Source: Promethearchaeota archaeon (GTDB lineage: Archaea; Asgardarchaeota; Lokiarchaeia; Sigyniarchaeales; Promethearchaeaceae). From it: a DNA stretch of 32,000 nucleotides. The notes under the pieces are model-generated. The model saw nothing but the letters and a program-made list of their open reading frames with translations. It was not told the origin of the DNA and ran no database searches. The stretch covers positions 30,001 to 62,000 of the forward strand of contig JAFGBS010000019.1 in NCBI GenBank assembly GCA_016933055.1, given 5' to 3'. Made by a program: the position numbers and the translations under genes. The first letter of the stretch is position 1. Every line of letters starts with the position of its first letter. Shown here piece after piece: positions 1 to 32,000 of the stretch.

Positions 1-1
1 A

Positions 2-436
2 GGAGATAAAAACAAATACGATTATAATGTGGATTTGGAATTTAAATTCCCATTAGGTCGTCGTAAAGTAACTCTCGCAGGTTTAGTAACCTATAATAAT
101 CGTAGAATAGCACTTGAAGTACCTGCTGTAAAAGATTTTGATCGATCAGGGGGAGTTGCTGCATTTTATGCTGCTCAACGCATTCAAAACGCAATTATGC
201 AAAACCAAATTGATGAAGCCATACTTATCGTTCCCGAAAACACCAAGGGTCAAAAATATCAATCGATTTTAAGTCAATATTCTCAAATTAACATAATCGA
301 GCTAGATAATGAAGACGGTGAAACATTATTACGAGGAGCTGGAGCAGGAAAACCTTCAGTAGAGGGTTATGAAATTGCACAAATAATATTTCCAGAATTA
401 CCAGATTACACACCTGAAGAAGAATCGGCTGAGTAA
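2..436 (+). CDS. C-terminal part of an uncharacterised protein, 5'-truncated by the window edge; alpha/beta domain, possibly a degenerate restriction-endonuclease-like fold
   Basis: The frame is open from base 2 (GDKNKYDYNVDLEF...), so the GTG at 29 is probably internal. Alternating beta/alpha pattern and an acidic tail. No family recognised. Confidence 0.6.
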   Translation, partial: GDKNKYDYNVDLEFKFPLGRRKVTLAGLVTYNNRRIALEVPAVKDFDRSGGVAAFYAAQRIQNAIMQNQIDEAILIVPENTKGQKYQSILSQYSQINIIELDNEDGETLLRGAGAGKPSVEGYEIAQIIFPELPDYTPEEESAE

Positions 437-444
437 TTGTTATT

Positions 445-1134
445 TTATTTCCTTTTTTCTTTTGTAAAAATTCGACGAATTAGTTTTGCTAGTCCTGTTT
501 CTTCATCGTAGGAAATGAGGTTCGCCTTCCGTAAGTCAAACACTGCACGCAGTACCATTGCCCCTGATATGCCTGTCGCTCCTTTAATTTCATCTTTACT
601 CATTTCTTCCTTATCTCCATGTAATAAATCTAAAATTCGGTAATGAGGTGTTGCGTCATAAATTTCACTGATAAGAACTCCATAAATCTTCAGTAAATTC
701 TTTATCTCCTCTAAATCAAACTCTTTCCGTTGAGCAGCCGTGGCGATTTCTTGAAAAGTCTTTAATTCTTCTTTTAAAATCTCATATTCTTGCAATAGTT
801 CTTTTTGTTTCGAGGTTAATTCTCCAATTTTTACTTCTTTTTCCTTGGATTCTATCTTTAAAATACGTGCTTCGGTTTTTAACTCATTTTTCTCTAATTC
901 CAAAGAATCTTTCATATTTTCTATATCTTGTTTCTCAGAACTTAGTCGATTTATTTCTTCTGACAGTCGGATTTTTTCCTCTTCTAATTCATTTTTTTTT
1001 TGTTCCAATTTTTCAAGATTAGTTTTTGTTTCAACTAATATTTGTGAAATTTCAGTGAAAACATTGCTTAATTTTTCTTCTGTAATACCCATGTAGGTGA
1101 TAGCTCGTTCTATCTTGTCAATTTCGTTTTTCAT
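445..1134 (-). CDS. Long coiled-coil protein with a C-terminal winged helix-turn-helix
   Basis: E/K/L heptad-rich residues ~20-140, followed by HYRILDLLHGDKEEMSKDEIKGATGISGAMVLRAVFDLRKANLISYDEETG (wHTH pattern). GGAG lies upstream of the ATG. Confidence 0.75.
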   Translation of the reverse strand: MKNEIDKIERAITYMGITEEKLSNVFTEISQILVETKTNLEKLEQKKNELEEEKIRLSEEINRLSSEKQDIENMKDSLELEKNELKTEARILKIESKEKEVKIGELTSKQKELLQEYEILKEELKTFQEIATAAQRKEFDLEEIKNLLKIYGVLISEIYDATPHYRILDLLHGDKEEMSKDEIKGATGISGAMVLRAVFDLRKANLISYDEETGLAKLIRRIFTKEKRK

Positions 1135-1315
1135 AATGTAATATCTCCCGATTTTTTATTAATACTAACCCAAATCGAGATTATATTTGTTGTGTTTTTA
1201 TCTTGGTGATGAAATACTTTCATTCAGTTAGGTCCCGAAACTCAAAAGATAATACTTGGGGAAAACGTTTATAGAGCAATTTATCTAATGTATTTAGTGA
1301 TATTATCTTATTATA

Positions 1316-1373
1316 TTTGTCGGAAGCGACAGAATTAATAAAATGGCATAATTCGATGGCACGTTCCGACAAA
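1316..1373. promoter_or_regulatory. 10-bp perfect inverted repeat upstream of the HTH-ATP-cone gene; candidate operator or hairpin
   Basis: TTTGTCGGAA (1316-1325) and TTCCGACAAA (1364-1373), 38-nt spacer, next to a TTATAT TATA-like element at 1311-1316. Confidence 0.35.
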
Positions 1374-1408
1374 AGTCAAAATATCACACACAAAAATGAG
1401 GGCTTAAA

Positions 1409-3739
1409 GTGAAACCAGATCTGTATAGTAGTCTTGGTGCATTTTCGAACAAAACTCGGATGGAAATAGTACGATTATTATTCCAAATCGGCAATCCCGT
1501 TGGTTTTACAAAATTGATGGAAGGGATCGGGTGTGATCCCGCAAATTCCTCCAATCTTGCAAATCATTTAAAAAAATTAGTAGAATTGGGTTTAGTTGAA
1601 AAAGATTCCAGTACCTATGCTCTTACCAAGTTAGGACTACAACTTTATGATCAAATTGATGGTATCGAAAAAACAATAGAAGAACATAACAAGGATATAC
1701 TAGTACGTACTTCCGATTTCTGTTTTGAGTCTTTTGATGAGAGAAAAATCACTGAAAATCTTATTAGAGAGGCTGATTTTTCGGAAGAAGAAGCCTTTTC
1801 TCTTGCAAAAATCGCAAAGCGTAAATTATTAACTGCAGAAATCACCTATCTAACAGCTCCCCTCATCCGTGAGTATATGAATGTCATTTTATTGGAGGAA
1901 GGAAAAGAAGAGGCACGACATAAACTTACACGTTTGGGATTACCTCCGTTTGACGTAAAACAGTTACTACATCAAGGGAATTTTGAAACAAGTATAATGC
2001 TGTATAATGAACTTGGAAAACACATAATGGAACAATTCCTTCTTTTAAACCTCTTACCTCAAAGATTTGCTGATTTTTACCTATCTGGCAAGCTATTTTT
2101 TCTTCATCCTGAAAGTTGGGGATTGATTCCCCTCGAAGTAGTTATTCCAGGAGAAAAGTTTACAAAAATTATAATAGAGATGTGTGAAGAATATGATCCA
2201 GATGATCCAGAGGAACAGCCCTCATTAAACCAGTTCCTTCCCCTAGTGATTAATAACTTTTTTGAATATCTTCGTAATTTCTTTAGCGGTGGTGCGGTAA
2301 TTACAGAATTTGAATACGTTCTACGGGAACTTCATTTCCACTTCAAAAAGTCACAGGCAGCAATTCTAGATTTATTATTTGAGATGATTCCTTCGCTTAA
2401 AATCCAATACTCCCATGATAAACGTACAAATCATAGCAAGATTTGGGAGCTTTGGATTGAAATTGATCTTAACAATTTAGACACATACAGTGATGAAATT
2501 GAATGCATTATAAATAAATATCATGAAGATATTCGAAAATGTTCACCAGATTTTTCAAGTGGATTAATATACAAACCCAATCTTATAATGAATTTCTCAC
2601 CCCAATGTAAAACTATTATTCTGGACGCAAAACAGTTCACTGATCTACCCGAAATTTACCAAAAAATATTGGAAATTTCGCAGTCTCATAATATAACGAT
2701 TATATCCCCACCTGCGCTTAAAAGTCAAAAATTTAAAAAAATGATAATCACTCCCCACTTGAATCCAATATATATCGATAACACTTCCGAATCTATACTA
2801 GTATTGGATAAAATATATGTAAACCTCCCAAAGATCATCCAAATCAGTGAAAATCCTCCAACCTCCCATAGTTCAAGAGTAGCGTGTGCATTTACGACCA
2901 AGAGTTCTTTTTCTTTAGATAAAACTAAAGAAGATATCGAGAGAGATATTAACAAATTCACTGAAACTCTAAAAGAATGGATCTGCCATGCAATCAACCT
3001 TTTTGACGAGAAAATGGCTCTTATATCGAAAAATATCGGGAAATTCAAACTGTGGAACTCCGTATCCAAAAAGGTGTTTAACAGGGATCTATTCCAAAAA
3101 CCGACGGATTTAATTGATTATGATGGACACATCCCTATATTTTGTGGGATTTGTTTAAACGGTTTAACAGAAACAGTGCAATATTTCACAGGATTTTCAG
3201 CGGATAAACACTCGGAATCATTCGCATTTTTAACCAAAATACTTTCTACAGTTTCCAATTTATTGAAAAGTAATTCACAACCGAATGGTGTTAGCTATGT
3301 ACTGAGTCAAGCCCACCTAGACAATTACCTCCATGTTAGATTTCACCAAGATTCGAGTTTAATACATTATTTGATGCAAAACAAGATATCACTGGAAAAT
3401 GATCAAGAAAATCAAAACAAAGATAAATCGGTGTATGCTCATTCAGTATTTAACAACCATACCGTTTATAATTTGAAAAAACTCGCTCATAATTTCAAAA
3501 TATATCAAAAAGATATGGATCTTGCGTATCTAAATATTGATATTACCCACCCATTAGAAACCTCGCATTTATTGGGTTCATTTAAGACTATTTTAAGGAA
3601 TCGAATCCATTCATTCGGGTTCTCACGGATTATAAATTACCAACATTCATCTTTATATCGATATGCTGGCTCTTACAAACCCCTTTCCTATTATCATTCC
3701 CCCATTCAAGAACTAATCCGACAAAAACCTACAAAGTGA
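1409..3739 (+). CDS. ArsR-like wHTH + ATP-cone + degenerate class III (NrdD-like) ribonucleotide reductase domain; probable pseudoenzyme or regulator
   Basis: N-terminal HTH (SNKTRMEIVRLL...LANHLKKLVELGLVEK). ATP-cone (VRTS...FDERKI...YLTAPLIREYMN). NrdD-like segments RHKLTRLGLP, VNLPKI, GICLNGLTETV and C-terminal RYAGSY. GTG start with GAGGG upstream. Confidence 0.75.
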   Translation: MKPDLYSSLGAFSNKTRMEIVRLLFQIGNPVGFTKLMEGIGCDPANSSNLANHLKKLVELGLVEKDSSTYALTKLGLQLYDQIDGIEKTIEEHNKDILVRTSDFCFESFDERKITENLIREADFSEEEAFSLAKIAKRKLLTAEITYLTAPLIREYMNVILLEEGKEEARHKLTRLGLPPFDVKQLLHQGNFETSIMLYNELGKHIMEQFLLLNLLPQRFADFYLSGKLFFLHPESWGLIPLEVVIPGEKFTKIIIEMCEEYDPDDPEEQPSLNQFLPLVINNFFEYLRNFFSGGAVITEFEYVLRELHFHFKKSQAAILDLLFEMIPSLKIQYSHDKRTNHSKIWELWIEIDLNNLDTYSDEIECIINKYHEDIRKCSPDFSSGLIYKPNLIMNFSPQCKTIILDAKQFTDLPEIYQKILEISQSHNITIISPPALKSQKFKKMIITPHLNPIYIDNTSESILVLDKIYVNLPKIIQISENPPTSHSSRVACAFTTKSSFSLDKTKEDIERDINKFTETLKEWICHAINLFDEKMALISKNIGKFKLWNSVSKKVFNRDLFQKPTDLIDYDGHIPIFCGICLNGLTETVQYFTGFSADKHSESFAFLTKILSTVSNLLKSNSQPNGVSYVLSQAHLDNYLHVRFHQDSSLIHYLMQNKISLENDQENQNKDKSVYAHSVFNNHTVYNLKKLAHNFKIYQKDMDLAYLNIDITHPLETSHLLGSFKTILRNRIHSFGFSRIINYQHSSLYRYAGSYKPLSYYHSPIQELIRQKPTK

Positions 3740-3744
3740 GTTAT

Positions 3745-4917
3745 TTACCCCTTTTTGATTCCCTTTATAATCCTAGTAAATACATCCCAAGATGTTTGGG
3801 TGATTTGGGAAAGATTCATTGCTGAATGCAATTTGAACTGTATACTCGGTATGTGATATCGTTCCATAAGCTTGTAACACAAAGTATTTCTGAAATAAGG
3901 TTGATTGAGCTGGATTTCTTCTTTCATGCCATTACAATACCTGATCAAGAGCTTTACAATCTTCTGGTAGAGGTTGCGAGCCTTTTTATTACTTAATAAA
4001 TCTACAGGATAAATGTAAGGACGTATAGTTTTATTATCTTGGAAAAAGGAATGCATTTCTAAGTATAAATTAGGTTTGTTTTTCTCTAAGTATTTCCAAA
4101 TATGCTGATTTTCTTCTGGCATATCATCAGTATTCTCAAACCACGCAAAAAAGGGATTCTCACCTTTAGAGTTGACCATATTGGTTCCCAATATCATACC
4201 ATCTGGATTTTGAAAAAATATACATTCTAGAGAAAAATGAGATAAAAAATCATCCCAAAATTCTGCACCTTTGTTTAAGAACTCTTGTAAAATTGTTAAC
4301 GTAGCAAAATCTCCACATTCATTTGGTTGTGGAGAACCTGCAATGAGAATCTTGCAACAGTTGTCTTGAGTTTCACTATCGGATTTTATCTTAAGAGAAT
4401 ATATGGAATTACGCATCGGAGATAGTCCTATTTGTGTCAATTTTAAGAAAGTGGGATATAGTTCAGCCAAACGCTCAATTTCATCGAGTAATTGTGAATA
4501 TGGAAAAGCTAACATATTAGAAATTATGAGTTTCTGATAAGATTGGAGTAAGAGATTGATAGACATGCTTTGAGGTGTTGCTCGAATGGTATCACGGGGA
4601 AGTTTCTCCGGTAAGATTTGCTTATTAGGAGAGAATGTCCATAGAGAAGGATTGAGACTAAATTGCCATCCTTTCCATACATCATCATAATCCGCAATTG
4701 CTGTAACAGTAACATGTTGGGGATCCTTTTGTAGATTCTCAATTTGGAATTTAAAATAATAAGCTTGATTAGAATAATTCTCTCCAGGATCCCTTTTCGG
4801 TTCGAAACTGTAGATATCCCCCGGATATTTTCTAAAATTTATTGCATTACCCCCTTCAATTTCCGAGGTAAGCAAGAATTTTCTATCTTTAAATTGACGT
4901 ATTGGTTCCATATGCAT
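3745..4917 (-). CDS. M14 zinc carboxypeptidase-family protein, cytosolic carboxypeptidase (CCP/Nna1)-like, with degenerate active site
   Basis: N-terminal EGGN beta-domain, FPYS, QPNE at the HxxE position, NPDG and LEMH. Alternative start at 4911. Confidence 0.7.
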   Translation of the reverse strand: MHMEPIRQFKDRKFLLTSEIEGGNAINFRKYPGDIYSFEPKRDPGENYSNQAYYFKFQIENLQKDPQHVTVTAIADYDDVWKGWQFSLNPSLWTFSPNKQILPEKLPRDTIRATPQSMSINLLLQSYQKLIISNMLAFPYSQLLDEIERLAELYPTFLKLTQIGLSPMRNSIYSLKIKSDSETQDNCCKILIAGSPQPNECGDFATLTILQEFLNKGAEFWDDFLSHFSLECIFFQNPDGMILGTNMVNSKGENPFFAWFENTDDMPEENQHIWKYLEKNKPNLYLEMHSFFQDNKTIRPYIYPVDLLSNKKARNLYQKIVKLLIRYCNGMKEEIQLNQPYFRNTLCYKLMERYHIPSIQFKLHSAMNLSQITQTSWDVFTRIIKGIKKG

Positions 4918-4968
4918 TATGAATTCTAGATATAAAGTTATTAAAGTTCTCTATAGTATAATGGTATT

Positions 4969-6690
4969 ATGCAAGATCAAAAAAACGATGCTGCAATGAG
5001 GCGTATAGCTTATTTTTCCATGGAAATTGGAGCCCATAGTGATATTCCTACTTATTCTGGGGGATTGGGAGTACTAGCGGGTGATACTATACGCAGTGCT
5101 GCTGATTTAGAGATTCCAATGGTAGCTGTAACCCTATGCTATGATAAAGGTTATTTCTTCCAAATTATTAACGGAGATGGATATCAAGTCGAACACGAGA
5201 TCCGTTGGGATTTTTCTGACACGTTCGATCTACTTCCTAAAATCATTGATTTAGAAATTCAAGGAAAAAAAGTCAAATTAGGTGCATGGAAATACGAAGT
5301 AAAGGGGGAGCACGGTTGGACTATTCCAGTGTATTTATTAGATACGGATGTAGAGGGTAATGAACAATGGCAACGAAATTTCACTCACGTTTTATATGAT
5401 TCTACACCATTTCAGCGTATCGTTCAAGAAGTGATTTTAGGTATTGGGGGTGCTAAATTATTAGAGGAGTTGGGTTATAAAAATATTTCAACGTATCATA
5501 TGAATGAGGGACATGCAGCATTTCTTACATTATATTTATTTAATAAATTCAAAGGGGATTTGAAACGTGTAAAAGAAAAATGCGTTTTTACAACTCATAC
5601 TCCTGTACCAGCGGGTCATGATCAATTCGATTATAATTTAGTAAAAGATGTTCTACGGGGTCAAACACCCGATGAAATCAGAAAATATGCCGGACAAAAT
5701 GATCTCAACATGACAAAGTTAGCGCTTTCTATGTCTCGTTATATTAATGGAGTATCTAAAAAACATGGAGAAGTTAGCCGAAATATGTTCCCGGGAACTA
5801 AAATTGATTATATTACAAATGGTGTCCATTCAAGATTTTGGACAAATCCCCACCTCACCAAAGTATTGGATTCTTTTGAAACGGACGAAATACATTGGGC
5901 TGATTCCTGGTTTGATAAAATATGGAAACTTGATGCTGATGACTTATGGCGTGCTCATACCAAAGCTAAATACGATTTATTGGATTACGAAAAATCCAAT
6001 CACTATGTACTATTCGATCGTGAAATTCTAACTATAGGTTTCGCGAGAAGATTCACGGGATACAAACGTGCAACCTTAATTTTCAATGATCTTGAGAAAC
6101 TGGCAAAGATCGCTGAGAAGAAAATTCAGTTTTTGTTTGCCGGGAAAGCCCATCCTCGAGATGATTATGGAAAATCTCTCATTAAAATGATTGATGATTA
6201 CTCGGAAGTATTATGGAATAATTATCGAATTAAAGTCGCTTTTCTTGAAAATTATGATATGGATCTTGCAAAAATAATGATTAGCGGTTGTGATGTGTGG
6301 CTAAACAATCCTATCCGGTATCGAGAAGCAAGCGGAACATCGGGAATGAAAGCAGCACATAATGGATTATTGAATTTAAGCGTTCTTGATGGATGGTGGA
6401 TAGAAGGATATAAAATGGACCCCCTTGCGGGATGGGCTATTGGACCAGCGCCTGGAGAACCCGGGTGTGAGGAAAACAACGATAGAGTAGAAGCTCAAAA
6501 TATTTACACCTTACTGGAAAAAGAGGTAATTCCATTGTATTATAAAAATCGTTCTGAATGGATTAATCGTATGAGACACGCAATCGCCTTAGGATCTTAT
6601 TTCAATACTCATCGAATGATCCGTGAATATGCAGATAAAGCATATAACTTGATAGAACAACCTCGATGGACTACTAGCGAGTTATTATGA
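4969..6690 (+). CDS. glgP: Alpha-glucan (glycogen/maltodextrin) phosphorylase
   Basis: AYFSMEIG, YSGGLGVLAGD, HMNEGH, FTTHTPVPAGHD, GFARRFTGYKR, and the PLP-lysine motif EASGTSGMKAAHNG. Confidence 0.97.
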   Translation: MQDQKNDAAMRRIAYFSMEIGAHSDIPTYSGGLGVLAGDTIRSAADLEIPMVAVTLCYDKGYFFQIINGDGYQVEHEIRWDFSDTFDLLPKIIDLEIQGKKVKLGAWKYEVKGEHGWTIPVYLLDTDVEGNEQWQRNFTHVLYDSTPFQRIVQEVILGIGGAKLLEELGYKNISTYHMNEGHAAFLTLYLFNKFKGDLKRVKEKCVFTTHTPVPAGHDQFDYNLVKDVLRGQTPDEIRKYAGQNDLNMTKLALSMSRYINGVSKKHGEVSRNMFPGTKIDYITNGVHSRFWTNPHLTKVLDSFETDEIHWADSWFDKIWKLDADDLWRAHTKAKYDLLDYEKSNHYVLFDREILTIGFARRFTGYKRATLIFNDLEKLAKIAEKKIQFLFAGKAHPRDDYGKSLIKMIDDYSEVLWNNYRIKVAFLENYDMDLAKIMISGCDVWLNNPIRYREASGTSGMKAAHNGLLNLSVLDGWWIEGYKMDPLAGWAIGPAPGEPGCEENNDRVEAQNIYTLLEKEVIPLYYKNRSEWINRMRHAIALGSYFNTHRMIREYADKAYNLIEQPRWTTSELL

Positions 6691-6744
6691 ACTTTTCACT
6701 CCATTTGATCAATTATATAAACTTAAAACGCATCACCATAAAAC

Positions 6745-7467
6745 ATGGCAGATCCGGAACTCATCTCAACTATCTTTGAAGGTAGTTTGATTTTTCTCAT
6801 CGGAGTGTTTTTACTATTTATATTAATAAAATATCGGAAAGGAAAAAGTAAACTGAAATTACTGGTATTTTGGATTTTCTTTTTCATTTTACTAGCATTT
6901 CTTTTAGTATTCATATCTCGATTAACATATTATAGATTAGATGTGGAAAATTATCCAAATTTATTAGCACGATGGTTTTTATTAAGGATTGGATGGTATC
7001 GTTTCTCATTTGCTTTAATTATAGTTTCCACCTATTTTTCCTTTCTTCTCAAAGAAGCAATTTTCGACTCTAAACGTAACCGAGGAATGCATGTATTTAT
7101 AGTATTGCTTGGTATTGGTGGGATCATATTTTCTATTGCCAGCCCTTCGACCGCAGCGTTATCGGATACATCTTACCATCTAGGCATCTTTTTGACAGTA
7201 TTCTTGTATGTCTTTATAGTGTACATAGAATTCATAATCAAATCGACTAAGCTTTACAGACATATAGAAAAAACGGATAAAACCTACCGAAATGCGATCC
7301 TTTCATTGATAATAATGGCTTATTGTTTCATATCGACTATGTTGATGTTTGTGTTCGATCGAATATTTTTTGAAGACCCCTATTCAATATTCTACTATCT
7401 TGCTGATGTATTGATTCTAGTGGGAATTGTATTCGCTTATTTTGGATATGTAAAGCCAAAGGCATGA
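6745..7467 (+). CDS. Uncharacterised polytopic membrane protein, about 7 TM helices
   Basis: Seven hydrophobic stretches separated by short basic or polar loops; no soluble domain. Confidence 0.8.
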   Translation: MADPELISTIFEGSLIFLIGVFLLFILIKYRKGKSKLKLLVFWIFFFILLAFLLVFISRLTYYRLDVENYPNLLARWFLLRIGWYRFSFALIIVSTYFSFLLKEAIFDSKRNRGMHVFIVLLGIGGIIFSIASPSTAALSDTSYHLGIFLTVFLYVFIVYIEFIIKSTKLYRHIEKTDKTYRNAILSLIIMAYCFISTMLMFVFDRIFFEDPYSIFYYLADVLILVGIVFAYFGYVKPKA

Positions 7468-7501
7468 AAACTAGGGAAACAAGGAAATTAAAAAATTTTT
7501 T

Positions 7502-8605
7502 TTATTTGGTTTGAGTACTTTGAACTTTCATCACAAACTCAAATAACTTCTTAGCAGCTGCATTTTTTTCAAAATGTTCCCGTATTGGAATTAAAAATTC
7601 ATTAAGAATTCGAGCAACATTGGGTTTTAAATCCATAGGAGTCAATTTTCCTGCCGCATAGTCATCTTCTAAATCTTGATATCTCGAATATGTAAAATTT
7701 CCTCCGTATTTTTCAGATCGTCTGATTTCAAACTCACTTTCTTTCTCAAATATGATATATTTCGTGTATTCTAAAATGGGATTTCCATCAATTTCTTCAG
7801 GTGGGCACCAAGCTTTTTTTATTTTTGCCTCGATTTCTTCTTTTGTGTCTAACATAAACACAGCCGAATTCGGATTAGATTTTGACATTTTCCGTTCGAT
7901 TGCACGTTCTATAGCATCCAATTCCGAATCTGGGGGCGGCTGAATTAAACCTGCTAACATATGATGATGGACAGCAATGGGTTTAGGTCGATTGAAATGT
8001 TTAGCGATCTCCCGTGCAAGCATATTTACTTTTCTTTGATCCATACCCAGTTGACAAATATCTACATCCATGTAAAATATGTCCGCACATTGCATCATTG
8101 GATACAGAACTTGGGAAGTTAATAATTCATCCGTATCTTTTCTGCCCATAATTTGAGTGCATCTCAAAGTACGGTTTAGGGTCGTTTTCATACTGATATT
8201 TAGGACGGTCTCCCAGTATTTCGATTTCTTCACTAAATCGGAAGCCCAGATAAATTCCACATTCGACAAATCCATACCACATGCTTTCCATACTTCGACA
8301 AAATATTTTCCCACCTTTTTTATCGTCTGAAGATTTCCATCAAACTTCTTGTTTGCTGCCGCATGCCAGTCAGCTACTAGGAATTTGAATTTAATACCCG
8401 CTTGTATCAATTTATTGACATTTATAGCTCTTAGAAGTCCTTGTGCAATATGTATTCTACCACTGGGTTCAAATCCATCATACGCGTAAATTGGTTCCCC
8501 CGACTTGAGCTTAACTTCAAGCATTTCTCGGAGTTCTTTTTCATTTATTAATTCTTCCGCTACTTCCCTGATCAAGTGTACACGTTCATCAATAGATAAT
8601 CCCAT
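7502..8605 (-). CDS. tyrS: Tyrosine--tRNA ligase (archaeal/eukaryotic type)
   Basis: YDGFEPSGRIHIAQG (HIGH-like), YPMMQCADIF, QLGMDQRKVNMLARE, KMSKS. ATG at 8605 preferred over the TTG at 8614. Confidence 0.97.
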   Translation of the reverse strand: MGLSIDERVHLIREVAEELINEKELREMLEVKLKSGEPIYAYDGFEPSGRIHIAQGLLRAINVNKLIQAGIKFKFLVADWHAAANKKFDGNLQTIKKVGKYFVEVWKACGMDLSNVEFIWASDLVKKSKYWETVLNISMKTTLNRTLRCTQIMGRKDTDELLTSQVLYPMMQCADIFYMDVDICQLGMDQRKVNMLAREIAKHFNRPKPIAVHHHMLAGLIQPPPDSELDAIERAIERKMSKSNPNSAVFMLDTKEEIEAKIKKAWCPPEEIDGNPILEYTKYIIFEKESEFEIRRSEKYGGNFTYSRYQDLEDDYAAGKLTPMDLKPNVARILNEFLIPIREHFEKNAAAKKLFEFVMKVQSTQTK

Positions 8606-8671
8606 ATTTTCCAAAATATACCAAAGTACTAAAACACTACCACTTTTGAGGAAAAAAGAAAAATTAATGTA

Positions 8672-8827
8672 TTACAATTTGTTCGAGAGATTTTTCAAAA
8701 CATCCGATATATCTTTTAATTTCTCTTTACACATCTTTAGTTGATTAAATGGATTATTTTTACTATCTTCTGCAGAACTATTCGAAGTTCTCTCCTCCTC
8801 ATTTACATATCTTCTGAATCGATTCAT
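8672..8827 (-). CDS. Possible small (51 aa) protein with a C-terminal amphipathic or coiled-coil helix
   Basis: MNRFRRYVNEEERTS...LKMCKEKLKDISDVLKNLSNKL. GGTG lies ~11 nt upstream of the ATG. It fills the gap between two co-oriented genes. Confidence 0.4.
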   Translation of the reverse strand: MNRFRRYVNEEERTSNSSAEDSKNNPFNQLKMCKEKLKDISDVLKNLSNKL

Positions 8828-8957
8828 CCATGCGACACCATGTGTTATTTGTGTAAATAAAATATTGATCAAATAGTTACTGATCTATAGTACGATTTCA
8901 TATAAAAAAATCTATGCCTACGTATGTGATCCCTACTGAGCATATTTAAGTGCAATA

Positions 8958-11735
8958 TCAATCTATTAAACTTTCAATAATTGCGGGAATTTCATCAAAA
9001 TTTCCTACACAATTTGGATGGATCTCGATGGTTTTCGCTATTTCAAAAATGGATCGTAAATTATAAATAAGTTGGTCGAAGAAATCATAGAGGTCTCCCC
9101 GAAAAATTTGAATTTGATAATAATCCATGAAATATTTCTTTATCTCATCCATTTCTTTTCCATTAAGGCGCATATGAATCATTTTCTCTTGAATAGTTTT
9201 TCTACCACATTCACAGTAAGGATTATCCACACAAGAGCAGGTGAATAACTCTTGGGTCCAGCTTAATAAGAGATTTTTTATGAATTTAGGCAACTTTCGC
9301 TTTTTCTCAAAGGTTTCAGCATGCAGAAGTGACATAACTTGATTACTAAATAGAAGCGTTGAAGTTTTAGATTTTCCAGTAACAGATTTAATTTCATTAG
9401 CTAAAGCATTAGATATGTAAAAATTCTTGAATGGATTGAGATCAATCGCAATATCTACGAATATATTACTCCTTTTTAGATTTTCTGGGAGTTTTTCTAC
9501 TAAATCAAACCGATTTTTACCTAGTTCCAAACTTTCTCGTATTTTAAGACATTGACTTAATGTAAAAAAACCACTACTAGAAGCTATACCATATCTCGTA
9601 GGAATTATATTTTCATACGATTTCCGAGGGATAGGGTTTATGAAATCGTTTTCAATAAGGCTAAGCAAACACATTTTCAAGCTGAAATTGTTGTTTAACA
9701 TATTTTTCTGAAAATTTTGGAGATCTTTCAGGGATGCAGTTTTCCGATCGCGGTATTTCATTGTGATAAAAGCTAAAACCTCAGTAAACATTCGATCTTC
9801 ATCTGGATCTTGAAATATCTTTTCTATTCTTCCTTTTAGAAGAGAAATCGCTACTTTCTCTTCACTATCTAGCTGTCCCGCATTATAGCTCTTTCCCGGT
9901 TCACACAAAATTATTGCTTTCGCCTTATCATGTTTTCTATACCGACCCGCTCTTCCACACATTTGTTCGAATTCTGCAACAGTAAGCCAGTTAATACCCA
10001 TAGCAAGAGATTCAAAAATCACTTGACTAGCGGGAAAATCAACGCCTGCCGCGAGTGCCGCTGTAGTTACCACGCACGATATTTTTTGGGTTTGGAAAGC
10101 ATCTTCTACATGTAAACGTTCATCATAGGTGAGTCCTGCATGGTACGCTGCGGCCGAGATCCCATTGTGATTAAGGAATTTTGCAATGGATTCACATTTT
10201 CTTCTTGAATTTGTGAATACTAGGGATTGTCCACGAAATCCAAAACTAGATCGCATCTTAAACTCCTCAACAACTAAATCCATTAGCATCTTTTGTTTTT
10301 CAAATTCATTTAACACCAAGATTAAATGTCGTTCTAAAGGAACGGGTCGACCTCGAAATTCAATTAAAGTAGAAGTATAATGGTTGGCAAGCTCTCGTGC
10401 GTCTGAAAGCGTAGCTGAAAGGAATAAATATTGAGCACTTGGATATTGATGACGTAAACGAGCAATGAGTCCGTCTAACTGATACCCCCGATCAGTATTA
10501 TTCAGCATTTGAATTTCATCAATTACTAAAGTATGAATTCTATCGTGTTGCTTTTGCAAATATCCAGAACGCAACATAGCATCAATAGCTTCATAAGTCC
10601 CCACAATAACATTGGTATTGGATGATATTCGAGTTTTTTGTTTTCGTTTTCTGACAAACGAACCCCCAATTAAGAGGAAGGGGTGTATTCCATATTTTTT
10701 TAGTTCCTTGTATTCTTCATACCGTAGATTAGCTAATGCTACAAGCGGTACAGCGTAGATCATTACTCCCCCCTCCTTTAAAATTCTGGAAAAACCGCTG
10801 AGTTCCCCTAATAGCGTTTTACCGGAGGATGTAGATGATACAACTAAAAGACTTTTATCCCGAAATAATCCTTTTTCTACTGCAATCGATTGAATGGGGA
10901 GTAATTTATCAATTTTTTTTGTTTTGTAGTAGTGTTTCAATGGATTAGCTATAGGTAATCTAGAAATGAAGTTAGGTTTCGTAGTTTCATATTTTTTTAT
11001 AAGGGCTTCACTTCTGGATTTTGAATCCCATAACGAAAGTTCAGGATGGTTAACAGGATTGAAGTTGGGATTAAGCATTGCAATGGCTTGAGGAATTGAA
11101 CGATATCGCAATAATAGTCTTCCTAAAATTAATTTAAGCTGAGAATTAACTTGTATTCCCAAGTCCTTTTCAAGAATGTAATACATTTCTTTGCCCGCGC
11201 ATTCCTTACAGATCTTATCTTTATTTCGACTTAAAAAATATTCATTCTTATCTACTAAAGTAAACCGTTTTTGAGCTTTACAACTTTTACACATGAAATA
11301 TTTACGGATTTCAGGTCCTTGCATCCTTTCCGATAACTCCAAAAACAGTTTCAAATCTTCCTCTTCGGATTCGGCGGGAATTACAATAAAATTGATATTT
11401 TTTATTAGTTGCTTAAATAGCTTAACATCCAAGGGTTTCAAATTTTTCTTTAAATCCTGCTGGGGATTTTTGATCTCCTCTTTAGATGGCTTTGCAATAC
11501 GTTTCCAGAATTTATATGCTTCAATTGATGCTTCTTCAGAGGTACCAATGCGTTCTATTTGCACTAAACCTTTAAATATGGGTTTTTTATTATACGAGAG
11601 AACACCACGCTGCGGATTGTCTTCTAATAGTTTAAAAACATATAAATTAAAGAAATTCTTTCTTTTGTGCGAACTGTCTCTGTCTATTATCAGAAAAGAC
11701 AGTTTGGCCGTTTTTGTAATACTCATTAGCACCAT
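8958..11735 (-). CDS. Archaea-specific Ski2-like SF2 helicase (ASH-Ski2/COG1202-like)
   Basis: Walker A SSTSSGKTL, DEIQ box, LSATL, FTNSRRKCE, YHAGL, TTAALAAGVDFPA, QMCGRAGR. N-terminal CxxC...CxxC and C-terminal CSC...PYCECG zinc motifs. Confidence 0.9.
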   Translation of the reverse strand: MVLMSITKTAKLSFLIIDRDSSHKRKNFFNLYVFKLLEDNPQRGVLSYNKKPIFKGLVQIERIGTSEEASIEAYKFWKRIAKPSKEEIKNPQQDLKKNLKPLDVKLFKQLIKNINFIVIPAESEEEDLKLFLELSERMQGPEIRKYFMCKSCKAQKRFTLVDKNEYFLSRNKDKICKECAGKEMYYILEKDLGIQVNSQLKLILGRLLLRYRSIPQAIAMLNPNFNPVNHPELSLWDSKSRSEALIKKYETTKPNFISRLPIANPLKHYYKTKKIDKLLPIQSIAVEKGLFRDKSLLVVSSTSSGKTLLGELSGFSRILKEGGVMIYAVPLVALANLRYEEYKELKKYGIHPFLLIGGSFVRKRKQKTRISSNTNVIVGTYEAIDAMLRSGYLQKQHDRIHTLVIDEIQMLNNTDRGYQLDGLIARLRHQYPSAQYLFLSATLSDARELANHYTSTLIEFRGRPVPLERHLILVLNEFEKQKMLMDLVVEEFKMRSSFGFRGQSLVFTNSRRKCESIAKFLNHNGISAAAYHAGLTYDERLHVEDAFQTQKISCVVTTAALAAGVDFPASQVIFESLAMGINWLTVAEFEQMCGRAGRYRKHDKAKAIILCEPGKSYNAGQLDSEEKVAISLLKGRIEKIFQDPDEDRMFTEVLAFITMKYRDRKTASLKDLQNFQKNMLNNNFSLKMCLLSLIENDFINPIPRKSYENIIPTRYGIASSSGFFTLSQCLKIRESLELGKNRFDLVEKLPENLKRSNIFVDIAIDLNPFKNFYISNALANEIKSVTGKSKTSTLLFSNQVMSLLHAETFEKKRKLPKFIKNLLLSWTQELFTCSCVDNPYCECGRKTIQEKMIHMRLNGKEMDEIKKYFMDYYQIQIFRGDLYDFFDQLIYNLRSIFEIAKTIEIHPNCVGNFDEIPAIIESLID

Positions 11736-11799
11736 ATCAGACTTGAAAAGTATGCAAAATTACACAGATAACAAAAATACCCTAAAGAAAAAATTTTCG

Positions 11800-11967
11800 C
11801 TAAAAACCAAAAACATTTTTGATTTGATTGTAGATATCACGAATTTCTTTTAGTTTCTGTTCATCTCCGGCATTCAAATAGTGTTCTACCCATGCTGCAA
11901 GACCGCCTTCGGTATCTTCAATCCAATTCAAAAATACTTCCGCAACTGCTTTATCATCGTATGCCAT
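11800..11967 (-). CDS. Small 55-aa helical protein missing from the ORF track
   Basis: Manual translation: MAYDDKAVAEVFLNWIEDTEGGLAAWVEHYLNAGDEQKLKEIRDIYNQIKNVFGF*. GGTGAT RBS ends 5 nt before the ATG, and a T-rich tract follows the TAG. Confidence 0.75.
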   Translation of the reverse strand: MAYDDKAVAEVFLNWIEDTEGGLAAWVEHYLNAGDEQKLKEIRDIYNQIKNVFGF

Positions 11968-12085
11968 GTCGAATCACCATTGATAAGTATACTTAATTCT
12001 ATGTATTATTGCTAAAAACTTATTTATTATTCTTATTTGAAGAAAAATAAATTTTAAATGATTTTAAAGAAAAAAGTACATCAGT

Positions 12086-14956
12086 TTGCGAATTTTCAAT
12101 TTTCTATTCAAAAGTCTTTGGAGGAACAAGCGTAGAACCCTCTCGATCCTTTTAGGCATTACAGTTGCAACTTCATTAATGATAGGCATAAATTTATCCA
12201 TGGATGCGATGGGATATGATATATTGAGTGAAAATTTCGAAAATCAAACCGTTGATGTCTCGATACGTTCGGATCGGGCTTTTTCGGGTAATTTTACTTA
12301 TTTTACATCCTTATTTAATCAAACACTTACGGATTTATATCCAGAAATTCAAAATATATTCGGTGCAATCAAGTTTGAGTCTTATTTCACCGTATATAAA
12401 AAATCAGAACCCATTAATTGGACTTTTTACGAGCAATTGGATTATGATTGGCGTTGGTTTAATCAGACGATATTTTTTGGCATTGACCCCTATGTTGTAA
12501 ATCAAGATCGAATGCAAAATGTAATTCAATTTGTATCTCCCCTGGGAACTTTCTCTCCATCCCAAAATGAAATTTATATCGATCTCCAAAGTGCAATTCG
12601 AAATAACATAACCTTAGGGGATAATATTACAATAGGAAATTATTTTCATTTTTATTATCCAGATGAGGAAAATCATACGTATTCAATAGAAAATATTACT
12701 GTGGGGGGTTTTTTCAACATCCTCGATGATTTCAAATTTAATTATTTATTCCCACAGAACTATGTCTATGAACGTGAAAATTCTGTGAGAATTTTGACCA
12801 GTGAGAACTATATATATCAAATTTTGACGAATTTATGGAATAATATAAGTAATTTTCAGCGCTATGATCCCTGGCAGTATAATCAGTTCTGGCATGTAGG
12901 AATTGTCTTGGATCACACAAATTTTGATTATCTAAATCCACGAAAGATTCAAGTATTTTATAATAAATTAACTACAGATATTGTTTATTCAGATATTTCG
13001 TATAATTTTGAAGTAAATGCGTATGCATTGAATTTAATAGAAGAAATGGAATATCAGGTTCTGGCATTCAAAACCATTGCGTCTTCCATATCTATTCCAG
13101 TTTTATTGCTTGCATGGGTTCTTTTGAGCACAAATTATCATGTGGTGTTCAACAATCGTCGTAGAGAAATTGGATTGCTTAAAACACGTTTTTTCACAAA
13201 CGCAAAACTACGTAGATTATATTTTTCCGAATCAACTGTATTTGGAATTTTAGGTGGATTAGCCGGGATTGGATTTGGATTGCTTAGTGCAAGATATATT
13301 TATGGCATATTTTCTGAAAACACCACGTTCTTCTCTCTCATTTCATTACGTTCATTTCTCAGCAGCGCTCTCACGGGAGTTATACTTGGTACTGTTTTAT
13401 CATTAATAGCCTCAATCAAATCAACACTCACTTTTTCTAAATTATCTACTATTGAATCCTTACAAAAATATAATGTGGAAATACAAACAAGACCCCTTCA
13501 AATCCGCTGGTGGGATTGGTTATTATTGATAGTGACTTCATTATCCATAATTTTTTCAATATTGTTAGATCCTGATGCTGTTTTCAGTGGGCCGTCCTTA
13601 TGGCAGATATTATTATTAATACTGCTTCCATTTTTTTCGGTAATTTTGCCATTATCTCCGTTTATCTTAAGTTGGGTTATTGCCAAATTTATTAGTACAA
13701 TTTCCTTAGGATTTTTCACCAAGTTAATTTCAAAAATTACTCGATTTTTCAATAGGAAGACAGATTTTTTTGTAACCAGAAGTATTACTCGAAATAGATG
13801 GAGATCCACTCGCATTGTTGCAATAATCGCTATTGCGTTGAGTTTTTTATTCATTGCAGATATAACCGCAGCAACCGAAACTCAACATCAACAAGATACA
13901 ATGTTTGCATACACAGGAGGACATTCAGCTTTTGATATCTCTGCGACGAATTTAACGCGTGCTGAATTATGGGGCTATAGTGCGACATTAATGGAACAAG
14001 AAAACCTAACAGTGCAACATTCAAGTATTTTGAGTATTACTGGTTATTTCGACTTAGAGGGTTCCTATATGAGTGGACGTATTGTGTATGTAGACCCTAC
14101 GAATTATAGTTCCCATGTCGGAGATATTGACCGCTTTTTGGGGGAAAATAGCGCCCAGTTGCTTAATGCGTTAAGAGATACTCCTAATGGAACCCTAGTC
14201 CCTTCCAATCTCATCGAATTCATGGGACTATCAATCGGTCAATCAATCTTTATTACCTATCTTAACAGCACCAACTTGACTAGATATATTACCCAAGAAC
14301 TTCAAATTGTGGGAGAATATCAACTTATGCCTGGTTTAAATCCGTATGCATATAATCACCTGATTTGCAAGGATTTTTTGTCCGATTTAGAAGTAGAGCG
14401 CCATATTTGGCTAATAAATTATGAAAATTCAGAAAATATACACATTAAAAACGAACAAGTTATCCAAGCAATGAAAGAATTACATACTTCATCTACAATC
14501 CGATCAATTTATGATTCTGAGGAGGATGAATTATTTTCTCTCTTAAATTTCTTAGAAATCGAAAAATACTACTTTCTCATATTAGTAGCTATTGGAATTG
14601 CTATCACAATGTATAATTCGATTCAAGAAAAATCAGTAGATTTCGGATTACTCCGAGCTAGAGGGGTAGAAAAATGGACGATCGTCAAAACTCAGTTAAG
14701 CGAAGGTTTAGTATTTTTAACACTTGGAGCCATTATTAGTCTAAATGGGATCTTATCTGCATGGGCTCTTAACAATGCAATCGGGGGGATCCTAGAGCCT
14801 GCCGTTCCACGAACTCTCGCGATACCGATTTGGAGAATCCTTGTTGAATTGGGCGGATCCATCTTATTATTTGGTATAATTATTATCATCTCTTCATTAT
14901 TTGTATTAAAACAATCAAATGTCAAAAAAATAAGTGAAATTTTTCGAACAGCGTGA
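12086..14956 (+). CDS. ABC transporter permease, MacB/FtsX family (two FtsX repeats)
   Basis: N-terminal TM after RNKRRTLS, large extracytoplasmic domains, and FtsX motifs RRREIGLLKTR and DFGLLRARG. TTG start. Confidence 0.9.
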   Translation: MRIFNFLFKSLWRNKRRTLSILLGITVATSLMIGINLSMDAMGYDILSENFENQTVDVSIRSDRAFSGNFTYFTSLFNQTLTDLYPEIQNIFGAIKFESYFTVYKKSEPINWTFYEQLDYDWRWFNQTIFFGIDPYVVNQDRMQNVIQFVSPLGTFSPSQNEIYIDLQSAIRNNITLGDNITIGNYFHFYYPDEENHTYSIENITVGGFFNILDDFKFNYLFPQNYVYERENSVRILTSENYIYQILTNLWNNISNFQRYDPWQYNQFWHVGIVLDHTNFDYLNPRKIQVFYNKLTTDIVYSDISYNFEVNAYALNLIEEMEYQVLAFKTIASSISIPVLLLAWVLLSTNYHVVFNNRRREIGLLKTRFFTNAKLRRLYFSESTVFGILGGLAGIGFGLLSARYIYGIFSENTTFFSLISLRSFLSSALTGVILGTVLSLIASIKSTLTFSKLSTIESLQKYNVEIQTRPLQIRWWDWLLLIVTSLSIIFSILLDPDAVFSGPSLWQILLLILLPFFSVILPLSPFILSWVIAKFISTISLGFFTKLISKITRFFNRKTDFFVTRSITRNRWRSTRIVAIIAIALSFLFIADITAATETQHQQDTMFAYTGGHSAFDISATNLTRAELWGYSATLMEQENLTVQHSSILSITGYFDLEGSYMSGRIVYVDPTNYSSHVGDIDRFLGENSAQLLNALRDTPNGTLVPSNLIEFMGLSIGQSIFITYLNSTNLTRYITQELQIVGEYQLMPGLNPYAYNHLICKDFLSDLEVERHIWLINYENSENIHIKNEQVIQAMKELHTSSTIRSIYDSEEDELFSLLNFLEIEKYYFLILVAIGIAITMYNSIQEKSVDFGLLRARGVEKWTIVKTQLSEGLVFLTLGAIISLNGILSAWALNNAIGGILEPAVPRTLAIPIWRILVELGGSILLFGIIIIISSLFVLKQSNVKKISEIFRTA

Positions 14957-15811
14957 ATGGGTGAAAATCATATGCAGAAAGAAAAATTACGGGGAATTGT
15001 TATTGATGATCTGTTTAAAATTTATAAACGCGGAAAAATTGAAGTAGTTGCATTGAGAGGTCTAACTTGTGAGTTCGATCGGGGTAATTTAAGTGTTATA
15101 ATGGGTCCTTCCGGTTGCGGCAAAACTACTTTGTTAAATCTAATTGGGGGGTTAGATATTCCAAGTTCTGGTCGAATTATCTTTGAAAATGAAAATGTAA
15201 GTGGAAAATCGGAAAAAGAACTGGAAATTTATCGTAAAACGAAAGTGGGTTATGTATTTCAATTTATGAACCTAATTCCGGAACTAAACGCAGCAGAAAA
15301 TGTCGGTTTGCCATTACTACTAACTAACGTTTCAAAACGAGAGCGTGAAAATCGAATAAATGAATTATTAAATGTTGTTGGTTTATTTAATCGAGAAAAA
15401 CACATGCCGGATGAACTATCTGGTGGAGAACAACAAAGAGTTGCTATTGCAGCAGCACTTGCTCATAATCCTGATATTCTACTTTGTGATGAACCCACGG
15501 GGGAATTAGATACCGAATCGAAATATCACATCATGGATGTATTAAGAAATGTACTTAAAAAATATCCACAGAAAATTGTCTTAGTAGTCACCCATGACTC
15601 TGATCTACGGAAAATCGCAGATAAACTCTATTTCATTAAAGATGGAGAAATTTCCTTTGAATTAAATAGGGAGGAAATTATCGAAAAATACGGGGATTCA
15701 GTTGAGTTCAATGCAGAGGAAACCATTGCTTCAGAGAGGTTTTTTAAGGATTATAAAGAACTTGAATATTTGATCCGCGATAAATTGGAGAAGTTTGCAA
15801 AGGAGAAATAA
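14957..15811 (+). CDS. ABC transporter ATP-binding protein, LolD/MacB type
   Basis: GPSGCGKTT, GYVFQFMNL, LSGGEQQRVAIA, LLCDEPTGELD, VTHD. Abuts the permease stop. Confidence 0.95.
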   Translation: MGENHMQKEKLRGIVIDDLFKIYKRGKIEVVALRGLTCEFDRGNLSVIMGPSGCGKTTLLNLIGGLDIPSSGRIIFENENVSGKSEKELEIYRKTKVGYVFQFMNLIPELNAAENVGLPLLLTNVSKRERENRINELLNVVGLFNREKHMPDELSGGEQQRVAIAAALAHNPDILLCDEPTGELDTESKYHIMDVLRNVLKKYPQKIVLVVTHDSDLRKIADKLYFIKDGEISFELNREEIIEKYGDSVEFNAEETIASERFFKDYKELEYLIRDKLEKFAKEK

Positions 15812-15813
15812 AA

Positions 15814-16383
15814 ATGGATTTAAAATTTCATGCATTTGATAAATCGGGAAAACAAAATACCGTTCGTGCGCTCACCCTAGCCAAGGAAAACGCTGACATA
15901 TTAGGTATAAAGGACATTCTTATCGCATCTACGGAAGGATATACTGCGGAACAGGCAGTAAAAATTTTTGATCCAAACATATACAATCTCTTTGTTATAA
16001 CCCACAGTTTTGGATTTAGAGATGGTACTGACCAAGAATTTAATGAAGTTTTACGTCAAAATCTCGAAAAACAAGGTGTCCACGTTCACTCAAGCACACA
16101 TGTATATTCTGGAATCGGACCCGCTCTTCATAAGGAATGGGGATTTTGGGACTACTCCAACATATTTGCTCGAACCGTACGCAAACTATTTTCTGATGGA
16201 GTGAAGGTTTGTCACGAGATTGCCTTGATAGCCGCGGATTCTGGATTGGTAAAACCCGGATCTGATGTAATCAGTGTCGGTGGAACAGGTAGAGGGGCGG
16301 ATACCGTATGTTGGATCAAAGCTACTTCTAGTCATAACTTTCTTGACGCAAGAATCAAAGCTATCCTTGCCAAACCGATTTAG
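15814..16383 (+). CDS. Pyruvate kinase C-terminal-like domain protein (MTH1675/COG1751-like)
   Basis: GKQNT...ASTEGYTA, VITH..GF, GVKVCHEIALIAADSG, GGTGRGADT, ILAKP. Confidence 0.85.
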   Translation: MDLKFHAFDKSGKQNTVRALTLAKENADILGIKDILIASTEGYTAEQAVKIFDPNIYNLFVITHSFGFRDGTDQEFNEVLRQNLEKQGVHVHSSTHVYSGIGPALHKEWGFWDYSNIFARTVRKLFSDGVKVCHEIALIAADSGLVKPGSDVISVGGTGRGADTVCWIKATSSHNFLDARIKAILAKPI

Positions 16384-16566
16384 GGTTTTTAATTCGCTCA
16401 TTTATGGTGTTTCCAGTAATATTGCCAACGCCGTAGAAAAGGTAAAGACTACCTCTCAATAGATAGAAGATTCCTTTAATATTTTGGATTGATGTTTTGC
16501 GTCAGTTGCAAAAACAATGGCGGATTTTGTAGCACATGAATTATAATCGTACTTTGAATTGGGGGG

Positions 16567-17694
16567 TTAAGGCATCCGTCTTCGTTTAATACGTTTTAAT
16601 CGTTTATCTAGTTTTTCTGTAAGCTCATCAAAAACTGTGTTTAAATCCCACCCTCCTGCAGAGACAGACACAACATTACTTGGAATAAATGCTCGGGCTT
16701 TTACCTCAAACCTTCTTTTTTTTCCTGTCGATGATTTTACTCGACCATCTACTATAATTTCTTGAAGATCCGGATGAAATTCGAGACTTGCTGAAGTGAT
16801 TCGCTCAATTTTTCGCATAGCAGAATCTACAATGCTTTTATCAAAGTCCTTGAAACCAGATTTGATTATTGGGAGTTGAACAGCTGGTATAAATTGAGTT
16901 ATTAGAGTTATAATATCCCGGGGAGTAATAATTCCAACTGGGATGGAGTCTTCTATAACAAGGCAATAACCCTTGCTTTTAGTGATCATTTTGCGAATCA
17001 CATTTAATACACTTGTGTTTCGTGTAACTTTAAGAGGGTGTTTGTCATAAGTTTCTTTAATACCTTTTTCCCAAATTCTTATGTTATTACCTATTCTCTC
17101 CCCGACTTTTTGACTTTCACTTGGTTGGATATAATTAATTACCAAATCTTTCGCTGTTAATATACCTAAAAGTTTTCCATCTCTACCTACTACGGGTAAG
17201 TGACTTATTCCCTTATTACGCATGTGTTCCCTAACTACACTTATTGAGGAGTGTATCTCAACTGTAACTATATCTTGTACCATTAACTCATCTGCGGTAA
17301 GCCCTTTTAGATCTTTACAAGATGCCATTTTGCTTAAGAGTGTATTTTGTCGCACTATTCCTTCTACGGATTTATTTTCTCTTACCAGTAAAATTCGGAC
17401 TTTATAATCAATAAAAATCCTCGCAATGTCATAAATAGGAGTTTCTTGGGTTACACTTGGAGGTTCTATCGTGACACTTGCAACGGGAGTTCTTTCAGGA
17501 TGAGTTACTTCTAAAACATCTCTAACCGTAACAAGCTTTGATTGTTGACCATTTGTTACTACCACTTCGTAACTTTTTGATGACTTAAAAAGGGAAATCA
17601 ACTTAGAAATGTATTCAGAAGACTTAATTACTGGATAATTTTGCTCAATTATTTCACTAGCTGAAGATTCTGCAAGATTTTTTAAAAACTTCAT
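16567..17694 (-). CDS. Four-CBS-domain protein with a C-terminal HPF/RaiA-like domain (putative archaeal ribosome hibernation factor)
   Basis: CBS repeats (e.g. ISHLPVVGRDGKLLGILTAKDL, PVGIITPRDII), followed by a ~100-aa beta-alpha-beta-beta-beta-alpha domain (FEVKARAFIP...GWDLNTVFDELTEKLDKRL) with a basic tail. Confidence 0.75.
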   Translation of the reverse strand: MKFLKNLAESSASEIIEQNYPVIKSSEYISKLISLFKSSKSYEVVVTNGQQSKLVTVRDVLEVTHPERTPVASVTIEPPSVTQETPIYDIARIFIDYKVRILLVRENKSVEGIVRQNTLLSKMASCKDLKGLTADELMVQDIVTVEIHSSISVVREHMRNKGISHLPVVGRDGKLLGILTAKDLVINYIQPSESQKVGERIGNNIRIWEKGIKETYDKHPLKVTRNTSVLNVIRKMITKSKGYCLVIEDSIPVGIITPRDIITLITQFIPAVQLPIIKSGFKDFDKSIVDSAMRKIERITSASLEFHPDLQEIIVDGRVKSSTGKKRRFEVKARAFIPSNVVSVSAGGWDLNTVFDELTEKLDKRLKRIKRRRMP

Positions 17695-18083
17695 AATTAC
17701 TACACTATCTTTATAGATTCACTTATATAATATATTTTTCACATTTCGAATACGATTTGAACTCACATAAGATCCTATCATGGAAACTAACCAATATTGA
17801 CCCGAATGACAATATTGATTCTGAAATACGAAATCTTGAATAAATTTTGAAAAATATCCCTCCTAGTAGTCTTTTAAGAAAAAATTAATTCCGTCGATTT
17901 AAAAACTATAAAAACAAGATTAAGGTCATTTCAGTACAATCTACAATACGGTTTCAATGCCGATGTCTGATAAGTCATAAGATAAATGAATTATCAAATA
18001 TTCTTCCAATTGGGTTACTGTTAAAGGAATCTGGTTGAAGATTGCATATCATACACATTGTGTTGATTCCTAATATGCTTAAT

Positions 18084-18956
18084 TTATGCCTTTTTTTCTG
18101 CACGGATTCGTTTAAGAAAAGATAAATAAGTATTTTCTAATAGCATTGCAATAGTCATGGGACCCACGCCCCCGGGCACGGGAGTAATAGCCGTACATTT
18201 ATCCTTTATACCCTCAAAATCCGCATCTCCGCATAATTTACCTTTTTCATCGCGATTAATCCCCGCATCAATATATACAACACCCTCCTTAATTCGATCC
18301 TTGGTAACAAAATTTACTCGGCCTACACCCGTAACTAGTATATCTGCCCTTCTCATATGGAAATCCAGATCTTTAGTTCTTGTATGACATACGGTGACTG
18401 TTCCATTTCGTTTAAGGAACATCATAACCAAGGGTTTTCCGATTATGATAGAACGATTCACAATTACGACTTCTTTTCCCTCAATTTTGATGTCATATTC
18501 TTCCAAAAGTCGAATCATTCCCTTGGGAGTAGCCGCAGTATAAGTTTCATCTCCCATGGTGGTTAATCCGATGGTATATGGACTAAGACCATCTACATCT
18601 TTTTCTGGAGAAATTTTTTGAACAATTTCATCAGTTCTATTTCGTAAATGGGGGGGAAGAGGTAATTGTAGTAATATTCCGTCTATATCATCCATATAAT
18701 TAATTTCATCAATTGCCGCAACTAATTGGGAAAATGAACAGTTTTCTGGCAAATGAACGCTCTTAGAAGTGATCCCTACTTGGTCGCACGCTTTGATTTT
18801 CATATCAACATACATTTTGCTTGCGGCATCCTCTCCGACAAGTATAGTACTTAATCCAGGGTGCCTGTCATGCAATTTTACAGATTGGATTATCTTTTCT
18901 TGCAGTTCTAGTTTGATTTTTTCAGAAGTCTTTTTTCCATCTAAGATTAGTCCCAT
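18084..18956 (-). CDS. folD: Bifunctional methylenetetrahydrofolate dehydrogenase/cyclohydrolase
   Basis: ILDGKK, YVDMKIKAC, DGILLQLPLP, EKDVDGL, NRSIIIGKP, CHTRT, TPVPGGVGPMT. The real start is probably the ATG at 18956, not 19079 (which would overlap the upstream gene). Confidence 0.96.
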   Translation of the reverse strand: MGLILDGKKTSEKIKLELQEKIIQSVKLHDRHPGLSTILVGEDAASKMYVDMKIKACDQVGITSKSVHLPENCSFSQLVAAIDEINYMDDIDGILLQLPLPPHLRNRTDEIVQKISPEKDVDGLSPYTIGLTTMGDETYTAATPKGMIRLLEEYDIKIEGKEVVIVNRSIIIGKPLVMMFLKRNGTVTVCHTRTKDLDFHMRRADILVTGVGRVNFVTKDRIKEGVVYIDAGINRDEKGKLCGDADFEGIKDKCTAITPVPGGVGPMTIAMLLENTYLSFLKRIRAEKKA

Positions 18957-18991
18957 ATACAATAAACACGAAAGCACCTTTAAAAAAAGGA

Positions 18992-20125
18992 CTATAATTT
19001 TATTCTTCGTTGATATAAAATTACTCCGGTAATTGCAGCACCTAAAACGACTAGAACTATAATGAGAACGATCCACCAACGTAATTTATAATCACCAAAC
19101 TGCTCTGAAAGTGCAGATAATTCAGGATTGATATTATTAAGTATACTAAGAGCTTGATGGGTGGTGATTGTAGAGGATCGTCTTTCCGTTCCAAGTAATA
19201 CATTTTCTGAAAATCCACCATCATCTGGGTTCTGATTACTGAGTATCCAATCGAGAGTTGCTTGTTGATCTTGTACCGAGAAACCTATGGAATAAAGAGT
19301 CATTACTGCTTCATAAGTTGCTCTTACTGTAGCAAAAGGCAGTTCAGACTCAGGGTTATAGGAAAATCCTCCATAATGACCGACTGAATTTACATCATCG
19401 ACATAAAACTGGGATACATACTCGTGAACTAAAGTTTTGTTTTCAAATTCTGATAATGTTCCTAAATACCATAAGGTTTGTATTGCTTGGTATGTAGAAG
19501 TAAGGGAAGATTCGGTTGCAGTAGGGGAATATTTAAAGCCACCATCTGTATGTAGTAATCCCGTTATGAAATTCGTTATATTCGTTATTTCTAAATCCTC
19601 TATAACATCCATTAAATAGTAACTTTTTACTATTAAATAGGTCCCTGCTATTGAAGCATTTAATCCCAATTCCATCGTATATCCTATTGCGTCCCCGTAG
19701 ATTTCGGTGAAATTAGATGCAAACTCCTTGAAATTATTTACTCCATTCCAATAATCAATATTATCAATATAATATAAGCCTTCAATACCATAAGTGGAAT
19801 TCTGTATCATTTCCAAATCCATACCCCAATTAGTCCGATCCCTTAACCAGACTCGAACTTTATCGATATCAGCCTCATCCGTTGCATCGAGAAGATATAA
19901 ACCTCCCAAAGCTGATTTTGTAGTCATTATAGTTTCGATTTCATCATTGCTATCTTCATATTGATTAAATTCGCTAAAAGATCCCCAAACATCGTCTTCT
20001 GTGCTTAATATAAAATCGATTGTATATTCTCTTCGGGTTTTACACAACCCAAAGGTAGGAAAGACCACTAACCCAATAATTACTAAAACTGGTATAAGTG
20101 AATAAAATGTTCGCTTTTTTATCAT
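18992..20125 (-). CDS. Prenyltransferase/squalene-oxidase-repeat (alpha/alpha toroid) protein with an N-terminal signal and C-terminal TM anchor
   Basis: Repeated DGGF/GGF motifs (LHTDGGFKY, HYGGFSYNP, QNPDDGGFSE), each followed by T..A...L helices. Hydrophobic N-terminus and C-terminal TM with a QRRIKL tail. Confidence 0.8.
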   Translation of the reverse strand: MIKKRTFYSLIPVLVIIGLVVFPTFGLCKTRREYTIDFILSTEDDVWGSFSEFNQYEDSNDEIETIMTTKSALGGLYLLDATDEADIDKVRVWLRDRTNWGMDLEMIQNSTYGIEGLYYIDNIDYWNGVNNFKEFASNFTEIYGDAIGYTMELGLNASIAGTYLIVKSYYLMDVIEDLEITNITNFITGLLHTDGGFKYSPTATESSLTSTYQAIQTLWYLGTLSEFENKTLVHEYVSQFYVDDVNSVGHYGGFSYNPESELPFATVRATYEAVMTLYSIGFSVQDQQATLDWILSNQNPDDGGFSENVLLGTERRSSTITTHQALSILNNINPELSALSEQFGDYKLRWWIVLIIVLVVLGAAITGVILYQRRIKL

Positions 20126-20214
20126 ATTAATCGCTCATTTAGGGACCGCTTCAACAGTCTCGTAGAATATTAATTTAGTTAAAAGTAGTAAAGATAAAAA
20201 GATTGTTAGTACAT

Positions 20215-21744
20215 TCATAGAAGTTGAGAAAAATCTAAACCGATAGTATCTGGATTTTCGAGATACTTCTCATATGTAATAAACAGTTTCTGAGCACTTG
20301 GGATAGATCCCAAAATCGACGCACCATTAAAAATTGCGGTATTCCGTTTTGCGGGTAACACGATTTTGATAATATCTCCGCCATCGTCGGCAAATGTGTC
20401 CTCTTCGAACTCTGTCGCCTTAATTGCCTGCAAATCTTTAATTTTGGGTATAAATTCTTCCGATCCAAATTTTTTTGGGCTATTCAAGGGAATTGGCACT
20501 ATCTTTCCCCCACAAAAGGGACAAAACGAACTTTTACCTTCTAATTTTTTTTTGCAGTGAGGACATTTATTGGGGTATTCAAAGTCGGAAGGAATATTTA
20601 TGGTAGTAGCACCAAATATGTAACCGCATTTAGAGCAAATTTTTGTGGTTGCGAGATTTACGCGTTCCCCGCATTTTGGACAAGTATCCATCATTTTAGT
20701 GGGAGTGTCAACATTAATCATTCGCGGTTTTTCCAACGATTTTCTTGATATTGATGGCTTAGGTAACGGACCCAGCTGAGGTAATAACTGTTTTAATTCT
20801 TCTTCTAAACGAAAATTCAATCCTTGGAACATGGTATTACCCCCCGATAACACGATACTTTTTAGCATGGTTCTCCAGTATTGTTTATCCAGTTTCGATA
20901 AGGAATTAATGATTGCTTGTGCAATATTGGATACATTATACCCTAACAATTCAGGATGAAACAAGATTTCAGGTGCATTTACTCGGACACTCATTGGAAA
21001 TTTTACAGATTCTCCATCGGGTAAAATGTACGACGTGATATCCTTATTGTGCTTTGCAACTTCTTCGGGATTTAGTGCAATAAAACAGGTTTTTTCTTTT
21101 ATATCGCGTAAAATTTCCTTTTGAGCTGTAGACGTGATATTAACTCCATATCCTAGCAGTAGTGTACGTAAATATTCTGATACATCTTTTCCCGATAGAG
21201 TTAATTTCTGAACTGCATGAGTAACTACTTCTCCATCTATGATTGGAACAATCCATGTTAGACCCTCACCACTTTCCACTAACATTCCAGTGGTTAATCC
21301 CGCACTAAATAATGCCATCACCGGTGCATTAGCAATATATACACTTCTCACTCGATAAGTTTCAAAAAAGAGCCGTGTAATGTATTTTTTCGTATCTAGA
21401 GGAGTTAATGCATTTTCGGGATAAATAACTTTGACTTTTGAAGGATCAGTTCGTAGAACATTATAAAAAATGTGAGTCAATACAGAATAGTAACTATCCC
21501 AATCCATAATTGCTCCACGGTTAAAAGGATAAGTTATTTTAAGTACTCCACGCATACGCATGCAATCTTCGCCAACATACTGATCCTTGGTATCAACATC
21601 CGCCATTACTGATTTGTATTTTTCCTTCCCCGTCATTGTGGGAAAAATAACTGGTTGCTCATCACCAGCAAAGCCTACTTTTGTATAGGCTTCTCCGATA
21701 TCAATTATGACTATCTGCTCGTCTTCAGGTGTGGATTGCGTCAT
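20215..21744 (-). CDS. Actin-related protein with an inserted double zinc ribbon
   Basis: IIDIGEAYTKVGFAGD, YVGED, YPFNRGAIMDWD, ESGEG, IKEKTCFIA, LPDG, APEILFHP, IVLSGGNTMFQG, IFNGASILGS. Insert carries four CxxC pairs. Confidence 0.93.
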   Translation of the reverse strand: MTQSTPEDEQIVIIDIGEAYTKVGFAGDEQPVIFPTMTGKEKYKSVMADVDTKDQYVGEDCMRMRGVLKITYPFNRGAIMDWDSYYSVLTHIFYNVLRTDPSKVKVIYPENALTPLDTKKYITRLFFETYRVRSVYIANAPVMALFSAGLTTGMLVESGEGLTWIVPIIDGEVVTHAVQKLTLSGKDVSEYLRTLLLGYGVNITSTAQKEILRDIKEKTCFIALNPEEVAKHNKDITSYILPDGESVKFPMSVRVNAPEILFHPELLGYNVSNIAQAIINSLSKLDKQYWRTMLKSIVLSGGNTMFQGLNFRLEEELKQLLPQLGPLPKPSISRKSLEKPRMINVDTPTKMMDTCPKCGERVNLATTKICSKCGYIFGATTINIPSDFEYPNKCPHCKKKLEGKSSFCPFCGGKIVPIPLNSPKKFGSEEFIPKIKDLQAIKATEFEEDTFADDGGDIIKIVLPAKRNTAIFNGASILGSIPSAQKLFITYEKYLENPDTIGLDFSQLL

Positions 21745-21894
21745 TTTAATCGTTCTGTGTTAATAGAATGAATCATATCATAGATGAATAAATAAATTAA
21801 TTTAATTCACATATTTTAATTTTAATAACGCTAAATGGACTACGTTAAATGTTATTAAGTGAGTAAACTAATCCATAAAAACAGACTGAGGAAA

Positions 21895-23112
21895 ATGGAA
21901 CCAATAAAGATCGCATTTGTAGGGACGGGGTTTGCCGCTAAAATTCATGCTACTGCTTATAAACAAATCCCAAATGTGGATGTTAAAATTGTTGCTGTAT
22001 CCTCCCGAAAAAAGGAAAACGTAAAAAAATTTTGCGAGGAAATGAAAATTGGTCCAGAATTGATTACTACTGATAGTTTTGATATGATTCGATCCATGAA
22101 TGCTGACATTATTGACATTTGTACACCAACTCACACTCATTCAGAATATGCTATTGAGGCTGCCAAAGCGGGGAAAAACATCATATGTGAGAAACCCTTG
22201 ACCGGGTTTTTCGGTGATACTAGTATACCAGTAGAAGACCGTCAAGACGTCGGAAACGTGGATAAATTGATAATGCTTGAAGAAGTCTTAAAGGAATGTG
22301 AGAAAATTAAACAAGTTATCGAAAAACACCAAGTCATATTTGGATACGCAGAAAATTGGGTATACGCTCCACCCATTTCAAAGATTAAATCTTTATTACA
22401 AGCTGCCAGAGGGAAAATTCTAGAGATTCGCTGTGGAGAAAGTCACTCCGGTTCTCATTCAAAATTCGCTGCTGAATGGAAATACACGGGAGGTGGGGCA
22501 TTGATCCGAATGGGTAGTCACCCCATTGGGGCTAGTCTCCATTTAAAACAATGGGAAGGAATTATTCGGGATGGGCATCCTATTTTACCTCATTCAATTA
22601 TTGCAACTACAACGAAAAATCGAGAGTTATTAGATAACTTACCACCCGAACAAGATTGCATCCAGAGTAGGCCTAAAGATGTGGAGGATTGGTCCACAGG
22701 AATTCTAAAGTTTGAAGATAATACTACTGCAGTAATAGTCGCATCAGATGTTACATTAGGCGGAATCGAAAATTGGTTGAATATTTATGGGAGCAATACC
22801 CGAATTGAAGCAAAAATTTCAAACAATAATACCGTGATGGCGTATGCCCCCACGGAAAAACAGTTCAAAGATGCATATACAATAGAAAAAGCAGAAACAC
22901 AAGCAGGATGGAGCTATGCTCAACCTTCGGAAGATTGGATGACTGGTTACCCTTTCGAAATGGCAGATTTTGTTCGTAGTGTTATTGTGAAAACACAACC
23001 CCTTTCAAATTTGGATTTGGCGATAAATACCACCAAGGTCATTTACGCAGCTTATTTATCCTCAGAATCTGGAAAACGCATTCATATTCCAAAGAACTTC
23101 ACATATAGTTAG
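21895..23112 (+). CDS. Gfo/Idh/MocA-family NAD(P)-dependent oxidoreductase
   Basis: IAFVGTGFAA Rossmann motif, ICTPTHTH, ICEKPL, GGGALIRMGSHP. ATG at 21895 has GAGGA upstream. Confidence 0.92.
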   Translation: MEPIKIAFVGTGFAAKIHATAYKQIPNVDVKIVAVSSRKKENVKKFCEEMKIGPELITTDSFDMIRSMNADIIDICTPTHTHSEYAIEAAKAGKNIICEKPLTGFFGDTSIPVEDRQDVGNVDKLIMLEEVLKECEKIKQVIEKHQVIFGYAENWVYAPPISKIKSLLQAARGKILEIRCGESHSGSHSKFAAEWKYTGGGALIRMGSHPIGASLHLKQWEGIIRDGHPILPHSIIATTTKNRELLDNLPPEQDCIQSRPKDVEDWSTGILKFEDNTTAVIVASDVTLGGIENWLNIYGSNTRIEAKISNNNTVMAYAPTEKQFKDAYTIEKAETQAGWSYAQPSEDWMTGYPFEMADFVRSVIVKTQPLSNLDLAINTTKVIYAAYLSSESGKRIHIPKNFTYS

Positions 23113-23127
23113 TTTTGATTTCAATAC

Positions 23128-23379
23128 ATGAGACGCAGATTAATAACTATGAAAAAAGATGAAAAGTATATGGTATTAAATGAAAATGAACAGTTTATTA
23201 TTGATTTGTTACGACATAACAATAATAGAATGAACTATAAACAAATACAAATCGCATGCGAAAATGAGTTTGAAGGAGTTCGCTTGATTTTAAAGGCTTT
23301 GAAGGAAAAGGGATATGTTTATTTTGATGAGACTATACCCGGTTTTAGTTCTGAAATTGAGCTGATTCGAGAAGCTTAG
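23128..23379 (+). CDS. Small winged-helix protein
   Basis: LNENEQFIIDLLRHNNNRMNYKQIQ...VRLILKALKEKGYVYF wHTH pattern. The start may be 23149. Confidence 0.7.
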   Translation: MRRRLITMKKDEKYMVLNENEQFIIDLLRHNNNRMNYKQIQIACENEFEGVRLILKALKEKGYVYFDETIPGFSSEIELIREA

Positions 23380-23496
23380 AAACGAGATGTACGATGAATT
23401 TTGATAAATCGGATATTATCAGACAATGACCTTACACCTGGCTTCCCGTTTGGTTACAATTTCAGATCCATTAGCCCTAAAAAAATTGGGATAAAA

Positions 23497-24459
23497 TCAG
23501 AAAATAATTTTGATTGCGTATTTATTGTCGATTTTAACTTTATCTGCAAGCCCTTGTTTTGCGATAATGTTAAAAATTCTATTAATATCTTCCTCGGGAA
23601 GATTGCTAAATTCTTGATTTGCTTCTCGAATATCTTCAATGAAGATAGGTTCTGTAAATGCAACGTTTTTTGCCCAATCCACTATAGAATCAGCCCAGAA
23701 CTCTAATGATTTCCAATATATACGTAATTTTTCCTTTTTCTTATCTAGAAATTCTGCGACCTTCTGTTTTATTAACCCGTCAGCGAGTTCTTGAATAACA
23801 TTCGTTCTATCTTTAAACTCACTCCACGGTTTTTCGGATAATAATTCTTTGGTATAGATAATATGTTTCGCAGCCATTTGTGCATAATCAAACAGCACTT
23901 TTGACCAATCATCTAACCAAGATTCATAATCTTTCTTGTTTTTTCGCTTATCCGGCATCGAATACATAAATCCATACGCTGGTTCTTTCAACCATGTATA
24001 TTCTTCACAGAGCTGATCAAAAATGGAAACTACTACAGCCGCTTTGGTTTGTTCTAACTCGATCTCTTGTTCTAATCTATGAATTTCATCATCAATCGAA
24101 GCAAGATCTGCTTTACTTAATTCAACTTTACCAGTTTCATTGGAAACTCCAGCTAATTTATTGAGTATCGAGGATAATTTATATTCTTCCTCTTCCAAAG
24201 TGGAATGAGCCACTTCGTGAGCAATGGATGATTCCAAATCTGTTAATTCTGATTTAATTTGATCGTTTACTTCAAATTCTTCTGTACCTGCGAGGAGTTT
24301 GACATCAATTATCTTTTGCTGGGCTAAAATTTCCTCTTGCTTTTCCATTTCTGCAAGTTTTTGTTTTAGTCTTCTCAATTTCTGGAGTTTTGCAGTTCTT
24401 TCTTTCTCTAATTGACTGCTTTCTTGCTTTTCAGGTTTTTTCTTCTCTATTTCAGCCAT
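23497..24459 (-). CDS. vps25: Vps25-like (ESCRT-II) tandem winged-helix domain fused to a ~150-aa N-terminal coiled coil
   Basis: W..DWSKVLFDY, LRIYWKSLEFWADSIVDWA, EFSNLPEEDINRIFNIIAKQG and terminal AIKIIF match the Vps25 pattern (IYWRxPEEWAxxIxxW...GVKF). ATG at 24459 preferred; 24474 is possible. Confidence 0.8.
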   Translation of the reverse strand: MAEIEKKKPEKQESSQLEKERTAKLQKLRRLKQKLAEMEKQEEILAQQKIIDVKLLAGTEEFEVNDQIKSELTDLESSIAHEVAHSTLEEEEYKLSSILNKLAGVSNETGKVELSKADLASIDDEIHRLEQEIELEQTKAAVVVSIFDQLCEEYTWLKEPAYGFMYSMPDKRKNKKDYESWLDDWSKVLFDYAQMAAKHIIYTKELLSEKPWSEFKDRTNVIQELADGLIKQKVAEFLDKKKEKLRIYWKSLEFWADSIVDWAKNVAFTEPIFIEDIREANQEFSNLPEEDINRIFNIIAKQGLADKVKIDNKYAIKIIF

Positions 24460-24491
24460 GGCACAAACCCCCATTGGCTAAAGAAATTAAA

Positions 24492-25721
24492 TTATCCTCC
24501 AAATTCTTCTCTCCAATCCTCAAAACGCTGGATCTCTTCCTCACTTACGGTAGGTCGAATCTTTCGTAACGCATGATCAAAATCATCACGGTTAATAGGA
24601 CGAACTTGAACATCTGAATTTCCTTCGAGTGATCCCATTTTGTCTAATTCTCGTATGGGGCGCATAATTACCTCTCTGCACACAATTGCAATGTCACTTC
24701 CGGAGTATCCTTCTGTTATTTCGGCTAATTCACGAAAATCTACACTTTGTTCTCGATCAATTCCTCTTGTATGATAGGCAAATATGGCTTCCCGGGAATC
24801 AATATCGGGTAGGGGTGTATAAATTTTTCGTTCAAATCGACGTAAGAACGCACTATCAATATCCCACGGGCGGTTGGTCGCAGCCATGATGGTTAAGAGT
24901 TTCTTCGCAGTACTTCCTCCGCCTTTTACACCTTGGATCTCTTGGAGGAGCTGAGTTTTCAAACGACGTTCACCCCCTCCTTCGGAGGCGCCACCGCGTG
25001 TACCTGCAACAGAATCAATTTCATCAAAAAAGACAATACTCGGTGCCTTTCTTCGAGCAACATCAAATAAAGCGCGCACTAATTTTTCAGATTCCCCGAG
25101 CCATTTACTCATAATACTAGCGGAATCAGCAACAAAGAAAGTACATTTTATTTCATTTGCAGCTGCTTTGGCGAGCATAGTCTTACCACAACCCGGGGGT
25201 CCAAAAAGTAATATGCCTGACCATGGTTGTCGTGCACCGGTGAATAGCTCGGGTCGTTTTAACGGGAGAACTACAGCTTCACGAAGTGCTTGTTTGGGAT
25301 CAGGTAAACCGGCAATATCTTCCCAAGAAATATCGGGTTTTTCGATTAAAACCGTCCCCATGACCATCTTTTCCATTTCAAGTTCTTCTTCGGTTAATTC
25401 TTCTTCCTCTCCTTCTGCTTCCCCTTCCTCGCTATCTTTTCGTACGGAAGTGGATTTACCCGATAGAGAGGATCGTAATCGAACTCGCTTAGTTCCCATG
25501 CTCTTTAATTCGTCTGCACGATCTAAATATTCATGCGCTTTATCGGACCACATTTGTTTCATATTCGCATTTTTGGTGTATTTCGTGCATTCCACTAAGA
25601 TCTCAGCAGCTTTAATATAATTTATGGTCGCTTCCCGGTAGTTTTTTGCTCTATCAAATGCAATCGCTTGCGATGCGATTTGTTTTGCATATTTAAGCAT
25701 TTTTGAATCTGTTGAGGACAT
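24492..25721 (-). CDS. vps4: Vps4-like AAA+ ATPase with an N-terminal MIT domain
   Basis: MIT (AKQIASQAIAFDRAKNYREA...YLDRADELK), GPPGCGKT, pore loop SKWLGESEK, FFDEID, ATNRPWDIDSAFLRRFE, C-terminal FEDWREEFG. Confidence 0.93.
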   Translation of the reverse strand: MSSTDSKMLKYAKQIASQAIAFDRAKNYREATINYIKAAEILVECTKYTKNANMKQMWSDKAHEYLDRADELKSMGTKRVRLRSSLSGKSTSVRKDSEEGEAEGEEEELTEEELEMEKMVMGTVLIEKPDISWEDIAGLPDPKQALREAVVLPLKRPELFTGARQPWSGILLFGPPGCGKTMLAKAAANEIKCTFFVADSASIMSKWLGESEKLVRALFDVARRKAPSIVFFDEIDSVAGTRGGASEGGGERRLKTQLLQEIQGVKGGGSTAKKLLTIMAATNRPWDIDSAFLRRFERKIYTPLPDIDSREAIFAYHTRGIDREQSVDFRELAEITEGYSGSDIAIVCREVIMRPIRELDKMGSLEGNSDVQVRPINRDDFDHALRKIRPTVSEEEIQRFEDWREEFGG

Positions 25722-25893
25722 TTTTTCTTAGCTGTGACTCCATTTTCTGATGTTTAGTATAAAAACTGCTTTAATTAAATCTTATTCAGATTCACATTTT
25801 AGCAAAATTAAGGTATAAAAGAAAATTTAACCCTAATATTTTATGGGATTTGCAACTAAAAAATGCTGTAATCAAGAAACGGAAAAGGAAGTA

Positions 25894-26796
25894 CTAAAAA
25901 AATGACAAAATTTCTTTATGTAGATGTTCATTGGAAAAAACATATCCGGGAGCCGTAATTTCACAAATCTTTTCTTTAAATTGAAGTTTCTTTCCCGAAA
26001 TATCGGTTGAAAATCCTCCAGCCTCCCGAACGAGCAAATCTCCCGGGCAAAAATCCCATGAATACATTTTGGATCGATTTAGATGTGTATAAAAATCATA
26101 ACTTCCATCTGCAATTTTACAGAATTTTCCCATTCCATCCATTGAAAGTCGATTGCTTTCTTTTATTCCAATTTTATTTAGAAAACTTAAGGTTGCATCT
26201 GATAAATTATGTAATGATATACACACTCGTGCGTTTTTAAGTTGTTTTTGGGAGCTGACATGCACTGGATGAAATTTTCTTCCCCCAAATGACGCTTCTG
26301 CTCCCTGCCCCAGTTCGGCAGAAAAGACTGCCAGTCCATCATCATCGTAATTCGGAGCAGCGATTGCACTCACTATAGGTTCAGAATTTACTACTAGACT
26401 GATACCAATAGAATAGGAAAGATGCTCTACGAATCCTTTTGTACCATCCACAGGATCTATAGTCCATTGACGATTCGATAGATTTCCCCGGTAATTAAGC
26501 GTGGATTTCAAGTTTTTGATATCTATTTTTTGATCGTGAAAACACCGTTGGATTATCTCCTCTTGGGATGAACTCAGTTCGTCTATAACTTCTTCCGCAA
26601 ATATTTGATCACCGGGAAATACTTTCCTCAAATTATAATTGATAAAAATCTGTGAAGCATAGTCCGCTAGGGTCACAGGAGAATGATCTCGTTTTTCCAA
26701 CGTTCTAAATCCTGTTTCTCGGAACCATTCGGTGATTCCTGCCGCCTTTTTTACTAACTTGCGCGCTAACTCGATCTCTTGTTTATATTTACTCAT
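25894..26796 (-). CDS. Inositol monophosphatase-family 3'(2'),5'-bisphosphate nucleotidase (HAL2/CysQ-like)
   Basis: DHSPVTLADY, AEE, WTIDPVDGTKGF, WDFCPGDLLVREAGG. GAGGAGG RBS precedes the ATG at 26796. Confidence 0.9.
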   Translation of the reverse strand: MSKYKQEIELARKLVKKAAGITEWFRETGFRTLEKRDHSPVTLADYASQIFINYNLRKVFPGDQIFAEEVIDELSSSQEEIIQRCFHDQKIDIKNLKSTLNYRGNLSNRQWTIDPVDGTKGFVEHLSYSIGISLVVNSEPIVSAIAAPNYDDDGLAVFSAELGQGAEASFGGRKFHPVHVSSQKQLKNARVCISLHNLSDATLSFLNKIGIKESNRLSMDGMGKFCKIADGSYDFYTHLNRSKMYSWDFCPGDLLVREAGGFSTDISGKKLQFKEKICEITAPGYVFSNEHLHKEILSFF

Positions 26797-27478
26797 TGTC
26801 CTCCTCGAGTCCAATTACTTTAAAATCAAATTTTTCTAACTCCTTATTAGCTTAGTTGATCCACCAATTATTAAATTACGTACTAGTAATACGTTGAAGG
26901 TTTTACATTGCTTCTTCCCGAGTAGGTTCCTTTGCTTTATGAAAACCATTGAGCATCGCCGCTATATATGCTCCCATTTGCTTGAAACGCCAATATTAAG
27001 GATGATAGGTATGATCCCATGTTAATGATTTGTTTTCTCGTATTGTTTCACGTAAAGTCTGGTATACTTGTCTAAAACGTCCTAAAACTACTATATCCTC
27101 ATCTTTAAGCTCGAACTAGGGAGCAATTTTTCTTAAGATTCCCTCCATTCCGGCTTCAATTTCACATTTCATTGCCAAAAGTTCCCATTGTGAAACATCT
27201 TTGGTCCCTTCCTTTTCCTCTTCCTTTTTATAGAACCTTAAAAGTTTCCAAATTTTGAAAAATTCTCTATATAATCGGTCAAAAGTATTTGCAGCAGAAA
27301 ACTGTAATTCCCTTCTTTTTAGCCTAACAGACTATTTAGCGGAAATTGATTGCTTTACTCCCCATGAAAAAAGAAGAATGACTACAGAGGACGTAACAAT
27401 TAACCCAAATTGAATTAACTCTAATTGTACCTCCGGATCCATTGAAACTACCACATGTTGAGATAGATGAGAATCCAT
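26789..27478 (-). pseudogene. Frame-intact pseudogene of an uncharacterised protein with one N-terminal TM segment and six in-frame stops
   Basis: Manual translation in one frame: MDSHLSQHVVVSMDPEVQLELIQFGLIVTSSVVILLFSWGVKQSISAK*SVRLKRRELQFSAANTFDRLYREFFKIWKL...IAP*FELKDEDIVVLGRFRQVYQTLRETIRENKSLTWDHTYHP*YWRFKQ...EEAM*NLQRITST*FNNWWIN*ANKELEKFDFKVIGLEEDNE*. Confidence 0.75.
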
Positions 27479-27606
27479 CCTTTTTTTTAACTTTTCAACT
27501 ATTTATTGAATAGAATCGAAAAAGACTAGGTCATGCATTTATCTATTTTTTTTACGTTATATGGTAACAATTTATCTGATTAAGTTTCTTTCTAAGAAAT
27601 GATAAA

Positions 27607-28398
27607 ATGCGAATTGAAATTTTAGTAATTGGGAATGAAATTCTCATTGGAAAATGTCAGGATACCAATTCTAATTGGATGGCAAAACGTATCGCAAAAT
27701 ATGGTCATATTCTTTCAAGAATTACCACTATTGGGGATATTGAGGATGATATAGCAGAAACGATTCAGAGCATTCTTCATCGTGAACCGGATATCATCAT
27801 CACTTCAGGGGGTCTTGGACCCACATTTGATGATATCACTATGCAAAGTGTTGCAAAAGGATTGAATCGAAAACTGACGATAGACAAACACGCCTATAGG
27901 CTTATCAAAAAAGGTTATGAAAAAGCTTATGATAAGGGGCTATTGAAATTACGAGAGATGACGAAAGAACGTGAAAAAATGGCATATTTACCCACTAACT
28001 CTACAATGCTCCCTAACTTAGTCGGTGCAGCACCAGGTGTAAAAATTAAAGAGGGAAATTCAATAATCTATATTTTACCGGGAGTACCGACCGAATTAAA
28101 AAAAATGTTCCGTGAATTTATTATACCTTATTTATCAAAAAAAAAAGGGAAATTCCTTGAGAAAGGATTTATCATTCGAGATATCGGAGAATCCCAACTG
28201 GCCCCTTTCATTACCTCACTCGAGGAAAAGAATCCGAAATTATGGATTAAAACGCATCCTAGAACTCAATATGGCGTAGAATTGGAATTATCAATAACGG
28301 CTTTCAATTTAGAAAATGCTTCTGATACTGTTGATTCCATTTTAGATGAAGTAAGAGCAATTGTCGCATCATTGGGAGGGAAAGTCATCGAAAAATAA
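27607..28398 (+). CDS. CinA-like molybdopterin-binding-domain protein (competence/damage-inducible family)
   Basis: IGNEILIG...DTNSNW, TIGD, TSGGLGPTFDDIT, NLVGAAPG, LPGVPTE. Confidence 0.9.
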   Translation: MRIEILVIGNEILIGKCQDTNSNWMAKRIAKYGHILSRITTIGDIEDDIAETIQSILHREPDIIITSGGLGPTFDDITMQSVAKGLNRKLTIDKHAYRLIKKGYEKAYDKGLLKLREMTKEREKMAYLPTNSTMLPNLVGAAPGVKIKEGNSIIYILPGVPTELKKMFREFIIPYLSKKKGKFLEKGFIIRDIGESQLAPFITSLEEKNPKLWIKTHPRTQYGVELELSITAFNLENASDTVDSILDEVRAIVASLGGKVIEK

Positions 28399-28402
28399 TA
28401 TT

Positions 28403-29032
28403 CTACCATCCAAAATCCCGAATATTTTCACGTACTTTTTGCCAAGCTTTATCTAGCGTTTTGACGTTATCTACCAGCCATTCCTTCTTCCTGTCAACGA
28501 TATTTTGAGACCTTTTTATTTTTGTATCAATGTCATGGATTTGTCTTCTCTTATTCTCTAATTTTTTCTCTGCAACCATCCGATTTTCTGCTTTTAAATA
28601 GTCATAAACCAAACTTTGCCATTTTTCCCGTAAACTAACTAAGGTGCTCAGTTCTCGTTTATAATCATTTTTTTGCTGGAGAAATTCTTTCATAGCCATG
28701 TGAAGGTCGGTGAATGCTTCAGATAAATTAAGTTGGTTCACAGAGGTTTTCTCAAGATTATCTATGCTTTTCTTAAGAGAACGAATTTCCTCTTCAGACA
28801 CATCACTAACAGGGTTCTTTACCGCGATTTCTACCAGTTGTAATAATTTTTTCTCTTCATCAATCAAATTTTGCTTTTCCCGACTGATCCGGGTTAAATA
28901 TTTCGCGAACTCTTTGATGGTGCGGAGTTCATCGTTCTCGAGCTGGACGACTTTGTCCAATCGCTCATATGCTCTTTGTTTTTGTTTCAAAATTTCTATT
29001 TCATCATCCGATAACATACGTATTTTTTGCAT
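28403..29032 (-). CDS. All-helical ~200-aa coiled-coil protein, possibly BAR-domain-like
   Basis: Three long amphipathic helices, broken near NPVSD and near MVAE. No catalytic motifs. Confidence 0.7.
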   Translation of the reverse strand: MQKIRMLSDDEIEILKQKQRAYERLDKVVQLENDELRTIKEFAKYLTRISREKQNLIDEEKKLLQLVEIAVKNPVSDVSEEEIRSLKKSIDNLEKTSVNQLNLSEAFTDLHMAMKEFLQQKNDYKRELSTLVSLREKWQSLVYDYLKAENRMVAEKKLENKRRQIHDIDTKIKRSQNIVDRKKEWLVDNVKTLDKAWQKVRENIRDFGW

Positions 29033-29053
29033 TGTGGATACCTTTTTCTTATA

Positions 29054-29521
29054 TTAAAAAATATGATCAAATCGTTCAGAAGGGGTTTCTTTCAAATCTT
29101 GAAGCACTTCATCAAAAACAGGTAGAAAGGAATTGAATTTTGATGATTGGATCGTCGACATTTTATGAGCTTTGGGAAATTGGGTTAAAAATTTCTCTTG
29201 TATTTTTTCCAGTAAATCCGATAATAATTGTACATTCATTTCTTTATCTCCGATTCCATAAAAGATCAGATGTGGAGCTTTTTGAAGCGCCTCTGGAGTA
29301 ATCTCTTTAAAGGGACTAGTCAGCACAATTTTGTAGTTTTTCATATTAAGAGTACTGATATTTTGAGATAACACTACCCTACTCATGTTTAAAATTGCAT
29401 CTAATAAGGCATTTCTCAGATCGGGGTCATTATTAATTTTATTTAAATTGGAATCCGATGAATATTGCTTGTAAAGTATACTAACTCCATTAAGAATGAT
29501 TCCAACCTCGGAAACGTTCAT
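29054..29521 (-). CDS. Longin-like domain protein
   Basis: beta-beta-alpha-beta-beta-beta-alpha-alpha pattern: EVGIILNGVSILYKQY, DPDLRNALLDAILNMS, NYKIVL, LIFYGIGD, LLEKIQEKFLTQF, FNSFLPVFDEVL. Confidence 0.7.
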   Translation of the reverse strand: MNVSEVGIILNGVSILYKQYSSDSNLNKINNDPDLRNALLDAILNMSRVVLSQNISTLNMKNYKIVLTSPFKEITPEALQKAPHLIFYGIGDKEMNVQLLSDLLEKIQEKFLTQFPKAHKMSTIQSSKFNSFLPVFDEVLQDLKETPSERFDHIF

Positions 29522-29675
29522 TTTATCTCATTATTTGCCTTATTGGTTCTCTTATGATTAGTATACATTTTGATCTTATTTAATTTAAGCACAAGGTGAA
29601 AGTCGTTGATGGATTATAATGCAATACAATAAAGATTTAAAATCAGATCGTATTCATCTGGACATTAATAAAATA

Positions 29676-29918
29676 ATGGATGATAAAATGACCCTCTCAA
29701 AAGAAGAAGTTCAAACTCATTTAGATAAGGTTAGACCCCAGTTGCAGGCAGATGGGGGAGATATTGAATTAGTGGAAGTTAAAGAAGACAAAATATATGT
29801 TAGACTCCAAGGGCATTGTCGAGGGTGTGCAATGTCTCAATATACCCTTAAGATGGGAATTGAACAATATTTACGAAAGCAATTAGGTAATGAATTAGAA
29901 GTAATTAGCGTAGACTAG
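29676..29918 (+). CDS. NifU-like (Nfu) Fe-S scaffold or carrier domain protein
   Basis: VRPQLQADGGDIELV...VRLQGHCRGC...TLKMGIEQYL. The start is probably 29676 or 29688 rather than 29619. Confidence 0.92.
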   Translation: MDDKMTLSKEEVQTHLDKVRPQLQADGGDIELVEVKEDKIYVRLQGHCRGCAMSQYTLKMGIEQYLRKQLGNELEVISVD

Positions 29919-29924
29919 CTGTAA

Positions 29925-29940
29925 TTTTTTTTTCTTCTCT
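29925..29940 (+). terminator. Oligo-T tract, probable archaeal intrinsic terminator
   Basis: T9 followed by CTTCTCT, starting 7 nt after the NifU-like stop codon. Confidence 0.5.
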
Positions 29941-30055
29941 CTTAAAAGCACTCTTCTTACTGATTTATTGTAAGAATACATTTTAAATTAGCTAAATCTA
30001 TAAACTTTTTATACTATTTTCTCTGGATGTACGCGATAATATGAGGTAAAAGAAT

Positions 30056-31057
30056 ATGACACATAAAGTAGCAATAAATGGAATGGGACGTATTGGAAGA
30101 GCAACTTTGAAGATATTGATGGATACTCCAGATTTGGAGTTGGTTGCGGTTAACGATATCGTTCCTATCGAGACTATAGAATATCTTTTAAAATATGACA
30201 CGGTTTATGGAAAATATAAGAAAAATGTGAAAATACAAGGCTCAAATCTTGTTATTGATGGAAAACCCATTTCCTATAATCAAGAAAGAGATCCTACGAA
30301 ACTCCCATGGAGCAAACTCCAAGTAGAACTTGTTTTCGAATGTACTGGGATATTCACAAAGACAGAAGACCTCCGAAAACATATACAAGCAGGTGCCAAA
30401 TATGTGGTACTATCAGCTCCCACAAAATCGAGTGATATGCCAACAATTGTGCATGGAGTAAATTCTCCAGAAGGAAAACCGGTAATCTTTTCATGTGCGT
30501 CATGTACCACGAACTGTATCACCCCTGTAGTAGAAATTATGGACCGACGCATTGGTGTTGAAAAAGCTATTATGACAACAGTTCATGCATACACTTCTAC
30601 CCAATCACTTGTAGATGGTCCCGTTGCAAAAGATGTGAGTCGGGGAAGGGCAGCAGCCTTGAACTTTGTGCCTACTACCACAGGGGCAGCAATTGCGACC
30701 ACTTTAGCATTACCCAATTTGAAGGGAAGATTTGACGGTGTTGCAATTCGAGGTCCTGTACCCGTAGGATCTATTGCGGACATAACTTTTATTACAAAAA
30801 AAGATACTTCTGCGGAAGAGATCGAAAAGATTTTCAGGGAAGAAGCAGAAACTGAACGCTATAAAGGAATTCTTGGTGTTGCCGATGATCCTATTGTTTC
30901 CTCGGATATTATAGGCGATCCTCGAGCTTCAGTCGTAGATCCACGTATGACAACTGTCGTGTCGGGTAATTTAGTTAAAATAATGACATGGTACGACAAC
31001 GAATGGGGTTATTGCCACCAAATGGTACGGGAAGCAATCAAAACTTTGAGAAATTGA
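30056..31057 (+). CDS. gap: Glyceraldehyde-3-phosphate dehydrogenase, class I (bacterial/eukaryotic type)
   Basis: INGMGRIGR, VAVND, ECTGIF, ASCTTNC, TVHAYT, PTTTGAA, WYDNEWGY. Confidence 0.96.
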   Translation: MTHKVAINGMGRIGRATLKILMDTPDLELVAVNDIVPIETIEYLLKYDTVYGKYKKNVKIQGSNLVIDGKPISYNQERDPTKLPWSKLQVELVFECTGIFTKTEDLRKHIQAGAKYVVLSAPTKSSDMPTIVHGVNSPEGKPVIFSCASCTTNCITPVVEIMDRRIGVEKAIMTTVHAYTSTQSLVDGPVAKDVSRGRAAALNFVPTTTGAAIATTLALPNLKGRFDGVAIRGPVPVGSIADITFITKKDTSAEEIEKIFREEAETERYKGILGVADDPIVSSDIIGDPRASVVDPRMTTVVSGNLVKIMTWYDNEWGYCHQMVREAIKTLRN

Positions 31058-31089
31058 AATTACTCTTCTTTGTAGGAGATATTGAACAT

Positions 31090-32000
31090 ATGGTTGAAAT
31101 GAACTTTAAAAGCATAGAGGATTTCGACTTAACTGGGAAGAAAGTTCTACTCAGAGTCGATATAAACTCTAGCATAGATATTGAGAACTATAGTATTCGG
31201 GAGGATCCTCGAATTCGGGCAATTCTTCCCACCCTAGACAGACTGAAAGATTCTGCAGTCGTACTACTTGCTCATCAAAGTAGACCTGGAGAAAAGGACT
31301 TTATCTCCTTAAAACTTCATGCCGATAAGATTGAATCATATCTACCCACTAAAGTGCAATTTATAGAGGATATCTTTGGAGAAAAAGCCATACAAGCAAT
31401 CAAAGAATTAAAGCCTGGAAAGATTTTACTATTAGATAATATTCGAAAATGGGACAGGGAAAATGTGGAGAGTTCTATCGAGGAAGCAGAACAAACCGAA
31501 CTCATTCAAAAACTCAGTCCGTATTTTGATTATTTTATCAATGATGCATTCGGAGCAGCACATCGAGCACAACCCTCATTAATTGGCTGGCCCACCCTTA
31601 TATGTGGACCCTTGGTAAAGAAAGAATTGGATATGGTGAATAAGTTATTGAATCCAGAACATCCCTCTATTATGATTGTAGGTGGAGCCAAAGCCGATGA
31701 TAAATTTAAAGCATTGAAATACAATTTGGAAAAGGGAAATCTGGATAAAGCATTAATTGCAGGATTGACTGCCTCCATGATCTTGCTAGCTAAAGGCGTT
31801 AAACTATCAGAAACCGATACTAAATTAGTGAAAAAATACTCCGATAAACTACAAGGTGATATTCTTGACGTAATGCAAAAATTCAAAGCCCAAATCATGC
31901 TCCCGGTAGATATTGCTACTGAAGAAAATGGTCAGCGGAAAGAAATCTCAATTGATCAATTGAATATAATACCTTATCCAATTGGAGATATCGGAGAAAG
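31090..32000 (+). CDS. pgk: Phosphoglycerate kinase, archaeal type; 3'-truncated by the window and absent from the ORF track
   Basis: Manual translation, open to the window end: MVEMNFKSIEDFDLTGKKVLLRVDINS..., LAHQSRPG, LLDNIR, NDAFGAAHRAQPS, VGGAKADD. AGGAGA RBS upstream. Confidence 0.95.
   Translation, partial: MVEMNFKSIEDFDLTGKKVLLRVDINSSIDIENYSIREDPRIRAILPTLDRLKDSAVVLLAHQSRPGEKDFISLKLHADKIESYLPTKVQFIEDIFGEKAIQAIKELKPGKILLLDNIRKWDRENVESSIEEAEQTELIQKLSPYFDYFINDAFGAAHRAQPSLIGWPTLICGPLVKKELDMVNKLLNPEHPSIMIVGGAKADDKFKALKYNLEKGNLDKALIAGLTASMILLAKGVKLSETDTKLVKKYSDKLQGDILDVMQKFKAQIMLPVDIATEENGQRKEISIDQLNIIPYPIGDIGE

Follow-up and report, generated by a model that had tools for sequence, protein, structure and literature searches.

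The gene at positions 1409-3739 (+ strand) of the window, the 32,000-nucleotide stretch of DNA that was analysed, encodes a winged helix-turn-helix (wHTH) followed by an ATP-cone and a catalytically dead NrdD-like barrel, as read from the open reading frame list and its translation. This NrdD copy is without its catalytic residues but retains the ATP-cone and has acquired a DNA-binding head, and so most likely serves as a nucleotide-sensing gene regulator rather than as an enzyme; a probability of roughly 0.6 is given to the reading that it is a non-catalytic descendant of the class III ribonucleotide reductase (RNR) NrdD working as a nucleotide-responsive DNA-binding regulator. The frame is intact and encodes 776 aa, starting with GTG and ending with a stop codon at 3737-3739. 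The closest orthologue (60% identity) is equal in length, orthologues of 773-781 aa (56-60% identity) have likewise intact frames, and the orthologue start is an ATG at the same position as the GTG of the target. The AF2 model of the target has a pLDDT of 89.6 and a pTM of 0.83. The three-part build proposed in an earlier, sequence-only reading is borne out by Pfam, the family profile and fold matches, and all the motifs quoted there were located in the protein (FLHPESWGLIPLE at aa 231-243, VNLPKI at 471-476, GICLNGLTE at 580-588, YVLSQAHL at 630-637 and RYAGSY at 751-756). A literature search found no description of a wHTH/ATP-cone/dead-NrdD family.

The NrdD-derived alpha/beta barrel occupies aa 191-700 (1979..3508, +) and was assigned from alignments, the family profile against PDB, Foldseek and VIA. 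On the target itself the Pfam NRDD model scores 21.5 bits, under its gathering score of 26.2, and no NrdD model of NCBIfam matched. A single-sequence search of PDB sequences also returned no relevant match, the best being an inositol phosphatase at E about 1, so that the family profile was needed to detect sequence homology in PDB; it retrieves solved NrdDs at E 2e-32 to 5e-16. With the target model as Foldseek query all of the top 36 matches are NrdD (E 1e-14), and VIA gives Z 22-26 to NrdD, with an rmsd of 3.3-3.8 A over 450-520 residues, while other glycyl-radical enzymes reach Z 18.8 at most. Profile and model thus show the predicted fold to be that of NrdD, at an identity to the solved NrdD structures of 11-14%, and the tree indicates that the family arose from NrdD itself. 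The Asn of the barrel motif NLP(K/R), Asn472 (N412 in E. coli), is kept family-wide, and the former active-site loops carry new conserved motifs, namely LTPxLxP, and SQxH in place of TPAE. A clade-specific, unconstrained insertion at aa 481-513 (2849..2947, +), recognised from pLDDT and pN/pS, is only 12% identical to the orthologue (pN 0.65 versus pS 0.50) and contains the residues with pLDDT below 50 (487-501). Prediction of a two-copy complex of the barrel core alone (aa 186-684) scored 0.27 versus a mark of 0.42, a value given no weight either way.

The catalytic residues were compared with those of E. coli NrdD (C175, C384, G681 and the Zn ligands C644/647/662/665), and none of the 229 fetched family members keeps the full set. 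In the target no cysteine is found between residues 106 and 258, and therefore none lies near the position of the second active-site cysteine (E. coli N174-C175, T4 N78-C79); C259 is retained in the closest orthologues only and is not conserved in the clade. The finger-loop thiyl cysteine (E. coli C384, T4 C290) is likewise missing, with no cysteine between residues 401 and 492 and a finger loop that reads LTPHLNP (aa 447-453). At the position of HxHD, the substrate-triphosphate motif of NrdD (PMC11226230), which is HYHD or HIHD in the references, the target has FFLH (aa 230-233). The C-terminal Zn ribbon, CxxC...CxxC, is deleted in the target clade, and the sole CxxC of the target (C579-C582) belongs to a barrel strand, C579 alone being conserved in the clade. 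What remains of the glycyl-radical domain, aa 701-776 (3509..3736, +), lacks the Zn ribbon and carries the motif RYAGSYKPLSYY, with Gly754 at nucleotides 3668-3670. The Tyr directly after the radical Gly is highly conserved in NrdD (PMC11226230); the target departs from R-x-x-G-Y by reading R-Y-A-G-S-Y, with one residue inserted between Gly and Tyr. Alignment with NrdDs thus confirmed what had earlier been noticed by eye, the missing Cys after the HD-like position, the missing finger-loop Cys and the missing CxxC...CxxC zinc site. The observation of a glycyl motif altered to RYAGSY also stood, with the addition that Gly754 is invariant in a 14-member subclade but is A, S or G, or missing, in the wider family.

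The genomic context points in the same direction. The absence of nrdG, previously noted for the window, holds for the whole 91%-complete assembly, in which the activase models TIGR02495 and TIGR02491 reach at best 39 bits (cut-off 131) and 32 bits (cut-off 126), and no radical-SAM protein scored as an activase above the generic radical-SAM level. The suggested search for a second, intact RNR uncovered elsewhere in the genome a B12-dependent class II enzyme, RTPR (TIGR02505, 438 bits, cut-off 340), which as judged from its sequence is the working RNR and shows dNTP synthesis in this genome to be covered by class II; the genome has no active NrdD. It does contain a second dead NrdD, of the P0122 clade, with an ATP-cone and an NrdD part and without a wHTH. 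Like the target, this clade has lost C175 and C384 and is yet conserved (49-76% identity), its radical Gly being replaced by D, N or K and its Zn site eroded. Unlike the target, it has no DNA-binding domain and scores 317 bits to Pfam NRDD, and the tree shows it to have branched off recently and independently from intact Asgard NrdDs. Since the tested catalytic features are all missing except for a bare Gly, the activase is absent, an intact class II RNR is present elsewhere and the gene is under purifying selection (see below), the claim that the target is a pseudoenzyme is supported by these sequence comparisons.

The N-terminal wHTH (aa 1-95, 1409..1693, +) is recognised by Pfam DUF7347 (35-38 bits, cut-off 27.6), HTH_5 (about 25-26 bits, cut-off 22) and HTH_20 and by VIA; its recognition helix is SSNLANHLKKL (aa 47-57), its C-terminal helix is long (aa 74-94), and a Cys4 motif is lacking at this N-terminus. 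In VIA the fold matches HxlR/YodB/QsrR, ArsR/SmtB and MarR repressors, CadC and CzrA also being among the matches, with Z 12-13 and an rmsd of 1.6-2.4 A over 86-93 residues; these matches are dimeric repressors, several of them solved with DNA. A structure search with the N-terminal model gave a match list taken up by wHTH folds, and the family profile finds ArsR in PDB at E 5e-5. The recognition helix carries the ArsR-type signature S-x-x-L-x-x-H-L-x-x-L, in which H53 is invariant in the N-terminal family alignment; R17, L24, L57, Y70 and G76 are near-invariant.

The ATP-cone (aa ~96-165), together with the conserved linker RHKLTRLGLPP (aa 170-180), is encoded at 1694..1978 (+) and was placed from PF03477 matches in relatives and from the model alignment. 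In a Pfam search of the target sequence itself the cone falls below detection; of the relatives aligned, 50 of 52 match PF03477, at E 3e-8 in the best case, and every invariant cone residue common to them is also present in the target. The invariant cone and linker residues are R100, S102, F109, E121, A129, R154, E155, R175, G177 and P179, and in the full-length family alignment the invariant columns all lie within the cone and linker. The target model superposes on NrdD chains from residue 96, which corresponds to residue 15 of the S. thermophilus NrdD chain, and displays a beta-hairpin roof and a helical bundle N-terminal to the RNR core (predicted elements E98-100, E106-108, H111-122, H126-142, E147-149 and H150-163). 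Its hairpin, VRTSD, matches VRTTDG and FRSEGD of intact Asgard NrdDs, and the K-R of bacterial cone hairpins is R-T in the target, as in these intact NrdDs. This cone, whose hairpin signature is that of functional Asgard NrdD cones, would report the ATP/dATP state. That the protein is built like a regulator is supported, as far as sequence and model go, because it combines a complete wHTH of the dimeric-repressor type with an ATP-cone that is its most conserved part.

The substitution rates called for in the sequence-only reading point to purifying, not neutral, evolution, strongest on the cone and the wHTH. Compared with the 60%-identical orthologue, pN is 0.248 and pS 0.751 for the whole gene, while the cone has the lowest pN (0.158; pS 0.82), followed by the wHTH (0.187; pS 0.65); the barrel is likewise under purifying selection (pN 0.22-0.27). 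In every domain pN lies far below a saturated pS, and one loop, the insertion, is unconstrained. Of 301 genomes sampled from the phylum, 154 have the family. It is near-universal in the target's order, with wHTH-containing matches in 6/6 and 67/69 genomes of the order's two families, and several further Asgard families have such matches too. The gene adjoins pyrB, identified by TIGR00670 at 366-398 bits, in 18 of 20 other sampled genomes (18/21 loci, which represent at least five families and two orientations), and it adjoins an intact nrdD in one sampled lineage. The usual arrangement with pyrB is tail-to-tail, and therefore without a shared promoter. In the target genome the gene adjoins neither an RNR nor a pyr gene, having moved away from pyrB in this genus. 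The conserved neighbourhood with pyrB, and with nrdD in one sampled lineage, would tie the role of the family to nucleotide supply.

Two candidate operator elements precede the gene. The first, at 1316..1331 (no strand assigned), is a TTTGTCGG box that overlaps an inverted repeat, TGTCG-N4-CGACA (1318-1331); it is situated 78-93 nt ahead of the start codon, immediately after a TATA-like TTATTATAT (1308-1316). The palindrome is present in a single copy in the 3.76-Mb genome, and both of its arms are conserved at -92/-83 in the orthologue promoter with a different spacer. A TCCGACAAAA box, a candidate half-site, lies at 1365..1374 (+), 35-44 nt upstream of the start, and is identical in the orthologue promoter at -43/-44. 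Palindrome and box are thus conserved with the orthologue amid otherwise diverged DNA. Of the 26 CCGACAAA sites in 388 kb of context, 16 (62%) are at the 5' end of a family member, and 55% of CCGACAAA boxes are intergenic as against at most 27% for each of 19 composition controls; in one genome with a shifted start codon the box is still untranslated. This concentration at the 5' end of the gene across genomes suggests that the gene may be autoregulated through the box. A generic BRE/TATA-like element was considered for CCGACAAA and rejected, given its absence from the neighbouring ribosomal, RNAP, pyrB and TFS promoters and its frequency at the 5' end of the gene.

Box positions are also conserved at approximately eleven orthologous promoters in the sister genome. 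Conserved boxes stand at -35/-34 of orc1/cdc6, upstream of gyrB and where a D12 DNA methyltransferase gene begins. The genes downstream of boxes are functionally mixed (GTPases, a polyprenyl synthase, PLD and SDR among them), and the gene of a TrmB-family regulator also has a box. Another candidate promoter with the box is that of carA, a gene for the first step of pyrimidine synthesis. Inverted boxes also occur as pairs, 35 bp apart and with no large ORF nearby, that are conserved in two genomes; an Rfam search of two such ORF-less loci returned nothing, and an origin as mobile-repeat ends was dismissed, the DNA between the boxes differing from locus to locus. Upstream of pyrB the box was found at 0 of 18 loci and upstream of pyrI as one weak site, while TTTTGTCG in the RTPR promoter, near -60 (placed at -63 or -58), is not conserved, its core G being A in the sister genome. 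Since the box is absent or not conserved at these genes, direct control of pyrB, pyrI or RTPR through it is without support. That this protein is what binds the CCGACAAA box rests on circumstantial evidence, and another factor could bind it.

Under the preferred reading, a nucleotide-responsive regulator, the ArsR/HxlR-type wHTH would bind DNA as a dimer, the ATP-cone would sense the ATP/dATP state and the dead barrel would act as an oligomerisation and signal-transmitting scaffold. The protein would probably repress its own promoter via TGTCG-N4-CGACA, located between the TATA-like element and the start codon, and the CCGACAAA box, and may also act on other promoters with the box, such as those of carA and orc1/cdc6. 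The earlier proposal of a pseudoenzyme repurposed as a regulator is partly supported, by the wHTH, the conserved cone and the palindrome and box in the gene's own promoter; DNA binding, a dNTP ligand and NrdR-like control of RNR genes are putative, and a link to an RNR promoter is unsupported in this genome. As there is no RNR neighbour here, the RTPR site is not conserved and the family neighbour is pyrB, 'NrdR analogue' is a reasonable account of how the protein may work, not a demonstrated role. A wider version is unlikely. In it the protein would head an Asgard-specific nucleotide checkpoint as master sensor, with the cone reading the ATP/dATP balance and the protein co-regulating, via CCGACAAA boxes, its own gene, carA, orc1/cdc6, gyrB and the DNA methyltransferase; if true, the supply of precursors would be linked to the initiation of replication in the prokaryotes most closely related to eukaryotes.

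Among other readings, the protein could be a pseudoenzyme with no part in transcription, serving as a regulatory or scaffolding subunit that binds nucleotides and acts through protein contacts, for example on aspartate carbamoyltransferase or an RNR, with the winged helix used for protein-protein contact or general nucleoid tethering instead of sequence-specific control. The adjacency to pyrB, conserved yet mostly tail-to-tail and without a common promoter, would fit such a subunit, as would the constraint on the barrel (pN 0.22-0.27) and the new conserved motifs at its old active-site loops. We nevertheless regard it as rather unlikely, given the ArsR-type recognition-helix signature and the Z of 12-13 to DNA-bound repressors, the retention of the gene in a genome where it is unlinked from pyrB and where no active NrdD exists, and the conserved palindrome in its own promoter. 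Improbable to a greater degree is a replication-tied DNA-binding factor, which would convey nucleotide status to replication initiation or chromosome structure from CCGACAAA boxes near orc1/cdc6 and DNA-transaction genes. The boxes conserved at orc1/cdc6, gyrB and the D12 DNA methyltransferase, and the paired inverted boxes away from large ORFs conserved in two genomes, speak for it; most boxes, however, belong to ordinary promoters whose genes are unrelated, nothing like the repeat array of an origin was identified, and the link between protein and box is itself circumstantial.

A cryptic enzyme, using the retained Gly of RYAGSY as radical site or a remodelled barrel for a new reaction, seems very improbable. 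The subclade-wide invariance of Gly754 and the family-wide retention of Asn472 could be taken in its favour, but all glycyl-radical enzymes known to us require a thiyl Cys, and no Cys is present anywhere near the finger loop. Furthermore, the inserted residue displaces the Tyr that follows the radical Gly, most of the family has A, S or G at the Gly position or lacks the whole C-terminal module, and no activase rises above the generic radical-SAM level. The idea of a decaying, functionless remnant might be prompted by the loss of all catalytic residues and the 11-14% identity to solved NrdDs; it is already contradicted by the selection data, with pN far below a saturated pS in every domain but one loop, by the intact frames of the target (776 aa) and its orthologues (773-781 aa) and by the occurrence of the family in half of the sampled phylum (154/301 genomes), and its probability is practically negligible.

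Transcriptional control of deoxynucleotide and pyrimidine supply in archaea is little known, NrdR being mostly bacterial, and the present family, widespread in Asgard archaea, is routinely annotated as an active anaerobic RNR or a generic ArsR regulator. Recognition of such dead enzymes corrects metabolic reconstructions, as the two NrdD-like genes here would by their sequences confer no class III RNR activity. For a nucleotide-sensing regulator of archaea the target is a concrete candidate, and both an operator and a set of regulated genes can be proposed for it. In addition, it would illustrate plainly how the scaffold of a radical enzyme can be turned into a sensor, and it adds to the settings in which ATP-cones are known.

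Compared with class III NrdD (T4, T. maritima, P. copri and S. thermophilus structures), the target has the cone, ten-stranded barrel and C-terminal loop domain in the same arrangement and a cone hairpin of the archaeal NrdD type; it differs in lacking both cysteines, HxHD, the Zn ribbon, the G-Y motif and the activase, and in its extra N-terminal wHTH. NrdR, the bacterial RNR-specific repressor composed of a Zn ribbon and an ATP-cone, resembles the target in that a DNA-binding domain is fused to an ATP-cone, and the proposed logic, a nucleotide-dependent oligomeric state governing DNA binding, is the same. According to two studies, the NrdR cone senses ATP/dATP and NrdR often regulates its own gene (PMC9110341; PMC11226230). 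The head of the target is, however, an ArsR/HxlR winged helix and not a Zn ribbon, and its cone is followed by a dead NrdD barrel of ~590 aa. Moreover, the RNR promoter of this genome showed no tandem sites resembling NrdR boxes (the motif looked for being the CCGACAAA box), the conserved neighbour of the family is pyrB and not an RNR operon, and the family descends from NrdD itself. A further parallel is offered by PurR of Bacillus subtilis, a winged helix joined to an inactive phosphoribosyltransferase fold and, with PyrR, an example of an enzyme-derived effector domain. In PurR/PyrR, as proposed for the target, a non-catalytic metabolic enzyme fold is reused for ligand sensing and the regulation of nucleotide-synthesis genes; in the target, by contrast, the fold is a glycyl-radical/RNR barrel, the lineage is that of the Asgard archaea, and sensing is probably performed by the appended ATP-cone rather than by the old active site.

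The gene at positions 1409-3739 (+ strand) of the window, which derives from contig C27 of a 3.76 Mb Promethearchaeota (Asgard) assembly that is 91% complete, is an uninterrupted ORF with a GTG start encoding 776 aa (ORF list and translation), and every motif quoted in the sequence-only reading was found in its place. The winged helix (wHTH, aa 10-82) is matched by Pfam DUF7347 (35 bits, cut-off 27.6) and HTH_5 (25 bits, cut-off 22), and Pfam NRDD reaches a sub-threshold 21.5 bits (cut-off 26.2) at aa 510-633. A Pfam scan of the protein gave no ATP-cone match; the cone is matched in 50 of 52 aligned relatives, and each of their invariant cone residues is also present in the target (N-terminal alignment). 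The cone hairpin, V-R-T-S-D in the target and K-R-D-G in bacterial cones, is the native archaeal type rather than a decayed one, since intact Asgard NrdDs read VRTTDG, FRSEGD or FRTEGD. An AlphaFold2 model built on a 121-sequence family alignment (pLDDT 89.6, pTM 0.83; disorder only at aa 487-501) retrieved exclusively class III RNRs from the PDB as its top 36 Foldseek matches (E 1e-14 to 4e-8). Model residues in the range 96-776 align with NrdD by VIA-align at Z 22-26 (rmsd 3.3-3.8 A, 450-520 residues), compared with Z of at most 18.8 for other glycyl-radical enzymes and 17.4 for class I RNRs. The family profile also retrieves solved NrdDs from sequence alone (E 2e-32, 1e-28, 3e-24 and 5e-16), and its N-terminus retrieves ArsR and HxlR proteins. 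When the N-terminal 190 residues are modelled alone (pLDDT 87.5), residues 3-96 match HxlR/YodB/QsrR, ArsR/SmtB and MarR repressors at Z 12-13.

Alignment with E. coli NrdD, translated from the MG1655 nrdD gene (numbering C175, C384 and G681; Zn site C644/647/662/665), and with two phage NrdDs bears out the proposed loss of the catalytic cysteines, as the target has no Cys at residues 106-258 or 401-492 and hence none near either catalytic position. The Zn ribbon, likewise claimed to be missing, is absent from the alignments, and the HxHD of NrdDs, the substrate-triphosphate contact according to work on P. copri NrdD (PMC11226230), is replaced by FFLH. The glycyl-radical motif RYAGSY is altered as described, with an extra residue between Gly754 and Tyr, but Gly754 itself is kept. 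This glycine is invariant across a 14-member subclade; the wider family has A, S or G at the position, or is missing the entire C-terminal module. None of the 229 fetched family members has a complete catalytic set. The absence of nrdG, encoding the class III activase, extends beyond the window, with none detectable by profile search in the 91%-complete assembly.

A genome-wide search for a second, intact RNR recovered a class II adenosylcobalamin-dependent enzyme (RTPR) on contig C17, with its own ATP-cone, an NPCGEQ motif and 438 bits to TIGR02505 (cut-off 340), but the second NrdD-like gene of the genome is dead. The latter, P0122, lies outside the window (C28:152305-154533, minus strand; L001:1486-3714) and has an ATP-cone and 317 bits to Pfam NRDD, with no wHTH. 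It has another residue in place of C175, no C384, Asp at the G681 position and one half of the Zn site lost. The same losses occur in 16/16 members of its Lokiarchaeial clade (49-100% identity), and all catalytic features are kept in 98 fetched Asgard NrdDs at about 42% identity. In the tree this clade branches off recently from intact Asgard NrdDs, and P0122 is a second dead NrdD independent of the target. It is annotated in source records as an active anaerobic RNR.

A single older origin of the wHTH-NrdD fusion would fit the tree, because a branch with 100% support has every wHTH-fused protein on the same side. Fused forms with a Zn site are placed closest to real NrdDs, and the target clade is sister to a group that includes the Promethearchaeum syntrophicum protein recorded as an ArsR-family regulator. 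In a sample of 301 genomes from the phylum, the target's order is represented by two families, of which 6/6 and 67/69 genomes have a wHTH-containing match, and several other families have such matches too. Comparison with the same-genus orthologue (60% identity) gave pN 0.248 and a saturated pS of 0.751, which speaks against neutral evolution overall. By domain, pN is 0.158 in cone and linker, 0.187 in the wHTH, 0.22-0.27 in the barrel and 0.34 at the C-terminus; the aa 481-513 insert is the sole region that looks unconstrained by pN/pS. Every column that is invariant in the alignment of 121 sequences falls within cone and linker.

The family gene adjoins pyrB (TIGR00670, 366-398 bits) in 18/21 loci from at least five families, mostly tail-to-tail and twice in tandem, with varying flanking genes and, in several lineages, pyrI after pyrB. 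On its other side, one lineage has an intact nrdD (L044:6179-8419, + strand, genome G007), with all catalytic residues and the hairpin VRTTDG; this gene and the wHTH pseudo-NrdD are arranged tail-to-tail, pyrB and pyrI come next, and the fusion may have arisen at such a locus by tandem duplication. In the sister family of the order (L031-L049) the wHTH-NrdD-like gene sits inside the conserved rpoA1-rpoA2-L30e-NusA-S12-S7 cluster, immediately after S7 and tail-to-tail with pyrB, then L44e and TFS. In the target's genus the gene is relocated, with pyrB and pyrI on other contigs, and its neighbours encode a coiled-coil protein, an M14-like protein, glucan phosphorylase and TyrRS. The M14-like protein (390 aa, 3745-4917, - strand; a weak partial Peptidase_M14 match of 27.7 bits, profile positions 4-108 of 286) also adjoins the orthologue in the sister genome. 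Elsewhere the window holds two genes of the eukaryote-like kind that is typical of Asgard archaea, both on the - strand, one for an actin (253 bits) whose C-terminus carries fused double zinc ribbons (20215-21744) and one for Vps4 (MIT, AAA and Vps4_C; 24492-25721), as well as a protein combining CBS domains with a ribosome hibernation-factor-like S30AE domain (16567-17694, - strand).

The target promoter (box region 1316-1374) contains, in order, a TATA-like TTATTATAT, TTTGTCGGAAGCGACAG, which includes the inverted repeat TGTCG-N4-CGACA at -91/-82, and TCCGACAAAA at -43. In the orthologue both repeat arms persist (-92/-83) around a changed spacer, and TCCGACAAAA recurs unaltered at -44, the surrounding DNA being otherwise diverged. 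The full repeat occurs once in the genome (about 0.5 expected). Sites of TTTTGTCGG are 55% intergenic, against 12% of the genome and at most 27% in all 19 composition controls. In 388 kb of context DNA from 21 genomes, 16 of the 26 CCGACAAA sites lie at -200 to +60 of a family gene start, zones that make up 1.4% of this DNA. Members of the sister family have the box overlapping codons 3-5, with the wobble base fixed and the first base variable, and one genome with a shifted start keeps it though untranslated. We regard the box as a genuine regulatory element, strongly associated with the target gene, and infer that the target protein binds it. It is absent upstream of pyrB, and the sister genome does not keep the box-like site of the RTPR promoter.

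The CCGACAAA / TTTTGTCGG box further defines a candidate regulon, position-conserved between the target genome and the sister genome G234. Some eleven promoters carry it at near-equal distance in both genomes of the genus, including those of carA, orc1/cdc6, a Gtr1/RagA-like GTPase, a TrmB-family regulator, PLD/GNAT, an AAA ATPase (AAA_5) and a D12 DNA methyltransferase; other candidate members are gyrB/folP-like, a Ras-like GTPase, polyprenyl synthase and a pstS-like gene. About 22 intergenic sites are present in the target genome (e.g. C2:25645, C6:82804, C10:22450/22487, C16:187207-187555 and C17:392234). Inverted box pairs exactly 35 bp apart are kept in both genomes (C2:64980-65022; G234:C142:2194-2263); these loci have no nearby large ORF and no Rfam match, and may indicate the promoter of a small RNA or some other DNA element.

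The most economical reading, to which we assign a probability of roughly 0.6, is that the target, built on a dead NrdD, acts as a DNA-binding regulator that responds to nucleotides and probably controls its own gene. The main alternative, that the pseudoenzyme exerts its regulatory role at the protein level, we consider rather improbable. A literature search found no paper describing a wHTH-ATP-cone-dead-NrdD family. As a DNA-binding regulator the target would resemble NrdR in its proposed logic, so that the suggested functional analogy would hold to this extent, but it stands outside the NrdR family. In principle it would also be comparable to regulators derived from enzymes, such as B. subtilis PurR.

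What the first reader, a model, noticed from the sequence alone, without database searches (positions are those of the whole stretch)
20377..20778. Actin-related protein carrying a ~130-aa double zinc-ribbon insertion
Seen: between EEELKQLLP (actin KEITALAP) and IIKIVLPAKR (actin KIKIIAPPER), aa ~323-456 are inserted. The insert has a Pro/Lys-rich linker, CPKC-x11-CSKC, CPHC-x10-CPFC and an acidic EFEEDTFADD segment, and the actin fold resumes intact afterwards. Known: this subdomain-3 loop (actin ~322-327) makes long-pitch filament contacts, and Arp2/Arp3 have only short inserts here. I know of no characterised actin with a zinc-ribbon insert. Inference: a specialised Asgard ARP that caps or nucleates filaments, or uses the zinc ribbons to dock onto membranes, ubiquitin-like proteins or nucleic acid. 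This is the strongest candidate for an undescribed system in the window.
Basis: partly seen in the sequence, partly recalled or inferred. Interest (0 to 1): 0.9.

Follow-up and report, generated by a model that had tools for sequence, protein, structure and literature searches.

The report
Lokiarchaeal actin relative with zinc ribbons
This is a real, strongly conserved actin-like gene of Loki-type Asgard archaea in which two small zinc-binding modules on flexible tethers are spliced into the loop that ordinary actin uses to stack into filaments. Its function is untested, and it can be studied in the cultured strains.

Summary
ORF 20215-21744 (-) encodes a 509-aa actin-fold protein. Its fold is interrupted at the actin 324/325-equivalent loop by about 134 aa (window 20371-20772). 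The insert holds a Pro/Lys linker, two Cys4 zinc ribbons and an acidic A-x-E-F motif.

It is not a chimera. All eight cysteines are kept in 121 of 123 relatives. The architecture occurs in about 142 of 153 genomes of one Lokiarchaeia order and was not found in about 250 other Asgard genomes searched. An independent metagenome holds identical fragments of the insert.

The 'Ca. Lokiarchaeum ossiferum' orthologue, UYP44711.1, has only one ribbon. It was already published as an unnamed ARP in a tree and an RT-qPCR assay. No held paper describes the insert.

The family is monophyletic and lies outside lokiactin. Actin's hydrolysis residues Q137 and H161 are replaced, and the barbed-end subdomain-3 face has diverged.

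My best reading (about 0.35) is a hydrolysis-poor ARP that binds lokiactin by its pointed-end face and ends or anchors filaments, presenting the ribbons to a partner.

A surface-protein gene lies downstream in 29 of 32 loci, but housekeeping folD is kept nearly as often (26 of 32).

This scan has found the same family several times before on other DNA.

The parts
20215..21744 (-). ZnARP gene: 509-aa actin-related protein with a zinc-ribbon insert (stop codon included)
   Evidence: ORF list and translation. Pfam Actin E 6.6e-75. 327 or more homologues of the same architecture.
20773..21744 (-). Actin fold, N-terminal part (aa 1-324): subdomains 1, 2, 4 and most of 3. Phosphate loops read DIGEA and ESGEG. 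Actin Q137 is replaced by A141 and H161 by W164.
   Evidence: Pfam and PDB alignments. Alignment with lokiactin. AF2 pLDDT about 90 or higher.
20692..20772 (-). Insert, N-terminal tether (aa 325-351): conserved G-x-[IL]-P-K-P start followed by a variable Pro/Lys/Glu linker (family mean net charge +3.8)
   Evidence: G325 and P328 invariant. Column counts and charges. pLDDT below 50 at 334-348.
20617..20691 (-). Zinc ribbon 1 (aa 352-376): D-T-C-P-x-C-G ... V-[DN]-L ... C-P-x-C-G, with Cys 355/358/370/373
   Evidence: Zn_Ribbon_1 and UPF0547 over their cut-offs. Cys invariant. pLDDT about 75.
20503..20571 (-). Zinc ribbon 2 (aa 392-414): C-P-x-C-x-K ... D-x-S-x-F-C-P-[YF]-C-G, with Cys 394/397/408/411. 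It is absent from the L. ossiferum orthologue.
   Evidence: DZR_2 over its cut-off. Column counts. L. ossiferum sequence.
20407..20418 (-). Conserved A-x-E-F motif (aa 443-446) inside an otherwise variable, acidic, disordered C-terminal tether (aa 415-458)
   Evidence: Of 122 sequences, A443 is kept in 105, E445 in 117 and F446 in 115. Tether mean net charge is about -3. pLDDT below 50 at 421-456.
20218..20370 (-). Actin fold, C-terminal part (aa 459-509): re-entry strand IKIVLPAKR and the last helices of subdomains 3 and 1
   Evidence: Second aligned stretch to actin. Alignment with lokiactin. pLDDT about 90.
18992..20125 (-). Conserved downstream neighbour: 377-aa predicted surface protein with a signal peptide, a prenyltransferase-like alpha/alpha-toroid domain, a C-terminal TM helix and a 4-7-aa basic tail
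   Evidence: Pfam Prenyltrans E 2.8e-15. Same-strand downstream neighbour in 29 of 32 loci. Termini of 29 orthologues. The spacer is 89 bp here and 127 bp at the median.
18084..18959 (-). folD (methylene-THF dehydrogenase/cyclohydrolase), third gene of the conserved block. It serves here as a control for how far plain synteny inertia explains the adjacency.
   Evidence: Pfam THF_DHG_CYH and its C-terminal domain. Present in the block in 26 of 32 loci.

Best explanation
SHOWN. The gene encodes a lineage-specific actin-related protein, here called ZnARP, of one order of Lokiarchaeia.
- It keeps the actin fold and the nucleotide-binding glycines and aspartate.
- It has lost actin's water-activating residues.
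- The barbed-end face of subdomain 3 has diverged from lokiactin. It carries two independent Cys4 zinc ribbons and a conserved acidic A-x-E-F motif on disordered tethers, inserted in the loop equivalent to actin 322-325.

INFERRED, most likely mechanism.
- ZnARP binds ATP but hydrolyses it poorly.
- It engages lokiactin with its better-conserved pointed-end face (D-loop and subdomain 4), that is, at a filament barbed end or on a monomer.
- Its own longitudinal barbed-end contact is occupied by the insert, so it ends or anchors the filament instead of propagating it.
- The tethered ribbons and the A-x-E-F motif would recruit a protein partner that has not been identified.

Identity and architecture are close to certain. 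The confidence given below is for the mechanism.
For: Architecture and selection:
- Actin 8-323 plus 459-497, with zinc-ribbon Pfam hits in between.
- The eight Cys and the flanking motifs are conserved over 41-76% identity. 121 of 123 members have two ribbons.

Distinct ARP:
- Monophyletic clade (SH-aLRT 100), outside the lokiactin and actin-like clade.
- Weakly (82) sister to a second lokiarchaeal ARP, which has a 4-5-aa extra at the same loop.

Hydrolysis residues:
- Q137 is replaced by A, S or T; D154 by E; H161 by W, H or S, varying within the family.
- D15, K22, G17, G159, G161 and G301-302 are invariant.

Insertion site:
- Between the actin T324 and K326 equivalents.
- From established knowledge of F-actin, recalled and not computed here, residues 322-325 contact 243-245 of the next subunit in the strand.

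Face asymmetry against the lokiactin consensus (overall identity 40%):
- Kept at or above average: D-loop 41%, SD4 241-247 57%, cleft 139-148 50%, cleft 345-355 64%.
- Diverged: SD3 283-294 25%, 326-336 18%, C-terminus 18%, lateral 110-115 17%.

Insert structure:
- AF2 gives two ribbons at pLDDT about 75 separated by linkers below 50. The insert folded alone has pTM 0.32, which fits beads on tethers rather than a packed domain.

Context:
- The genome also encodes lokiactin, a second ARP and a two-domain gelsolin.
Against: - No binding, capping or polymerisation data exist for any member.
- The lokiactin Co-IP from L. ossiferum reported profilin, five gelsolins and an ARF GTPase as enriched and does not mention any ARP (PMC13716822). 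Supplementary tables were not available to check this.
- The face-conservation asymmetry is a crude linear-segment measure made without coordinates.
- The insert hangs on long flexible tethers, so it could swing clear of the interface and allow polymerisation.
- L. ossiferum lacks ribbon 2, so a two-ribbon module is not strictly required.
- No partner for the ribbons has been identified.
Confidence: 0.35

Rival explanations
1. Non-filament scaffold ARP. ZnARP stays monomeric or heterodimeric, as nuclear Arp4, Arp5 and Arp8 do in eukaryotic remodellers. It would serve as an ATP-locked structural subunit of a complex unrelated to lokiactin filaments. The ribbons would bind a protein or nucleic-acid ligand.
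For: - Hydrolysis residues are lost and vary within the family.
- Lateral and barbed-end contact segments have diverged.
- No ARP is reported in the lokiactin Co-IP.
- Eukaryotic Arp5 and Arp8 use large insertions to bind partners (recalled knowledge).
Against: - The ribbons are near-neutral or acidic.
- No DNA- or RNA-related genes are conserved next to it.
- The D-loop, the SD4 top and the hydrophobic cleft stay comparatively actin-like, which is unexpected if actin-actin contacts were abandoned.
Confidence: 0.2
2. A separate filament system. ZnARP polymerises by itself or co-polymerises along lokiactin filaments. The tethered ribbons project from the polymer surface as docking sites.
For: - The complete actin fold is kept, with a D-loop of normal length and a conserved hydrophobic cleft.
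- Long disordered tethers on both sides of the ribbons could route the insert out of the interface.
Against: - The insertion is inside the longitudinal contact loop.
- The SD3 283-294 segment, the lateral 110-115 segment and the plug segment are the most diverged parts.
- Catalytic residues that drive actin filament turnover are missing.
- L. ossiferum transcripts of the ARPs were several-fold below lokiactin (PMC9834061).
Confidence: 0.15
3. Envelope coupler. ZnARP works with the product of the conserved downstream gene, a predicted surface-exposed alpha/alpha-toroid protein anchored by one C-terminal TM helix. It would tie the cytoskeleton to the cell surface, either directly or through co-regulated expression.
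For: - The neighbour lies downstream on the same strand in 29 of 32 loci from four families, although it is only 22-33% identical between them.
- Its strong orthologues (E below 1e-80) occur only in the same order as ZnARP.
- The pair survived several rearrangements that removed folD from the block.
Against: - Housekeeping folD is kept in the same block in 26 of 32 loci, so block inertia explains adjacency nearly as well.
- The neighbour's cytoplasmic part is only a 4-7-aa basic stop-transfer tail, which leaves little to bind.
- Spacers are 41-337 bp (median 127) and usually hold T5 runs and TATA-like hexamers. They are not operon-tight, although such motifs are common in AT-rich DNA.
- Distant homologues of the neighbour exist in Asgard families that lack ZnARP.
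Confidence: 0.15
4. Artefact. The insert is an assembly chimera, an intein or other mobile insertion, or the gene is a decaying pseudogene.
For: None found.
Against: - The frame is open and the same architecture occurs in 327 or more proteins and about 142 genomes.
- The Cys are invariant.
- One 196.7-kb contig spans the gene in the probable source run.
- A different study's metagenome holds identical pieces at 20231-20388, 20412-20564 and 20543-20771.
- No intein or transposase family matches.
Confidence: 0.01

Closest known systems
Lokiactin, the conserved Asgard actin: this genome's own copy on contig C6 (381 aa), and the best PDB match 9wc4 'HC1 actin'
   Same: - Same actin fold and nucleotide-binding motifs.
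- 36-39% identity over the core.
- TM about 0.9 to solved actins.
   Different: - ZnARP has the 134-aa zinc-ribbon insert at the 324/325-equivalent loop.
- It lacks the Q137 and H161 equivalents.
- It has a diverged barbed-end SD3 face and C-terminus.
- It falls outside the lokiactin clade.
- Lokiactin occurs in all Asgard classes searched. ZnARP occurs in one order only.
'Ca. Lokiarchaeum ossiferum' ARP UYP44711.1 (NEF87_000996), one of the three unnamed ARPs of Rodrigues-Oliveira et al. 2022 (PMC9834061)
   Same: - Orthologue: 41-45% identity depending on the comparison, same clade, same insertion site, same downstream neighbour.
- Published in an actin-family tree and assayed by RT-qPCR.
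   Different: - It has only ribbon 1. Ribbon 2 is replaced by a charged low-complexity stretch.
- The paper does not mention zinc or an insert.
Second lokiarchaeal ARP: own genome contig C2 (367 aa), with orthologues in L. ossiferum and Harpocratesius repetitus
   Same: - Weakly supported sister clade (SH-aLRT 82).
- Shares the D-I-G-[EQ] phosphate-1 loop and the D154-to-E change.
- Has a 4-5-residue extra beginning with Gly at the same loop.
   Different: - No zinc ribbons, and normal actin length.
- About 32% identity to ZnARP.
Eukaryotic ARPs with functional insertions: the Arp3 alphaK/beta15 insert, the Arp5 and Arp8 insertions, and the end-capping Arp of dynactin (recalled from the literature, not tested here)
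   Same: An actin fold reused as a non-propagating, end-binding or scaffold subunit, with loops enlarged to make new contacts. The alphaK/beta15 loop of Arp3 is the same loop as the one enlarged here.
   Different: - No orthology is shown. In PDB sequence search, conventional actins outrank every Arp.
- Eukaryotic inserts hold no zinc ribbons.
- No ARPC2 or ARPC4 was found in this genome, though the controls were silent.
Double zinc ribbon and zinc-ribbon domains (Pfam PF12773 DZR, PF18912 DZR_2, PF13240 Zn_Ribbon_1)
   Same: Two CxxC-x10-11-CxxC units. DZR_2 and Zn_Ribbon_1 pass their cut-offs. The genome's nearest stand-alone relative is the cytoplasmic C-terminal DZR tail of a membrane protein.
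   Different: - Here the units are embedded in a loop of a globular enzyme fold rather than at a terminus.
- AF2 does not pack them into one domain (pTM 0.32).
- There is no significant structural neighbour in the PDB.

Membership tests
Actin family (Pfam PF00022; actin/Hsp70/hexokinase ATPase fold) | Profile score above the curated cut-off | tested here: met
   252.7 bits against a cut-off of 27, E 6.6e-75.
Actin family (Pfam PF00022; actin/Hsp70/hexokinase ATPase fold) | Four-subdomain actin fold | tested here: met
   AF2 core pLDDT about 90 or higher. Foldseek TM about 0.89-0.93, normalised to solved actins.
Actin family (Pfam PF00022; actin/Hsp70/hexokinase ATPase fold) | Phosphate-1, phosphate-2 and adenosine motifs (Asp and Gly residues that hold the nucleotide) | tested here: met
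   D15, G17, K22, G159, G161, G301 and G302 are invariant in 44 sequences.
Conventional actin / lokiactin | Hydrolysis residues equivalent to actin Q137 and H161 | tested here: not met
   Q137 is replaced by A141 (S or T in relatives). H161 is replaced by W164 (W, H or S in relatives).
Conventional actin / lokiactin | Placement inside the lokiactin/actin clade | tested here: not met
   ZnARP forms its own clade (SH-aLRT 100) outside the lokiactin and actin-like clade. This was a quick search, and named eukaryotic Arps were not available to include.
Conventional actin / lokiactin | Uninterrupted longitudinal contact loop (actin 322-325) | tested here: not met
   A 134-aa insertion lies between the T324 and K326 equivalents.
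Conventional actin / lokiactin | Polymerises into double-stranded filaments | not testable with these tools
   Needs biochemistry. The complex prediction was not run by the tool.
Arp2/3 complex subunit (Arp2 or Arp3) | Orthology to eukaryotic Arp2 or Arp3 | tested here: inconclusive
   All 60 best PDB sequence matches are conventional actins. No named Arp2 or Arp3 sequences could be put in the tree.
Arp2/3 complex subunit (Arp2 or Arp3) | Presence of ARPC2 and ARPC4 core subunits in the genome | tested here: inconclusive
   No match for PF04045 or PF05856 in the 91%-complete genome, but nothing rang in the control genomes either.
Zinc ribbon / double zinc ribbon (PF13240, PF18912, PF12773) | Two pairs of CxxC per unit with a 10-11-residue spacer, and a profile score over the cut-off | tested here: met
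   Zn_Ribbon_1 27.9/25, DZR_2 29.7/27 and UPF0547 29.4/29. PF12773 itself scores 24.8 against 27.3, just below its cut-off. The Cys are invariant.
Zinc ribbon / double zinc ribbon (PF13240, PF18912, PF12773) | Binds zinc | not testable with these tools
   Needs metal analysis of purified protein.
Intein or mobile insertion | Splicing blocks or a transposase/endonuclease domain in the insert | tested here: not met
   No such Pfam family matches. The insert is conserved in frame across the family.

The most novel reading that the evidence does not exclude
ZnARP is a dedicated filament-end factor of the Asgard actin cytoskeleton. It would be an actin paralogue that caps lokiactin barbed ends with its own body. 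Through its tethered zinc ribbons and A-x-E-F motif it would anchor those ends to a membrane-associated partner, possibly the envelope complex that includes the adjacent surface protein. That would be a prokaryotic way of ending and anchoring filaments with an ARP that evolved independently of eukaryotic capping protein and of the Arp2/3 and dynactin ARPs.
Probability: 0.2. Interest if true: 0.85.

Novelty: new variant of a known kind. Interest (0 to 1): 0.6.

Why it matters
[quoted passage not shown] Profilins and gelsolins have been tested, but none of the Asgard ARPs has a known role.

This ARP is nearly universal in the order that contains at least two named strains, one of them cultured (L. 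ossiferum and Harpocratesius repetitus). It has an unmistakable marker: zinc ribbons in a filament-contact loop.

If it caps, anchors or nucleates lokiactin, it would show how actin paralogues were first specialised as filament regulators. If instead it is a scaffold, it would parallel the nuclear ARPs.

Either way it can be tested directly with recombinant protein and with antibodies in the cultures.

Tried and rejected
- **Complex prediction** of lokiactin with ZnARP. The tool did not fold the pair, by its own rule about eukaryote-like chains.
- **Fold search of the insert alone** against the PDB. No match reached E 0.001. The rows were generic zinc modules such as PolD, TMEM55B and RNA polymerase subunits.
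- **ESM Atlas feature search** on the insert. No usable hit.
- **Expression from public runs**. No RNA holder is listed, and the two metatranscriptome runs of the source study laid nothing.
- **Literature.** Seven full-text searches combining Asgard, lokiactin, ARP, zinc ribbon and insert, plus reading of five papers, found no description of the insert.
- **Earlier scan note on MK-D1.** It says the architecture is listed in the MK-D1 genome paper. I could not verify this in the truncated supplement held.
- **Supplements.** Those of the 2026 Co-IP paper are not held. The 2022 supplement lists only 'Actin' orthogroups.
- **ESCRT-II and Vps4 genes** 1.7 kb upstream. They are not next to ZnARP in any of 32 other loci, so I treat them as a coincidence of this genome.
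- **Genomes of the order without ZnARP.** G368 also lacks folD and the neighbour. G040 has folD 2.7 kb from a contig end. Assembly gaps are as likely as loss, so I draw no inference.
- **Promoter and terminator motifs** in the ZnARP-neighbour spacer. T5 runs and TATA-like hexamers are present, but they are expected by chance in 65% A+T DNA. The question is undecided.
- **Profilin Pfam model** in the genome. No match, and the controls were silent, so this is not informative.
- **Ubiquitin-binding NZF reading of the ribbons.** Ribbon 2 has the C-x2-C-x10-C-x2-C spacing of NZF fingers, but it lacks the Thr-Phe that I recall as the ubiquitin-binding signature. This was a by-eye comparison from memory, not a computed test.
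Full report
**Observation.** The minus-strand ORF 20215-21744 encodes 509 aa.
- Pfam's Actin model matches aa 8-323 (E 6.6e-75).
- A phmmer search of the PDB shows the alignment to actin stopping at residue 323 and resuming at 459-497. The best hit is 9wc4 'HC1 actin' at E 3e-76, and all 60 listed hits are conventional actins.
- Between the two stretches lie hits to zinc-ribbon models: DZR_2, Zn_Ribbon_1 and UPF0547 over their cut-offs, and DZR just under.
- An alignment with the genome's own lokiactin places the insertion between the equivalents of actin T324 and K326. The insert is aa 325-458, or window 20371-20772.

**Is it real?** Yes.
- A search of 5.8 billion proteins returned 327 hits. 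The best 120 were nearly all 494-586 aa long and carried both the Actin and the zinc-ribbon families.
- In a 44-sequence alignment at 41-76% identity, all eight Cys are invariant. So are G325 and P328 at the start of the insert. K350, D353, L364, F407, E445 and F446 are at least 90% conserved.
- Of 123 members, 121 have four CxxC pairs. The two exceptions are a truncated record and the L. ossiferum protein.
- The probable source run assembles the region in one 196.7-kb contig. A hot-spring metagenome from another study holds identical pieces at 20231-20388, 20412-20564 and 20543-20771. These lie inside the insert and cross its C-terminal junction.
- Chimera, intein and pseudogene readings are excluded.

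**Who has it.** I searched 400 genomes of the phylum with the whole protein.
- Full-length matches, with open frames of about 490-566 aa, occur in about 142 of 153 genomes of the window's own GTDB order: family f1 9 of 13, f31 1 of 1, f2 128 of 135 and f32 4 of 4.
- In the other three families of the class, and in all other Asgard classes searched, the best match stops at residue about 323 and is lokiactin.
- A search with the insert alone agrees.
- Exact-sequence look-ups identify two of the genomes as 'Ca. Lokiarchaeum ossiferum' and 'Ca. Harpocratesius repetitus'.
- The L. ossiferum orthologue is UYP44711.1. It is one of the three unnamed ARPs in the actin tree of Rodrigues-Oliveira et al., and primers were designed against it for RT-qPCR. 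Lokiactin transcripts were several-fold higher (PMC9834061).
- That protein has only the first ribbon.
- At 50% clustering the family forms about seven to ten clusters. The next-best hits in 1.8 billion representatives are ordinary actins.

**Relationships.** I built a quick maximum-likelihood tree of 77 actin-family proteins. It included the paralogues of 15 Asgard genomes, family representatives and 37 unnamed actin-like representatives.
- ZnARP is monophyletic (SH-aLRT 100).
- The lokiactins form a separate clade that follows taxonomy.
- A second lokiarchaeal ARP of about 370 aa, present on contig C2 of this genome, is the weakly supported sister (82).
- The two ARPs share a D-I-G-[EQ] phosphate-1 loop and the D154-to-E change. 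The second ARP already has 4-5 extra residues beginning with Gly at the same loop. The large insert therefore probably grew at a site that was already permissive.
- Named eukaryotic Arps could not be included, so placement relative to Arp1, Arp2 and Arp3 remains open.

**Anatomy.**
- AlphaFold2 with the family alignment gives a confident actin core (pLDDT about 90 or higher; TM about 0.9 to solved actins). The insert has two ribbons at pLDDT about 75 between segments below 50, at 334-348, 380-386 and 421-456.
- Folded alone, the insert has pTM 0.32, meaning two beads on a string rather than one packed domain. It has no significant PDB neighbour.
- Family-wide mean net charges are: N-tether +3.8, ribbon 1 -2.2, ribbon 2 +1.3 and the C-tether about -3.
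- A sharply conserved A-x-E-F motif sits about 13 residues before re-entry into the actin fold, in otherwise variable sequence. That is the signature of a short linear motif.
- The ribbons' near-neutral charge argues against a nucleic-acid role and for protein contacts.

**The ATPase site.**
- The nucleotide-holding residues D15, G17, K22, G159, G161 and G301-302 are invariant.
- The equivalents of actin Q137 and H161, which position the attacking water, are A and W here. They vary within the family (S or T for Q137; W, H or S for H161). D154 is always E.
- The likely outcome is nucleotide binding with weak hydrolysis, as in several eukaryotic ARPs.

**Which faces are kept.** I compared the family consensus with a 16-sequence lokiactin consensus. 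Overall identity is 40%.
- At or above average: the D-loop (41%), the SD4 241-247 loop (57%) and the two sides of the hydrophobic cleft (50% and 64%).
- Well below average: the barbed-end SD3 segments 283-294 (25%) and 326-336 (18%), the C-terminus (18%) and the lateral segment 110-115 (17%).
- The insert lies in the 322-325 loop. In F-actin models that loop touches 243-245 of the next subunit (established knowledge, recalled).
- Together these point to a protein that can still dock by its pointed-end face but does not offer a normal barbed-end face.
- This is the basis of my preferred mechanism: a terminal or anchoring subunit on lokiactin. It is an inference from linear segments, not a structural test.
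- The complex prediction I requested was not run by the tool.
- The published lokiactin Co-IP lists profilin, gelsolins and an ARF GTPase but no ARP. That counts mildly against a stable, abundant association.

**Gene context.**
- In 29 of 32 loci from four families, the next gene downstream on the same strand encodes the same kind of protein. It is about 370 aa, with a signal peptide ending in A-K-T-R, a prenyltransferase-like alpha/alpha-toroid domain, a V-E-F-N-W motif, one TM helix and a 4-7-residue basic tail.
- Its strong orthologues are confined to the ZnARP-bearing order. Weaker homologues of about 400 aa occur in other Asgard families that lack ZnARP.
- Earlier reports in this scan read this adjacency as a cytoskeleton-envelope link. 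I confirm the adjacency but weigh it lower, for three reasons.
  - Housekeeping folD is retained in the same block in 26 of 32 loci.
  - The spacer is 41-337 bp (median 127) rather than operon-tight.
  - The neighbour exposes almost nothing to the cytoplasm.
- Breakpoints between the neighbour and folD (at least four lineages) slightly outnumber those between ZnARP and the neighbour (two or three). This is a weak point in favour of the link.
- The ESCRT-II and Vps4 genes 1.7 kb upstream in this window are not linked to ZnARP elsewhere.

**Comparison with the known, and novelty.**
- It is a member of the actin family. It is not a lokiactin or conventional actin: the catalytic residues, the clade and the loop were all tested and not met.
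- Nothing ties it to Arp2/3. No ARPC2 or ARPC4 was found, though the controls were silent.
- Its closest functional analogues are eukaryotic ARPs that enlarge loops to make new contacts or that cap filament ends. None of those carries zinc ribbons.
- The sequences are public and automatically named. One orthologue appears in a published tree. No held paper mentions the insert.
- I therefore rate it a new variant of a known kind, namely an Asgard ARP. It is of solid interest to people working on the Asgard cytoskeleton and can be tested at once in vitro and in the cultures.
- The same family has been reported by this scan several times from other genomes. My independent tests agree with those reports on the observation and temper them on the neighbour.

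Noticed in passing
window 23497-24474 (-) and 24492-25721 (-): An ESCRT-II-subunit-like gene (PF05871, E 5.6e-8) sits directly next to a Vps4 gene (MIT + AAA + Vps4_C). This is part of an Asgard ESCRT cluster, 1.7 kb upstream of ZnARP. It is not adjacent to ZnARP in 32 other loci.
   Followed up: partly
window 29054-29521 (-): A 155-aa ORF has a weak Longin-domain hit (E 3.8e-4, below the cut-off). In many genomes of family f2 its homologue is the fourth gene of the block ZnARP, surface protein, folD. Here it lies about 7 kb away.
   Followed up: partly
L005:9304-10803 (-) (L. ossiferum UYP44711.1): The orthologue in the cultured strain has lost zinc ribbon 2. A charged low-complexity stretch replaces it, so the second ribbon is dispensable in at least one lineage.
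   Followed up: partly
L003:1345-2448 (-) (own genome, contig C2): This is a second, insert-free lokiarchaeal ARP of 367 aa. It also lacks the Q137 and H161 equivalents and has a 4-5-residue extra at the same subdomain-3 loop. It is as uncharacterised as ZnARP.
   Followed up: partly
L004:274-1758 (+) (own genome, contig C28): A 494-aa membrane protein has a Gly/Arg/aromatic-rich N-terminus and a C-terminal cytoplasmic double zinc ribbon. It is the closest stand-alone relative of the insert in this genome (30% identity over aa 329-415).
   Followed up: no
window 16567-17694 (-): A 375-aa protein combines three CBS domains with a C-terminal ribosome-hibernation (S30AE/HPF-like) domain, an unusual fusion.
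   Followed up: no
window 18084-19079 (-): The longest folD frame starts at a TTG that overlaps the 3' end of the upstream surface-protein gene by 88 nt. Pfam coverage and the orthologues fit the internal ATG at 18959 (M-G-L-I-L-D-G-K-K).
   Followed up: partly
window 19786-21344 (run X2): A 2017 hot-spring metagenome from a different study holds fragments identical to this sediment-derived contig, with no differences in 1.1 kb. The same strain or a near-clone seems to occur in both samples.
   Followed up: no
window 1409-3739 (+): A 776-aa protein has an N-terminal winged-helix (ArsR-like, DUF7347) and a weak, partial match to anaerobic ribonucleotide reductase (NRDD, E 1.1e-4).
   Followed up: no
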